The translations under genes were made by a program, and so were the position numbers. Shown in pieces: positions 1 to 64,000 of a DNA stretch of 64,000 nt. Under the pieces are notes generated by a model that worked only from the letters and a program-made list of their open reading frames with translations, was not told the DNA's origin and made no database searches. The first letter of the stretch is position 1, and the number at the start of each line of letters is the position of its first letter. This DNA comes from Candidatus Saccharimonadota bacterium (GTDB lineage Bacteria; Patescibacteriota; Saccharimonadia; Saccharimonadales; JAXHMH01). Location: NCBI GenBank assembly GCA_034521515.1, contig JAXHMH010000002.1, positions 576,444-640,443 of the forward strand, in the 5' to 3' direction.

Positions 1-386
1 AGCTCGACGTTGGACTTTAACAGTTAGCTCAGCAGGTCGCTTGTCAGCGTTATAGACACATCTGAATAGATGCAAAAGATTCAATTAGCGACGCTAAGGA
101 AACTGTAGCAAACTTGTTTGCTCGCAGTAACTTTGCACTCGCACCAGCTACAGTTTAATTACTGGTAGCCGTACCTAACAAGACACCTTGGTATTGTCTA
201 GGTACGTCATATCACCAAGGTTGCTCTTAGCGATTGATTCTTAAGCTAAGCTAAGACATAAGAATCAAGCTTTACGGTCTTTTGGCTGTTTTTACTCCGT
301 AAAGTTATACCAAATAGCCTAAACCTGTAGGACAGACTAACTAGTTGAACTAGCGGACGCGGGGGCAGTACCCGCCAGCTCCACCA
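1..386 (+). ncRNA. ssrA: tmRNA (SsrA), 5' end cut by window edge
   Basis: The window opens with ..GCTCGACG.., as near a tmRNA 5' end. An internal tag-like frame at 108-158 reads gca aac ttg ttt gct cgc agt aac ttt gca ctc gca cca gct aca gtt TAA (ANLFARSNFALAPATV*). The tRNA-like 3' end GGACGCGGG-GGCAGTA-CCCGCCAGCTCCACCA ends at 386. Confidence 0.65.
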
Positions 387-546
387 TTCTTCGCTCACTT
401 TCGTGAGCTACGAATGGCAGGCCATTTTACGAACTGGGTTGCCATACATTGCTCATAAAGAGATTAGCGAAGAATGCCCTTCGAAGCTCTTGACCTTCGA
501 AGCTTTAGCGGAGAAGGTTTAGCGAAGTAGGGCTATAATTAGTTGT

Positions 547-789
547 ATGAACTTTGTATACATACTTCAAAGCGAAACTAATAAATCAAAATATTACTAC
601 GGTAAGACTCAGGATCTGAAAAGCCGATTAAAACAGCATAATTCAGGTCAATCAGGTCATACAAAGAAATATATCCCGTGGAAGATTGTTTGGTATGGCT
701 GTTTTGAATCGCCTGAAAAAGCTTCTGAGTTCGAGGCATATCTCAAAACTGCCTCAGGCAAAGCATTCTTAAGAAAACGACTGGTATAG
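547..789 (+). CDS. GIY-YIG nuclease superfamily protein (UPF0213-like, 80 aa)
   Basis: The N-terminus FVYILQS...YYYGKTQDLKSRLKQHN matches the GIY-(x)-YIG pattern. TATAAT lies ~7 nt upstream of the ATG, so the mRNA may be leaderless. Confidence 0.8.
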   Translation: MNFVYILQSETNKSKYYYGKTQDLKSRLKQHNSGQSGHTKKYIPWKIVWYGCFESPEKASEFEAYLKTASGKAFLRKRLV

Positions 790-811
790 ACCGCGTGGCT
801 TTTTGTATTTA

Positions 812-1372
812 TTACTTATTTCGAAGTGGTTTCAGGGCGGAGGCCCATGAGGATAGTTGGTCGAGCATAGCGTGGGCGGCTCGTTCATGATGATCTTTGG
901 GCTGGACTTGTAGTTCGTCAAAATCATCGCGGTTCATAAGTGTGACCTGTCCGCGAACATCAGCCATCTGCAATTGCCCAGCAATGCTACGCCAGTGCTC
1001 CACAGAACGCACGCCTCCAACGCCACCGTAGCTTACAAATCCTACGGCCTTGTTGTTCCATTCGCTGTATAAAAAGTCGACGGCGTTTTTCATGGCGCTA
1101 GGCACGCTGTGGTTATATTCTGGAGTCACAAAAACGTAGCCGTCGGCCTCATTAATCTTGGCGCTCCAGTGTTTGGTGTGTTCATGTACATAATTTTTGC
1201 TGCCGGCTGGTTCTGGTTCGTCCAGTAAAGGTAGGTTGTAATCTTTGATATCAACTAGTTCTGCCTCTATATCATCACGAGTTTTGGCGAGTTCATAAAC
1301 CCATTGTGTCACGCTTTCGCCGCGTCGGTTTGGGCGTGTGCTGCCAAGAATAATCTGAATCTTTATCGCCAT
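812..1372 (-). CDS. NADPH-dependent FMN reductase family protein
   Basis: ILGSTRPNRRG...FVTPEYNHSVPSAMKNAVDFL is a typical flavodoxin-like FMN reductase signature. Confidence 0.85.
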   Translation of the reverse strand: MAIKIQIILGSTRPNRRGESVTQWVYELAKTRDDIEAELVDIKDYNLPLLDEPEPAGSKNYVHEHTKHWSAKINEADGYVFVTPEYNHSVPSAMKNAVDFLYSEWNNKAVGFVSYGGVGGVRSVEHWRSIAGQLQMADVRGQVTLMNRDDFDELQVQPKDHHERAAHAMLDQLSSWASALKPLRNK

Positions 1373-1562
1373 ACGAGCCTCCTATACGTACCCAGTGTAA
1401 CAAATTTACATAAAGTGTAGCAGTATCAAACCAAGCAGAATAAACTGTAGGTTTCAGGGGTGAGGTGTGTTATAATAAAGTCAAGAGTAAGGCGTTTGCC
1501 ACTTTTGGCGAGCGTCATTTTTATTGAAAACTAATGAGCCAATATAAATTAACGAGTAACGT

Positions 1563-3560
1563 ATGAGCACTATTCAAGACCCTACTAAAATCCGTAACAT
1601 CGCAATCATTGCGCATGTTGATCATGGTAAAACCACGCTGGTTGACGGTCTATTAAAGCAATCTAAAACTTTTCGTGATAATCAGGCAGAGATGAGCCAG
1701 GATCTTATCATGGACAGTGGCGATCAAGAGAAAGAACGCGGTATTACGATTACTGCCAAGGTCACTGCCGTGCAACACGATGATTACCGGATTAACATAG
1801 TCGATACCCCGGGACACGCTGACTTCTCAGGTGAAGTGGAGCGCACCTTAAACATGGCAGACGGCTGCATTTTGGTAGTCGACGCTCAAGAAGGCCCGAT
1901 GCCACAAACTAAGTTTGTACTCAGTAAGGCTCTGGCTGCCGAACTCAAACCAATAGTAATTATTAACAAAATTGATAAGGGTGGCTCCAGAATAAAAGAA
2001 GTTGAGAATGAACTTGCTGATTTATTTTTGGAACTGGCAGTCCACGAAGACCAACTACACTACCCGGTATACTACGCGATTGCCCGCGATGGTAAGTCAT
2101 GGGAGTCTACGCCAGAAAATCCCGAAGCACCTGCTGACTTAGAGACAATCTTCCAGGCTATTATTAAGGAAATACCAGCCCCAGCCGTAGAGCTTAATAA
2201 ACCGTTTCAGATGCTAGTGACCGCTTTGGCTTACGATACGTTTAAAGGTAAATACGCCATTGGGCGTATTAGGCGAGGCAATGTAAAGTCCGGCGACACT
2301 GTAACTCTATGTCAAAAAGACGGCGGTCAAGTAAAAGCGCGAGTCGACAATGTATACATGAGTCAAGGGGTAATAAAATTTGAAGTACCTAGGGGTGTAG
2401 CTGGCGACATTGTGCAACTCACGGGTATTGCAAACGCTCAGATTGGCGAAACCATAGCCGATGCAGACGAACCCGAGGCTTTGCCGATCATGGAAGTAGA
2501 AGCTCCGACACTTAAGATTTATTTGGGTCCAAACACCAGCCCATTTAAGGGTACGGAGGGTGAATATACGACCAGCCGACAAATAGGTGAGCGACTACAT
2601 AAGGAGTTGGAAACTAACGTTGGTTTGCGCGTCGAAGAAGACGGTATTGGCTTCTTGGTATCCGGACGCGGTGAATTGCACCTAAGCGTATTGATAGAAA
2701 CCATGCGCCGTGAAGGGTATGAGTTTGAAGTCGGCCGCCCAACTGTCGTGTTACGCAAACAAATGGATGTGCCACAGGGCATGCGCTTGAGTGTTCCGCA
2801 AGGCGACAGCGAAGCACGGAGCGAGCCGTACGAGGGGTACGGTGAAGTGAGTACTGGAGCTGGCAACACAGCGGAAGGCCAAGAGAACCAGCGGGTGGGC
2901 GGCTCTGCCGGTCAGCAGGCTGGTTCGGCGCATGCGATGTGGGAGCCCATTGAAGAATTGGTCATAGAAGTACCAGCCGAACATGTCGGTAGTGTGCAAA
3001 TGGAGCTGGGTAAACGACGAGCAGAGCTTATAGAGCAGTTTGCTGGCACTAAGGATGTAACCAAACTTGTATACAAACTGCCAACCCGTGCGCTGCTGGG
3101 TCTGCGTAATATTATGATTACTAATACCAAGGGCACGATTATCATGAACAGCCTGATGATTGGCTACCAGCCACTTGGTGCACCTTTGCAGCAGCTTCGC
3201 AACGGTGTGTTGATTGCCTTTGAAGCCGGCACTACGACGCCTTATTCGCTTGAAACAGCCGCCTCACGCGGTGAAGTTTTTGTTGGTGCTGCCGAGAAGG
3301 TTTATGCCGGACAAATTGTGGGTCTTAATAAGCGCCAAGAAGATATGGAAATCAATGTTTGTAAAGCCAAACACCTGACCAATATGCGCAGCAGCAGTAG
3401 CGACGGCGTAGTGCAGCTGACACCGCCAACCATCTTGAGCCTAGAAGAATGCCTGGATTTTATAGAAAAGGACGAGTTATTAGAAGTCACGCCCAAAAAT
3501 CTACGCCTGCGCAAACGCGAACTAGACCCCAATAAACGCAAACGCGCCAACAAAAAATAA
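1563..3560 (+). CDS. typA: Translational GTPase TypA/BipA carrying a ~61-aa internal insertion
   Basis: G1-G4 motifs are present ([18 protein letters not shown]) and BipA-like domains follow throughout. At 665 aa it is longer than the usual ~600-610 aa. Confidence 0.95.
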
Positions 3561-3600
3561 CCAATAGCAGATAATTAACCCACCCACCCAACCAAACAAA

Positions 3601-3642
3601 GCATTATACAAAATTGCACATATGCGTAATTTTGTATAATGC
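3601..3642. other. Perfect 15-bp stem hairpin (gcattatacaaaatt / aattttgtataatgc, 12-nt loop)
   Basis: Read directly from the sequence. The loop/right-arm motif ttgcacatatg.g.a.ttttgta..a.gctgc recurs at 3868-3905. Confidence 0.8.
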
Positions 3643-3926
3643 TGCATGTGGTAAAGTATTCTGATTGTGGTCGTAAAGCTTAATTGTTAACTCATTAGTT
3701 ATGTCTAATCAGGTTGGTTTGCTGGTACTGGGGTTGGGCAGGGCAAAAAGCAAGGTCTGGTCATTACGCAAGCCGGCTTGCGTAATGAAACTTTTTCTTG
3801 AACATGCACTGTGAAAAAAGCTCAAAATAATGATTTGGGCACTTTACCTAATTAAACTTATTACCATTTTGCACATATGTGCATTTTTGTAAGAAGCTGC
3901 GTGTTAGCAGAATGTCAACATATGCA

Positions 3927-3982
3927 GGGTGTAGGGTACAGGGTGAAGGGTTTAGGGTGAAGGTTGCAGGGTGAAGGGTGCA
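3927..3982 (+). repeat. Eight tandem GGGTNNA heptamers (G-tract array)
   Basis: The array reads gggtgta gggtaca gggtgaa gggttta gggtgaa ggttgca gggtgaa gggtgca. Confidence 0.9.
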
Positions 3983-4054
3983 GCACAAAAAGAAGCAGAG
4001 TCTACCAAACATGCGTGTAATCGTGTGTTTTCGTAACTAGGGGCTTCTGCTAAC

Positions 4055-4200
4055 TCCTAAACCCCATACCCCACACAACCCTAAACCCTAAACCCCAGAA
4101 CATTTCATCCTAATCTCTCCACCCTAAACCCTTCACCCTTAACCCTGTCTCCACCCTACACCCTATACCCTATACCCTGTACCCTAGCCCTTCCCTCTGC
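4055..4200 (+). repeat. C-rich ACCCTNN heptamer tract, partly the reverse complement of 3927-3982
   Basis: It contains ccctaaaccctaaacccc and caccctaaacccttcaccct, the latter a 20-nt exact reverse complement within the G-rich array. It also contains accctacaccc and accctgtaccct. Confidence 0.9.
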
Positions 4201-4314
4201 TATACTACCTACCATAAGCAAGTAGGCAAGACAGTAAGACAGCAAGACAGTGGAGCCACTATCAAACGGTTAATACAAACACTAGCCACAGATATCAAAA
4301 AGACACTTAGCTTC

Positions 4315-5175
4315 ATGGGCGAGCGGATTGTTCCTATCCTGATTGCCGTACTATTGCTTGGTATTGGCGGTGCAGTGTTTGCCAACCTAAACCCACCAGC
4401 CCCACCAACTGATCCGTCCAGTCAGAGCTACACCCTAGATGATCTATGCAACCGCCTAGAAACAGGTGCCACCGGCAGTATGGTGGCAACTTTCACCGAA
4501 CCAACGTCTGGCCCGGGTGATAGTACCCCGATGTGTAGCTTAGATGAACTGTTCGGCCTACTACCAGAAGTAGATGAGGATTGCGCCGAGTCAAGCCAGG
4601 TCATACCAGGCTCTACCTACTGGAGTTTGTGTGACACAAGTGAGTTCGGTGAGGGCTTCATTTCAATCTCACTCGCGGCTACCGGTCAAGACACCTGCTA
4701 CGATGCCGCAGGCAGTGTCATAGCTTGTGCCGGTACTGGCCAAGATGGTGAGTACCAAATGGGTCAAACCGCCAGCCCACGTTTCACCGACAACAGCGAC
4801 GGCACCGTAACCGACAACCTCACTGGCCTAATATGGCTCAAGAACGCTAATTGCTTTGGTACAGAAACATGGGCCAATGCTCTGAGTGAAGCCAATGGAC
4901 TGGCCAGTGGCTCTTGCGGGCTTACCGATGGCAGTAGTGCCGGAGATTGGCGGCTACCTAACATTACCGAACTAGAGAGCATAGTTTATTTACAGGAAAC
5001 CTTCCCGACACTACCAATTGGCCACCCTTTTAGTGGTATGGAATCAAGTTTTTACTGGACATCTACTACAAGAATGTCCTTTAGGCCCACTGTTTGGACT
5101 ATTAACTTCGGCACGGGATGGATCTCAGGTAGATATAAGACTGATACCGGCTACTACGTGTGGCCAGTACGTTAA
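4315..5175 (+). CDS. Exported DUF1566 (Lcl C-terminal-like) domain protein
   Basis: It has an N-terminal TM/signal segment. The C-terminal FTDNSDGTVTDNLTGLIWLKNANCFG...GDWRLPN..EL pattern is typical of DUF1566. Confidence 0.8.
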   Translation: MGERIVPILIAVLLLGIGGAVFANLNPPAPPTDPSSQSYTLDDLCNRLETGATGSMVATFTEPTSGPGDSTPMCSLDELFGLLPEVDEDCAESSQVIPGSTYWSLCDTSEFGEGFISISLAATGQDTCYDAAGSVIACAGTGQDGEYQMGQTASPRFTDNSDGTVTDNLTGLIWLKNANCFGTETWANALSEANGLASGSCGLTDGSSAGDWRLPNITELESIVYLQETFPTLPIGHPFSGMESSFYWTSTTRMSFRPTVWTINFGTGWISGRYKTDTGYYVWPVR

Positions 5176-5406
5176 GAGGGCGGCCTTAAGAAAAAACACA
5201 GCCACAATCTAAGATATTTATTTCAATTAACATTATTGTCCACCTGTTCCAATTTATTGCTAGTTATACATTTCCACGGAGGGGTTCTCGTAAGTATTTC
5301 CGAAAAAATCGCAAAATAAACCAGTAGAGCCACACGGAGTAACTGGATATACGAGTTAATCTCGGACACAACGCAAGATACTATAATTGACCAACGATTT
5401 TAATCA

Positions 5407-6387
5407 TTAACGTACGGGCCATAGGTAGTGGGTATCGGTCTTAGCACCATGGCTACTACTACCGGCTAAATGTACAGTCCATGCCGTAGACTCGTCATAC
5501 AACCTAGTAGTTGATGTCCAGTAAGTATTATTTGTCACGCTGGTAAAAGGGTGGCCAATTGGCAGTGAGGCAAACGCTTGCTGATAGTCAATTAAACTTA
5601 GGACTTCTTTCCGGTTTGATAGCCGCCAATCGCCTGAGATAGATCCGTCACTCAAACCACAAGTGCCACTCGCGAGAGTGTTAGCATCCGACAAAGCTTG
5701 CTCCCATGTTCTGCTATCAAAGCAATTAGCGTTCTTGAGCCATATTAGGCCAGTGAGGTTGTCGGTTACGGTGCCGTCGTTGTTGTCAGTGAACCGAGGG
5801 CTGGTGGCTACACCATACTGGTACTCACCGTCTTGGCCAGTACCGGCACATGAGATGGGGTCTCCGGCTACGTCGTAACAATCAGTTTGTCCGCTAGCCG
5901 GTAACTGCACCGGCCACTCAGTCTCGACATCTGCTGCTGTTCCAGTCAAGTATCCCCATTCGCCACTGCATAATCCCCAATAGGTTTGGCCGTCTATTAC
6001 GTCACTTGGCTGAGCGCAATTGGTGTCATCTACTTCCGGCATGAGAGCCATTAAGTCATTGAGACTATGCATAGTAGTGCTACTTGGTCCGCTGGTTGGC
6101 CCGACGAAACCGGATTGGGTTGGCGAAGCAGAGCCAGTCGTTAGCTTCTCATAAACTTGATTTAGTGTCGGACGCTGCGAACTAGGGCTATTGGGGCCAC
6201 TTGGTGGGGTGAGTTGAGCCAAGGCTACACCTGGCCATAAACCAGCGCAAACCACCAAACCCAATAATACTAACCCCGGTCTATAGATAGACCTAAGAGC
6301 CTGCTTTAATGATACAAATGTTGGTTTTGATTTCTGGCTCAACATCACGCTTGTCCTTTGTCTTATTGTAGCACAATAAAGCAGCAT
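5407..6387 (-). CDS. Exported DUF1566 domain protein, paralog of 4315..5175 (start more likely Met15 at 6345)
   Basis: Domain order matches the paralog (FTDNNDGTVTDNLTGLIWLKNANCF...GDWRLSN). The two genes are convergent. Confidence 0.8.
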   Translation of the reverse strand: MLLYCATIRQRTSVMLSQKSKPTFVSLKQALRSIYRPGLVLLGLVVCAGLWPGVALAQLTPPSGPNSPSSQRPTLNQVYEKLTTGSASPTQSGFVGPTSGPSSTTMHSLNDLMALMPEVDDTNCAQPSDVIDGQTYWGLCSGEWGYLTGTAADVETEWPVQLPASGQTDCYDVAGDPISCAGTGQDGEYQYGVATSPRFTDNNDGTVTDNLTGLIWLKNANCFDSRTWEQALSDANTLASGTCGLSDGSISGDWRLSNRKEVLSLIDYQQAFASLPIGHPFTSVTNNTYWTSTTRLYDESTAWTVHLAGSSSHGAKTDTHYLWPVR

Positions 6388-6492
6388 CAGAGGAGTACCT
6401 CTATTGCATTAAAAACTTAACACCAAATCACTTTACTTAACTAGGATTACTAGATTTTAAAACATATTTTGCTGTGATTTTGGGGTAGGGGA

Positions 6493-6522
6493 ATAAACGC
6501 GCCACTCGACTGGCGCGTTTAT
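6493..6522. terminator. Hairpin ataaacgcgcca-ctcgac-tggcgcgtttat (bidirectional terminator-like)
   Basis: A perfect 12-bp stem with A/T-rich flanks sits between divergently arranged genes. Confidence 0.6.
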
Positions 6523-6695
6523 AGATGTCTAGTTAAATACTGGGATAATGGCGCGGTTAGTGTTGACATTTGACATATATCGTGCTAGAGTTTACTGATT
6601 GTTAAAAGTGAATCCGAGTCTGTTAGTTTAGATATTTTGGCTTCATTTGAACAAGCTAGGTATCAATAACTAATAACACACAAGGATTCTTTTTT

Positions 6696-7913
6696 ATGCC
6701 TTATAACACAACTAAACGACGTCACTCGGTATATTCGAGTGCCCGTAACAACAGTAGCCGCCGCCCAGGTGGTAATGCTCGTGGTAATAACCGTGGTCAG
6801 CGCCGTGGTCAATATATTAATCCGGATCGTTTTGTCCAAAAGGCAAAGCCGATCGATACACCCGACTACGTACCGCAAAACACCTTTGCGGACTTTAAGG
6901 TGCATGACTTAATCAAGCAAAACCTGACAGCTAAGGGATACAAAATTCCTTCTGCTATTCAGGATCAGACTATCCCAATGGGGCTTATCGGCCAGGATAT
7001 CATTGGTATTGCTAATACCGGAACCGGTAAGACGGCAGCTTTTGCAGTACCAGTGCTACACAAATTAATGCAAGACAAGAACAGCAACGCTCTTATCGTG
7101 GCACCAACCCGTGAGTTGGCGCAGCAGATCGAGGACGAGCTCAAGTCTATTGCCAAAGGTAGCGGTTTGACGGGCGTACTGCTTATAGGCGGTACATCAA
7201 TGGGTCCGCAGCTACGTGACCTGCGTAATCGTCCTCGAGTCGTTATAGGTACGCCGGGACGTATCAAAGACCACATCGAGCGTAAAACACTCAAACTAGA
7301 CATATTTAATGTAGTGGTATTAGACGAAGTCGACCGCATGCTTGATATGGGATTCATTGCGGACGTGCGGTTTATACTGAGCAATTTGCATAAAGAGCGC
7401 CAATCATTTTTCTTCAGCGCTACCATGGACGCTAAAGTACAGCAGCTGATTGAGACGTTTTCGAACGATCCGGTAGCCGTATCCGTAAAAACTGGTGAGA
7501 CTAGCGACAACGTTAACCAAGATGTTATACGGTTCCGTGGCAACATGGAAAAGATAGACAAGTTGCATGAAGTTTTGATCCAGGACGAAGTTGCTAAGAT
7601 TATCTTGTTTGATGAAACTCAACGCAGCGTGGAACGCCTCAGTAACGAGCTGATTGCTCGTGGCTTTAAAGCCGACGCCATTCACGGTGGCAAAAGCCAG
7701 GGTCAGCGTCAACGCGCTTTAAATCGCTTTAAAAAGAATGAGATATCGATACTGGTTGCAACCGATGTGGCGGCTCGTGGAATTGACGTAGTGGATATAA
7801 CGCACGTGATTAACTATTCTACCCCACAGAGTTACCAAGATTACTCTCACCGTGTAGGTCGTGCCGGCCGCGCCGGACGCCCGGGCGAAGCGTTGACATT
7901 TGTATCGCACTAA
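6696..7913 (+). CDS. DEAD-box ATP-dependent RNA helicase with N-terminal R/G/N-rich tail
   Basis: Motifs AIQDQTIP (Q), NTGTGKT (I), DEVD (II), SAT (III) and HRVGRAGRAG (VI). Confidence 0.93.
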   Translation: MPYNTTKRRHSVYSSARNNSSRRPGGNARGNNRGQRRGQYINPDRFVQKAKPIDTPDYVPQNTFADFKVHDLIKQNLTAKGYKIPSAIQDQTIPMGLIGQDIIGIANTGTGKTAAFAVPVLHKLMQDKNSNALIVAPTRELAQQIEDELKSIAKGSGLTGVLLIGGTSMGPQLRDLRNRPRVVIGTPGRIKDHIERKTLKLDIFNVVVLDEVDRMLDMGFIADVRFILSNLHKERQSFFFSATMDAKVQQLIETFSNDPVAVSVKTGETSDNVNQDVIRFRGNMEKIDKLHEVLIQDEVAKIILFDETQRSVERLSNELIARGFKADAIHGGKSQGQRQRALNRFKKNEISILVATDVAARGIDVVDITHVINYSTPQSYQDYSHRVGRAGRAGRPGEALTFVSH

Positions 7914-8077
7914 TAAATACCAACATTTCCAGAGCGTAAATTACATCAACGCAAAAACAGTGTGTTGGTTAATATAAGGAATTTGCCAGATGGTACTAAA
8001 AAATTAGAGGTAGAGAAAAGCGGTTTTTACTCCCGTTACTCCTTGACCAGAGGAGAGAAACCGCCTAATCTGAAGTT

Positions 8078-9352
8078 ATGCTTGATCGCGCACGTAACGC
8101 GGCTCAGATCGTCCGAAACAATATGACGTTCCTGCGCAGCGCCAAAAATATAAAACCCGAAGAAGTACGCGAAGCGCGCCAATATATACGTGGTTACTGG
8201 AAGCGACTGGAGCGTAAACACCGTAAAGATGATGAGAGTTTACTTGGGCTACCCAACAAATATCTCGTGCCGGCGTACGAAGAAGGGCACGAGTTTGACT
8301 TTAACGAGATGTATTACTGGGACAGCTATTTTATGGCGCAGGGATTGTATGACGAGCGACACAAAGACCTTCTTGTCGGCATTGTTGACAACCTGATTTA
8401 TATGTTTAAGCGGTTTAAGATTATTCCAAACGCTTCGCGTACTTATCTTATGGGACGTAGTCAGCCACCGTTTCTAACCAGTTTTATATGGGAAGTGTAC
8501 GAAGCTTATAACCTTAGTGATAAGTGGCTTAAAGATGCTATGGCAGTGGCCGAGGCCGAATACACAACTGTCTGGATGGGAACAGTCAAACCAAACGTAA
8601 GGCAGGTGCATGAAGGGCTCAGTCGCTACTATGACATCAACTATCTGCACAACTTGGCTGAGGCGGAAAGTGGCTGGGACATGACGCCGCGGTTTGGGCA
8701 TAAATGTTTGGAATATTTACCAGTGGATTTAAACGCGCTGTTATACAAATATGAAATGGATTTTGCGCGCTATTATCGTCACCTAAAGGATAAAAAGACA
8801 GCAGCCAAGTGGGAAGTTTCAGCCGACAAGAGGGCTAAAGTTATGAATAAGCTAATGTGGAGTGATTTACGAGGTTTATATTATGATTACAATTACGTTA
8901 AAAAACGCCGCGGTGGTGTAGCCTCACTGGCCAGTTTTTATCCGATGTGGGCTGGTATGGTAGATAAAAAACGAGCTGTTGATATGGTTGGATCTCTAAC
9001 TAGGTTTGAGAGTAAGGGCGGCTTGGCCACAACTGACGCACAGCCATCAAACCAGTTTATGCCAGGCAGCGTACCGACCCAGTGGGCGCACCCCAATGGC
9101 TGGGCGCCGCTTCACTATATTGTGGTTAAAGGTTTGCAGCGCTATGGCTACGACGACGACGCTCGCCGTATTGCTAACAAGTGGCTGCACACAAACTTAA
9201 ATTGGTATAACAAGCACGGTGTTTTCTTAGAGAAATATAATGTTGTTCAGCCGCACAAGCCGCCGCTCAAGGGTCTTTATCCGACCCAGACCGGGTTTGG
9301 TTGGAGTAATGCAGTATTTGAGAGACTCTGCCAAGAATACGTCGACGAGTGA
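8078..9352 (+). CDS. Trehalase (glycoside hydrolase family 37)
   Basis: YYWDSYF, RSQPPF, ESGWD, GGLATT and QTGFGWSN are GH37 signature blocks. Confidence 0.88.
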   Translation: MLDRARNAAQIVRNNMTFLRSAKNIKPEEVREARQYIRGYWKRLERKHRKDDESLLGLPNKYLVPAYEEGHEFDFNEMYYWDSYFMAQGLYDERHKDLLVGIVDNLIYMFKRFKIIPNASRTYLMGRSQPPFLTSFIWEVYEAYNLSDKWLKDAMAVAEAEYTTVWMGTVKPNVRQVHEGLSRYYDINYLHNLAEAESGWDMTPRFGHKCLEYLPVDLNALLYKYEMDFARYYRHLKDKKTAAKWEVSADKRAKVMNKLMWSDLRGLYYDYNYVKKRRGGVASLASFYPMWAGMVDKKRAVDMVGSLTRFESKGGLATTDAQPSNQFMPGSVPTQWAHPNGWAPLHYIVVKGLQRYGYDDDARRIANKWLHTNLNWYNKHGVFLEKYNVVQPHKPPLKGLYPTQTGFGWSNAVFERLCQEYVDE

Positions 9353-9594
9353 CGCATCGTCAGCCTGCTTGCTGGCGGAGCTTGCAACACCGCTGACTCG
9401 TAGCGCGCTGCTGTGTCAATGACTCCAGTGTTCCTTCACCGTACTATTTGTACGGCTCAGTCCACGCTTCGTCATTTCCGTGCATCGCATCTACGTGCGT
9501 CCCTCATCCCTTGTGTGCTGCATACAAGGCTATAGTCGTTGTTACTGATGTCCTCGAGCGCATCTTTTTTGGATTTTTGGGTTAGAATTAATGG

Positions 9595-9753
9595 GTGGAT
9601 AATGAAAATATTTTGCCTTGCGTAGATAAATTAGTGTTTGATACGAAGGAGCAAGCCATAGGCGGAGCAGTCGCAGTTAAATATCAGCGAGGTTTAGAGC
9701 TTAAAGTCTATCAATGCAGCCACTGTAGGTTGTGGCATCTGTCGTCTACCTAA
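9595..9753 (+). CDS. Small (52 aa) Cys-containing hypothetical protein, GTG start, below the ORF-track cutoff
   Basis: My own translation is (M)DNENILPCVDKLVFDTKEQAIGGAVAVKYQRGLELKVYQCSHCRLWHLSST*, with C...CxxC spacing. No clear SD was seen. Confidence 0.3.
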   Translation: MDNENILPCVDKLVFDTKEQAIGGAVAVKYQRGLELKVYQCSHCRLWHLSST

Positions 9754-9817
9754 AATGCTACTGTTTTGTTGACACTAAGCGTACAATTAAAGATAACCTA
9801 AAAAAGGCAAACAAAAA

Positions 9818-10399
9818 GTGTCAACGCAAGAAACGTTTCATCAAAGATCTCCTTTAGTTGAAGCGTTTGTTGTGCCGAATTCAGAAAGCCATGACAGCCG
9901 AATAAAAAACTCCTTATCGGTTGAGCGGCAAGCTAAGCTGATAACTGGTTTTATCATCGACCATTATGATCCATGGCCAGTTGGTTTAGTGACGGTTGAT
10001 AGCGGCAGTAATCAGATCGCCGATGAAGTCTCAAAAGGTCTTGGTGGTATTGAAGTGTATCGCAGCCGTAAATTACCGGATAACTCATTTACGTTTGAGA
10101 AAGAAGACAAACCGTTTGGTTATCGCGATGCTGGTGATAAATTGCTCGAACTAGAACCGCAGGGCAGTGAACCTGATTTATTGCTTATCGTTGAAGATGC
10201 CGTCGTGAGCGGGAAAAACGTTCTGCAGGTCGCTCGGATCGTAAAGCAACTAACGTATAACGAATCAGAACCCGAGAGAAGCCCTGTGGTTGAAGCTATT
10301 GCAACGTGGGCGAGTAGTGCTGGCTGCCAGCGACTTCAGGCCGCGGGATTATATTGCGCGACGGTTTTAGAAGAAGAATCAGACAGATATTTCCTATAA
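9818..10399 (+). CDS. Phosphoribosyltransferase-fold protein
   Basis: It has a PRPP-binding-like acidic loop, LLLIVEDAVVSGKNV. The rest is not recognisable by eye. Confidence 0.6.
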   Translation: MSTQETFHQRSPLVEAFVVPNSESHDSRIKNSLSVERQAKLITGFIIDHYDPWPVGLVTVDSGSNQIADEVSKGLGGIEVYRSRKLPDNSFTFEKEDKPFGYRDAGDKLLELEPQGSEPDLLLIVEDAVVSGKNVLQVARIVKQLTYNESEPERSPVVEAIATWASSAGCQRLQAAGLYCATVLEEESDRYFL

Positions 10400-10472
10400 A
10401 CGTAGGTTAGTCTGCGAAAATAATACAAGAAAAGCCTGAAAAGTAGCGTCTCTTGAGGTAGACTAGGGGTAT

Positions 10473-11939
10473 ATGAATTACTTTGTGACGACTTCTATTC
10501 CTTATGTTAATGGCGAACCGCATATTGGGCACGCTCTAGAATTTATTATGGCTGATGTGCTGGCGCGGAATGCTCGCAAAGAGGGCAAGCCAGTTATTTT
10601 TAGCACGGGTACAGATGAGCACGGCGGCAAGATTGCCGATAAAGCTGCAGAAGCTGGCCTCAAGCCCGAGGAGTTTGCTGCAAACATGAGCCAGAATTTC
10701 CGTGATCTAGCCAAGGCATTGAATATTAGCAACGATCGATTTATTCGTACTACTGATAAAGGGCATGAACAGCGCGCGCAAATTATCTGGAAAGCCTTAG
10801 AAAGTGATATATACAAGCACGCTTATAGCGGTTTGTATTGCACGGGTTGTGAAGCGTTTGTTACCGAAGCTACCGCTAAGGAGAATAATAATATATGCCC
10901 AGATCATGACAAGGCATATGAAAAGATCGAAGAAGAAAATTATTTTTTTAAGCTTAGTAAGTATGCGCCACAAATCGCAGAAGCCATCAATGATAAGTCA
11001 TTTCAGATTATTCCGGCAAGTCGCAAAAATGAGATTGAATCAGTCATTAAGTCAGGTTTAGAAGACATTAGTATTAGCCGGCCTAAAGAAAAGATCGGTT
11101 GGGGCGTACCAGTGCCAAATGATAAGACACAAGTTATGTATGTCTGGTTCGAAGCGCTAATGAACTATATTACGGTGCTCGGCTATCCCGAACACGAAGA
11201 TTTTAAGGCGTACTGGCCAGCCAATGTGCAGGTTATTGGCAAGGATATATTGCGGTTTCATGCGGCAATTTGGCCGGGTATGCTGCTGGCGCTTGGTTTA
11301 CCACTACCAGAAAAATTATTTGTACATGGCTTTATCAACATAGAAGGCAAAAAAATGAGTAAGTCACTCGGCAACTACGTGACACCCAAGCAAATTTTAG
11401 ACCAATACAACACTGACGTTTTCCGCTACTTTTTCTTGCGGCACATTCCAAGTTATGACGACGGTGATTTTAGTTGGGATAGACTGCACGAAGTTTATAA
11501 TAATGAGCTCGCCAACGAGCTTGGCAATGCCGTGCAAAGGACAACCGCTATGATTAATCGTTATCAAGATGGAGTTATTGGCGATACTCCGCAGACTGAG
11601 CACGATACCGCTACATACCGTGAGGCGATTGAGCAATGCCATTTTGATAGAGCGCTTGAGGAAGTCTGGAACCAAGTTCGAGGACTAAACCAATATATCG
11701 ACGAGCAAAAGCCCTGGGTAATAGCCAAAGAGGGTGATAAAGAACATTTAAGAGAAGTATTGTCCTATCAAGCAGGTGCGCTGCTGCAGATTGCTGATTT
11801 ATTGGAGCCTTTTATGCCACAAACAAGCAGTAAAATAAAAGCAGTGTTTGAAAAAGGGGTCGTTGAGCCGATTGAAGGGACGCTGTTTCCACGCCGAGAT
11901 TCCGCACCAGAGGGCTTAGCCGAACAGAAAGGGGCTTAG
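10473..11939 (+). CDS. metG: Methionyl-tRNA synthetase (short form, 488 aa)
   Basis: The HIGH motif (PHIGHALE) and KMSKS are present, with class I MetRS-like sequence throughout. Confidence 0.95.
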   Translation: MNYFVTTSIPYVNGEPHIGHALEFIMADVLARNARKEGKPVIFSTGTDEHGGKIADKAAEAGLKPEEFAANMSQNFRDLAKALNISNDRFIRTTDKGHEQRAQIIWKALESDIYKHAYSGLYCTGCEAFVTEATAKENNNICPDHDKAYEKIEEENYFFKLSKYAPQIAEAINDKSFQIIPASRKNEIESVIKSGLEDISISRPKEKIGWGVPVPNDKTQVMYVWFEALMNYITVLGYPEHEDFKAYWPANVQVIGKDILRFHAAIWPGMLLALGLPLPEKLFVHGFINIEGKKMSKSLGNYVTPKQILDQYNTDVFRYFFLRHIPSYDDGDFSWDRLHEVYNNELANELGNAVQRTTAMINRYQDGVIGDTPQTEHDTATYREAIEQCHFDRALEEVWNQVRGLNQYIDEQKPWVIAKEGDKEHLREVLSYQAGALLQIADLLEPFMPQTSSKIKAVFEKGVVEPIEGTLFPRRDSAPEGLAEQKGA

Positions 11940-12101
11940 TCCAGGTATGTACAGTAGTTTCGCATTTGAGCGCACAGTGCATTTTCTCAGCGATAAACTG
12001 ACAGAGCTATATATTGAATACAACGACGGAGTAGCACAGCTGAAAAATGTGGTGCGAGCCAAGAGTATCTTGCAGAGCCGGGCTTTGCTTGGTTTGGAAA
12101 G

Positions 12102-12920
12102 GTGTGGTGCGTAAGTACTGTGGAGTTTATTGATACACATTGTCATATCCACTTCCCGGATTACGAGCTTGATCCGGAGGAGGTAATCACCGCTGCAAAA
12201 GCGGATGGCGTTAAGCGGTTAATTGCCGTCGGGTGTACTTTGCGGGATAGTGAGCTCGGCATAAAAATGGCTCAGCGACATGATAACATTTGGGCTAGTA
12301 TTGGCATTCATCCTCATGAAAGTGGTGAATATGTGCACGATCATCATGCACTTCAGCAATTGCGTGGGCTTGGCAAAGAACCAAAAGTCGTAGCTGTCGG
12401 AGAAACAGGGCTGGATTATCACTATATGCATTCGTCAAAAAGTGATCAGCAAAAGATGTTTCGTTATCAACTAGATATTGCCAAAGAACATAATTTGCCG
12501 TTAATTTTCCATGTGCGGGAAGCCGCAGCATCATCAGAAGATGCTGGACAGGCTTTTGATGATTTTTTTGAGATTTTAGACGACTATAAGGGTATCCGCG
12601 GAGTGGTGCACAGTTTTAGCTCCAACAGGGGCAATTTGAGCCGGATTTTAGACCACGGCCTCTACGTTGGCCTCAACGGTATTATGACTTTCACCAAAGA
12701 CCAGGAGCAGCAAGCGGCCGCAAAGGCGGTACCGCTTGAAAAATTGTTGCTTGAAACTGACGCTCCATTCTTGACCCCTGTCCCGTATCGTGGTACAATC
12801 TGCGAGCCGAAACATGTGGTGGTGACCGCTAAATTCTTAAGTGACTTGAGGGGAGAAACCCTTGAGGAATTAGCTGCGGCCACAACCCATAACGCTAAGG
12901 AGTTGTTTAAACTGGCATGA
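12102..12920 (+). CDS. tatD: TatD family metal-dependent hydrolase (start possibly GTG at 12120)
   Basis: FIDTHCH, GETGLDYH, HVREA, HSFS and ETDAPFL blocks. Confidence 0.9.
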   Translation: MWCVSTVEFIDTHCHIHFPDYELDPEEVITAAKADGVKRLIAVGCTLRDSELGIKMAQRHDNIWASIGIHPHESGEYVHDHHALQQLRGLGKEPKVVAVGETGLDYHYMHSSKSDQQKMFRYQLDIAKEHNLPLIFHVREAAASSEDAGQAFDDFFEILDDYKGIRGVVHSFSSNRGNLSRILDHGLYVGLNGIMTFTKDQEQQAAAKAVPLEKLLLETDAPFLTPVPYRGTICEPKHVVVTAKFLSDLRGETLEELAAATTHNAKELFKLA

Positions 12921-13285
12921 ATCATAATAATCCAGAACTAGAAAAAGTTTCTGCAGAACTAAGCAGCAGGTTTGCCGTGCTTAACGAGGCGGCAGATAGA
13001 ACTATTGCTGCGCTGGAACGACAGATCGGTCCAGAGCCTGATCAGTTTACTGAGCAAGTTATGGCCGTGCAGCCGGAGTATAAAACTCCAGATCTTGACG
13101 CTACTTCCTATGATCAATACGATCAAGCAGCTCTACGTCAGAGGATTGCTCTACTGAGCCAGAAAAACCCTATTACAGGAGACTCAGAAGCTAAACCATC
13201 AAACGTTATTGAGTTTCCTGGAAACAGCAAGACCGACATGTCTCAAGAAAGCAACGATCAATCTAGGCAGGGTATAGCGGCATGA
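12917..13285 (+). CDS. Hypothetical protein (122 aa), translationally coupled to tatD (ATGA overlap)
   Basis: The ORF has 4-nt overlaps with both neighbours. No recognisable motif. Confidence 0.55.
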   Translation: MNHNNPELEKVSAELSSRFAVLNEAADRTIAALERQIGPEPDQFTEQVMAVQPEYKTPDLDATSYDQYDQAALRQRIALLSQKNPITGDSEAKPSNVIEFPGNSKTDMSQESNDQSRQGIAA

Positions 13286-13650
13286 TTGTAAAGAAAATTT
13301 TCAGCAACATTATTGCCCAAAAACAAGCTCAAAGACGTGCTGAGTTACAGCAAAAACTCATCAGACACGAAGCACGTATTGGCGGTCAGTTGTTCGGGTC
13401 GGTAGCTCCGGGCGGTAGGCGAGAGTTTTTCTGTCTGGACGAGCATACTTGGGTGTGGCATGAAGAATGGATCGACAATAATGGTCAACGCCAGATAACT
13501 ACAACCAGATATGATGTACGACCAAACGGTGTCATAAAATCTCAAAACGGGCATTACCAAAGCTTAAGCCGTGAAGAAGCGATTCATCTACGTGACGCTA
13601 TTAAGCTGTATGTACGGCGGACACGAGCTGAAATTTATCAGTTCGCCTAA
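13282..13650 (+). CDS. Hypothetical protein (122 aa)
   Basis: The ORF overlaps its upstream neighbour by ATGA. No recognisable motif. Confidence 0.55.
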   Translation: MIVKKIFSNIIAQKQAQRRAELQQKLIRHEARIGGQLFGSVAPGGRREFFCLDEHTWVWHEEWIDNNGQRQITTTRYDVRPNGVIKSQNGHYQSLSREEAIHLRDAIKLYVRRTRAEIYQFA

Positions 13651-13680
13651 GTCTCGAGCTGCCTTTATACTAGACGTGGT

Positions 13681-14829
13681 ATGAATAAGTCGATTTATCT
13701 TGATTATGCCGCTGCAACACCGCTTGATCCAAGCGTTTTCAAGGCTATGCAGCCGTATTATATGCAAAAGTTTTACAATCCATCGGCACCATACTTATCA
13801 GGTAAAGCTGTGCGCGACGAGATTGAGGCAGCTCGCGGACGTATTGCTCGGTGGCTTGGTGCTCGCCCAGCTGAAATTACTTTTACCGCCAGTGGTACCG
13901 AAGCCAATAACTTAGCTATCCATGGCGTGATGCGCCAGTTTCCTGATGCGAACATGGTAGTAAGTGCGGTAGAGCACGAAGCCGTAATGGCGCCAGCGCA
14001 TCGCTACAATTGCCGTGAAGCTGTGGTTAGGCCGAGTGGCTTGGTTGACATACAACAACTTGCCAAATCAATTGATGATAAGACAGTTTTGGTAAGCATT
14101 ATGTACGCCAATAATGAAATCGGTACTATCCAGCCCTTGCGGCAGGTGGCGCAGGTTGTCGAAGAAGAAAGAGCTCGTAGATATAACCAAAAAGACGGTC
14201 TTCCAATCTATCTACATACCGATGCCTGTCAGGCTGGTAATTATCTTAACCTGCACGTGCATGGCCTCGGTGTCGATTTGTTGACGCTAAATGCTGGTAA
14301 AATTTATGGTCCAAAGCAGACCGGATTGTTGTATGCCCGGACTGGCATTCAGCTTGTGCCGTTGATTGATGGCGGCGGACAAGAGAACGGCCGTCGGAGC
14401 GGCACGGAAAGTCCAGCCAATATTGCTGGGTTTGCTGCGGCGCTTGATCTCGTTCAAGGGGACAAGCAGGCGGAAAGCAAACGTACTCTAGAGCTGCAAT
14501 CACTTTTTTTCGATTTGCTTAAGAGAAAAATACCGCAGGCGGTCATAAACGGCACTAAGAAACAACGTTTGCCCAACAACGTCCACATAACCATTCCGGG
14601 CACAGATAACGAGCGAATTATGATGGAGTTGGATCAGCGTGGTGTTATGTGTGCTGTAGGTTCGGCCTGTAGCGCCAGCAAGGAAGAGCCATCACACGTC
14701 TTAAGAGCAATCGGCTTAAGTGAGTCGCAGGCTCAAGCTTCACTCCGCTTTACTATGGGTCGTCAAACCAAGGAGAGCGATATCAAAAAAACAGTCGATA
14801 TGTTAAGCAAACTAGTTAGTCACGCTTGA
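13681..14829 (+). CDS. Cysteine desulfurase (NifS/IscS class V aminotransferase)
   Basis: SGTEANN, HTDACQA, a PLP-lysine context (NAGKIYGPK) and the active-site loop GSACSA. Confidence 0.92.
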   Translation: MNKSIYLDYAAATPLDPSVFKAMQPYYMQKFYNPSAPYLSGKAVRDEIEAARGRIARWLGARPAEITFTASGTEANNLAIHGVMRQFPDANMVVSAVEHEAVMAPAHRYNCREAVVRPSGLVDIQQLAKSIDDKTVLVSIMYANNEIGTIQPLRQVAQVVEEERARRYNQKDGLPIYLHTDACQAGNYLNLHVHGLGVDLLTLNAGKIYGPKQTGLLYARTGIQLVPLIDGGGQENGRRSGTESPANIAGFAAALDLVQGDKQAESKRTLELQSLFFDLLKRKIPQAVINGTKKQRLPNNVHITIPGTDNERIMMELDQRGVMCAVGSACSASKEEPSHVLRAIGLSESQAQASLRFTMGRQTKESDIKKTVDMLSKLVSHA

Positions 14830-14883
14830 TTCAGGCTTGCTACAGATAACAGATATGCTTATACTAAGAGCATAATTATTGAC

Positions 14884-15708
14884 ATGAAGACAAAAATAAG
14901 ACAATTTATCACGGTTCCAAAAATATTTGCTCTGGCATTACTGATTGTGTTGGTGATGCTTGGTGCTCGGGGTGCTGTACAGGCACAAGCCGTGTCACAA
15001 GGTTATAATACCGAAGAACAGCTCCAGAGCGGTCTTATTGTTAAATTCGACGACGAAGACACCTCATATGTAGAGCCTCTCTCCATAGAGTTTGCCGATC
15101 AAATGCTCGGAGTGACTGTCGGTCAAAACGATGCCCCGATTACCTTATCGGACGAGGAAAACACTATTTTTGTGGCTACAACCGGACGGTATGACGTGAT
15201 AGTTAGTAACCAGAATGGAGCGATTAATGCTGGTGATTATATTACGATTTCTTCGTTGCGTGGTATTGGTATGAAAGTTGATACCAGTGCGCCGGTTGTG
15301 GTCGGTCGCGCATTAGAAAGCTTTGACGGACAGGATTCGTTCGGAACCACGGAGGTGTCCGGAAAAACTGTAGCCCTGGGAAGAGTAGAGGTGGATATAA
15401 CGGTTGCCAGAAACCCGATATTAAAAGTAGAAGAAAACGTACCGGAGTTTTTGCGTCGCGCTGCAGAACAAATAGCCGGTAAGCGAGTTGACGCGCTTAG
15501 GGTTTATGTCGGCTTGGTTATATTTATCATTGGTACGGCAATTGCTGCGACTCTCATGTACGGGGGTGTGAAAAGCGGTATCATATCTATTGGGCGTAAC
15601 CCGTTGTCCAAAAGTTCCATTATTAGAAGTATGGTTCAGGTTATCATAGTCGGACTGATCGTTTTTATTACGAGCATATTTGCGGTATATTTACTACTAA
15701 GGTTATAA
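14884..15708 (+). CDS. Exported protein with a C-terminal two-helix hairpin resembling an ATP synthase c subunit (GRNP loop) but lacking the carboxylate
   Basis: A signal peptide is followed by a ~190-aa beta-rich domain. The C-terminus reads LVIFIIGTAIAATLMYGGVKSGIISIGRNPLSKSSIIRSMVQVIIVGLIVFITSIFAVYLLLRL. It lies directly upstream of the ATPase b-like gene. Confidence 0.7.
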   Translation: MKTKIRQFITVPKIFALALLIVLVMLGARGAVQAQAVSQGYNTEEQLQSGLIVKFDDEDTSYVEPLSIEFADQMLGVTVGQNDAPITLSDEENTIFVATTGRYDVIVSNQNGAINAGDYITISSLRGIGMKVDTSAPVVVGRALESFDGQDSFGTTEVSGKTVALGRVEVDITVARNPILKVEENVPEFLRRAAEQIAGKRVDALRVYVGLVIFIIGTAIAATLMYGGVKSGIISIGRNPLSKSSIIRSMVQVIIVGLIVFITSIFAVYLLLRL

Positions 15709-15730
15709 AGGTTCAGAAGGTGGGCAATAC

Positions 15731-16348
15731 GTGGAACTGTATCAACTTATATTAATAATCGGAAGCATTCTCGCCAGCACTCTGGCCTTCTTGTGGGTTG
15801 TGTTTAAGATAAACGGTTCTGGTAAAACCCAGCAAGGCACCGGCGTATTAACAGGCAAAGCTCAAGAAGATGTCGAGCATATATTTAACGACGAATTTCG
15901 TGAGGAGCTGCGTAATCGTGGGCGATTGCACTTTGAGAAGATTATAGGCGAAAATGCTATGTTCTTACAGCAAGACCTTAGGCTGACGACGTCTCAGCTT
16001 AATGAGTTCATGAAAACAGAAATAACCCGTAAGTTGCAGGATGAATTTGCCAAGTATGAAGAGTCAATCACTGACGCCAAACAGCTGGCAATTGACTCCA
16101 TAAATAAGACGCAAGAAGCCGTTGAACAACAACGTCAATTAATGGGGCAACAACTCCAGAAAGAACTTGCCGATGAGCGTCAGCGGTTGATTAAGCGGTT
16201 CGAGAACGATATGACGGATATAATCAACCATTATGTTTTGGCAGCAATAGGCGACCAAATTGATTTAAATGACCAATTGGAATTTATTCTATCTGATTTG
16301 GAGGCCAACAAGGACGCAATTATAAGGGATCTAAGTGGAAATGGCTGA
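15731..16348 (+). CDS. F-type ATPase subunit b-like (single N-terminal TM plus long coiled coil)
   Basis: Called from architecture and from its operon position before the delta/alpha genes. GTG start. Confidence 0.7.
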   Translation: MELYQLILIIGSILASTLAFLWVVFKINGSGKTQQGTGVLTGKAQEDVEHIFNDEFREELRNRGRLHFEKIIGENAMFLQQDLRLTTSQLNEFMKTEITRKLQDEFAKYEESITDAKQLAIDSINKTQEAVEQQRQLMGQQLQKELADERQRLIKRFENDMTDIINHYVLAAIGDQIDLNDQLEFILSDLEANKDAIIRDLSGNG

Positions 16349-16886
16349 TAAACCAAAGCAACCCACTATAAAGTTACCGCTAAGCGCAGCAACTCGTGTT
16401 GATGTGAACCGTTTGTTTCGTGAGGTAGACTCGCTCAATAATTTTATAAAGGCCAGCACGATTCGTGAGCCGGGTACGCAGCCGCAGCTTCCAAAGACAA
16501 GTAAACTGCTTGACGAACTATTGTCTACAAACAAGCTAAATGCCTTGGTTACAGATGACAGAGAGCGACTAAGTGCCTTTCTTGGAGAGCTTAAAGAACA
16601 GGCACCGTTACTGCATATTAGTTTTCAGGCTGATCCGCCGCCGCAGTTCATGCAGAAATTGATGCAATGGTTACGGCAGGAGATTCACCCGCACGTACTG
16701 GTTCAAATTGGCTTACAGCCAGGTATAGGAGCTGGTTGTGTGGTTCGAACGCAAAACAAATATTTTGATTTTAGTTTGCGAAACTACTTTGACAGTAAGC
16801 GAGAATTACTACTGACAAAACTGCACAACGCTCCAGAGGTTGAACCCGCACCGCCAAAGCAAACAGCTGACGAGGTAACTTCATGA
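16335..16886 (+). CDS. atpH: F-type ATPase subunit delta (OSCP)-like
   Basis: Called from operon position and the C-terminal [23 protein letters not shown] block, which resembles the delta C-terminal domain. Confidence 0.65.
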
Positions 16887-18453
16887 ATAGCGGCAATCGA
16901 CACTTTGACAAACTTGTCGAAGCGGGTAATCCAGTAGGTGAAGTCATCTCCGTTAACAAATTTCTGCTGCGCGTAGAAGGGCTGCAGCCTTGTTCTATCA
17001 ACGCACTTGTTTTGTTTAGCGACGGTAGCAAAGGGTTTGTTCACCAGGTTCTTACCGACCATGTAGTGGTGTTACATCTTGGTGATACCGAGATGGAAAT
17101 AGGTAAAGTTGCTGTAATCCAGCACCAAGAATTGGTCTGTAAAGTCGGGAAAGATTTTATCGGACGAGTTGTCTCAATAACTGGCGAGCCGCTTGACGGT
17201 AAAGGCCCGATAGCTGTCGATGCTACACGACCGGTATTTAACACCGCGCCGGCGCTTTATCAACGTAAAGCCCTAGATACGCAGCTAGAGAGCGGCGTGA
17301 CTGCAATAGATGCGTTCTTTCCAGTAGTACGAGGTCAACGTATGGCATTGCTTGGCGATAGTAAATCGGGTAAAAGTACGCTGGTAACTCAGCTTACGAC
17401 AAACCAGAAAAATACCGACCAAGTGGTTGTATATGCCATGATTACTAAACGTCGAAGCGATGTGGACATGTTGGTTACCAGGTTGCAGGAAAGTGGCGGG
17501 TTAGAAAAAGCGATTGTGGTGGTGTCGACCATGTTCGAGTCGCTTATTACCAGCTATCTAGCGCCGTATGTGGCTTGTGCTATGGCTGAGTATTTGTGGC
17601 AAGACTTAGGCCAAGACGCCATTATTATTTATGATGACTTAACCAGTCACGCCCATGCTTACCGAGAAGTTGCATTGTTATCAGGGGTGAGTCCAGGGCG
17701 GGATTCTTACCCGGGTGACATGTTTTATGCTCACTCTAGCTTATTGGAGCGTGCTGGACGGCTTGATAGTAACGGAGCCCATCTTACCAGTATTCCGCTT
17801 GTCAACGTCTATGGCGGCGACGCAACAGCCTATTTGCCGACAAATATTATGTCTATTACCGACGGGCAGTGGATTTTAGACATGGATGTATTTAGAAGCG
17901 GAATTCGTCCGGCACTGAGCCTCGGGTTATCTGTAACTCGTGTTGGTGGCGTCGGGCATAATAAACGTCAAAAAGAGTTAGCCTCGCAAGCCTTAAAAAC
18001 TTTAGCAGGATATCGTGAGGCGGAGGAGTTTTCGCACTTTGGTTCAGAGCTGGCAGTAGAAGCAAAGCGCAGCCTAGAAACCGGTAAACGTATTTTTGAA
18101 CTGCTCACGCAAAACCCCGATGATACGTTCTCGTTCATGGCTCAACAGCTTATGCTTGACGTCGTCTTGAACTTGGAGGACGGTGAATTATTAGATATGT
18201 CGCTTCTCAAACAAAAGTCTCCTGAGTTTGCCGAAAAAGTAACAAATGATGAACAGTTTGATAGTATTAAAGATCAGTTTAAAGCTACGTGTTTGGTAGA
18301 GCTCAAAGGTGCAGAGCAATCAAAACAGCCAGCTGCTGAGCAGAAACCTCCAGACGATAGTAATCAGAACCAACAAAAGTCTGAACCGCCTCAAAAACCT
18401 AAAGCTGACAAATCAGATAAGAAGGAAGAAACCGTCGAGAAAGGAGCCAAGAA

Positions 18454-18457
<4 letters not shown>
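16883..18457 (+). CDS. atpA: F1 ATPase alpha subunit, divergent P-loop, with a K/E/P/Q-rich ~60-aa C-terminal tail
   Basis: GDSKSGKST (canonical GDRQTGKT), [16 protein letters not shown] and [16 protein letters not shown]. Confidence 0.88.
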
Positions 18458-20615
<2,158 letters not shown>

Positions 20616-20623
20616 GAAATCGC

Positions 20624-20911
20624 ATGCCAGAAGAAAACAAACAGCAAGAAAAACAGCAACCAAAACCAGGTTTTATGCACATCAAAGTCTACGCTCCGTT
20701 TAAAGTCTATTTTGATGGAGAAGCAAAAAGTATTTCTGCAGAAAACGATACCGGTCCGTTTGACGTATTACCGCAACATCATCACTTCATGACGCTGTTG
20801 AACCCTTGCGATATTATTGTAAGAACCGATCAAGGAGAAGAGAAAATAAGTATCCAGCGTGGCATTATGCACGTTAAATCCAATAATGTGGTTGTTTTTC
20901 TTGACGTTTAA
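20624..20911 (+). CDS. atpC: F1 ATPase epsilon subunit, beta-sandwich domain only (95 aa)
   Basis: IKVYAPFKVYFDGEAKSISAENDTGPFDVLPQHHHFMTLL is an epsilon N-domain pattern. No C-terminal helical hairpin is present. Confidence 0.75.
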   Translation: MPEENKQQEKQQPKPGFMHIKVYAPFKVYFDGEAKSISAENDTGPFDVLPQHHHFMTLLNPCDIIVRTDQGEEKISIQRGIMHVKSNNVVVFLDV

Positions 20912-20989
20912 CACACCGTAATCTTTTTAATTGACTAAAGACTAATAAAAAACAGGTAGGTATTGGTGGCTTGAGGAATGTTCTAAATA

Positions 20990-21986
20990 TTAGTCGATTG
21001 CTACGTAGTCGAATGCAAAATTAGCTCCTGCCGGAGGTGGGTTGGTTGTGCATATTCTGAAACTGGAACCAGACTTGGTTATATAATAATTTAAACTTGC
21101 AGCCGAAGATCCAACAGGCGTAATTACCACATGCGGAGTGCCGTTAAACGGTACAGAAAAATTGACCGTAATAAAACAACCAGCGGGCGGGCTGTTTCCG
21201 GTGTTGATATTGACGGTACCTGCGGTATCGGTGCCGCTGATAGATGCGGTACCGCCGCCGCCGAGGGCGCTGCCATTGGTCTGTGATGGTGTTGCCCCAC
21301 CTGCATCAATATGCCTATTAAGCTGGAGGTCATTGTTTAATTGCAGCGTTTCTATATTGAGTGACGCAGCGGACAGGGTGCCTCCAAATGTACCACTTCC
21401 TGTCACCGATAAATCGGACTCTACTAAAAGTTCGCCCTGGATATCTGTGTTACCGGCAATGGAAAGTTGGTTCGCTGCGAATCTGCTCAAAGCTGCTTGT
21501 TCCGGACACGGTTATACCCGGCAAACTTAAGGAGCCGCCTACGCGGATAGTGCCAGCCACATCAAGGCTATCGCGCACCAGCACGCTGCCTTTAAAGTCT
21601 GCATTGGACTCAATGTTCAGTGTATGTTGCGCATCGCCAATTGTGGTCTCGCTATCGCGAATTTGTTGAAGCTCTTCCTGGGTCAAGGGTTGCCCATCGA
21701 ATGTGGTGTCGCTATCTTCCTGTGATTGACGCTGAAAACTAACAAAAACAATGAGCCCAGAGACCACAACAACTAGTATGAAGAACAACAAGTATATATT
21801 AATGCGGCTTATTGCACCCTGGATACGCTCAGTGAGCTTTCTTTTCTTTTTTGGTTGTTGCGGCTGATCGGCTGGAGGCTGTGAAGAATTAGGGTCAGGC
21901 TGGGCGTTTTGGGTGCTTTGAGTAACCGTCCCTTGATCTTCAAGGGTGCTTAATTCGCCGTTATCGTTATCTTTATTTGAATCCAT
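20990..21986 (-). pseudogene. Membrane-anchored beta-helix-repeat surface protein split into two ORFs by a 1-nt frameshift
   Basis: ORFs 21450..21986 and 20990..21490 overlap by 41 nt. Deleting one T from the TTT run (plus-strand AAA at 21489-21491) joins ..GITVSGTSS to LSRFAANQLSIAGNTDIQ.. and continues the same repeat pattern. Confidence 0.65.
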
Positions 21987-22157
21987 ATATACTGGTCATT
22001 AACTGTTACAGGTACCATCATACCTATTTTTTCGCTAAAACGTAAGCGTTATTCTTCGTTGTAGCTTGTGAGTTGCTTGCACGTGGAGCCGTTTGATAAA
22101 AATTGCCATATATGACAGGAGTAAAAAGTTAATTGCTTATGGTATCATGGTCGTGAC

Positions 22158-22904
22158 ATGAAATGGAAAAAAACAAACAGGACATTGCTATTGAGCGTTT
22201 TGCTTATAGTCAGTGCGGCTATACCGGTCGCTGCTCAGACTCCCTCATCCAGTAATTATAGTGTTGACGAGTATTTTTTTGGAACTGGCGGTGAAGTTGA
22301 CATGAACTCTGATAACTTTAACGCACAAGGTTCGTCAGGTAGCTTAGGAGTTGGCGAGAGTTCGAGTGCCGGGTTTCGCTCAGAAGCAGGCTTTCTTAGC
22401 CAGAATGCTCCTTTCTTAGAGTTTGTTGTTCAATCAAACTCGGTTGATTTAGGAACACTTGATGTTGGCTCGACTGCAAGTGGTGATGCGAATTTTTATG
22501 TCAGAACTTATCTTTCTAGTTCGTACTCTATCATTACGTTAAGTGATCCCCCGACAAACGGCAGCGTTGAGCTGGACGGCATGGCGACAACTGATACGCC
22601 ATCGGTTGGGACTGAACAATTTGGTATCAATTTGGTCGAAAATACCACCCCTAATATTGGTGCAAATCCAACAAATGTGCCTGATGACGACTTTGCTGAC
22701 GGAGCGGCTGCTGCCGGGTACAACGTTGCAGATCAATTCCGCTACGGTAAGGGCGAGACAATTGCACAGTCTCCAGCAACGGCGGGTAATCAAGCTGTCG
22801 GGCAAACTAATTACACGATATCCTATGTTGCAAACGTTTCTTCTATAACTCCCGGTGGGGCTTATGTTATGGAGCATGAACTTGCTGCGGTACCAACCTT
22901 TTAG
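22158..22904 (+). CDS. Secreted subunit-like protein (248 aa) of the surface cluster; ends ..GGAYVMEHELAAVPTF
   Basis: It has a signal peptide (..IPVAAQ). It shares VGTEQFGINLVENTTPNIGANPT and the C-terminal motif with 25133 and 26496. Confidence 0.8.
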   Translation: MKWKKTNRTLLLSVLLIVSAAIPVAAQTPSSSNYSVDEYFFGTGGEVDMNSDNFNAQGSSGSLGVGESSSAGFRSEAGFLSQNAPFLEFVVQSNSVDLGTLDVGSTASGDANFYVRTYLSSSYSIITLSDPPTNGSVELDGMATTDTPSVGTEQFGINLVENTTPNIGANPTNVPDDDFADGAAAAGYNVADQFRYGKGETIAQSPATAGNQAVGQTNYTISYVANVSSITPGGAYVMEHELAAVPTF

Positions 22905-22984
22905 TGGTGTGTCGAATATGTTTGTGGCTGTGGTATTATTTATATAAGCAGCGTTCCTGTTATAGGTAACAGAAAGTAGTACGC

Positions 22985-23668
22985 ATGCCCGAACACTATT
23001 ACGCAGAACATAAGCCACATAAACGCAAACTTCGTCTACTGTTGAAAACTACAGTTGTTACAGCTCTTGTGTTGGTTTTGATTGCGGTTGGCTGGTTTCT
23101 AGTTCCGCTTTTTGAGCAACAAGAACCTGAACCCGTTACGTCTGATCTGCAGATTAGTTCGGAGGTATCGCCGTTGACGGTGTTTCGGTCGGCTTACTTT
23201 CAATTCCAAGCCAGTGATAAATGGGTAGAAGATGCTAAGGCCTCATCCGATGATTTTTATATGTACAGAGCTTACCGTGGGCGCTTGATTGAGCATGACC
23301 TTCAGGTATACGTAAACCCGACTCCTGCTGAAATGGCGCGTCTCCGAGCTTCCAGAGTGGTCGCTGTTAATCCAACAAAGGACGGTCTACTAAACGCTAA
23401 GAATGGTATAAGCGATCATTGTGGTGAGTCAATAGAAGATCAAAACAAAAGTCCAAGAACAATTACTTTCAGCGGCGTAACTTTTACGTGCCTGGTAGAT
23501 GGCGTAATTTTTGATGTACTCGCAGGAGAAGACGGCGGTGAACCGCTTATAACACTACAGCGGCCAGATAACGGTGAGGCGCAATACGTTTTGTATTATA
23601 GAGACTTGCGAGCAAACCCTGACGGAAAAGAGTTTGAAGAGATTATTAATACATTCCAATCACGATAA
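22985..23668 (+). CDS. N-terminally membrane-anchored extracytoplasmic protein (227 aa), unknown function
   Basis: It has a basic N-terminus and one TM (TTVVTALVLVLIAVGWFLVPLF). It lies inside the surface cluster. Confidence 0.65.
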   Translation: MPEHYYAEHKPHKRKLRLLLKTTVVTALVLVLIAVGWFLVPLFEQQEPEPVTSDLQISSEVSPLTVFRSAYFQFQASDKWVEDAKASSDDFYMYRAYRGRLIEHDLQVYVNPTPAEMARLRASRVVAVNPTKDGLLNAKNGISDHCGESIEDQNKSPRTITFSGVTFTCLVDGVIFDVLAGEDGGEPLITLQRPDNGEAQYVLYYRDLRANPDGKEFEEIINTFQSR

Positions 23669-23768
23669 AGCTGTGGAAAACTACTAACTAATAGTTGCAC
23701 AAGCCATAAGCATCGTGGTATAAAGTTGTTATAGCTATCAAAATACAAACAGTTATAAGGAGAAATCC

Positions 23769-25084
23769 ATGCCGAAATCATTAGAACTAACAAGACGAGT
23801 CAGCTTATTATTAGCTGCCGGGGTTCTCGCATTAGTGGCTTTGTTGCCAGCCTTTGGAATAGGACAAGTTGGAGCCGAGCAGCTAACATCCCGTAGCGCA
23901 ACCATAGACAAATCCTACCCTGAAGCAACCGATGTTGAGTACGTCTTTGAATTTGACATCCCAACTGGCGGCGGAACAGCTGTTCAAAGTATCCGTTTGC
24001 AGTGGTGTACACAGCCGCTTGGAACATGTGTAGCTCCAACAGATTCCGGCACAGCTTTTGATGCCTCTGGCTTTACGGTTGATGCCCAAAGCTTTACAGA
24101 AACCGGAACCTTTGCCAGCAACGGAGGCATTGATGAAAACGACTGTACGGCTGCAACCAACTCCACATACGAGGTTTGTTTAACCCGAACACAAACAACA
24201 CCAGAAGATGTCGGCACGAAATCCATTACGCTAAGTGGCATAAATCACCCGGACGATGAGCAAACCATATATGTTCGTATAAACCTATATAGCGGTGAAG
24301 ATTTTGCTACTGCTGATCACCAACACTACGGTGTGGTTGCAGCCGCAATCGTACAGCAGATTACCGTGACTGCTCGTGTCCAAGAACGTTTGGTATTTTG
24401 TGTAGGGACAGAGACGAGTGCAGGTTCGGCAGCTGCTACGGATGATTGCGCAGAAGTTAGCGGCACTACTCAGGATCTTGGGGCGGTCGACTTTCTTGCC
24501 GTGTGTGTGACATTGAGTAACCCTTGTGAAACAAACAACCCTAGCGATACAACTGGCTCATTTGCCCTTGTCGCCACCAATGCTCAAGAAGGCGCAGGAG
24601 TAACCTACTATGCCGAACAGGATACCACCGGTGGCGCTTCTGATCACCTGGGCTCATGCTACGTATTCCTGGCGCAGATTGTGAAAACGAACCAACTGAA
24701 TCATCGGTTGACCAGTGTTTCAATAGTGCTGGCTGGGATGATGGAATCCCCGGTTTTAACGCACCAGTTAATATAGTGGCTGGAACAGAATCATTCGGCA
24801 TGACCGTGTCAGATATCAACCAGGGCGGCCTGACTTCTAACATGGTACGAGATGCTGACTATAGAGGTGATGGATCGACTGGCAATGCCACAGCTTGTAC
24901 CGGTGCAGCAGACGAGCCATGCTGGGCATGGGATCCGACTGGCGACGTCGTACCGATAGCTAGCTCGAATGACGTACTTGATAACGAAGTTCTGTTGATT
25001 CAGTTTGCTGCGACTGCTTCACTGACCACCCCAACTGGTCAATATGCTGTCACCAGTACATACGTAGCAACACCGACGTTTTAG
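23769..25084 (+). pseudogene. Frameshifted tandem paralog of 25133..26446 (ORFs 23769..24776 and 24656..25084)
   Basis: It reads ggctcaTGctacg where the intact copy reads ggctcactacg. The extra TG at 24657-24658 breaks the frame and creates an in-frame ATG for the distal part. Confidence 0.8.
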
Positions 25085-25132
25085 TCTAAGTTACACCAAT
25101 AAAAATAAACAAAAACAAAAATAGGAGAAAAG

Positions 25133-26446
25133 ATGAAAACACAAGAAATATTATTTAAAAGAGCGGTGTCATACATTGCAATAGCTGTATTGTTAGTTGC
25201 AAGTTTGTTGCCATTAATGAGTAGCCAAATTGTAAGTGCCGAGCAGCTACCATCCCGTAGCGCAACCATAGACAAATCGTACCCTGAAGCAACCGATGTT
25301 GAGTACGTCTTTGAATTTGACATCCCAACCGGCGGCGACACGGCTGTTCAAAGTATACGTATCCAGTGGTGTCAAGATCCGCTTGGAACATGTGTAGCTC
25401 CAACAGATTCCGGCACAGCTTTTGATGCCTCGAGTTTTACAGTTGATGCTCAGAGCTTCTCGCAAGCAACTGCTTTTGCTAGCAACGGAGGCATTGATGA
25501 AAATGATTGTACAGCTGCAACTAATGGTGCATTTGAAGCCTGTCTAACTCGAACTGAAGCGCTTGACGAAACTTCCGGCACGAAATCCATTACGCTAAGT
25601 GGCATAAATCACCCGGACGATGAGCAAACCATATATGTTCGTATAAACCTATATAGCGGTGAAGATTTTGCTACTGCTGATCACCAACACTACGGTGTGG
25701 TTGCAGCCGCAATCGTACAGCAGATTACCGTGACTGCTCGTGTCCAAGAACGTTTGGTATTTTGTGTAGGGACAGATACTACTGAAGCAACCGACGGCGA
25801 TACGGATCAATGTACGGAAATTAGCGGCACTACTCAGGATCTTGGGGCGGTCGACTTTCTTGACGTGTGTGTGACATTGAGTAACCCCTGCGAGACAACC
25901 GGGCAGGGTGGAGCCAGCGGTTCATACGCCCTTGTCGCCACCAATGCTCAAGAAGGCGCAGGAGTAACCTACTATGCCGAACAGGATACCACCGGTGGCG
26001 CTTCTGATCACCTGGGCTCACTACGTATTCCTGGCGCAGATTGTGAAAACGAACCAACTGAATCATCGGTTGACCAGTGTTTCAATAGTGCTGGCTGGGA
26101 TGACGGAATCCCCGGTTTTAACGCACCAGTTAATATAGTGGCTGGAACAGAATCATTCGGCATGACCGTGTCAGATATCAACCAGGGCGGCCTGACTTCT
26201 AACATGGTACGAGATGCTGACTATAGAGGTGATGGATCGACTGGCAATGCCACAGCTTGTACCGGTGCAGCAGACGAGCCATGCTGGGCATGGGATCCGA
26301 CTGGCGACGTCGTACCGATAGCTAGCTCGAATGACGTACTTGATAACGAAGTTCTGTTGATTCAGTTTGCTGCGACTGCTTCACTGACCACCCCAACTGG
26401 TCAATATGCTGTCACCAGTACATACGTAGCAACACCGACGTTTTAG
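25133..26446 (+). CDS. Secreted major subunit-like protein (437 aa), Cys-rich; ends ..TGQYAVTSTYVATPTF
   Basis: A signal peptide is followed by the L(P/T)SRS motif. It has an N-domain shared with 26496 and a C-domain shared with 22158/26496. Confidence 0.85.
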   Translation: MKTQEILFKRAVSYIAIAVLLVASLLPLMSSQIVSAEQLPSRSATIDKSYPEATDVEYVFEFDIPTGGDTAVQSIRIQWCQDPLGTCVAPTDSGTAFDASSFTVDAQSFSQATAFASNGGIDENDCTAATNGAFEACLTRTEALDETSGTKSITLSGINHPDDEQTIYVRINLYSGEDFATADHQHYGVVAAAIVQQITVTARVQERLVFCVGTDTTEATDGDTDQCTEISGTTQDLGAVDFLDVCVTLSNPCETTGQGGASGSYALVATNAQEGAGVTYYAEQDTTGGASDHLGSLRIPGADCENEPTESSVDQCFNSAGWDDGIPGFNAPVNIVAGTESFGMTVSDINQGGLTSNMVRDADYRGDGSTGNATACTGAADEPCWAWDPTGDVVPIASSNDVLDNEVLLIQFAATASLTTPTGQYAVTSTYVATPTF

Positions 26447-26495
26447 TCTAAGTTAACGGTTACGTTTTACATGGTTTTGTTCTAAACTATAACCA

Positions 26496-27542
26496 ATGCA
26501 AAAAAACGTACGCAAAAAAATCTTGTCGATTGTTACGGTGCTAACACTTGTGTTGGCACCGTTACTAATTGTTCGACCTGCTCACGCAGCGTTATTGACT
26601 AGTCGCTCGGTACAGGTGTTAAACCCTCAAGGCGGAGCAACCACAAGTTATATTTTTGGTTTTGATATTAATTCCTCAAACTCAGTCGGTTCTATAAAGT
26701 TTGAATTTTGCAGTAATACGCCTTTATTTTCAACACCCTGTACACCGCCAACAGGGTTAGATGTGTCACTGGCTAGTCTTGATTTTGAAGCAGGAGAGAC
26801 TGGCTTTAGTATGCACTCAGCAACTGACGACAACACCATTGTGATAAGCCGTACTTCAACTGTCACCACACCAGGGCCTAGCCAATACGTGTTTGATAAC
26901 GTAACAAATCCAAGCGCTCCAAACGATTCAACTTATGTTCGGATTAGCCTACACTCAACTGATGATGGAAGCGGGCCGTTTGTTGACGATGGTGCGGTTG
27001 TTTTTAGCACTGTAACTTCTATAACTACCACTGCTTATGTCCCTCCTTTCTTGGTGTTCTGTGTTGGAGTAACAATTGCCCCGGACTGTAGCTCCAGTGC
27101 TGGATTTTTGGTTGATCTTGGTGAGTTTGACACATCAGCTGCAAAGACCGGAACATCGCAGTTCGCCGGCGCAACCAATGATCCTGACGGCTTCTCGGTC
27201 TCAGTACACGGTACGACCCTAACTTCAGGCAATAACGTTATACCCGCCCTTAATCCGTCAGCCGCAAGCTTACCCGGAACATCACAGTTTGGGATTAATC
27301 TACGCAGTAACACTAACCCATCCGTTGGCAGTAACCCTACAGGTAGCGGTACATCCGCACCAGTAAGTGGATACGGCACAGTTAATCAATTTAGGTTTCA
27401 GCCAGGTTCGGTTATATCTGAATCGAATATCCCGACTCACTTTACCGTAATGACAGTGTCATACATGGCGAACATTTCCCCGCAGCAGCCTCCCGGCGTT
27501 TATAGCGGGACGTTTACATATACCGCGGTTGCAGATTTTTAA
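26496..27542 (+). CDS. Secreted subunit-like protein (348 aa); ends ..PGVYSGTFTYTAVADF
   Basis: A signal peptide is followed by LLTSRS and PGTSQFGINLRSNTNPSVGSNPT. It belongs to the same two-domain family. Confidence 0.85.
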   Translation: MQKNVRKKILSIVTVLTLVLAPLLIVRPAHAALLTSRSVQVLNPQGGATTSYIFGFDINSSNSVGSIKFEFCSNTPLFSTPCTPPTGLDVSLASLDFEAGETGFSMHSATDDNTIVISRTSTVTTPGPSQYVFDNVTNPSAPNDSTYVRISLHSTDDGSGPFVDDGAVVFSTVTSITTTAYVPPFLVFCVGVTIAPDCSSSAGFLVDLGEFDTSAAKTGTSQFAGATNDPDGFSVSVHGTTLTSGNNVIPALNPSAASLPGTSQFGINLRSNTNPSVGSNPTGSGTSAPVSGYGTVNQFRFQPGSVISESNIPTHFTVMTVSYMANISPQQPPGVYSGTFTYTAVADF

Positions 27543-27629
27543 CCTGAAGAGAATTGCGCAGGGCACGCGTTCCTTGTACAATGATGTTTAGTTATAATGG
27601 AAACGGGAAATTAAGGAGGGATGATAAGT

Positions 27630-28610
27630 ATGAAGGTATTTGGCAAGCTGCTGACGGTTATTTCAGTAGCATCACTTGGTTTTATTAGTTTGGCACCAGC
27701 AGTTCTTGCTCAACAGCAAGGCGGGAGTGGCCTGAGCGTATCGCCAACACGCACAGAGTTGCGTATTGAGCCAGGTTCAAGCAGTACGTTTACGATTAAC
27801 GTACGTAACGTTACAACTAACAGTATTACTGCTAGGCCAGTGGTCAATGATTTTTACTCGGATGATGAGACCGGGCAACCACAAATTGTAGTTAACGAAG
27901 AGATTGATGTCCCAAGCATACGCCCGTTTATGCCGGAGCTAGACGAGATCACGCTCGCTGAAGGTGAAGATCAATCGGTTGAGATCGTAGTTTCCGTGCC
28001 TGAAGATACAGCTCCTGGCGGATACTACGGTGTCGTTCGATATTTAGCTGTTCCTGAAGGAGCCCCTAGCCAGGACGACGGGCAGGTGTCTTTAACTGCT
28101 AGTGTCTCATCAATCTTACTCGTGGAAGTACCTGGTGAAATTCGCGAACAAGTACAGCTGAGAAATATTGAATTTTATCGACAGGATATTGCTGGGACAT
28201 TCTTTACATCACCTCCAGAGCAAGTTGGGTTGCACATTGTTAATCAAGGCAATGGTTTTGAAAAGCCATTTGGCAACGTGTCGGTATCAAATATGTTTGG
28301 TAATGAAGTACATAATTACGAGATAAATACCGGGAACCCTCGGAGCAATGTATTGCCGGAAAGTAGCCGTACCTTCAAGAATGATATTGAAGGAGTAAGT
28401 ATGCCAGGACGTTACATAGCTACCGCTAGTGTTAGTTTTGGTAATGGCGGTGAAGTACTCATACTAAGCGATTCGTTTTGGTACTTGCCGGCGTGGTTCG
28501 TCATAGGCGTGTTAGTATTAATCATTCTGATCGGTACCGGCGTCTATTATGCACGCAAGCGCGTCACTACGGGGAGCTTTAAAACCAAGTCCAGTTCTAG
28601 TAAGAAATAA
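27630..28610 (+). CDS. Two-Ig-like-domain exported protein with a C-terminal TM anchor and basic tail (DUF916/DUF3324-like, PapD-like N-domain pattern)
   Basis: The SD AAGGAGGG lies 9 nt before ATG 27630. GLSVSPTRTELRIEPGSSSTFTINVRNVT resembles the first strand pattern of pilus chaperones and DUF916. APGGYYGVV, PGRYIATASV, a C-terminal TM and YYARKRV are also present. Confidence 0.75.
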   Translation: MKVFGKLLTVISVASLGFISLAPAVLAQQQGGSGLSVSPTRTELRIEPGSSSTFTINVRNVTTNSITARPVVNDFYSDDETGQPQIVVNEEIDVPSIRPFMPELDEITLAEGEDQSVEIVVSVPEDTAPGGYYGVVRYLAVPEGAPSQDDGQVSLTASVSSILLVEVPGEIREQVQLRNIEFYRQDIAGTFFTSPPEQVGLHIVNQGNGFEKPFGNVSVSNMFGNEVHNYEINTGNPRSNVLPESSRTFKNDIEGVSMPGRYIATASVSFGNGGEVLILSDSFWYLPAWFVIGVLVLIILIGTGVYYARKRVTTGSFKTKSSSSKK

Positions 28611-28692
28611 ATATATTGCGGTAAACTAAAATAACCTCTTCTGTACGGCCGTATGCTAGTATAAGGAGAGGTTATTTAGCATAACAAGAAAC

Positions 28693-29574
28693 ATGACACG
28701 TCTAATACAAACAACACTAATTATTGCAATTTTGATGGTACCGTTCATGTTACCAACCATAGCGAAGGCGCAATCTTCCGAACAAAGTGGTTCTGTTGGT
28801 GTTGAAGGGCGCATCAGCTCGCCGCCACCTACGACTGGAGCAACGATCACATCTCCAAGTAACGGCCAAACCTTCAGCGAAGTCCCAATTACGGTGTCGG
28901 GGCTTTGTTCGGACGATTTGCTTATAAAGTTGTTTAAGAACAATGTTTTTGCTGGATCAGCTCAGTGTGACAACGGCAGCTACTCTATTGTGACCGACCT
29001 GTTTTCCGGCGACAACGAGCTAGTGGCACGGGTGTTTGACGAACTTGATCAAGCAGGGCCGGATTCAAACACAGTTTCCGTAGTATTTGATAATCCAGCT
29101 CCTGGAGGCATAGCCCGTCCGACACTGACTAGTAGTTTTGCCAAGAGGGGGGCTAACCCGGGGCAAACCTTGACGTGGCCTGTGTCGTTGAGCGGCGGAC
29201 AGGGGCCGTATGCAATGAGTGTCGATTGGGGTGACGGTACACCGCCGGATCTGTTTACGATCGGGCTACCCGGCGAGTTTGACATTGAACATGTCTACGA
29301 TAACCCTGGAGTGTATAACGTTGTGGTTAGGGCAACTGATAATAATGATACAGCTGCCTTCTTACAGTTGGTAGGAGTCGCTAACGGGCCTCTCAGCCAA
29401 ACGGATGCTGATGCAGCAGGGGAAGGTCAGGCGACAGCCGCGGCACGAACTCGTATACTTTGGCAGCCGGCGGCCATATTGATACCGTTTATATTCTCAA
29501 CTTTTTGGCTCGGCAAGAAATATCAACTACATTCAATTCGTAGCAAGATTGAGCGCGGCGAACGCCCTTTCTAG
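28693..29574 (+). CDS. Exported Ig-like plus PKD-domain protein with a C-terminal TM anchor
   Basis: It has a signal peptide. WGDGTPPD...EHVYDNPGVYNVVVRATDNND is a PKD signature. The C-terminal TM is AAILIPFIFSTFWLG. Confidence 0.8.
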   Translation: MTRLIQTTLIIAILMVPFMLPTIAKAQSSEQSGSVGVEGRISSPPPTTGATITSPSNGQTFSEVPITVSGLCSDDLLIKLFKNNVFAGSAQCDNGSYSIVTDLFSGDNELVARVFDELDQAGPDSNTVSVVFDNPAPGGIARPTLTSSFAKRGANPGQTLTWPVSLSGGQGPYAMSVDWGDGTPPDLFTIGLPGEFDIEHVYDNPGVYNVVVRATDNNDTAAFLQLVGVANGPLSQTDADAAGEGQATAAARTRILWQPAAILIPFIFSTFWLGKKYQLHSIRSKIERGERPF

Positions 29575-29638
29575 AGTTTTCTTTTCCAAACCTACACCGC
29601 AGTAGCGAACAATAAAAGTAGTTATGTAATATTCTAGC

Positions 29639-29665
29639 TATTTCCAAGACCAGGTCTTGGAAATA
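29639..29665 (+). terminator. Hairpin tatttccaagac-cag-gtcttggaaata after the surface cluster
   Basis: A perfect 12-bp stem was read directly. There is no strong T-run. Confidence 0.5.
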
Positions 29666-29822
29666 AGAATAATATGGTATAGCTATATTTTTGTACTAGC
29701 TATAGCTAAGCTAGAGTGATAGGAAGTGGCGAGATGTCTGATAAAATAGGCCAGATGAAGACCATGGCTTTTGCAGTTGGATGTGATGTGGGTGATGCGA
29801 CGAGCAACGGAGTGAGGTGTAC

Positions 29823-30992
29823 ATGACGTACAGCGAACGAGTAGCGGACATACAGAGGTCGCAGCACGCCAAAAGAACTGTCAGTGTTGCGAGCTCTACA
29901 CGCAAGCAGGACAGTGAGGCGCATAAGCCATGTGTGTATGTTGGAATGAGCGGCGGGGTGGATAGCTCCGTCACGGCAGCCTTGCTCAAAGAACATGGTT
30001 ATAAGGTTGTAGGTGTGTTCATGAAAAATTGGAGCAAAGACCTGCCCGGTTTCCCGTGCCCCTGGAAAGAAGACTATCAAGACGCCAAGCGCGTAGCTGT
30101 ACAGTTAGGCATCGACTTTAAAATGTATGATTTTGAGACCCAGTATCGCCAAAAGGTGGTAGATTATATGATTAATGAATACCAGGCTGGGCGCACTCCA
30201 AACCCGGACATCGTGTGCAATCAGGAAGTAAAGTTCAAGTTGTTTTTAGATGCGGCTTTAGGGGACGGCGCTGATTTGATAGCAACAGGACATTACGCAA
30301 AAGTTAGCAAAAGGCAAAAGGCAAAAGGCAAAAAGGGAACTGCAGAGTTACAAAAAGCCAAGGACGACAACAAGGATCAAACATATTTTTTGTATCGGGT
30401 GACGGAAGCAGCGCTAGAAAAAACACTGTTTCCTCTGGGTGATTACACCAAGCCGGAAGTGCGCAAACTCGCCAAGAAATTCGGGTTGGTTACAGCTGGT
30501 AAGAAGGAGAGCATGGGGATTTGTTTTGTCGGTAAGGTCGGCATTAAAGAGTTCTTGCAGCAGTACGTCAAAACCGAGCCTGGCGTAATCAAAGATCAGA
30601 ACGGTGTCACGATTGGCGAACACGATGGCGCAATCTTCTACACCATCGGCCAGCGGCATGGCATGAATGTTGGCGGTGGCCTGCCTTTCTACGTTACCGG
30701 CAAAGATATGGATAAAAACGAGGTTTACGTCACGTCTGACATCGCTGACAAAAATCTATGGAGTAAAGCCATTAAACTTACAAGTACACACTGGATTAAC
30801 GGAGCACCGGAGTCCGGTAGAACCTATCGGGTAAGGACGCGTCACCGCGCCCCGCTCGTAGAAGCCACGCTCATTTCTGCTGAACCAAATGCGCAGCTAG
30901 AACTAAAAGATGAAATCCGCGCCCTCACGCCAGGTCAATCCGCTGTCCTCTACGATGGAGACCGCGTCTTAGGCGGCGGCATCGTCATCTAG
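29823..30992 (+). CDS. mnmA: tRNA 2-thiouridine(34) synthase MnmA with an N-terminal extension (ORF opens at 29817)
   Basis: The PP-loop GMSGGVDSS and the TGHYA, DQTYFL and ICF blocks are present. The SD GGAGTGAGG lies before ATG 29823. Confidence 0.92.
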   Translation: MTYSERVADIQRSQHAKRTVSVASSTRKQDSEAHKPCVYVGMSGGVDSSVTAALLKEHGYKVVGVFMKNWSKDLPGFPCPWKEDYQDAKRVAVQLGIDFKMYDFETQYRQKVVDYMINEYQAGRTPNPDIVCNQEVKFKLFLDAALGDGADLIATGHYAKVSKRQKAKGKKGTAELQKAKDDNKDQTYFLYRVTEAALEKTLFPLGDYTKPEVRKLAKKFGLVTAGKKESMGICFVGKVGIKEFLQQYVKTEPGVIKDQNGVTIGEHDGAIFYTIGQRHGMNVGGGLPFYVTGKDMDKNEVYVTSDIADKNLWSKAIKLTSTHWINGAPESGRTYRVRTRHRAPLVEATLISAEPNAQLELKDEIRALTPGQSAVLYDGDRVLGGGIVI

Positions 30993-31018
30993 GGTGACCT
31001 CTGGTACAATACATACTA

Positions 31019-32935
31019 ATGAATGCACAACAAATCCGTAAGGCTTACTTAGATTTCTTTAAGCAGCGTGATCACGAGGTGATTCCGCGGGCTTTGCTCG
31101 TACCGTACAATGACCCAACCACACTGTTTACCGGCTCGGGTATGCAGCCGCTTATTCCGTACTTGCTAGGTGAACCACATCAGGAAGGCAATAGGCTTGT
31201 AAACAGTCAGACCTGTCTGCGTGCTCAGGATATTGATGATATTGGTGATAACCGCCACACCACATTTTTTGAAATGCTTGGCAACTGGAGCTTGGGTGAT
31301 TATTTTAAAAAAGATCAGATTAGGTGGTTTTTCGAGTTTCTGACAGATGTCGTCGGCCTCGACCCTAACAAAATTTACGTGACGTGTTTTATAGGTAGCA
31401 AAGAGCATAACATTCCGCGTGATGACGAAGCTGCCGGGATTTGGCAGGAGCTGTTTAAAGAAAAAGGTATTGACGCCAAGATTGTAGAAGTCGGCTCGCA
31501 AGAAGACGGCGACAAGCGAGGAATACACCCAGGTGAGCGGATTTTCTTTTACGACGACGGCGAAAACTGGTGGAGCCGTGCCGGTGGCCTAGACAAGACG
31601 CCGATTGGTGACCCATGTGGGCCAGACAGCGAAGTATTTTATGACTTTGGTGACCAAAACCATGCTGAAGGTTACGGAGAACCACACCCGGCCAGCGACT
31701 CCGGCCGATTTATGGAAATCGGCAACCAAGTATTTATGCAGTATCGTCGCACAGAAGCTGGTTTTGAGCCGCTCGCTAAACCAAATGTTGACTTTGGCGG
31801 TGGCCTAGAACGCATTGCCGCAGCTGCAATCGACAGCCCAGACGTGTTTTGGATTAGCCTGATTCATCCAATTGTCACAGAGCTAGAAAAGCTCAGCGGC
31901 AAAAAGTACGACAGCCACACCGAAAGTATGCGGGTTATTGCTGATCATTTGCGGGTCGCTACATTCCTGGCAGTTGACGGCGTAAAGCCAAGCAACAAAG
32001 AGCAGGGTTATGTCATGCGCCGGTTGGTTCGTCGAGCTATCCGTTACGCCTTTGATCTGGGTGTTGAGCAGAACTTTTTAGAGAACATCGTGCCTGTTAT
32101 TACAGACATATATCACGATGATTTCCCAGAAGTTGCCGCCAAGCGCCAAGAAGTTATAGATACGCTAATTAAAGAAGAAAAAGCCTTCCGCCAAACGATT
32201 CGAAAAGGCTTAAAAGAGTTTCAAAACCTTTTCGGAGTTGAAAGTGGAAAGTCTAAAGTACAAAGTCACGGTGCAGCAATCTTTACTCTTTATGACACCT
32301 ATGGATTCCCGGTTGAGCTAAGTGTTGAAGAAGCGTTTAAGCAAGATATCAAACTTGATGAAAATTGGCGTGAGCAGTTCGAGGCGAGGATGAAAGAGCA
32401 GCGGGAGCGGAGTCAAACGGCGGCCAAAGGGGCGTTTAAGGGTGGTCTGGGTGGACAGACCATGCAGCACAAGAAGTACCATACTGCAACACACTTGATG
32501 TATCAGGCCTTGCGCGACGTACTGGGCGACCACGTCATTCAGCGTGGTAGTAACATTACTGAAGAACGCCTGCGCTTTGATTTTAGCCACCCAGAAAAGG
32601 TTACTCGCGAGCAGCTTGATGAAGTTGAGGAAATCGTTAACCGAGAAATTGCGAAAGATTTACGTATTAGCTGGGCTGAATATCCGACGGAAGAAGCCAC
32701 TGGACGCTTAGGCGCGCTCGGGCAGTTCGGTGATCGTTATGGTGATACGGTCAAGGTTTATTCCATGAAGAATCCAAAAGCGCCAGAGGATGAACGGCCG
32801 TTTAGTTTTGAAATTTGTGGCGGCCCGCACGTTGATCATACTCTGCAACTGTTTGAGGATGGTAAAAAGTTTAAAATCATCAAAGAGGAGGCCAGCTCCG
32901 CCGGCATCCGCCGCATCAAAGCCGTCCTGGTTTAG
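31019..32935 (+). CDS. alaS: Alanyl-tRNA synthetase, short form (638 aa, catalytic plus editing core, no C-Ala domain)
   Basis: FTGSGMQ, FFEMLGNWS, the editing motifs HTATHLM and CGGPHV, and the C-terminus SAGIRRIKAV. Confidence 0.93.
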   Translation: MNAQQIRKAYLDFFKQRDHEVIPRALLVPYNDPTTLFTGSGMQPLIPYLLGEPHQEGNRLVNSQTCLRAQDIDDIGDNRHTTFFEMLGNWSLGDYFKKDQIRWFFEFLTDVVGLDPNKIYVTCFIGSKEHNIPRDDEAAGIWQELFKEKGIDAKIVEVGSQEDGDKRGIHPGERIFFYDDGENWWSRAGGLDKTPIGDPCGPDSEVFYDFGDQNHAEGYGEPHPASDSGRFMEIGNQVFMQYRRTEAGFEPLAKPNVDFGGGLERIAAAAIDSPDVFWISLIHPIVTELEKLSGKKYDSHTESMRVIADHLRVATFLAVDGVKPSNKEQGYVMRRLVRRAIRYAFDLGVEQNFLENIVPVITDIYHDDFPEVAAKRQEVIDTLIKEEKAFRQTIRKGLKEFQNLFGVESGKSKVQSHGAAIFTLYDTYGFPVELSVEEAFKQDIKLDENWREQFEARMKEQRERSQTAAKGAFKGGLGGQTMQHKKYHTATHLMYQALRDVLGDHVIQRGSNITEERLRFDFSHPEKVTREQLDEVEEIVNREIAKDLRISWAEYPTEEATGRLGALGQFGDRYGDTVKVYSMKNPKAPEDERPFSFEICGGPHVDHTLQLFEDGKKFKIIKEEASSAGIRRIKAVLV

Positions 32936-33241
32936 GGGAGAGTAGCCCGAAGCGCGGATTTATTCCGCGCCCGGCGCGATGAGAGGGGATACTCCCCTCT
33001 CATAAGGCGAAGCCGCAAAAAGAGGAAGCCAGCTCCGCCGCATCAAAGCCGTCCTAAAATAAGCTAATTTCAGGTCTTCAAAACACCTGTGGCGTGTTAT
33101 AATTATTCCGATTATGCCTTGCAGTGAGCTTTCTGTGTCACTTAGTAATAAATTGATAGTAGCTAAAAAGGTCTTTGCGAGGTATATGATTAAAATCCAA
33201 CTTACATTACTGTGTAATCAACAGAAGGTCTACTACTAGGT

Positions 33242-34531
33242 ATGCTTGATAAAATGAAGAGCCTCAAGAGCTCTGTACTGGATAAGAGAAAAAAGAAGAA
33301 CGACGGACAGTATATTGTCGGTCTTGATATTGGTACCGAAAATGTCAAAGCACTTGTTGCCGAACTAAAGGGTGACGAGCTAGAAGTGCTAGGAGTGGGT
33401 CGGGCGCATCAAGAATTGTCTGATATGCAAGCTGGAGCTATTGCTGATATCGCCGCAGTTGTTGGTAATTGTGATGCGGCACTTAATCAGGCCGAGCAAC
33501 AGGCCGGGGTCAATGCACGGAGCGCGGTCATAGGTATTGCTGGTGAATTAGTTAAGGGCACGACTACAACCGTTAAGTGCACACGTAAAAATCCAACTCG
33601 GCCATTAGATATACCAGAAGTTGAACGAATTATATCGCTTGTTCAAGGTCGAGCCGAAGCGAAAGCCAAGCAACAACTTGCCTGGGAATTGGGCGGTAAA
33701 GAGGTCGAAATTAGGTTAGTAAATAGCGCGTTAGTCAGTATAGACATCGATGGGTATGCCGTTACAAATCCTGTGGGGTTCCAAGGAAAAGATGTGTTAG
33801 TTCAACTTTACACTGCTTTTGCGCCCATGATTCATATCGGGGCACTTGAACGAACCGCACAAGAGTTGGATCTGGATTTGTTGGCAGTTGCTGCTGAACC
33901 GTTTGGGGTTGCCAGATCAGTAATCGGTAACGATACAAATGCCAACATGAGTGCAATTCTGATGGATGTTGGTGGCGGTACAACTGATATTGCTGTTATT
34001 GATGAAGGTGGTGTGCAAGGCACCAAGATGTTTGGGATTGGTGGCCGGGCATATACTCGTGCCGTTGAACGTGATTTGGGGGTCAGTTTTGCGGAAGCCG
34101 AGGAGCTCAAGCTTGGGCTAAGTACCAATAAAACACCTCGCTCAAAAGCCCCAGCTGTTGAGGCAGCTCTAGATAAGACACTCGAGGTTTGGGCATCTGG
34201 TGTTGAGCTGGCGCTTGCTGAGTTTGATAAACTCGACCACCTACCAAATCAGATTCTATTGTGCGGTGGCGGTTCCAGTCTAGATCTACTTGTGCAGCGT
34301 CTGGAGCAACAAGATTGGCAAAAAGAATTACCATTTAGTAAAAAACCGGTTGTTAAACATATTGACCCTGATAAGGTTGTGGGTATGGTTGACAAAACTG
34401 GAGACGTGGCTGACCACACATTTATTACAGCTATGGGTCTACTTCGAGTCGGCGCTGACACGCTCTTGCAAGAAAACGATCAACCGGCTGGTTCCATTAG
34501 AGAACGTATAGATAGGATGCTAAGAGTATGA
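33242..34531 (+). CDS. ftsA: Cell division protein FtsA (actin-like ATPase)
   Basis: IVGLDIGTENVKALVAE, GAIADI and MDVGGGTTDIAV match the FtsA family pattern. Confidence 0.8.
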   Translation: MLDKMKSLKSSVLDKRKKKNDGQYIVGLDIGTENVKALVAELKGDELEVLGVGRAHQELSDMQAGAIADIAAVVGNCDAALNQAEQQAGVNARSAVIGIAGELVKGTTTTVKCTRKNPTRPLDIPEVERIISLVQGRAEAKAKQQLAWELGGKEVEIRLVNSALVSIDIDGYAVTNPVGFQGKDVLVQLYTAFAPMIHIGALERTAQELDLDLLAVAAEPFGVARSVIGNDTNANMSAILMDVGGGTTDIAVIDEGGVQGTKMFGIGGRAYTRAVERDLGVSFAEAEELKLGLSTNKTPRSKAPAVEAALDKTLEVWASGVELALAEFDKLDHLPNQILLCGGGSSLDLLVQRLEQQDWQKELPFSKKPVVKHIDPDKVVGMVDKTGDVADHTFITAMGLLRVGADTLLQENDQPAGSIRERIDRMLRV

Positions 34532-34640
34532 TACGAACAAAGCTCAAAGTTCAAAGCTCAAAGTTCAAAGCAGCCAACCGCTGCGCTGGCTTGAATTTTG
34601 AATTTTGCTATTTGAGCTTTCAGGCTGGAGGGGTGTTGCT

Positions 34641-36365
34641 ATGAGTTCTGCCCAAAAAGACATTGTCTACATAGATATAGACGACGAAATTACTAGTATC
34701 ATTGAAAAAGTGCAGTCGTCTTCACATAAGATTGTTGCTCTAGTGTTACCAAAGCGTGCGGCTATGCTTCAGTCTATTGTTAACATGAAATTATTAAAGC
34801 GTGCCGGTGATACTGCCAAGAAAAAAATCGTTTTAATTACCTCGGAGGCAGGCTTGCTACCGTTGGCTGGAGCGGTTGGGCTGCATGCCGCTAAGACACT
34901 TCAGAGTCGTCCGGAAATACCGGTGGCTCCTTCGGTCAGTTCGGCGACAATTGACGCTGAAATTTCCGAAGAAGTATCAGCTGGAGATTTACCGGTTGAT
35001 TCAACAAAGACGGTTGGTGAACTAGCCGGCGATGATGAGCCTATTGAAGTTGACACCCCAGAAGATACAGGGACTGACTCCAAGGAATCAACTACAAAGA
35101 GCAAGAAAAAGTCGGGTAAAAAACTGAAGATACCAAACTTTAATAAGTTTCGAACGCGACTGATTATCGGACTGGTGCTTATTATCTTGCTGGTTGCTGG
35201 CTGGTATGTGGCAGCGTTTGTTTTGCCGCGAGCTACTATCACCATTGAAACCCGAACCACGACTGTCAGTAGCGACGTTGATTTTGTGGTGCGCCCAGGA
35301 CTTGAAGACATTGATGAAGAATTATCAATCGTACCCGGGGTGAGCGAAGAATTGCGCCAAACCGATACCGAAAAAACCGATGCAACCGGTGAAAAAAACA
35401 TTGGCGATAAAGCTACCGGTACAGTCGTTATATATAATTGTAGCTTGTTGGATCTTATTGCTACCAGGACGCGCACGGTTCCAGCTGGTACGGGCGTGAG
35501 TTCTGGCGATTTAACATTCATCCTGACAGAAGATGTCGAGGTGGAGCCCAGCAACCACAGTAGTTTGAGTGGTGATGACTGCAATAAAAATCGTCCAAGC
35601 GATGAAGTAGATGTCGTTGCTCAAAATCCAGGAACCGACTACAACGTCGATGAACGTGAGTACTCAGTCTCAGATTATCCGGCAATGGTTGCAGAGGGGT
35701 CAGAAATGACCGGTGGTACAGATAAAATAGTGAGTGTGGTTAGGCAAAAGGATGTTAACGATGCTCGCGATCGGCTTATAGAGCGCAACAAAGAGGTTGC
35801 TACGCAAGAGCTTAAAGATGAGCTGAGTGCAGCCGGTTACATACCGTTGGAGGGTACCTTCCAATCAGGAGATCCAGACGTTGGTAGCAGCCCAAATGTA
35901 GGAGCTGAGGCAGACCAAGCAACTATTACTGCGACAATCGTATACACCATGCTAGGAGTTAATCGCGAGGGACTACACACTCTAATTGCAAACGATGTTG
36001 CCGAAGATATTGATACCGAGCGTCAGACTATTTTGGATGACGGCCTTGATGATGCAACCTTTCGGGTCACAGCAACCGAGCCGAGCGGTGACGCTCGTGT
36101 GAATGTACGTACGTTCGTGACTGCCGGACCAGAGCTCGATGAAGCATCAATCAAAGCGGAGATAAAAGGTACATCACGATCCGATACAGAGCGCATAATC
36201 AAGGATCGTCCAGGCATCCGAGACACAATCATTGATTACAATCCGTTCTGGGTATTTTCGACACCTCGCAACGAAGACAAGATTGATCTGATAATACAAA
36301 GTGTTGATGAGCCGGTAGATGAAGAAGAGATAGAAGAGGAAGATGCAGCAACCGACGAGCCGTGA
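34641..36365 (+). CDS. Bitopic membrane protein (575 aa): cytoplasmic N-domain, one TM, large external domain, acidic tail
   Basis: The SD GGAGGGG lies before ATG 34641 (the ORF-track start 34605 is a TTG inside a hairpin). The TM is LIIGLVLIILLVAGWYVAAFVL. No recognisable motif. Confidence 0.7.
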   Translation: MSSAQKDIVYIDIDDEITSIIEKVQSSSHKIVALVLPKRAAMLQSIVNMKLLKRAGDTAKKKIVLITSEAGLLPLAGAVGLHAAKTLQSRPEIPVAPSVSSATIDAEISEEVSAGDLPVDSTKTVGELAGDDEPIEVDTPEDTGTDSKESTTKSKKKSGKKLKIPNFNKFRTRLIIGLVLIILLVAGWYVAAFVLPRATITIETRTTTVSSDVDFVVRPGLEDIDEELSIVPGVSEELRQTDTEKTDATGEKNIGDKATGTVVIYNCSLLDLIATRTRTVPAGTGVSSGDLTFILTEDVEVEPSNHSSLSGDDCNKNRPSDEVDVVAQNPGTDYNVDEREYSVSDYPAMVAEGSEMTGGTDKIVSVVRQKDVNDARDRLIERNKEVATQELKDELSAAGYIPLEGTFQSGDPDVGSSPNVGAEADQATITATIVYTMLGVNREGLHTLIANDVAEDIDTERQTILDDGLDDATFRVTATEPSGDARVNVRTFVTAGPELDEASIKAEIKGTSRSDTERIIKDRPGIRDTIIDYNPFWVFSTPRNEDKIDLIIQSVDEPVDEEEIEEEDAATDEP

Positions 36366-36777
36366 TACGATATTGGCGCTTGATGTTGGATCGGTACGTA
36401 TAGGCGTTGCACGAGCTAACATTGTTGCCCGGCTCCCTGAGCCGCTAACGACATTGATAATGTCGGACAAGATACATGCAGCCATAGCAGAGCTTATTGA
36501 CGAGCATAAAGCAGGCTTGCTGGTTGTTGGCCTGCCGAGAAGCTTAGCGAGCACCGAGACACAACAGACTAAATCTGTCAGGCAATTTGCAGAGGATTTA
36601 AAAAACCATATCCATATACCTATTTTTTTTCAGGAAGAAGCACTCACTTCCCAAAAAGCTCAAGAACACTTGCAGTCAAAAAAGTACAGAGGCAAACCGC
36701 CGACCATCGATGAACTCGCAGCAACCTATATACTTGAAGATTATTTAGCAGAACATATGACAAAGGAAAATAGCTAA
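36343..36777 (+). CDS. ruvX: Holliday junction resolvase-like RuvX/YqgF
   Basis: ILALDVGSVRIGVA and GLPRSL blocks. Confidence 0.88.
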   Translation: MQQPTSRDTILALDVGSVRIGVARANIVARLPEPLTTLIMSDKIHAAIAELIDEHKAGLLVVGLPRSLASTETQQTKSVRQFAEDLKNHIHIPIFFQEEALTSQKAQEHLQSKKYRGKPPTIDELAATYILEDYLAEHMTKENS

Positions 36778-36779
36778 TA

Positions 36780-37856
36780 ATGAATAATTACACATCAAAT
36801 GGTTCTCAACGTAACTGGCCAAAAGTGGTGCTGATTGTTTTAGTTGTTTTTATATTTATCGTGGTGGGCGCTGGCGCGTGGGCGCACAATACCTACATGG
36901 AAAACTTAAAGCCGGTTAGTAATTCAGAAACCAGCCAGTCAATAACCATAGAACTGGGTGCAACTCCAACTGAAATCGCCAATTTACTACAGAACGAAGG
37001 GCTTATAAAAAGTACTTGGGCATTTGAGTGGTACGTGCGCAATACTGGATTACGCGACAAGATACAAGCCGGAACATATTCGCTTAAACCAAGTCTGAGC
37101 ACGCAAGAGATTGTCGATACGCTAACACACGGCCGCGTCGAAACCGATCTTGTGACAATACTGCCCGGAAAGCGCCTTGATGAAGTTAAGGATGCACTTA
37201 TTAACCATGGTTTTGAGCCTCAGGCAGTCGAACGAGCTCTGGAGGCAGATAATTATGCGAACCATCCTGCTTTAGCGGACAAGCCAGATAGTGCCAGCCT
37301 GGAAGGCTACTTATATCCTGAATCGTTTCACAAGACTGCTGAGACCACTCCAGAACAAATCATCGAAGCTTCTTTGGATGAAATGCATAAGCGTTTAACG
37401 GATGAGATTCGCAGCGGTATTACTAATCAAGGCCTCTCGGTGCACCAGGGCATCATTTTAGCATCTATCATAGAGCAGGAGGTTAGCGATCACAATCCAG
37501 AAGATCGGCCAAAAGTCGCCCAGGTTTTCTTGCGTCGGCTGGATGAAGGTATGGCACTTGAATCTAACGCGACGACGGACTACGGCGCAATACTTGACAA
37601 TAAACCGCCAACTTCAAGTTATAGCTCTTTGTATAATACCTATCAAAATCCTGGACTACCACCAGGGCCAATAAGCAATGTAACTCTGTCTTCACTCGAG
37701 GCGGTTGTTCGCCCTGCCGATACAAATTATCTTTTCTTTGTGAGTGGAGATGACTGCCTAGAAGCAGGTGGTACCTGTACCAATTACTTCTCTCATACTA
37801 ATGAGGAGCATCAACGTAATGTGCAACTCTATTGCCGTGAAAGATGTCAGCAATAA
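36780..37856 (+). CDS. mltG: Endolytic murein transglycosylase MltG (YceG-like)
   Basis: N-terminal TM, LEGYLYPESF, ASIIEQE and LYNTYQNPGLPPGPISN. Confidence 0.9.
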   Translation: MNNYTSNGSQRNWPKVVLIVLVVFIFIVVGAGAWAHNTYMENLKPVSNSETSQSITIELGATPTEIANLLQNEGLIKSTWAFEWYVRNTGLRDKIQAGTYSLKPSLSTQEIVDTLTHGRVETDLVTILPGKRLDEVKDALINHGFEPQAVERALEADNYANHPALADKPDSASLEGYLYPESFHKTAETTPEQIIEASLDEMHKRLTDEIRSGITNQGLSVHQGIILASIIEQEVSDHNPEDRPKVAQVFLRRLDEGMALESNATTDYGAILDNKPPTSSYSSLYNTYQNPGLPPGPISNVTLSSLEAVVRPADTNYLFFVSGDDCLEAGGTCTNYFSHTNEEHQRNVQLYCRERCQQ

Positions 37857-38161
37857 GTAATATAACAGGGGTGAAAAGACGCGATATAACTTGAACTAGG
37901 GTTAGTATTATGCTATTATCGCCCGGTAACAGCGTTAAGCTTAACCGTCACGGTGAAACACTTAGCTCTGTTGCTATTAAACTGCGAACTACCTATAAGG
38001 CAAAACAGGTCGACTCTTTTGCCTATAATTGTAAATAAGAACCAGTTTAGAAAGACGGTTTGGCGTAATGACAAACCGGGAGAACTATCATTCGTACAAG
38101 TATTTCAGCACTAAGCCAACGGCTCAGTTCTAGAAAATCAATTAGCTCAACACTGAGACGG

Positions 38162-39211
38162 TTGATCAAAAAACGTATCGGACGGTCGCGTAAGCGTATC
38201 GCTCGGTATAGTTTAGTTGGTGCAAATATAGTGTTGCTTATAGCCGTAATTGGTTTTATAACCTACGAGCCTGCATCAAGTTCGCTAGCAGGGCAGACTG
38301 TCGTTCGAGTATCAGAGGAAGCCACGGAGCGAGCTAATCCGCTCGACCAGTTATCATCAGCCGATATTGCGGTAAACGTGGCTATGATGGCTGATCTTGA
38401 AGAATCGGTTGCGGTGGTTAACCAGGCAGACAGCGTTAGTGCCAATATGGCGGTTACGTCGTCTGACGAATCTATTGCTACAAAACCGCAACTTGTTACT
38501 ACTGATCTTAAATCAAAAAGCGATATAGTTGTTCATACCGTTAAGCGCGACGAGACAGTTTCAAGTGTTGCTCGGAAATATGGTGTCACATCAGATTCTA
38601 TACGTTGGTCAAACGGTATAGTGGGAGACGCCCTACAGGTCAACCAAGATCTTTACGTGCCTCCAGTCAATGGTATTGTCTATGAAGTGCGTTCCGGTGA
38701 CACGGTAGACAGTATCGCGGAGCGGTACAACGCGAACAAAGCTCAACTAATTGCCGATAACGATGCCGAACTAAAAGGGCTGAAAGTCGGTGAGAATATA
38801 TTGATTCGCGGTGGGCGAAAACCAGCTCCGACGCCGACATACAGTAACTACACTTTTTATCGTGCTTCTTATGGCGGAAATGGCTACATCTACGGTTGGT
38901 GCACGTGGCATGCGGCCAATCGGCGTATGCAAACAGGTAACCCGTTGCCAACCAATCTTGGTAATGCGGCAACGTGGTTTGTGCTTGCTCAACGAGCCGG
39001 TTTACCGGTTGGGGATACACCTCGAGCCGGGGCGGTCATTTGGCACAGAAATACCGCGATTGCCGGTGGGCTTGGACACGTTGGCTATGTAGAAAAAGTG
39101 AACCCCGATGGTTCAATTCTTGTATCTGATATGAATTTCCCGATTTGGGGTGGAGTTACTTATCGTACGATTTCACCTGCCGATTTTGGTAGTTACGGGT
39201 TCGTTTACTAG
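38162..39211 (+). CDS. Peptidoglycan hydrolase: TM plus 2x LysM plus C-terminal CHAP domain
   Basis: The LysM repeats are HTVKRDETVSSVARKYGV and YEVRSGDTVDSIAERYN. The CHAP Cys/His blocks are GWCTWHAANRR and GHVGYVEKV. TTG start. Confidence 0.85.
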   Translation: MIKKRIGRSRKRIARYSLVGANIVLLIAVIGFITYEPASSSLAGQTVVRVSEEATERANPLDQLSSADIAVNVAMMADLEESVAVVNQADSVSANMAVTSSDESIATKPQLVTTDLKSKSDIVVHTVKRDETVSSVARKYGVTSDSIRWSNGIVGDALQVNQDLYVPPVNGIVYEVRSGDTVDSIAERYNANKAQLIADNDAELKGLKVGENILIRGGRKPAPTPTYSNYTFYRASYGGNGYIYGWCTWHAANRRMQTGNPLPTNLGNAATWFVLAQRAGLPVGDTPRAGAVIWHRNTAIAGGLGHVGYVEKVNPDGSILVSDMNFPIWGGVTYRTISPADFGSYGFVY

Positions 39212-39309
39212 AAACCTGTAACGAACAAACAGCAATAGGCTGGTCATGGTCAGTATTATGGTTTTGTATTCTTTGCTAGTTTCTGGTTTCTATTTCCTAT
39301 ATCCTAGTA

Positions 39310-40599
39310 ATGATGTTTGTTGATAAGGCACAGGTTACTTTCAAGGCTGGAGATGGCGGTAGTGGCGTCGTCAGTTTTCGCCACGAAAAATTTGTCGATA
39401 AAGGCGGTCCAGATGGTGGCGACGGCGGCGACGGCGGCGACGTTGTGCTCCAGGCAAGTAATAACGAGAACACGTTGGCCGAATTTCGTTACCAGCGCTT
39501 ATTAAAAGCTACTCCCGGTCAATCAGGCGGAAAGCGAAAAAAACATGGTAAAAGTGGCCAGGATTTAGTCGTACCAGTGCCAGTTGGCACAGTCGTTACT
39601 AACCAAGATGGAGTAGTCCTTGCTGATTTAGTACAAGACGGTCAACAAGAACTCATAGCTGCGGGCGGCAAAGGTGGTTTCGGTAATGCCCACTTTACGT
39701 CCAGTAAGCGACAGACTCCCCGTGTAGCCGAAAAAGGCGAACCGGGTGAAGAACTTCAGGTTTCTCTTGAATTAAAAATGATTGCCGATGTTGGTTTAGT
39801 AGGCCTGCCTAATGCCGGAAAGTCCACCTTATTAGCTAGTATTAGTAACGCTCATCCCGATATAGCCAATTATCCATTCACAACCTTACGACCAAATCTC
39901 GGAGTGGTTGATATTGATAAAAAATCTAGCTTGTTGTTTGCAGATATTCCTGGACTAATAGAAGGCGCCAGCGAGGGTAAAGGTCTTGGCGACGAGTTTT
40001 TACGCCATGTTGAGCGGACTCTAGTCTTGGTACATATGATTGACATTTATCAGGAAGATCTAATTACAACTTATAAAACGGTACGTTCTGAACTTGAGGC
40101 TTATAAGCTAGATATTGCCAGTAAGCCACAGATTGTAGTGCTTAATAAAATCGACGGTTTAGACGATGACATGATTACCGATCGAAGTGATGAACTACGG
40201 GTGGCTCTACCAAAAAACACCCAGATTTTTGCAATATCCGCGCAAAGTAAAAAAGGAGTCAATGATCTGCTCTATGCCGTACAAAAGGTCGTCATTGCCC
40301 AGCGTAAAAAGATTGCCGCTCAACATGAACAAGAAGAACCGGAAGCGGGCGTGCCGGTATTGAGGTTGGCCGATACAGCCGAGAGCTGGTTAGTGCAGCC
40401 AACTGAGGAGGGCGGATTCATGGTAACCGGACGTAAAATCGAACGATTTGCTGCTAAAACCGATTTTGGTAACTATCACGCGGTTCAACGCCTACGCGAT
40501 ATTATGAAAAAGATGGGTATAGCTCACGAATTAGAGCGCCAAGGTGCTCAACCAGAAGACAATATTTGGTTTGGCAAATACGGTAAAATAAAGCTGTAA
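39310..40599 (+). CDS. obg: GTPase Obg/CgtA
   Basis: The Gly-rich Obg fold (GGDGGDGGD), GLPNAGKST, DIPGLIEGA and NKID. Confidence 0.95.
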   Translation: MMFVDKAQVTFKAGDGGSGVVSFRHEKFVDKGGPDGGDGGDGGDVVLQASNNENTLAEFRYQRLLKATPGQSGGKRKKHGKSGQDLVVPVPVGTVVTNQDGVVLADLVQDGQQELIAAGGKGGFGNAHFTSSKRQTPRVAEKGEPGEELQVSLELKMIADVGLVGLPNAGKSTLLASISNAHPDIANYPFTTLRPNLGVVDIDKKSSLLFADIPGLIEGASEGKGLGDEFLRHVERTLVLVHMIDIYQEDLITTYKTVRSELEAYKLDIASKPQIVVLNKIDGLDDDMITDRSDELRVALPKNTQIFAISAQSKKGVNDLLYAVQKVVIAQRKKIAAQHEQEEPEAGVPVLRLADTAESWLVQPTEEGGFMVTGRKIERFAAKTDFGNYHAVQRLRDIMKKMGIAHELERQGAQPEDNIWFGKYGKIKL

Positions 40600-40636
40600 G
40601 TATGCAGTCACTGAAAAGTGCTAGACTAGTAGCTGT

Positions 40637-42088
40637 ATGGCTGCTAGTTTTTTCTTTTACGACCTTGAAACATCGGGAACCAATCCAAGGCATGATCGTG
40701 TTATGCAGTTTGCCGGGATCCGCACCGACATGCAATTAAAACCCATAGGTGAACCTCATGATTATCTAATCAAATTAACCGAAGACACTGTTCCTGACCC
40801 GCGTGCGATTATGGTCACCGGTATTACGCCACAAAAAACAATCGCTGAGGGTATGTCTGAGCCAGAGTTTTTAAAAATTTTTCATGAACAAATAGCTATA
40901 CCAAACACAACGTTTGTCGGGTTTAATACGGTTCGTTTTGACGACGAATTTATGCGATATATGCAATATCGGAACTTCTACGATCCTTACGAATGGCAGT
41001 GGTCTGACGGTAAGAGCCGCTGGGATTTGCTTGATCTTGTGCGAATGACGAGAGCGTTACGTCCAGATGGTATAAAATGGCCAATGGATAGTGATGGCAA
41101 GCCAAGCAACCGGCTAGAACTACTTAGCTCGGCCAATAAGCTTGAGCATGCAAATGCGCATGACGCGCTAAGTGATGTGCGGGCTACCATTGCACTGGCT
41201 CGATTAATACGCAATAAACAGCCCAAATTGTTTGATTTTTTGCTGCAGATGCGCAATAAGCAAAAAGTTGCCGAGCTTGTAGAAGGCGGCTCCCCGTTTA
41301 TATATACTTCCGGTAGATATGATAATGCATGGGAGAAAACCACAGCTGTTGGTATGGTGGCCAAACATCCAAAACAGCAGGCTGCACTGGTGTTTGATTT
41401 GCGTCATGACCCAGATGAGTACAAAGCACTCAAACCGGCTGAACTGGCAGATAAGTGGCGATATAAATCCGCCGACCAGGACACGGGTGAAATACCTGAG
41501 CGGCTTCCCGTAAAAATGCTGAAATATAATCGCTGTCCGGCAATAGCGCCACTCGCCGTCCTGGATCAAGCGAGTCAAAAGCGGCTGGGTCTTTCTCTAA
41601 CAGCTATCCAAAAAAATTATCAAAAACTTCAAAAAGCTAATCTTGGCCAGAACATTATTGCTGCCTTAGAAATATTAGAAAAGGAACAACAAGCTACTCT
41701 TTTGCAAGACGAGCAACTAGTCGATGCTCAGCTATATGATGGGTTTATTCCTGACGAAGATAAGCCGAAAATGAGCGTCGTGAGAGCCTCCGATGCCGAG
41801 GAACTAGAGAGCCTAGACATTGTTTTTAACGATCAGCGTCTACGAGCTCTATTGCCGCTTTACAAGGCTCGACATTTCCCGCAAACCCTAAGTGACGAAG
41901 AGCGCGTACAGTGGGAACGATTCAAGACGCAAAAACTGCTTGGCGGTAAAGAAGCTAGTCGACTGGCGCGTTACTTCGAGCGCTTATCAGAACTAGCCAA
42001 AGCACCGCACCTTACACCTGAAAAACAATACATTCTCGAAGAGCTCCAGCTATACGGCCAATCTATTATGCCGTCTGAGTCTTCTTAG
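40637..42088 (+). CDS. sbcB: Exodeoxyribonuclease I
   Basis: FFFYDLETSGTNPRHDRVMQFAGIRTD, GFNTVRFDDEF and HDALSDV are DEDDh exonuclease motifs with an ExoI-like C-terminal region. Confidence 0.9.
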   Translation: MAASFFFYDLETSGTNPRHDRVMQFAGIRTDMQLKPIGEPHDYLIKLTEDTVPDPRAIMVTGITPQKTIAEGMSEPEFLKIFHEQIAIPNTTFVGFNTVRFDDEFMRYMQYRNFYDPYEWQWSDGKSRWDLLDLVRMTRALRPDGIKWPMDSDGKPSNRLELLSSANKLEHANAHDALSDVRATIALARLIRNKQPKLFDFLLQMRNKQKVAELVEGGSPFIYTSGRYDNAWEKTTAVGMVAKHPKQQAALVFDLRHDPDEYKALKPAELADKWRYKSADQDTGEIPERLPVKMLKYNRCPAIAPLAVLDQASQKRLGLSLTAIQKNYQKLQKANLGQNIIAALEILEKEQQATLLQDEQLVDAQLYDGFIPDEDKPKMSVVRASDAEELESLDIVFNDQRLRALLPLYKARHFPQTLSDEERVQWERFKTQKLLGGKEASRLARYFERLSELAKAPHLTPEKQYILEELQLYGQSIMPSESS

Positions 42089-42269
42089 CACCCTTATTTC
42101 TATTGGTTGATTTTTTAGTGTCTTGTTTTGAATGAGATTTACTCGTGTCGATTTTTACAAGCGTAATAACCAGCAAAAACAACATAATTGCTGTTATTTG
42201 CAAAAAGGTAATATAAAACTGAGTGCCAGGGACTTGCCCCAAAACAATAAATTCCAACATAAAAACCAC
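42066..42269 (-). CDS. Small membrane protein (67 aa) with a basic tail, hypothetical
   Basis: It has two hydrophobic segments and a K-rich C-terminus. Its 3' end overlaps sbcB convergently by 23 nt. Confidence 0.35.
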   Translation of the reverse strand: MVFMLEFIVLGQVPGTQFYITFLQITAIMLFLLVITLVKIDTSKSHSKQDTKKSTNRNKGAKKTQTA

Positions 42270-42437
42270 CAGTTAATTGATTATAAATATACAGAAAATC
42301 GCACAAAAGTCAATAATATATCACAATATTTTAGTGAACCCTAGATAATCTTGTTAATAATAGGAAAGTTTTGAAAATTATTGTATCTTGTTACGTATAG
42401 TGTGGGCTGTAATAATATAAAAAACCGGGAGACAATA

Positions 42438-43088
42438 ATGGCTAGTGTCGAACGTCAGGGCATAGGGGCAATCTTAACAATTAACGGTAATACACGTGCC
42501 ATGAAAGGTTTTTTGGACGACATACCTCGTCAGTTTGGAGACGTTGTTGCATATAATCAAGTCCATGTGACCATGCTTGACTACCAGGAGACTGCTATTG
42601 ATGTTGTGACAGAGCGCGATCTCATAGCACTTGATAATGCAAACAAACACACAGTAGATTATCTAGGGAGCCTACCCTTAAGCCAGATGGTGCTCAGGCC
42701 TTCAAGAGAAGTGCGGGGTTTGGCAGAGTTTGGACGATTCTTAGGAGTTACAGTTGAGAAAACTCCAGAAGTTGAACATATCAGATCGAAACTACTGGAT
42801 ATTGTAATGGATACGATGCGCGTCGATGTACTAAGTAGTGATGAGAATGACAGTGATTTTGTGCCCCATATGTCGACGGTAATGAGGCCAAAAAGCAAAA
42901 ACAAGCAAGTTAAACCAAAGTCGTTTATGCCATCAGTGTCCGGGAACTTACACGTAGATGGGTTTGATACTGGAAGAAGGCTATTCCAGAACGACAAAGG
43001 TTTCAAAGCAAGGTCTAAACAGAAATATTCAAACCAACCAACTAGAGTGCGTAACCGTGGAGGCAAAGGTTTGCGTGCTGTTAGTTGA
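42438..43088 (+). CDS. Putative 2H phosphoesterase (LigT-like) with a basic C-terminal tail
   Basis: Two H-x-(T/S)-x motifs (VHVTML and PHMSTV) lie ~105 aa apart. The SD-like GGGAGA precedes ATG 42438. Confidence 0.4.
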   Translation: MASVERQGIGAILTINGNTRAMKGFLDDIPRQFGDVVAYNQVHVTMLDYQETAIDVVTERDLIALDNANKHTVDYLGSLPLSQMVLRPSREVRGLAEFGRFLGVTVEKTPEVEHIRSKLLDIVMDTMRVDVLSSDENDSDFVPHMSTVMRPKSKNKQVKPKSFMPSVSGNLHVDGFDTGRRLFQNDKGFKARSKQKYSNQPTRVRNRGGKGLRAVS

Positions 43089-43140
43089 GCTGCGTATACC
43101 TCGACTTTACTCTGTTTTTTCGGTATAATCGACTGGTTTT

Positions 43141-46035
43141 ATGAGTGATGTGATAAGAGTTCAGGGAGCGCGAGAACATCCCGATAGCAATCCGCAAAAA
43201 GCGGATGCTACGGGACAAGCAACCTCGCATGAGATGATTCGTGTGCAAGGTGCGCGTGAGCACAACTTGAAAAACATCAGCGTGGAGCTCCCCCGCAATA
43301 AGCTGGTGGTTATTACAGGCCTATCCGGATCCGGTAAATCTAGCCTTGCTTTTGACACGATTTACGCCGAAGGCCAGCGCCGCTACGTTGAATCGTTGAG
43401 TAGCTATGCGCGCCAGTTTTTGGGGCTCATGGAGAAACCGGATGTCGACCAGATCGACGGGTTAAGCCCGGCAATCAGCATTGATCAAAAATCAACCAGC
43501 CGCAATCCGCGCAGTACTGTTGCCACAGTCACTGAAATATATGATTATCTTCGTTTGCTGTTTGCTCGTATCGGTACGCCACATTGTCCAGTCTGCCAAA
43601 AACCGGTAGAGCGTCAGACCACTCAGGCGATTGTCGATCAAGTTGTCGGTCAAACCGAAGGTGCCCGGTTGATGATTCTTGCGCCAGTCGTCGCAGACAA
43701 AAAAGGTGCATTTGAGCATATACCCGAGCAATACATGCGGGCTGGTTTTGCCCGGGCTAGGGTCGATGGGGTTGTTTACGCACTAGACGAGTTCCCAGAG
43801 CTTGATAAAAAGTACAAGCACACCATAGAAGTAGTCGTAGATCGGGTCGTGAATGACCAAGATAGTCGCGGGCGCTTGGTGCAGTCTATAGAGCAGGCTC
43901 TTGATATTACTGACGGTAAACTCAAGGTCGTCAACGCTGATAGTGAAGAAGAGCTGGAATACTCGTTGCTTTATGCATGCTTAGATCATCCGGAAGTCGC
44001 GATTCCGGAGCTAGAGCCAAGAACCTTCAGCTTTAATAGTCCGCAAGGTGCCTGTCCGGTCTGCACTGGTCTTGGCTCACGCCTTGAAGTGGATCCTGAT
44101 TTAGTTATCCCTAATGGCCGGTTGACTATTGCAGAGGGCGCAATCCGCCCGTTTAACCGGGTAAACGCCGACGCTTGGTATATGAAGAAAATGCAGGCAG
44201 TAGCCGAGCGTTATGGTTTCAGTTTGCATGTGCCAACCAGTGAGCTTAAACAGACAGACCTAGACAAGCTGCTGTATGGCAGTGGGTCTGAAACCTATAA
44301 GGTTAAGCTCAGTATGGGTCGGTCGTTTGATACTACTTACGAGGGAGTTATTCCAAACTTAGAACGTCGCCATAAAGAGACCGATAGCGATTTTATGCGT
44401 CGTGATATTGAGCGCTTTATGCGCGAAAAATCATGCCACGAGTGTAAGGGGCGCCGACTACGTCCGGCAGTTCTGGCTATCACAGTCGCCGGTTATTCAA
44501 TCATGGACGTTTGCGAGCTATCTATAGACGATGCAACCAGCTTTTTTGATAATCTCAAACTGTCTGATAAAGAGCGCAAAATTGCCCACCAGATATTAAA
44601 AGAAATTAAAGCTCGGCTTACTTTTATGCAAGACGTAGGACTAAACTACCTTAACTTATTGCGGAGTGCGGCAACGCTATCTGGCGGCGAGGCGCAACGC
44701 ATTAGGCTGGCGACACAGATTGGTTCTGGTTTGCAAGGTGTGCTGTATGTTTTGGACGAGCCATCTATTGGCCTGCATCAGCGTGACAATGCCAGGCTTT
44801 TGCGCACACTTCAGCATCTGCGCGATCTCGGCAACACTGTAATAGTTGTTGAGCACGACGAGGAGACTATTCGCACAGCTGATTATTTGCTTGATATCGG
44901 TCCGGGTGCTGGGCTGAGTGGCGGAGAAATTGTTGCCGAAGGAAAACCGGAAACGGTAGCCAAGAATAAACGGAGCATCACTGGTCAGTACCTACGTGGT
45001 GACTTACAAATTCCAGTGCCAAAAAAGCGTCGCAGTGGGAACGGGAAGTCGCTGACAATCCATGGTGCCAGGGAGCACAACCTAAAAAATCTGACAGTCG
45101 ACATTCCGCTTGGAAAACTAATTGTAGTAAGCGGTGTATCCGGCTCTGGTAAGTCAACGCTCATCAACGATATTTTAGCTAAAGAACTTTCGGCTAGATT
45201 GATGCGTGCCAATAGCGTACCTGGAAAACATGATGATATTGAGGGGATAAAGCAGCTGGACAAAGCAATCATCATAGATCAGTCACCTATTGGACGAACA
45301 CCGCGTTCTAATCCGGCTACTTATACCGGATTGTTTACCCCGATTCGTGAGTTATTTGCTAGTGTCCCGGAATCTAAGATACGCGGTTATGGGCCAGGGC
45401 GATTTAGTTTTAACGTACGCGGTGGTCGCTGCGAAAACTGCGCCGGTGATGGCATTATCAAGATCGAGATGCATTTCTTGCCCGATGTGTATGTATCGTG
45501 CGAAGTATGTAATGGTAAACGCTATAACCGTGAAGCTCTGGAAATCCACTACAAAGGTAAAACCATTAGCGATGTACTGGAGATGACTTGTGAGCAGGCA
45601 CTGGAGTTTTTCCAAAATATTCCATCAATTTCTCGTAAACTGAACACTATGGTAGAAGTTGGGCTGGGTTACATTACGCTAGGCCAGCCAGCGACCACAT
45701 TATCTGGCGGCGAGGCGCAACGCGTCAAACTGGCGACTGAGCTGTCGCGGCGTCCTACCGGGCGCACGCTGTACATACTGGATGAGCCAACGACTGGACT
45801 TCATATGGATGACGTGGACAAGTTGCTCGGTGTTTTACATGCCCTGGTTGATACCGGTAACAGTATGATTGTAATCGAGCATAATTTAGATGTGGTTAAG
45901 AACGCCGATCATGTAATAGATATGGGGCCGGAGGGCGGCGAGGCTGGTGGTGAAATAATAGCTGTTGGCACCCCTGAACAAGTAGCAAAAACCAAAGGCT
46001 CGTACACTGGCAAATATCTTGCAGATATGTTATAA
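43141..46035 (+). CDS. uvrA: Excinuclease ABC subunit A (alternative start ATG 43234)
   Basis: Two ABC modules ([18 protein letters not shown], 2x LSGGEAQR), zinc modules (CPVC.., CxxCxG) and the length all fit UvrA. Confidence 0.96.
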
Positions 46036-46045
46036 TAAACATATT

Positions 46046-46447
46046 ATGGATATTGAATTGAGCCATGTATCTTTCGAGAGCGACAGAGAGGCCTTCGTAT
46101 CGCTTCTTGCTGAGACATCACCAGATGCGCCGGAGACTCAGAAGCTTGAGATTCTGACTGGTTACGTCATAGCTTGCAAGCAAGCACTGCCTTACGGAGC
46201 GAGCTCTGAGGAGTTGATGACTTCAATCGAAGAGGGTTTAGTTGCGCATGGTTACGAAATTACTGACGCGCACCATGTTGCTACAGAGTGTGCTGATCCG
46301 AGTGTGTTCAAAAACATTACGAGGCAGATAGCATTGAAATCTAGCGAACGGGCAATCCGTTCCAAAACTGGCCATTACGTGCCCTACAGTGCGCTTGCTG
46401 AGTTGGCTTTACGTAAACACCGCTTTTCTATTGACGAACATTTGTGA
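46046..46447 (+). CDS. Hypothetical protein (133 aa)
   Basis: An ORF with an ATG just after the uvrA stop. No motif recognised. Confidence 0.5.
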   Translation: MDIELSHVSFESDREAFVSLLAETSPDAPETQKLEILTGYVIACKQALPYGASSEELMTSIEEGLVAHGYEITDAHHVATECADPSVFKNITRQIALKSSERAIRSKTGHYVPYSALAELALRKHRFSIDEHL

Positions 46448-46523
46448 GAAAAACGTACGGCGCCTCTGGTAACACGCAAACAGTCTTGCTATAATAGATT
46501 GTACAAAAGCCTGAGGAGGAAAT

Positions 46524-47222
46524 GTGTCTGACGATATTGCAATTACGCTAAAAGAACGAGAAGTTATCCGTAAAGGTTTGACTGGGTTGCGTACCCAGGG
46601 TCAAGTACCTGCGGTTATTCATAACCACGGTAAGGAGTCCATGCATGTTATGGGTGATGCCGTAGCACTTGAAAAAGCCTATCAAAAAGCCGGTCGGCAC
46701 CATCCGGTTTCTCTTAAGATTGGTTCAAAACAGCGTTTAGCGCTTATAAAGGACGTTGATTTTGACCCTACCAAACACAAGATGCGCCACATTGTGTTCC
46801 AGGCAATCCGCCAGAACGAAACCACCACCGCGGAAATCCCAGTCGTGCTTGTCGGCGAAGAAATCCCGGCCGAGAAGAAAAATCTGCTTATCCTGACACA
46901 GTACGACACGGTTGATGTTGAGGCATTGCCTAAAGATTTACCAGACGAACTAACAGCCGATGCGACAGTTCTGGCAGATGTGGGCGATCGAGTACACGTA
47001 TCTGATATTAAGGCACCGCAAGGCGTTACAATCCTAACCGATCCAGATTTGACGTTAGCAGTCGTTGAAATGCCACGAGACCAGGTTGCCGAAGCTGATG
47101 CCGCTGCCGAGAGTCTTGCCGAAGATCAGGGCGTGCCTGACGAAGAACCAGCAGAAGAACCTGATGATACAGAAAAAGACGAAGAGCCATCCGACGAATC
47201 TGAAGTCTCTAAAGAAGCATAA
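46524..47222 (+). CDS. rplY: Ribosomal protein L25/general stress protein Ctc with an acidic C-terminal tail
   Basis: GQVPAVIHNHGKESMHV and HPVSLKIG are L25/Ctc patterns. GAGGAGG SD, GTG start. Confidence 0.85.
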   Translation: MSDDIAITLKEREVIRKGLTGLRTQGQVPAVIHNHGKESMHVMGDAVALEKAYQKAGRHHPVSLKIGSKQRLALIKDVDFDPTKHKMRHIVFQAIRQNETTTAEIPVVLVGEEIPAEKKNLLILTQYDTVDVEALPKDLPDELTADATVLADVGDRVHVSDIKAPQGVTILTDPDLTLAVVEMPRDQVAEADAAAESLAEDQGVPDEEPAEEPDDTEKDEEPSDESEVSKEA

Positions 47223-47237
47223 AACTATAGAACCACT

Positions 47238-48122
47238 ATGCAGAAAGTCATACTGTACTACAAATTTGTGCCGGTGACGGATCCGGAAATGACCATGCGC
47301 TGGCAGCGCGAACTTTGCACGCGTCTTAACTTAAAAGGACGCATAATTATCAGCCCGCATGGCATTAACGGCACTCTTGGTGGTAATTTGGATGATCTAA
47401 AAACGTATAAAAAAGAGATGAACAAATCGGTCATTTTCAAAGGTATTGAGTATAAGTGGAGTGAAGGTACTGGCGAAGAATTCCCCAGGCTGCGAGTTAA
47501 AGTTAAACCTGAATTGGTAGCGTTTGATGCTTCAGGCGAAGTCCAGGTTGATGAAAATGGAGTTATTGGGGGAGGCAAACACCTCAAACCAAAACAATTA
47601 CACAAGCTGCTCGCGGAACGCGGCGATGATGTGGTGTTTTTTGACGGACGTAACGCGTTTGAGGCGCAAGTCGGTCGTTTTAAAAATGCGGTTGTTCCGG
47701 ACACTAAGACTAGCCGAGATTTTCTAAAAGAGATTGACAGCGATAAATACGAAGATATAAAAGACAAGCCAGTCGTGACTTACTGTACCGGCGGTGTTCG
47801 TTGTGAGGTATTAAGCAGCCTAATGAAAAAGCGAGGCTTTAAAGAGGTCTATCAGATGGATGGCGGCATTGTGAAGTACGGTGAAACGTACAAGGACGAC
47901 GGGCTATGGGAAGGAGCACTGTATATTTTTGATGATCGCATGACGCATCGTTTTTCTAAAAAATCTGTAGATATAGGCCAGTGTGTTCATTGCCAGGGCA
48001 AAACGAGTAATTTCGAAAACTGCGACGACGTTTCCTGTAATCGCTTGGTTCTTGTCTGTAAAGCGTGCGCTAACCAAGATTTATGCGACACATGCACCAA
48101 AAAATCAGTAGAAGTACAATAA
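47238..48122 (+). CDS. trhO: Rhodanese-domain tRNA uridine(34) hydroxylase TrhO (UPF0176/YceA)
   Basis: ILYYKFVPVTDPE, the active-site loop YCTGGVRCE and a C-terminal Cys cluster. Confidence 0.85.
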   Translation: MQKVILYYKFVPVTDPEMTMRWQRELCTRLNLKGRIIISPHGINGTLGGNLDDLKTYKKEMNKSVIFKGIEYKWSEGTGEEFPRLRVKVKPELVAFDASGEVQVDENGVIGGGKHLKPKQLHKLLAERGDDVVFFDGRNAFEAQVGRFKNAVVPDTKTSRDFLKEIDSDKYEDIKDKPVVTYCTGGVRCEVLSSLMKKRGFKEVYQMDGGIVKYGETYKDDGLWEGALYIFDDRMTHRFSKKSVDIGQCVHCQGKTSNFENCDDVSCNRLVLVCKACANQDLCDTCTKKSVEVQ

Positions 48123-48123
48123 A

Positions 48124-48152
48124 TTGACAAACTTGCAAAAATAGTGTACCAT
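48124..48152 (+). promoter_or_regulatory. Sigma70-like promoter TTGACA-17 nt-TACCAT
   Basis: Hexamers and spacing were read directly. It lies upstream of a hairpin-rich ~145-nt untranslated segment. Confidence 0.35.
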
Positions 48153-48326
48153 GATACTATGGATGCTTTTGGGCTTCCGGCGATTTAACAGAGGTGTGCA
48201 TAGTTCGGAGGACACGTGTCTTCCATTATGTCGCAGGCCTATCAGGCAAGCGACAACCTTGGTCTCGTAGGGGGACAAAAGTTCGGGCGGAGACCGTTCT
48301 TTTAGCCTACAAACCAAGGAGTAAGA

Positions 48327-48536
48327 ATGCGTATTATGGTTGAAAAGACCCTAGGATTTGTCGTCGTCTTGGCAGTATTTGTCGGTGGAGCGGCCGCTTG
48401 TGGCTACTACATTTGGCAGGATGCCGAACGTCAACGTGGCGCCCTCGCTTTGGCAATTGGCCTGACTTTGATTATCTGCGGATGGTTTTGGGTCACCAAA
48501 GATCGGAGCTTGAGGACGCTGAGCAGCGACGACTGA
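48327..48536 (+). CDS. Small two-TM membrane protein (69 aa)
   Basis: It has an AAGGAG SD and two hydrophobic helices. It is followed by the GC-rich hairpin aggcgggggctgg/ccagcccccgcct. Confidence 0.55.
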   Translation: MRIMVEKTLGFVVVLAVFVGGAAACGYYIWQDAERQRGALALAIGLTLIICGWFWVTKDRSLRTLSSDD

Positions 48537-48724
48537 CATGAACCAGGCGGGGGCTGGATTTCTGACGTACAATTCGTCAAACCAGCCCCCGCCTCGGCGG
48601 CTCTATTACCTTCAATCAAATTACACGTGTTCTCTATTTTCTTTCCGAAGTGTGCATAAAATGTTTATAGCCAAAACGGGTACAATTGGTCACAACTAAA
48701 CCTTATAACCTATACTGTAAAAGT

Positions 48725-49267
48725 ATGAGACGTCTAATGCGACATAAGAATACACCAAATTTTGTGCCGGATTTTATGGCGCCATCAGTTTTTGAGGTAG
48801 ATTTTAAACTGCTCAAAGATCGTGGCATAAAATTTATAGCATTTGACGCGGACAGCACATTGGTTCATTTTAGGGGTACAGAATTATCAGAAGAAACCAA
48901 ACGTCATATTAAACAGCAGCGGCACTTGTTCGATGGTTGGTGCGTTGCCAGCAACCGTTTAAGTAATGACCTAGGTGCATTGGCAGAAAGTATTGACGCG
49001 GGTGTTGTCCGAGCAAATTTATACCACCGCAAGCCCAAAAAAGCCTATTTCAAGCGCATCATAGAGCATTTTCAGGCTGAACCACAAGAAATCGCTATTA
49101 TTGGCGATAAACTAATCGCTGATGTGCTGGGTGGCAACCGGAGTGGTTTTACGACAGTTTGGGTGGAAAATATTGGCCCGGATAGCCCCTGGGATTGGGT
49201 GCTGCGCGTTCGTGCATGGGAAAAACGCTTAATGAAACGACATGTTGGCCTGAAAGGTAATAAATGA
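48725..49267 (+). CDS. HAD-IIIA phosphatase, YqeG-like
   Basis: FDADSTLV and GDKLIADVLGGNRSGFTTVWV. Confidence 0.8.
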   Translation: MRRLMRHKNTPNFVPDFMAPSVFEVDFKLLKDRGIKFIAFDADSTLVHFRGTELSEETKRHIKQQRHLFDGWCVASNRLSNDLGALAESIDAGVVRANLYHRKPKKAYFKRIIEHFQAEPQEIAIIGDKLIADVLGGNRSGFTTVWVENIGPDSPWDWVLRVRAWEKRLMKRHVGLKGNK

Positions 49268-50781
49268 CAAAAATGTTGGATAATAAATTAGCTAAGATAC
49301 CTAAAAGCCCAGGTGTTTATTTTTATAAAGATAAGAGTGGCGACATTATCTATATTGGCAAAGCCGCTGTTTTGCGTAATCGGGTAAGGCAATACTTTCA
49401 AAAAAGTCGTGCGCGTGACCCTAAAACAGAAGCGCTGATTGCCGAAATAGCCGACGTTGAATGGACGGAAGTTGAGACCGAGCTGGACGCTTTATTTTTA
49501 GAAGCTGAGCTTATTCGTCGCTATATGCCGCGTTATAACATTTTGCTGCGTGATGATAAGAGCTTGACGTATGTGAGGATTGACTACGATGCCAAACATC
49601 CAACCGTTACATTGACTCGGCGGCCGCTGGACGATGGTGCGCGTTATATGGGGCCGTATTTTAGTGCTTTGGCGGTGCGGCGGGCGTTGAAGTATTTACG
49701 CAGAATTTTTCCGTATTCTACGCACGCGAATTCCATACCAAAGCGCAACTGTCTTCAGGTGCATCTTGGCCTTTGTCCGGGTCTGGAAAGCGGCCAGACA
49801 TCGCTCCAAGATTATCGGTTGAATCTCAGGCGTCTCATGCAGTATTTAAAAGGTGAGCGGGTTAAACTGATGCGGGATATTGAACGGGAGATGAAGGCAG
49901 CCGCTAAAGTCCGAAATTTTGAGCAAGCTGCTAAGTTACGTAATCAATATACGGCTTTGAAGGGTTTGTCGCGGCAAATCGTGTTTTCTGATCGGGAAGG
50001 CTTGGACATAAGTAAAGACCTTGCCTTGAGTGGTTTGGCAGAGTTGCTGGGATTAGCGGCCATTCCGCGCCGCATAGAGGGTTATGACATATCTCATTTG
50101 CAAGGAACCGATAATGTGGCCAGCATGGTGGTGTTCGTGAGCGGTGTGCCTGATAAAGCAGCGTACCGCAAGTTTAAACTGCGAGTTCCTGGTAATGATG
50201 ATTATGCACACATTAACGAGGCACTTATTAGGCGATTGCGCGAAAATAACCGCAAAAAATGGGGCGTGCCGGATATGTGCCTGATTGATGGCGGTAGAGG
50301 ACAGTTAACAGCAGCAATAGAAGCGCGCGATAAGGCCGGATTGGATATCCCGATGATTGGCTTGGCTAAACGTGACGAAGAGCTGGTGGTTCATAAAACA
50401 AAATCCAACGTAAGGCTAAATACCGAAGCCTTGCAATCCATGGCTGGGCATCGGTTTGATACTGAGGCTTTTACGATAGTTTCCTTGCCGCACAGTTCAC
50501 ACATCGTCAAATTACTGCAACGCATTCGTGATGAATCACACCGGTTTGCTGTGAGCTATCACTCGGTGCTCAAAACCAAGCGACAAACCGCCAGCTTACT
50601 TGATGATATCCCCGGCGTCGGACCATCGACTCGTAAGAAACTGCTCAAAGCATTTGGCAGCATGAAAGGGGTGTTGCAAGCGGATCAGGCAGCACTCGAA
50701 AAGGTAGTCGGTGCTAAAAAAGCCGCTACACTTCATAAATACTTACGGGCGCATAGAAAATCGTCACCCGGTGATATCTAG
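49264..50781 (+). CDS. uvrC: Excinuclease ABC subunit C (short, 505 aa)
   Basis: N-terminal GIY-YIG (GVYFYKDKSGDIIYIGKA), a UVR-like segment, the endonuclease domain and the C-terminal HhH (IPGVGPSTRKKLL). Confidence 0.92.
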   Translation: MTKMLDNKLAKIPKSPGVYFYKDKSGDIIYIGKAAVLRNRVRQYFQKSRARDPKTEALIAEIADVEWTEVETELDALFLEAELIRRYMPRYNILLRDDKSLTYVRIDYDAKHPTVTLTRRPLDDGARYMGPYFSALAVRRALKYLRRIFPYSTHANSIPKRNCLQVHLGLCPGLESGQTSLQDYRLNLRRLMQYLKGERVKLMRDIEREMKAAAKVRNFEQAAKLRNQYTALKGLSRQIVFSDREGLDISKDLALSGLAELLGLAAIPRRIEGYDISHLQGTDNVASMVVFVSGVPDKAAYRKFKLRVPGNDDYAHINEALIRRLRENNRKKWGVPDMCLIDGGRGQLTAAIEARDKAGLDIPMIGLAKRDEELVVHKTKSNVRLNTEALQSMAGHRFDTEAFTIVSLPHSSHIVKLLQRIRDESHRFAVSYHSVLKTKRQTASLLDDIPGVGPSTRKKLLKAFGSMKGVLQADQAALEKVVGAKKAATLHKYLRAHRKSSPGDI

Positions 50782-50803
50782 TGTTATACTATCGGACTGC
50801 AGC

Positions 50804-52027
50804 ATGAAATCTTATTTTACGAGTGATTTTTTTATTGGTAACCGCAAACGTTTGCGGCAACTTTTTAGTGGTACGGCACCGATTGTTATGAGTGCAGCCG
50901 GAAGGTTGCAACGGAGCCGTGACAGCGCCTTTCCGTTTAGGCAAGACAGTAATTTTTGGTATTTGACTGGTATCGATGAAGCCGATGTTCTGCTGGTGCT
51001 CGATAAAGACAAAGAATACCTCATTTTGCCGGAACTTAGCGAAGTACAACAGATATTTGATGGCGTGCACGATGAAGCTGCCCTTCGTGAAAAATCTGGA
51101 ATCTCGGAAATACTGACTGCAAAAGAGGGTTGGAAACGGCTAGGCTTGCGTGTTAAGCGTGTGCGGCACGTTGCCACCCTGTCACCACCGCCAAGCTATC
51201 AGGATCAAATTGGGCTGTATACTAATCCAGCGCGATCTCAGCTCGTATCTCGTCTAAAGCAGCAAAACCAAAACCTGGAACTTCTGGATCTTACTAAGCA
51301 TTTAGTTAAAATGAGGCAGATTAAACAGCCACCAGAATTGGAATCGATACGTGCTGCGGTTGATCTAACAACTAGAGCTTTTAAAGAAAGTTCTAAATAT
51401 CGTTCTTCCTGGAAGCGTGAATACGAAGCCGAAGCATTTTTTACCGGTTATTTTAGGAGCCACGGGGCAACTCATGCCTACGAGCCAATAGTTGCATCTG
51501 GAATAAACGCTTGCGTACTGCACTACAACATCAATACTGCCAATATTGGCACGGAAAGTATGTTGCTGATGGACATTGGGGCAGAAGTGCAGGGCTACGC
51601 AGCCGATATAACCCGTACATATACCACCAGTGAACCCACCAAGCGTCAACGGGCTGTGCTCAATGCGGTAGTATCAGTTCAGGAGTTCGCCTATAGCTGT
51701 CTAAAGCCGGGTGTTACGATGCGTGAATATGAGCAAAAGATTGAAACGTATGCCGGCGAGAAGCTTCGTGAACTGGGATTGATAAAAACAATCAAACAAT
51801 CAACTGTCCGGCAGTACTTTCCGCATGCAACATCACACTTTTTGGGTTTGGATGTTCATGACGTTGGGGATTACTCCCAGCCACTAGAGGCAGGCATGGT
51901 ATTAACAGTGGAGCCTGGTATATATATCCCAAAAGAGAATATAGGAGTTCGTATTGAGGATGACATTGTTATAACTAAAAGCGGTATCGATGTGCTGTCG
52001 AGCAACTTGCCACGGCTGCCGGCCTAG
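50804..52027 (+). CDS. Xaa-Pro aminopeptidase (M24B)
   Basis: DIGAEVQGYAADITRT, HATSHFLGLDVHD, VEPGIY and RIEDD are metal ligand blocks. ATG 50804 avoids overlap with uvrC. Confidence 0.88.
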   Translation: MKSYFTSDFFIGNRKRLRQLFSGTAPIVMSAAGRLQRSRDSAFPFRQDSNFWYLTGIDEADVLLVLDKDKEYLILPELSEVQQIFDGVHDEAALREKSGISEILTAKEGWKRLGLRVKRVRHVATLSPPPSYQDQIGLYTNPARSQLVSRLKQQNQNLELLDLTKHLVKMRQIKQPPELESIRAAVDLTTRAFKESSKYRSSWKREYEAEAFFTGYFRSHGATHAYEPIVASGINACVLHYNINTANIGTESMLLMDIGAEVQGYAADITRTYTTSEPTKRQRAVLNAVVSVQEFAYSCLKPGVTMREYEQKIETYAGEKLRELGLIKTIKQSTVRQYFPHATSHFLGLDVHDVGDYSQPLEAGMVLTVEPGIYIPKENIGVRIEDDIVITKSGIDVLSSNLPRLPA

Positions 52028-52047
52028 CCTAGAATGGTGAGTATAGA

Positions 52048-52401
52048 ATGAAACATGCTTTATCACGATTACTGATGCGCTGGTTTGTATGCAGTCTTGG
52101 ACTGTGGGTTGCGGCTGGCATTTTTGGCGGTATTACATATGATAGCCGTTTAGGGGTTATCGTGTTAGCCGGTCTTATTCTGGCATTGATTAACGCCATT
52201 ATTAAACCGATTGTCGTTATATTATCGCTGCCGGCTATTTTGTTCAGTCTAGGTCTATTTATGATTGTAATAAACGGGCTTATGGTGTGGTTGGTTAGTG
52301 CACTATATCCGCAACTGTATGTGGCAAGTTTTTGGGCGGCTATTCTTGCCGGGATGGTTATAGGGCTGGTAAACTACCTAGTATCAGCAATTTTGGAATA
52401 A
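52048..52401 (+). CDS. Phage holin family 4 / YvlD-like (DUF360) membrane protein
   Basis: Four TM segments and the pattern INAIIKPIVVILSLPAILFSLGLF. Confidence 0.7.
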   Translation: MKHALSRLLMRWFVCSLGLWVAAGIFGGITYDSRLGVIVLAGLILALINAIIKPIVVILSLPAILFSLGLFMIVINGLMVWLVSALYPQLYVASFWAAILAGMVIGLVNYLVSAILE

Positions 52402-52426
52402 TCTCAGAGTAAGGTAAGAACGCACC

Positions 52427-52645
52427 ATGAATATATATAACTACATAAGTCTAGTCTCAGTTGTGATTCTCATCGCATTGATTCTTGTGCAGACTCGCGG
52501 GGCGAGCCTTGGTGCAGGGTTTGGCGGTGCCGGGAGTGGGGAAATTAACATGACAAGACGCGGAACTGACATGACGCTTCACCAAATAACAATTTTTGTT
52601 GCTTTTGTGTTTGCGTCGTCTCTTATTATGCATCTCGTCGCTTAG
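52427..52645 (+). CDS. secG: Preprotein translocase subunit SecG
   Basis: A two-TM 72-aa protein with LVQTRGASLGAGFGG. Confidence 0.8.
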   Translation: MNIYNYISLVSVVILIALILVQTRGASLGAGFGGAGSGEINMTRRGTDMTLHQITIFVAFVFASSLIMHLVA

Positions 52646-52802
52646 ACGTTTTTCATGAAAAACGATTTTAAATTTACCATTTCACAATTTACATTTAGAT
52701 ATCATTTCTCATATTACATTAGTAAAATATGGCAAATGGTAACTGCTAAATTACTGGAAATTGGCCAATGTAAATCGATAGATCCCTCCGCAGGAGGTTT
52801 TT

Positions 52803-54584
52803 GTGATAGATAGAGCAACCAAGCTACGTCTACGTCGCAAGATACGTCGTAGCCGGCGACATGTCGAAGATATAGGCGTTCAAGCCGAAGAGCATCTTGA
52901 GCGGCATCTTATTCGCCGACTTGGACGGCTATATCGGGTGCGGCGGTTTGTCGCAGGATGGTTGCTGCTTTTTGTATTGATGATAGGTGTAGTTATCGCG
53001 CAGGTTCGAGCGTTAAGTCCTTATTATCAACAGACGGTTCCTACAGTTGGTGGCAGCTACACAGAAGGTGTATTAGGAGCCTTTACTAATGCTAATCCAT
53101 TGTATGCAACTGGGGGTTTTGATGGCGCGGTATCGCAATTGGTGTTTTCCGGTCTACTTAAATACGATCAAAATAATCAACTAACCGGCGACCTGGCTGA
53201 AAGCTGGGAACTTGATGAATCAGAACAGAGCTACACCGTTGTGTTGAAAGATAATCTAAAGTGGCAAGACGGAGAAGATGTAACTGCAGAGGATGTTGAG
53301 TTTACTTATCAATTGATACAAAATCCCGATACAAGGTCACCACTGTTTGCGAGCTGGCAGCATGTTGAACTGGAAATTCAAGATGAGCGGACTGTTACCT
53401 TTACACTTCCTAATGTGCTAAGCTCATTCCCGCATTCTATGACAAACGGTATCGTACCCAAACACATTCTGGCTACAGTCGAACCGTCACAGATGCGCGG
53501 ACATGCTTTTAATACGGTGAATCCGATCGGTTCGGGTCCATTCAAATTTGACATCATAGAAGTGAGCGGTCGAACCCCAGAAGAGCGGGAAGAGCGGATC
53601 CGTCTTGTCCCGCATGAGCAGTATCATGATGGCATGCCAAAGCTCCAAACCTTGACACTTAGAGCCTTCCGCAGTGAAGAACGGTTATTGAATAGTTTTG
53701 AAGAACGCGAGATAAACGCAATGGTTGGTCTGCGTACGGTACCAGATACGCTAGCTGAAAAAATCGATGCCACCGAGCACTCTATTCCTTTTACTGGACA
53801 GATTGCCACGTTTTTTAATAATAATCACAAGTACCTGAAAAATAGACAGGTTCGCCAAGCTTTAGTGCGAGCAGTCGACACCAATGCCTTGATTCAGGGC
53901 TTAGGTTACCCGGTTATTGGGGCTGATTCACCGTTTTTGCGCGAGCATTTCGCATACGACCCATCTGTTACGCAGCTAAACCACGATAAAGCTCGAGCTA
54001 ACAAGCTGCTATCGGAAGCCGGCTGGAAACGAGGGGACGACGGTATTAGAGTGAAAGATGGCGAGCGTTTGAGTTTTAGGTTGCACGCTCAAAATAGCAG
54101 CGAGTTCACCTATGTAACCCAAACCCTGCAAACCGAATGGCGCGATATCGGAGTTGAGGTGGAAGTTCATCAACCATCAGATAACGAGTTTCAATCACTA
54201 ATGGCACTTCATAATTATGACGCTTTACTTTACGGCATAAGCATAGGTGTTGACCCGGACGTGTTCGCTTATTGGCACAGCTCGCAGGCAGATCCGCGCT
54301 CCGATACCCGGTTAAATTTGAGCGAATATAGTTCCGAAGTAGCTGATGTTGCTTTGGAAGGAGGTCGTACTAGAATAGATGAAACACTGCGAAATGCAAA
54401 ATACGAGCCGTTCCTGGAGGCATGGCGACGTGATGCACCGGCCTTAATGTTATATCAGCCTAGGTTTTTGTATGTTGTTCGAGGAAATCTGCACAACTTC
54501 GATCAAAAGATTGTTAATACAACGAGCGATAGATACAGCAACGTACACAATTGGATGACAAGAACCACTAAAGTAAACAAATAG
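52803..54584 (+). CDS. ABC transporter substrate-binding protein, family 5 (peptide/nickel), N-terminally anchored
   Basis: Length, TM anchor and blocks such as LAESWE, KWQDGEDVTAEDV and LNLSEYS. GTG start. Confidence 0.85.
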   Translation: MIDRATKLRLRRKIRRSRRHVEDIGVQAEEHLERHLIRRLGRLYRVRRFVAGWLLLFVLMIGVVIAQVRALSPYYQQTVPTVGGSYTEGVLGAFTNANPLYATGGFDGAVSQLVFSGLLKYDQNNQLTGDLAESWELDESEQSYTVVLKDNLKWQDGEDVTAEDVEFTYQLIQNPDTRSPLFASWQHVELEIQDERTVTFTLPNVLSSFPHSMTNGIVPKHILATVEPSQMRGHAFNTVNPIGSGPFKFDIIEVSGRTPEEREERIRLVPHEQYHDGMPKLQTLTLRAFRSEERLLNSFEEREINAMVGLRTVPDTLAEKIDATEHSIPFTGQIATFFNNNHKYLKNRQVRQALVRAVDTNALIQGLGYPVIGADSPFLREHFAYDPSVTQLNHDKARANKLLSEAGWKRGDDGIRVKDGERLSFRLHAQNSSEFTYVTQTLQTEWRDIGVEVEVHQPSDNEFQSLMALHNYDALLYGISIGVDPDVFAYWHSSQADPRSDTRLNLSEYSSEVADVALEGGRTRIDETLRNAKYEPFLEAWRRDAPALMLYQPRFLYVVRGNLHNFDQKIVNTTSDRYSNVHNWMTRTTKVNK

Positions 54585-54744
54585 CGCGGAGCTAACCTCC
54601 TCGCTCTCCGCCGACTTACGGATCACTAATGGAGGTTAAGACTATTACTCTAGGCCCTTCGATTTACTTTGTTCACTCAGGGTCATTCGACTCAGCATGA
54701 TGGTTTACCTTGAGCGAAGCAGGATTGTATCCTGCTGAGTCGAA

Positions 54745-54809
54745 TGGTGCGCGAGAGAGGACTTGCCCTGTCATCCGACAGGGCACCATATCGCATGATA
54801 TGGTGAACC
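54745..54809 (-). repeat. Double-hairpin plus tRNA-Leu 3'-tail module, copy 1
   Basis: Its reverse complement reads ggttcaccatatcatgcgatatggtgccctgtcggatgacagggcaagtcctctctcgcgcacca. Confidence 0.9.
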
Positions 54810-54858
54810 TTTTAATAATGCCCCGATTACCGCCAACAATAAAACGGTATTACCATTC

Positions 54859-54944
54859 TGGTGCGCGAGAGGACTTGAACCTCCACGAGCGTAATGCTCA
54901 CTAGCTCCTGAAGCTAGCGCGTCTACCGATTCCGCCACTCGCGC
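54859..54944 (-). tRNA. tRNA-Leu(CAG)-like, with a T-stem/acceptor junction 2 nt shorter than its GAG twin
   Basis: The reverse complement reads gcgcgag-tg-gcggaatcggtagacgc-g-ctagc-ttCAGga-gctag-(long variable arm)-ggaggttcaagtcctctcgcgcacca. Confidence 0.6.
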
Positions 54945-55150
54945 AGATTACTATTACTACCCGCGCTAGCGCGTCTACGATAGTTTACTCGAAGCCGCCA
55001 CTCGCGCAGAGCCAATCGTATCTTACGGGCTTAAATATAAAAACTCAATAATAAGATGACGATAGTTGATTTGGACTGAAAAGTATAGGTGTATTATGCT
55101 ATGATAGCTACCAGTCACGGTAACGCTTAATCAGGACAATCGCATATTTT

Positions 55151-56788
55151 ATGAACAAGGTTGCGCACTATCTTCAGGAACATCTTAGTGGTGAAGTGGT
55201 AACATCGGCTGATGCTCGCAAACATTTTGCGACGGACAGCAGCGTGTTTACTGTTACGCCGTCAATTATTATTTATCCTCGAAATGAGCAAGATATACGT
55301 AAAACCACTCGTTTTACTTGGCAGTTAGCGGAACGAGGCCGAGTTATACCCATAACAGCTCGTGGTCTCGGTACAGATCAATCAGGTGCAGCACTTGGTT
55401 CAGGCATAATGACAGTTTTTCCAGCACACATGAACCGGATTCTGGAGCTAGACGGCAAAACCGGCAGTGTGACCGTAGAGCCGGGAATAAATTACGGCAA
55501 ACTCCAGCAGACTCTGCATACCCACGGACGATTTTTGCCGCCATTTCCGGCCTCCATGGAGTATTCAACCGTTGGTGGTGCCATTGCGAATAATGCCGGC
55601 GGGGAAAAGTCAGTCAAATACGGCTGCACAAGGGATTTTACAAAGAGTTTACGGGTTGTGCTAGCAAATGGTGAAGTTATAGAAACCAAACGTCTGAGTA
55701 AACGAGAACTCAATAAAAAACTTGGTTTGGCGTCTTTTGAGGGAGAAATCTACAGGAACCTCGACACATTAATTGAGGAGAATCAGGAAGCTCTAAATAG
55801 TGCAAAACTAACTGTTTCAAAAAACGCGGCCGGATATGCTCTTAATGAAGTTAAGCGTAAAGATGGCTCTTTTGACTTAACACCGCTTATTGTTGGCTCT
55901 CAAGGCACGCTTGGTATTGTTACTGAGGCTGTGTTGGAGACCGAGGCACATAACCCCAATACCACCTTGATTGCCGCTCTTTTTGATGATGTCCAGGTCG
56001 CCGAACAGGCAATTCAGGATTTACGCAATCTTTCTGAAATTCCATCAGCCATTGAAATTGTTGACGAAAATTTGCTGAATTTTTTGCAAGAACACAACCC
56101 AAATCAACTAAAGGGTGTTTTAGAACCTCCTTTCACTAAGTTGGTTGCCCTTATTGAATTTGACAATCTCAGTGAACGAACTCAGAAGCGTATGACCAAA
56201 AAGACCACCAAGTTATTAAAACGCTACCAGGTTGAGTACCGTATAGAAACCGATACACATAAAAAGGACGAGCTCTGGAAAATTCGCCACAGTGCTGCCA
56301 GTGTGGCTTGGCACGACCAAGGTTCAACCAGGGCATTGCCCATTATTGATGATGGTGTAGTGCCGATTGATAAGTTCCAGCAATATCTAGACAATGTTTA
56401 TGAAATGTTCAAGCGCTACAATCTGCAGCCTGCGGTTTGGGGGCACGCCGGAAATGGTAATTTGCGCATGCAGCCATTCTTAGATCTAAGTCAAGTGGGC
56501 GATCGCCAAAAAGCCTTTAAGCTGATAGATGACTACTACAGAATGGTGATAAGCCTTGGCGGTAGCACGAGTGGTGACCATAGCGATGGTAGGTTGCGTG
56601 CACCATATCTTCAAGAGATGTATGGTCAAGAGGTTTACGCTTTGTTTCAGAAGACCAAACAGATATTTGATCCTTACGGAACATTAAATCCGGGCGTAAA
56701 AATAAATGTTGAGCTAAATGATATCAAACCACTACTTAGGCACGAGTATTCTATGGGTCATCTATACGGCCACATGCCACGGACGTAA
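55151..56788 (+). CDS. FAD-linked oxidase (GlcD/D-lactate dehydrogenase family)
   Basis: FAD_binding_4-like blocks ITARGLGTDQSGAALG and VGGAIANNAGGEKSVKYG, with a C-terminal FAD-oxidase domain. Confidence 0.88.
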   Translation: MNKVAHYLQEHLSGEVVTSADARKHFATDSSVFTVTPSIIIYPRNEQDIRKTTRFTWQLAERGRVIPITARGLGTDQSGAALGSGIMTVFPAHMNRILELDGKTGSVTVEPGINYGKLQQTLHTHGRFLPPFPASMEYSTVGGAIANNAGGEKSVKYGCTRDFTKSLRVVLANGEVIETKRLSKRELNKKLGLASFEGEIYRNLDTLIEENQEALNSAKLTVSKNAAGYALNEVKRKDGSFDLTPLIVGSQGTLGIVTEAVLETEAHNPNTTLIAALFDDVQVAEQAIQDLRNLSEIPSAIEIVDENLLNFLQEHNPNQLKGVLEPPFTKLVALIEFDNLSERTQKRMTKKTTKLLKRYQVEYRIETDTHKKDELWKIRHSAASVAWHDQGSTRALPIIDDGVVPIDKFQQYLDNVYEMFKRYNLQPAVWGHAGNGNLRMQPFLDLSQVGDRQKAFKLIDDYYRMVISLGGSTSGDHSDGRLRAPYLQEMYGQEVYALFQKTKQIFDPYGTLNPGVKINVELNDIKPLLRHEYSMGHLYGHMPRT

Positions 56789-56899
56789 CCCAACGTTTAG
56801 AGCTTGTGTTTTAGGTATGTAACAGATACAATACGGCGGTTATGCGCGAGTGGCGGCTTCGAGTGGACAATCGTAGACGCGCCTGCGTGACAAACATGT

Positions 56900-56986
56900 G
56901 CGCGAGTGGCGGAATCGGTAGACGCGCTGGCTTGAGGGGCCAGTGGCCGCAAGGCTGTGGAGGTTCAAGTCCTCTCTCGCGCACCA
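56900..56986 (+). tRNA. tRNA-Leu(GAG), CCA encoded
   Basis: The cloverleaf was drawn by hand: gcgcgag/ctcgcgc acceptor, anticodon loop ttGAGgg, long variable arm, T-arm ggagg-ttcaagt-cctct. Confidence 0.85.
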
Positions 56987-57035
56987 GAATGGTAATACCG
57001 TTTTATTGTTGGCGGTAATCGGAGCATTATTAAAA

Positions 57036-57100
57036 GGTTCACCATATCATCCGATATGGTGCCCTGTCGGATGACAGGGCAAGTCCTCTCTCGCGCACCA
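57036..57100 (+). repeat. Double-hairpin plus tRNA-Leu 3'-tail module, copy 2
   Basis: It reads ggttcaccatatcatccgatatggtgccctgtcggatgacagggcaagtcctctctcgcgcacca. Confidence 0.9.
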
Positions 57101-57527
57101 TTCGACTCAGCAGGATACAATCCTGCTTCGCTCAAGGTAAACCATCATGCTGAGTCGAATGACCCTGAGTGAACAAAGTGAATCGAAGGGCCTAGATTAA
57201 TAGCCTTGATCCTTAAAAAATAATCCGCTAGTCGGCGGAGAGCGGGGAGGTTAGCTCCGCGCGCAAGCCGGAGCGCTGTCCTCTCTCGCACACCAAGGTC
57301 AGTTGTGGTATTATCTTGCAGTACAAACATAGTACATTTAATAAATTCACATTTAGCATTTACCTACAATTTGTAAATTGATCAATGATAAATGTTAAAT
57401 AATTCGGGTGATTAGCTCAGTTGCCGCAACAGAATGTTGCAAGTTAGAGAATAAGCCAGCTCTAGCCAACTGACGTACATACACGCCTGTTAAGAGAAAA
57501 GCTGTACATTAAGTAATAAAAAAATAA

Positions 57528-57604
57528 GGGTTGTTAGCTCAGTTGGCTAGAGCACCTGTTTTACACACAGGGGGTCGGGGGTTCGAGCCCCTCACAACCC
57601 ACCA
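57528..57604 (+). tRNA. tRNA-Val(TAC), CCA encoded
   Basis: gggttgt/acaaccc acceptor, anticodon loop ttTACac, T-loop ttcgagc. Confidence 0.88.
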
Positions 57605-57626
57605 TACTTATTGTTTAGTCATTCCT

Positions 57627-57661
57627 GGCTCTTTAGCTCAGTTGGTAGAGCAGAGGCTTGA
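57627..57661 (+). repeat. Exact duplicate of the 5' 35 nt of tRNA-Phe (acceptor to anticodon loop)
   Basis: ggctctttagctcagttggtagagcagaggcttga is identical to 57795-57829 and diverges inside the anticodon loop. Confidence 0.9.
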
Positions 57662-57794
57662 TTAGCGTCAAGTTTCGATAAGTCGAAACTTTACCTAAAT
57701 AGCGAGCTGATATAATTTACTATCAGCGAGTGTTAGAGCTAGCGATGAAAGCCTGCTTAGTGAGGGCAGCACATTACAAACTTAATCTAGATGT

Positions 57795-57870
57795 GGCTCT
57801 TTAGCTCAGTTGGTAGAGCAGAGGCTTGAAGAGCCTTGTGTCCTCGGTTCGAGTCCGAGAGGAGCCACCA
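57795..57870 (+). tRNA. tRNA-Phe(GAA), CCA encoded
   Basis: ggctctt/aggagcc acceptor, anticodon loop ttGAAga, T-arm ctcgg-ttcgagt-ccgag. Confidence 0.88.
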
Positions 57871-57872
57871 AG

Positions 57873-57902
57873 AAAAAAGCCCACATTACCGTGGGCTTTT
57901 TT
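57873..57902 (+). terminator. Rho-independent terminator aaaaaagcccac-attacc-gtgggctttttt
   Basis: A perfect stem plus a T-run immediately after tRNA-Phe. Confidence 0.8.
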
Positions 57903-57970
57903 CTTTATAAATTATTTTTCGATATAACTAGATGCTACAGGTACTCACATTGATGTTAGAATGATAAGTA

Positions 57971-58654
57971 ATGAACAAGAAGTATTGCATAAACTGCGGT
58001 CAGCATATACCAGGAAAATCGAAGTTTTGTCCGGAGTGTGGTGCTCCACAGCACGGCAGTGAAGCTGGAGCGTTTAAAGCAAAAGCTCCAGCTGTAGCGT
58101 TACAAGCAGCAGCAGTCGCCATAGAGGATTCCTCAACCAGTAGATCTCCTAAAAAATCTACAAAGGCAGACAATTATATACCCAAACGCCAACTCTGCCC
58201 CCGTGCTGTATTGTCGTTTTATATGTCTTATGTCGCAAAAACGGCTATTGTGTTTGGGCTACTAGCTATTGGTTTGGTTGTAGAGCCCATTTATGCCGGT
58301 CTTGGTTTGGCTGTGTATTTGATAGTGCTTTATATTACTGCCCAGATCGTTTTCAACAGTTTTTATTACTCCGTTGACGAAACGGGTTTCAAGAAAACAC
58401 ACGGCGTTGTTCATAAACATCAGGTGACGATTCCATACCAGCAAATTCAAAACGTTAACATAAGTCGGGGATTAGCAGACAGGATACTCGGGCTTTCCAG
58501 GATAAGTATAGAAACTGCTGGTAATGCTGCAGGTGCTAAAAGCAGTGTCGGTGGCACCATAACCGCATCAGAGGGATATCTCCCCGGTATTAGTTTAGAA
58601 GATGCCAAAGAGCTCCACGACGTTTTACTTGAAAATGCTCGCGAATCTCAATAG
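57971..58654 (+). CDS. Zinc-ribbon plus two-TM plus bacterial PH (YdbS/YdbT, DUF304-like) domain membrane protein
   Basis: The N-terminus has CINCGQHIPGKSKFCPECG. The C-terminus reads VTIPYQQIQNVNISRGLADRILGLSRISIETAG. Confidence 0.7.
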   Translation: MNKKYCINCGQHIPGKSKFCPECGAPQHGSEAGAFKAKAPAVALQAAAVAIEDSSTSRSPKKSTKADNYIPKRQLCPRAVLSFYMSYVAKTAIVFGLLAIGLVVEPIYAGLGLAVYLIVLYITAQIVFNSFYYSVDETGFKKTHGVVHKHQVTIPYQQIQNVNISRGLADRILGLSRISIETAGNAAGAKSSVGGTITASEGYLPGISLEDAKELHDVLLENARESQ

Positions 58655-58869
58655 TAAAACTTGCCCTAAGAGGTTTCGTCAGCTATAATTCACCGCTGTT
58701 AAGTAGTGTTTATGCGAGACTAGCCCGGCCTGTCCGTTGGACAGAACGGGCAGGTCAGCTGCCCCAGCTTGCTGGAAGAAATAATAAACGCGCAAGCGCT
58801 CTGGCAGCTGTCACGGGAGTGAGTCATTAACAATTTATCAGTAACTGACTGTAATTGTCAGAGTAATAT

Positions 58870-58945
58870 GCGAGACTAGCTCAGCTGATAGAGCGCTTCC
58901 TTGCCAAGGAAGAGGCCACGGGTTTGAGTCCCGTGTCTCGCACCA
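58870..58945 (+). tRNA. tRNA-Gly(GCC), CCA encoded, noncanonical D-loop/T-loop
   Basis: gcgagac/gtctcgc acceptor, anticodon loop ttGCCaa, D-loop agctgata (no GG), T-loop tttgagt (no C56). Confidence 0.8.
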
Positions 58946-58980
58946 AATAAAGAACCCCAGCTTGTCTGGGGTTCTTTATT
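58946..58980 (+). terminator. Terminator hairpin aataaagaacccca-gcttgt-ctggggttctttatt
   Basis: Read directly; it abuts the CCA end of tRNA-Gly. Confidence 0.75.
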
Positions 58981-59381
58981 TGGTCTAGCACAGATTCAAA
59001 CCCGTGTAAGTGAGCAAAGCGAACGAGGGTTTGTTGGAGCGCAGCGCAGAAAAGAAAGCACCGAAGGTATTTTCTTTTCAAGCAAGCGGAAAAGGGCTTC
59101 AGCCCGCTGTCCCGTGTCTCGCACCAATGAAAGAGCCGAGCCTTGTGCTCGGTTTTTTGATTGGTCTGGTGGATACAAACCCCGTCCAGTGATGCGCCCT
59201 AGGCGTAGAACGAGGGTTTGGTGAAGCGAGAGCTCACGCAGATGCTTGCATAGAGTAAGCTCGAGCGGAAGAGGCCTGCCGATATCCTCTCACTCGCACC
59301 ATTCGCAACCTTAGAGCCCAAAAGCGCTCTTTTTTATATGTTAATTTCAGGTTTTAACGGATTAAGTTATAATTGCTAATT

Positions 59382-59990
59382 ATGGAAAGACTAAAAGGAG
59401 ACTGGAAGAGCCTAGAAGCACTGTCGTCACTAAGATTTACCTGTGGCCACTGTGGTAACAGAGTTTCATCAGATCGAGGTTATTATGCCTTTGCTGGTAA
59501 CCACAGTAATCAGACGGCAAGAGCATATCTTTGTCACGATTGTAATAGACTGACATTAATAGACGAAACCATTAAACAAATTCCTGCGCCAATGATTGGG
59601 CGAAGTATAAAAAAGTTGCCCAACGATATTGATTTGCTTTATGCAGAAATGCGCCGAGCAAGTGCCGATGGGGCTTATTCTCTGGTTGTGATGGGTGGAC
59701 GTAAGCTATTGATGCATATAGCTGTATCGCTCGGAGCTGAGGAAGGTGAAAAATTCGTTCAGTACGTTAGTTACCTTGAGACTAATCACTTCACACCCCC
59801 AAAAAGCAGTACATGGGTTAAAGAAATCAAGGACATGGGCAATGAGTCTAATCACGAACTTGTAATTTCTACTAAGGAAGATGCAGATAAAATCATCAAA
59901 TTCTTGGATCTATTGATGACATTCAATTATGAGTTTGCAGACGAAGAGGATGCTGAAGAGACAGAATCTGAAGAAACACCCAGAGCATAA
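59382..59990 (+). CDS. Zinc-ribbon plus DUF4145-like domain protein with an acidic tail
   Basis: CGHCGN...CHDCN and LYAEMRRASADGAYSLVVMGGRKLLMHIA...GNESNHE resemble DUF4145, a domain known from N-termini of restriction/abortive-infection type proteins. Confidence 0.65.
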   Translation: MERLKGDWKSLEALSSLRFTCGHCGNRVSSDRGYYAFAGNHSNQTARAYLCHDCNRLTLIDETIKQIPAPMIGRSIKKLPNDIDLLYAEMRRASADGAYSLVVMGGRKLLMHIAVSLGAEEGEKFVQYVSYLETNHFTPPKSSTWVKEIKDMGNESNHELVISTKEDADKIIKFLDLLMTFNYEFADEEDAEETESEETPRA

Positions 59991-60493
59991 AATGAAGTTT
60001 TAATTTCGTAGCTAACAGCGCACCAGAATGACAGATCAGCCAGCCTGCTTATGAGCGAAGCTCATCACTCCGCTGGCTGTTTCGTCCTGGCGGTGCCGAA
60101 ATTTCCAGCACTCTCTCTACGTATCACTTATACGTTTCGTCCGTGCTTCAATTTCTCCTAACCAGAAACTAAAATCTGTTCATTCTGGCTCGGGGGTGGA
60201 TACAAACCCCGTCCAGTGATGCGCCCTAGGCGCAGAACGAGGGTTTGGGCGCCAATGAGCCACGCGCAGATGCTTGCATCGAGCACGGCGAATGCGCAAG
60301 CTTCAGCTGCAGTAGGTGCAGCTCCATTGAATTACGTTTCATTTACTGTTCAAATTACTTTTATGTGAACAGTAAGACCACTAACGTAGTGTTAGCAGAA
60401 ACAAATGTAATATGCTATTTTTGATAACGGAATATTTGATATTTGCTAACAAAGAGTTAGTAATTTTATGAAATAGCGAATAGGAGTGAGGTT

Positions 60494-61198
60494 ATGTCGG
60501 AACAGCAGCAAAAAACTAATCAAAATAAAGAATGGTACAAGCACGGATGGGGTTTAGTAGCTGCAATATTATTATTCCCGTATTTTCTAATTTGGTATGC
60601 TTGGGCTAAGTCAAAGTGGAGTAAGAATGTAAAAATCGCCGTTACTGCAGTGGTCGTAGTTGTGATGCTGCCTATCCTAATCGGTATCGCTACAACAGAT
60701 ACTTCAACAGATACTTCGAGCAATAGCTCACAAGCAAGTAACGAAACTACGCAGGCTGAAAGTGAACCAGCTGAGCAAGAAGAGTCAAATACTACTACCA
60801 TAGATAGGTTATGGGTTGCAGCTGACGAGACTACTGGTCGAAATAATGTAGAAATTAACTTTGATGAAAGTACTGGGACTGCCTTTTTATCGTACTATGA
60901 TGAAAGTTTTTGGGATGAAGAAGACGCAATAGAAACTACTTACACTAACTTTGTTGGTTGGGGTAAAGAAATAGCAAATATTAGTGAAGTAGCCGGCATA
61001 GAAGTTGAGTCAAGAACTGACTTTACCGATGATAGGGGTGAAACGGACGAAGAAATGGCTGTTAAGGTAACTATGTCAACAGAGAAGTTCCTAGATTATA
61101 ATTGGGAGGGGTTGGAATATAAACCAATACACCGTCAGATACAAAGAACGGGCGACTACTTATGCACCCTGCTATACAGTCTAACGTTGTTGACCTAA
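60494..61198 (+). CDS. Membrane-anchored acidic protein (234 aa), hypothetical
   Basis: Two TM segments are followed by an S/T/E-rich linker and a globular part. No motif recognised, and the C-terminal ~25 aa may be out of frame. Confidence 0.55.
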   Translation: MSEQQQKTNQNKEWYKHGWGLVAAILLFPYFLIWYAWAKSKWSKNVKIAVTAVVVVVMLPILIGIATTDTSTDTSSNSSQASNETTQAESEPAEQEESNTTTIDRLWVAADETTGRNNVEINFDESTGTAFLSYYDESFWDEEDAIETTYTNFVGWGKEIANISEVAGIEVESRTDFTDDRGETDEEMAVKVTMSTEKFLDYNWEGLEYKPIHRQIQRTGDYLCTLLYSLTLLT

Positions 61199-61529
61199 AT
61201 GAAGTGTATCTGTTTCTGTAGTAAAGTCTATATAACTTCACACTGCCTATGTTTGAAGATTAAAACCAGTTAAATTATATTATCTGCTAACTGGAATTGT
61301 TCAACAATATGTTTCAGTTTATAATCATCTTGTGCATCAATTGCCGATGTTTGAAATGCGTCAACTATCTTGCACCAAATGGGCCTGAGCAGCATTAGCT
61401 CGGGCTTTTTTGTTACCAACTAAGGTGACGAGGGGGGCTATTTCCGCCCTTATTTCTTGTAACTTCTCGCTCACATTTCGCAATAATTGGAGTTTTTGGA
61501 CACAATTTTTTGCGATTTAGTAACTGTTC

Positions 61530-62009
61530 TTACTTTCCTTTCCTTTCCTTTCCTAATTCTCTATAGAATTTTTCGTCTTCTAATTTTTTTCTGATTCTTT
61601 CAAATTTCTCATCTTCTTCGGCTTTTCCACTGCTCACATAGTTATATTTTGCCCACCCACCAAAAAGGTAGGGCACCCCAAATAATAGGGACACAAATGC
61701 AAACGTGGCAATCTGTTCATTTGATTGAGGTTCATATCCATCATCGGCGTAAGTAATACATCCACCTCGTGGTTCAAAATCTTGTTCAATACATGTCGAC
61801 TGACCAACATTAAATGCAGCGAATAAAGCAATTCCTAGGATGATGAGAACACCAATCCCTAAACGCTTATAAAGCTCAACTAATTTAAGCTCGTTATTAC
61901 TATTGTTCAGCCCGTTTCTACCTATACGATATGCAAAAACGATAATTACTGCGAAGAATATGTACTCCGCAACTCTCCACAATTCGTCTGAGATAACCTT
62001 ATCCATCAA
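61530..62009 (-). CDS. Four-TM membrane protein with a K/E-rich tail (159 aa), hypothetical
   Basis: Called from the hydrophobicity pattern. It is the only minus-strand gene in this island. Confidence 0.55.
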   Translation of the reverse strand: MMDKVISDELWRVAEYIFFAVIIVFAYRIGRNGLNNSNNELKLVELYKRLGIGVLIILGIALFAAFNVGQSTCIEQDFEPRGGCITYADDGYEPQSNEQIATFAFVSLLFGVPYLFGGWAKYNYVSSGKAEEDEKFERIRKKLEDEKFYRELGKERKGK

Positions 62010-62500
62010 TATAAGTATACTCTTTCGAAATTCAACTTGAATGATATTGAATAAATAGCAACACTCAACAATTTCTTGTGTGAATCCCTGTGCTTACCTG
62101 TCTAGTAAATACTCATTATATGGAACTTCCAAAATCTCCCTCCATCTAGCCATCTCATCTTTAATAGTGTGTAAACTTTTACCTAGGTACTGCACCAATG
62201 AAAAACCCGGCCATAGCGCCGGGTTTTTCATTGGTATGTCGCCGACTCAAACCCGTGGCCTCTTCAAAGAAAACTATTGGCCACGGTCACACCGCGATAG
62301 CGCCAGCGGTCGCGGTGTTTTGAGTCCCGTGTCTCGCACCATTCGACTCATTTCATTCGCTCATGGTAAACCATGGGCGTTTTTGTTAGTCGAATGACCC
62401 TGAGCCTGTCGAAGGGCTCATATAAAACCCGTGGCCTCTTCAAAGAAAACGGAACTAGTTTTATCAAAATAGCTTGGTAAGCTATAATTCACTGGTAGCT

Positions 62501-62574
62501 GGCGCGTTGGCCGAGAAGTTAGGCACAGGTCTGCAAAACCTGCTAGACGGGAGCGTTACCCGTACGCGCCTCCA
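62501..62574 (+). tRNA. tRNA-Cys(GCA), CCA encoded, atypical D-arm and T-loop
   Basis: ggcgcgt/acgcgcc acceptor, anticodon loop ctGCAaa, 3-bp D-stem with loop gagaagtta (no GG), T-arm acggg-agcgtta-cccgt (no TTC). Confidence 0.65.
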
Positions 62575-62592
62575 AAACCTAAATATTTCAAT

Positions 62593-62680
62593 GGGCGAGT
62601 GCTGGAATTGGTAGACAGTGCGGACTTAAAATCCGTTGAGTGAATAACTCGTGTGGGTTCAAGTCCCACCTCGCCCACCA
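62593..62680 (+). tRNA. tRNA-Leu(TAA), CCA encoded
   Basis: gggcgag/ctcgccc acceptor, anticodon loop ctTAAaa, long variable arm, T-arm gtggg-ttcaagt-cccac. Confidence 0.88.
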
Positions 62681-62695
62681 ACTTGAAATTGCATG

Positions 62696-62727
62696 ACAGC
62701 TTCCGTGAAATAGCGGAAGCTGTTTTA
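62696..62727 (+). terminator. Rho-independent terminator acagcttccg-tgaaatag-cggaagctgt-tttt
   Basis: Read directly. Confidence 0.75.
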
Positions 62728-62753
62728 ATTTACGACAGCAGGTGTGGTTAAAG

Positions 62754-62818
62754 GGTTCGCCATATCATCCGATATGGTGCCCTGTCGGATGACAGGGCAA
62801 GTCCCACCTCGCCCACCA
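62754..62818 (+). repeat. Double-hairpin plus tRNA-Leu 3'-tail module, copy 3 (tail matches tRNA-Leu(TAA))
   Basis: It reads ggttcgccatatcatccgatatggtgccctgtcggatgacagggcaagtcccacctcgcccacca. Confidence 0.9.
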
Positions 62819-62983
62819 AGAATAAACGACCATACTTGCAGCATGATCGTTTTTTCTTGTATGGCGCCGGGCAGGGGTTCGAAAACAGGGCTACTGCAGT
62901 TGTGAGAGCTACGGAAACATCGTGAATTTACGCTAGTGATGATGTATAATTGAAAGTACATAAATGTAGGGGGATAGTTAAAA

Positions 62984-63544
62984 ATGACAATATGGATTAT
63001 TCTTGGAATTGTTGGCCTGTTGGCTGTATTCCTGATTGCTGTTTATAACAGTTTAGTGAAACTTAACGTTCGCGTTGACGAGGCATGGAGTGACATAACC
63101 GTACAGTTAAAACGCCGGGCTGATCTAATCCCGAACTTGGTTGATACCGTCAAAGGTTACGCCAAGCATGAAAAGGGTGTGTTCAAGGAAGTGACTGAAG
63201 CGCGAAGTGCTGTGGTTAACGCTAGTGGTGTTAAAGAGTCAGCAGAAGCAGAAAACATGCTTACAGGGGCTTTAAAAAGCCTATTTGCGGTCTCTGAAGC
63301 CTACCCAGACCTTAAGGCAAACGAAAACTTCAAACATCTGCAAGAAGAATTGGTAGACACAGAAGATAAGATTCAGGCAGCTCGTCGGTTCTATAACGGT
63401 TCAGCTAGGGATCTCAACACCAAAGTGAAGGTTTTCCCTAACAATCTTTTTGCTGGCATGCTTGGCTTTAAAGAGCGGGACTTCTTTGAAGTAGAAGAAT
63501 TAGAAGCCGCAGCAATTGCCAAGCCAACCGACGTCAAATTCTAA
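62984..63544 (+). CDS. lemA: LemA family protein
   Basis: N-terminal TM, YNSLVKLNVRVDEAWSDI..QLKRRADLIPNLV, AARRFYN. Confidence 0.9.
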   Translation: MTIWIILGIVGLLAVFLIAVYNSLVKLNVRVDEAWSDITVQLKRRADLIPNLVDTVKGYAKHEKGVFKEVTEARSAVVNASGVKESAEAENMLTGALKSLFAVSEAYPDLKANENFKHLQEELVDTEDKIQAARRFYNGSARDLNTKVKVFPNNLFAGMLGFKERDFFEVEELEAAAIAKPTDVKF

Positions 63545-63615
63545 GCATTCGCCCACAGGCGAAAGCTTATAGTTAATAATTGATAGATAATAGTTGAATT
63601 GGAGTGTAGCGGCCC

Positions 63616-64000
63616 GTGTATAGCCAGATTGCTGCTAATAAACGTAAAACCTTCTTGTTAATGTTCTTTTTCGTCGTGCTCGTGGCTGGGCTTGGTTGGG
63701 TATTTGCTCTGTACATGGGAGAGCCAGCAATAACCCCATATGTATTAGCAGGAGCCGGTATCTATGCCTTATTGAGTTACTGGCTTGGGTCGCGTGCTGC
63801 GCTTGCAATGAACGGTGCTCACCAAATACAAAAACGCGATAATCCAAGGTTGTGGCGTATCGTGGAGAACCTTGCCATAACCAACGGTATGCCGATGCCC
63901 AAGGTGTACATAATCGATGATCCGGCGCCAAACGCTTTCGCAACTGGGCGTGACCCAAAAACTGCGTCGGTTGCTGCAACTACCGGAATTTTGGACTTAT
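63616..64000 (+). CDS. htpX: Protease HtpX homolog (M48), 3' end beyond the window; not in the ORF track
   Basis: My own translation from GTG 63616 is VYSQIAANKRKTFLLMFFF..., ending PNAFATGRDPKTASVAATTGILD, a typical HtpX N-terminal half. The minus-strand ORF 63635..63979 is its shadow. Confidence 0.8.
   Translation, partial: MYSQIAANKRKTFLLMFFFVVLVAGLGWVFALYMGEPAITPYVLAGAGIYALLSYWLGSRAALAMNGAHQIQKRDNPRLWRIVENLAITNGMPMPKVYIIDDPAPNAFATGRDPKTASVAATTGILDL

Follow-up and report, generated by a model that had tools for sequence, protein, structure and literature searches.

A 40-nt twin hairpin in the T-loops of tRNA-gene remnants, probably a very small mobile insertion element

Why should intact tRNA-Leu genes of a Candidatus Saccharimonadota genome be accompanied by partial copies of their own 3' ends, each split in the T-loop by the same pair of hairpins? 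In the whole stretch of DNA analysed here (64 kb, henceforth referred to as the window), a 40-nt string recurs three times with at most one mismatch (Table 1), and coincidence was rejected as its source, given that no copy of such a string is expected by chance. The string can be written as ACCATATC-ATCC-GATATGGT followed by GCCCTGTC-GGAT-GACAGGGC, and every copy in the window is flanked by GGTTC on the left and AAGTCC on the right. Both hairpins form as single-stranded DNA on either strand (about -15 to -17 kcal/mol, z about -4, DNA fold). The loop of hairpin 1 in copy 1 is ATGC instead of ATCC, and copy 3 begins with a G, giving a G-T closing pair; the left, central and right dinucleotides are CA/TG/CA in copy 2 and CG/TG/CA in copy 3, where CG thus stands in place of the left CA. 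Searches with the hairpin halves returned no further site in the 64 kb, even at 2–3 mismatches or as generic TC-NNNN-GA hairpins.

Table 1. Features of the tRNA-Leu locus in the window and remnants carrying the twin hairpin in other genomes.
Feature	Position	Strand	Remark
Copy 2, tRNA-Leu 3' remnant (GGTTC ... AAGTCCTCTCTCGCGCACCA) with twin hairpin	57036..57100 (hairpins 57041-57080)	+	
Copy 2, flanking dinucleotides CA	57040-57041 and 57080-57081	+	
Copy 2, hairpin 1 core	57042-57059	+	
Copy 2, central TG	57060-57061	+	
Copy 2, hairpin 2 core	57062-57079	+	
Copy 1, remnant with twin hairpin	54745..54809 (hairpins 54765-54804)	-	inverted duplicate of copy 2
Copy 3, tRNA-Leu(TAA) 3' remnant with twin hairpin	62754..62818 (hairpins 62759-62798)	+	tail AAGTCCCACCTCGCCCACCA
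tRNA-Leu(GAG)	56900..56986	+	intact; T-arm-to-CCA segment duplicated in copy 2
tRNA-Leu(CAG)	54860..54945	-	adjoins copy 1
tRNA-Leu(TAA)	62593..62680	+	intact; T-arm-to-CCA segment duplicated in copy 3
Inverted repeat, left arm, 234 nt	54638..54871		98% identity; partner 56974-57207
Inverted repeat, right arm, 234 nt	56974..57207		98% identity; partner 54638-54871
Terminator-like hairpin	62695..62724	+	between tRNA-Leu(TAA) and copy 3
tRNA-Leu 5' fragment (acceptor strand and D-arm)	56838..56887	+	upstream of tRNA-Leu(GAG)
Other genome, L001			Glu-type remnant
Other genomes, L002 and L003			nearly complete second tRNA-Thr; also a lone hairpin 1 in the D-loop
Other genome, L004			Ser remnant, insert reversed in orientation
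Other genome, L005			Arg-type remnant

An earlier sequence-only reading of this DNA had described three copies between the same flanks, and both their positions and the predicted folding of the two hairpins were confirmed. The conserved hairpin sequence that it reported holds to within one mismatch, the altered loop of copy 1 and the G-T pair of copy 3 being the parts that did not stand, and the insert, given there as 41 nt, measures 40 nt. Nor can the three copies be counted as separate cases: copies 1 and 2 lie inside one 234-nt inverted repeat, itself a portion of an inverted module of approximately 425 nt that flanks the FAD-oxidase gene, and therefore represent a single event, so that the window contains two independent sites. 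Downstream of each insert come the 3' strands of T-stem and acceptor and then the ACCA of the adjacent tRNA-Leu. The remnant tail is tctctcgcgcacca beside Leu-GAG and Leu-CAG and cacctcgcccacca beside Leu-TAA, in agreement with the match to the neighbouring acceptor strand noticed in that reading. The 75–115 nt that it placed between tRNA and remnant correspond approximately to the distance from T-loop to T-loop; the remnants actually start 49–73 nt past the tRNA 3' end, and the direct repeats (AAGTCC...ACCA) span 20–27 nt.

The tRNA-Leu(CAG) gene has the lowest score of the tRNAs (43 bits); at its T-stem/acceptor junction 2 nt (CT) are missing that are found in the GAG gene and in the remnant of the CAG gene itself. 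The tRNA-Leu 5' fragment carries a 12-nt insertion in its D-loop and has a mirror copy on the minus strand (54964-55013), and the window also holds 5' pieces of tRNA-Leu, Val, Phe and Gly, together with three tRNA-Gly tails, two of which bracket a 3.4-kb segment with three small genes. Given that a terminator-like hairpin precedes copy 3, this remnant lies past the likely end of the tRNA transcript. Comparison to Rfam returned only tRNA and tmRNA at gathering score in the window (the tmRNA at positions 1-386) and nothing credible at E<=10 on 56980-57260.

In having a direct repeat of a tRNA 3' segment downstream of the intact gene, running from the crossover to the tRNA 3' end, the window loci resemble the att remnants of integrative elements. 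One could conceive of miniature integrative modules, in which a T-arm-shaped attP with the twin hairpin in its loop recombines at C56|R57 and duplicates the stretch from R57 to the 3' end, the remnant being an attR/attP. The boundaries of the remnants look like the identity blocks of T-loop-targeting integrases, whose sublocations within tRNA genes were reportedly treated by Williams 2002; direct repeats sometimes extend 8–30 nt beyond the tRNA end; hairpin-free remnants in other loci mostly begin exactly at R57, preceded by other inserts (e.g. ending GTGACC); and in the window tRNA-Gly tail repeats enclose the gene-bearing 3.4-kb segment. However, the segment between the repeats is only 2–73 nt long and gene-free with no integrase nearby (49–73 nt without an ORF in the window, where an att pair should enclose an integrated element). 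A Pfam scan of 20 window ORFs, including all those between tRNA fragments, detected no transposase, integrase or recombinase and no integrase in the ORFs of the 3.4-kb segment. Moreover, unlike in an att remnant, where the core should be uninterrupted, the displaced T-loop core is split at C56|R57 by a conserved 40-nt element common to unrelated genomes and tRNAs, and this 3|4 point in a 7-nt loop would hardly be a cut site for a tyrosine recombinase. We regard integrative modules of this kind as unlikely.

The twin hairpin is not limited to this organism, which a 100% protein match to a 706-kb contig places in the Saccharibacteria. An exact-pattern scan with one genome per species recovered it in five other species-level genomes (Table 1), in all of which the T-loop is split at the identical place, although the tRNA differs; in one of these (L002) hairpin 1 occurs twice. 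One of the element-bearing genome records is labelled Bdellovibrionales. The pattern of hairpin 1 matched at least 120 metagenome contigs, from which 49 distinct twin hairpins were kept after removal of duplicates and chance matches in coding sequence. About 31 of these 49 sit at one and the same T-loop position of tRNA-gene remnants (TT-CR|AA; step TTC|R), in sense or antisense, six are found at the D-loop step TAGCT|CAG and about seven in intergenic GCTTTG-repeat tracts just 3' of stop codons. In several cases one copy sits within the loop of another, or a loop of the element itself contains an extra hairpin. Most elements lie less than 100 nt from an intact tRNA, and these nearest tRNAs have 13 identities (Glu, Thr, Ser, Arg, Val, Asn, His, Ile, Leu, Lys, Gln, Gly and Ala), which refutes specificity for tRNA-Leu. 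At palindromic TTCGAA loops, approximately 16 inserts are in sense and 9 in antisense relative to the tRNA; the use of both orientations agrees with a target in DNA and not with a function linked to transcripts of the tRNA. Among related contigs the element is kept at orthologous remnants of tRNA-Asn, Thr, Glu and Arg. In viral contigs we found no twin hairpin and 14 matches to hairpin 1, mostly in coding sequence.

Some other classes of short repeats were considered and rejected. A CRISPR- or TIGR-type array does not apply, the window copies being isolated with no regular repeat-spacer series; the copy count is too low for a DNA uptake sequence; and palindromes made de novo during break repair would not give one sequence that recurs in unrelated genomes.

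One locus (L130) has the element inside a full-length tRNA-Ala(GGC) gene whose acceptor stem is correct, G3:U70 pair included, and which has a terminator of its own, and there is no duplicate nearby. Deleting the 40 nt gives back a perfect T-arm, so the hairpin pair can insert by itself, without duplication of a tRNA tail; rare tandem copies in other loci repeat the whole tRNA-like unit. This gene is also the one type of case for which an intron-like insert, removed from the T-loop at the RNA level and leaving some hairpin-bearing tRNA genes functional, could be conceived. Its identity elements, its terminator and the clean 40-nt insert would agree with such a reading, as would the flanking dinucleotide repeats, which join the exon ends at the base of a stacked helix. 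Yet most hosts are truncated fragments that could never function, the antisense orientation is common, and the junctions, by inspection, lack a bulge-helix-bulge (no 3-nt bulges, no 4-bp helix). Splicing of such inserts is not known from bacteria, and we consider this explanation very improbable. The locus equally counts against integrative modules, since the element is present without any duplication, as do the copies in non-tRNA tracts, the nested copies and the use of both orientations.

With these data, the three interpretations advanced in the sequence-only reading fared differently, that of a functional structured RNA or protein-binding site being taken up below. For the hairpins, plain att debris finds no support, considering that the repeats enclose neither an element nor an integrase, that the pair recurs in unrelated genomes and tRNAs, and that the insertion in the tRNA-Ala gene is clean. 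Its suggestion of a miniature mobile insertion specific for tRNA-Leu T-loops comes closest to what we found, but the specificity has to be abandoned in view of the 13 tRNA identities, the D-loop sites, the nested copies and the non-tRNA tracts. It had also named absence of the motif from the rest of the genome and from relatives among the findings that would together refute the idea, and here the outcome is mixed: as described below, the closest syntenic relatives indeed lack it, although it is widespread in other genomes.

If the hairpin pair is the element, what are the tails that co-vary with the neighbouring tRNA? The collected loci comprise 134 distinct tRNAs; for 30 of them the 3' tail recurs no more than 400 nt downstream, and 27 are preceded by a duplicate of their 5' head. 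Tail remnants accompany about 20% of the tRNAs. The element is present in about half of the tails and one third of the heads, and the others have variant twin hairpins or different inserts. Since tails exist with or without hairpins, the element consists of the hairpin pair only, and the co-varying tail is part of the host locus, a local and incomplete copy of the tRNA gene next to it. In origin a tail may well be att-like or a local partial duplication. The first base of a remnant lies 2–5 nt ahead of TTC, and the last coincides with the tRNA 3' end or falls slightly beyond it; some of the duplications are purely tandem and extend 3–30 nt beyond the tRNA end, and some look att-type. In four pairs CCA is encoded by the remnant and not by the intact gene, but retro-copying of mature tRNA was rejected as a general origin because several duplications run past the tRNA end. 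Many element-bearing remnants are only 2–10 nt away from the intact tRNA. Together with the R57 starts of the hairpin-free remnants, these short spacers suggest that duplication and hairpins may be mechanistically linked, and they hint at a connection between the duplication and breakage at the loop; insertion into a pre-existing remnant leaves both features without explanation. An intact TTCRA T-loop was present in no remnant of the tRNA-tail comparison, and the sole uninterrupted T-loop seen in a remnant belongs to the distal tRNA-Gly tail repeat and has the variant sequence TTTGAGT.

The alignment of 41 distinct instances shows a common plan, in which XY as the first dinucleotide precedes a 7-bp hairpin closed by the loop ATYC; the central dinucleotide comes next, then another 7-bp hairpin, closed by GRAT, and finally XY once more. 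Hairpin 1 is CCATATC-ATYC-GATATGG and hairpin 2 ..TGTC-GRAT-GACA... In 33 of the 41 instances the left dinucleotide is repeated on the right, and its reverse complement stands in the centre (CG/CG/CG in 22, TG/CA/TG in 7 and CA/TG/CA in 4). As the outer dinucleotides are complementary to the central one, the latter can lengthen either hairpin by two pairs, and joining the ends would turn the element into a 40-nt dumbbell whose 16-bp stem is uninterrupted. The 2-nt flanking repeat could have arisen by duplication of the target, could represent a common crossover core, or could simply result from selection for longer stems. The subfamily found in D-loops is 36 nt long and lacks the central dinucleotide.

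The stems themselves are under selection to pair, as shown by compensatory changes in six pairs of hairpin 2 and in both pairs of the central dinucleotide. In the stem alignment 99% of the cells are paired, a proportion that drops to 24–51% in slid controls, and the covariation score is 0.19–0.20 versus 0.09 in shuffles, none of 500 shuffles reaching the observed value. Hairpin 1 is invariant in this set because it served as search seed. A scan by structure only recovered 78 twin hairpins compared to 2–11 in shuffled sequence, among them variant first stems (CCCTATC/GATAGGG, CCGTATC/GATACGG and CCCCGC/GCGGGG) with unchanged loops. The loops ATYC and GRAT are complementary to each other and their order is the same in both orientations. 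On one or other strand the tips of both hairpins read TC-GRAT, a similarity to the T-loop core TTC-GAAT that could account for copies nesting in one another.

Conservation across lineages and covariation in the stems would also fit a structure selected by the host, be it DNA or RNA, that neutralises a redundant T-arm, which could then neither interfere with tRNA folding by competition nor offer an integration site, or that acts as a processing, stability or protein-binding signal 3' of tRNA genes. The mutually complementary loops in fixed order, the retention of the element at the orthologous tRNA-Asn, Thr, Glu and Arg remnants, and the lack of an intact TTCRA T-loop in the compared remnants all point the same way. 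A host function is, however, difficult to reconcile with the closest available relatives. Their orthologous loci (FAD oxidase with 74–80% amino-acid identity) keep the two tRNA-Leu genes around the FAD oxidase and the tRNA-Cys/tRNA-Leu(TAA)/LemA arrangement, but neither hairpin is present there, although for the two closest of them the sequence consists of short contigs reaching no farther than the tRNA or stopping ahead of it. Copy 3 is positioned past a terminator, the contexts are unrelated and include tandem and nested copies, the orientation to the tRNA is variable, and in L130 an otherwise perfect tRNA-Ala gene is disrupted. Taken together, this makes a host-selected structure an improbable explanation of the hairpin pair.

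We therefore favour a different answer to the initial question, namely that the 40-nt hairpin pair is probably a very small non-autonomous mobile insertion element. Among near-identical sites we recovered no filled and empty counterparts, and mobility of the DNA is inferred from the distribution. Exact protein look-up led to a 1.8-kb Logan contig, from the same organism or one nearly identical to it, that stops where the element starts, within hairpin 1, a break that can be put down to the tendency of assemblies to break at repeats; for the FAD oxidase it gave no match. Such an element would insert into DNA. The copies favour the TT|YR step in the middle of the near-universal T-loop sequence (GGTTCRAATCC), and comparable steps are used in D-loops, at the TCGRAT tips of further copies and in some intergenic repeats. 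Insertion into an essential tRNA gene would destroy that gene, which could explain why copies persist almost only in redundant tRNA-gene pieces. T-arm-to-CCA remnants, 5' heads, dead duplicate tRNAs and dispensable isoacceptors would be the refuges, the remnant supplying a harmless T-loop target.

How the mobile element might move can be proposed by analogy. Most economically, it would be handled as folded single-stranded DNA, its hairpins recognised as in IS200/IS605 or REP/RAYT systems, with the central dinucleotide pairing to the dinucleotide at the cleavage or target site and the 40-nt dumbbell with its continuous 16-bp stem as the excised form. The plus strand of the window is the leading strand, hence the lagging-strand template, throughout, and it carries copies 2 and 3, which is compatible with a single-strand mechanism. 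We put forward this specific scheme with its guide dinucleotide as a tentative possibility. Doubtful, though conceivable, is a further step, in which the twin hairpin would rank as the smallest mobile DNA with sequence specificity known so far: a 36–40-nt ssDNA dumbbell that homes, by means of a dinucleotide guide, to the tRNA T-loop as the most strongly conserved short sequence in biology, and whose activity, or the repair of whose insertions, would generate the many partial tRNA-gene duplications in the tRNA loci of these reduced genomes.

If the element is mobile, two hairpins and six guide-like bases would be enough to spread across genomes by way of an indispensable sequence, and this would explain the broken tRNA copies of Saccharibacteria and similar reduced bacteria as well as the assembly breaks at these sites. 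It would offer a compact model of structure-guided DNA insertion, and its conserved hairpins could be used as bait for the mobilising enzyme. In practical terms, the remnants can confuse both tRNA annotation and the calling of genomic-island boundaries.

The twin-hairpin element appears to be undescribed, no published description having been found in a library of papers searched by topic and by sequence string, and several known systems can be compared to it. REP, BIME and REPIN sequences are very short non-coding hairpin repeats mobilised by RAYT transposases, which are IS200/IS605-like Y1 enzymes (PMC3116915). Like these, the element is short, hairpin-forming and paired, inserts next to or into other copies, occurs in clusters and tandems, and would presumably be moved in trans as a folded single strand. 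A REPIN, however, is an inverted doublet of one REP that forms one long hairpin, whereas here two different self-complementary hairpins stand side by side. The target is a specific step in the sequence coding for a tRNA loop, and the 2-nt flank is complementary to the central dinucleotide. The copy number appears low: REPs and REPINs have many extragenic copies per genome, and the window has three in 64 kb, all in one tRNA cluster. A RAYT gene bordered by repeat copies would be expected in a REP/RAYT system, and none was found among the 20 window ORFs scanned.

IS200/IS605 elements, like REP/RAYT systems, involve the recognition of hairpins and base pairing between cleavage sites and internal bases of the element (PMC3116915). 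IS200/IS605 elements and their gene-less PATE derivatives have a hairpin at each end and no terminal inverted repeats, as was also found here; insertion takes place beside a short fixed sequence, and a circular single-strand intermediate would be plausible for the twin hairpin too. A PATE inserts on the 3' side of four or five fixed nucleotides and does not duplicate its target; here G-R-T-T is followed by XY, and XY appears again after the element, either as a 2-nt duplication or as the end of the element itself. Besides, the element has only 36–40 nt with nothing between the hairpins, its cleavage-site logic is deduced from the dinucleotide pattern, and TnpA or TnpB are not associated with it; the 20 window ORFs scanned include no cognate Y1 transposase.

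Cyanobacterial small dispersed repeats, of about 20–30 nt, are reported to look mobile and to nest in one another and in hairpins (Elhai et al. 2008). They belong to another lineage and have other sequences, and they are not known to target tRNA loops. They are listed as 'SDR' in PMC3116915. Tiny elements also occur in organelles, such as the double-hairpin mitochondrial elements of Allomyces and other fungi (Paquin et al. 2000, cited in PMC5910586), the repetitive hairpin-forming elements of sponges (PMC2800124) and the GC clusters of yeast mitochondria (PMC4478555). These consist of one or two hairpins, are scattered between genes and sometimes within structural RNA genes, and are mobile by comparative evidence. 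The features of the mitochondrial double hairpins, namely a short unit of two adjacent hairpins that is dispersed and variably present among relatives, are all found here. They are set apart by their organelle hosts, and the descriptions, as far as they are cited here, report neither a preference for the T-loop centre nor an XY/rc(XY)/XY rule. Compared to REP/REPIN, IS200/IS605 derivatives, mitochondrial double hairpins and other tiny hairpin repeats alike, the twin hairpin is new in its homing to the centre of the T-loop, in the XY/rc(XY)/XY rule and in its hosts, which are reduced uncultured bacteria.

Intact tRNA-Val, tRNA-Phe and tRNA-Gly genes in the window are preceded by 5' fragments of the corresponding tRNA (see the table below). 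After the tRNA-Val fragment comes the D-arm in inverted orientation (GCTCTAGCCAACTGA), with which the fragment can pair. This layout is also kept in a relative that shares 78% identity with the window in its FAD-oxidase protein (encoded between two inverted copies of the 40-nt twin hairpin). The tRNA-Phe 5' half runs directly into another pair of hairpins, CTTGA-TTAGCG-TCAAG and, after it, AAGTTTCGA-TAAG-TCGAAACTT; bases of the tRNA itself form the stem of the former. At tRNA-Gly, a promoter-like site within ...cagctataattcac, resembling the one that precedes tRNA-Cys at 62461-62488, is followed by a short tRNA head, and the intact gene begins only ~145 nt beyond, as if the original 5' end had been displaced by an insertion.

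Copies of the tRNA-Gly 3' tail also occur, and the ~3.4 kb between the first and the last of them encode a DUF4145 protein and two small membrane-like ORFs, with no integrase in this segment. It looks like a decayed island; in the distal tail copy the T-loop is uninterrupted (TTTGAGT). A second conserved module, TTCGACTCA...(variable hairpin with GGTAAACCAT)...TGAGTCGAATGACCCTGAG...TCGAAGGGC, starts right after the ...CGCACCA that ends a Leu remnant as well as a Gly remnant, and its core, GTCGAATGACCCTGAG, has exactly three occurrences.

The tRNA-Leu(CAG) gene of the window lacks 2 nt (CT) that are present in the GAG gene, in the remnant downstream of it and in its orthologue from L007 (a collected relative), so that its T-stem has just ~3 pairs; its score of 43 bits is the lowest of any tRNA in the window. 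This loss could be either a true slippage mutation within the CTCTCTC run or an assembly error.

Among the collected loci, the 40-nt element also lies within a full-length tRNA-Ala(GGC) that was not called by ARAGORN. The element may have struck this gene recently, the isoacceptor being dispensable, or the insert may be tolerated in the RNA or lost from it. Elsewhere, whole tRNA-like units carrying the element are arranged in tandem. Some intact tRNAs are also bracketed by inverted repeats: AGCCCAGCCCTAAAT / ATTTAGGGCTGGGT around tRNA-Glu and CCCCGCACCTTTTGC / GCAAAAGGTGTGGGG around tRNA-Arg. In L001 the intact tRNA-Glu is enclosed by an outer, broken tRNA-Glu (5' piece GGCCCCG.., 3' tail ..CGGGGTCACCA), and the palindrome GCCCTAAA..TTTAGGGC is present in L022 too.

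Other inserts use tRNA landing sites as well. A larger structured insert in relatives differs from the 40-nt element, occupies an identical T-loop position in duplicated copies of tRNA-Leu and tRNA-Ser, and terminates in a hairpin (GGTCGC...GTGACC) directly 5' of R57, the purine following the insertion point; in L021, hairpin 1 of the 40-nt element is nested within it. Finally, a perfect palindrome is inserted in tRNA remnants of three unrelated contigs, either past the T-loop or around the D-loop, and is probably a further small palindromic element with the same landing sites.

Features associated with tRNA genes in the window and in loci (L numbers) collected from other genomes and metagenomes
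Feature	Location	Details
tRNA-Leu(CAG)	window 54860-54945 (-)	reads ...AAGTCCTCT-CGCGCACCA
Second conserved module	window 57101-57195; 54650-54744 (-); 62345-62415	
tRNA-Val 5' fragment (positions 1-18)	window 57404-57470; L007 10469-10535	~100 nt upstream of intact tRNA-Val
tRNA-Phe 5' half	window 57626-57691	through anticodon loop (..GGCTTGA); upstream of intact tRNA-Phe
Promoter-like site and tRNA-Gly head	window 58661-58725	TTGCCC-17-TATAAT; head of 11 nt
tRNA-Gly 3' tail, three copies	window 58922-58945; 59106-59129; 62321-62344	GTCCCGTGTCTCGCACCA
54-nt direct repeat	window 59168-59221; 60195-60248	98% identity; GGTGGATACAAACCCCGTCCAGTGATGCGCCCTAGGCG.AGAACGAGGGTTTGG; inside tRNA-Gly-bracketed segment
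Larger structured insert	L012 7556-7720; L010; L060; L119; L021	~85-110 nt
Perfect 19-nt palindrome	L005 4353-4371; L093; L039	CTGCCTGCCGGCAGGCAGG
tRNA-Ala(GGC), full-length	L130 6676-6789	G3:U70 pair; own terminator; 40-nt element cleanly in T-loop
Tandem arrays of whole tRNA-like unit and 40-nt element	L048 1-270; L074; L113	periods 116, 282, 239 nt
Intact tRNAs bracketed by inverted repeats	L001 3215-3345; L057; L022 5000-5040; L005 4148-4255
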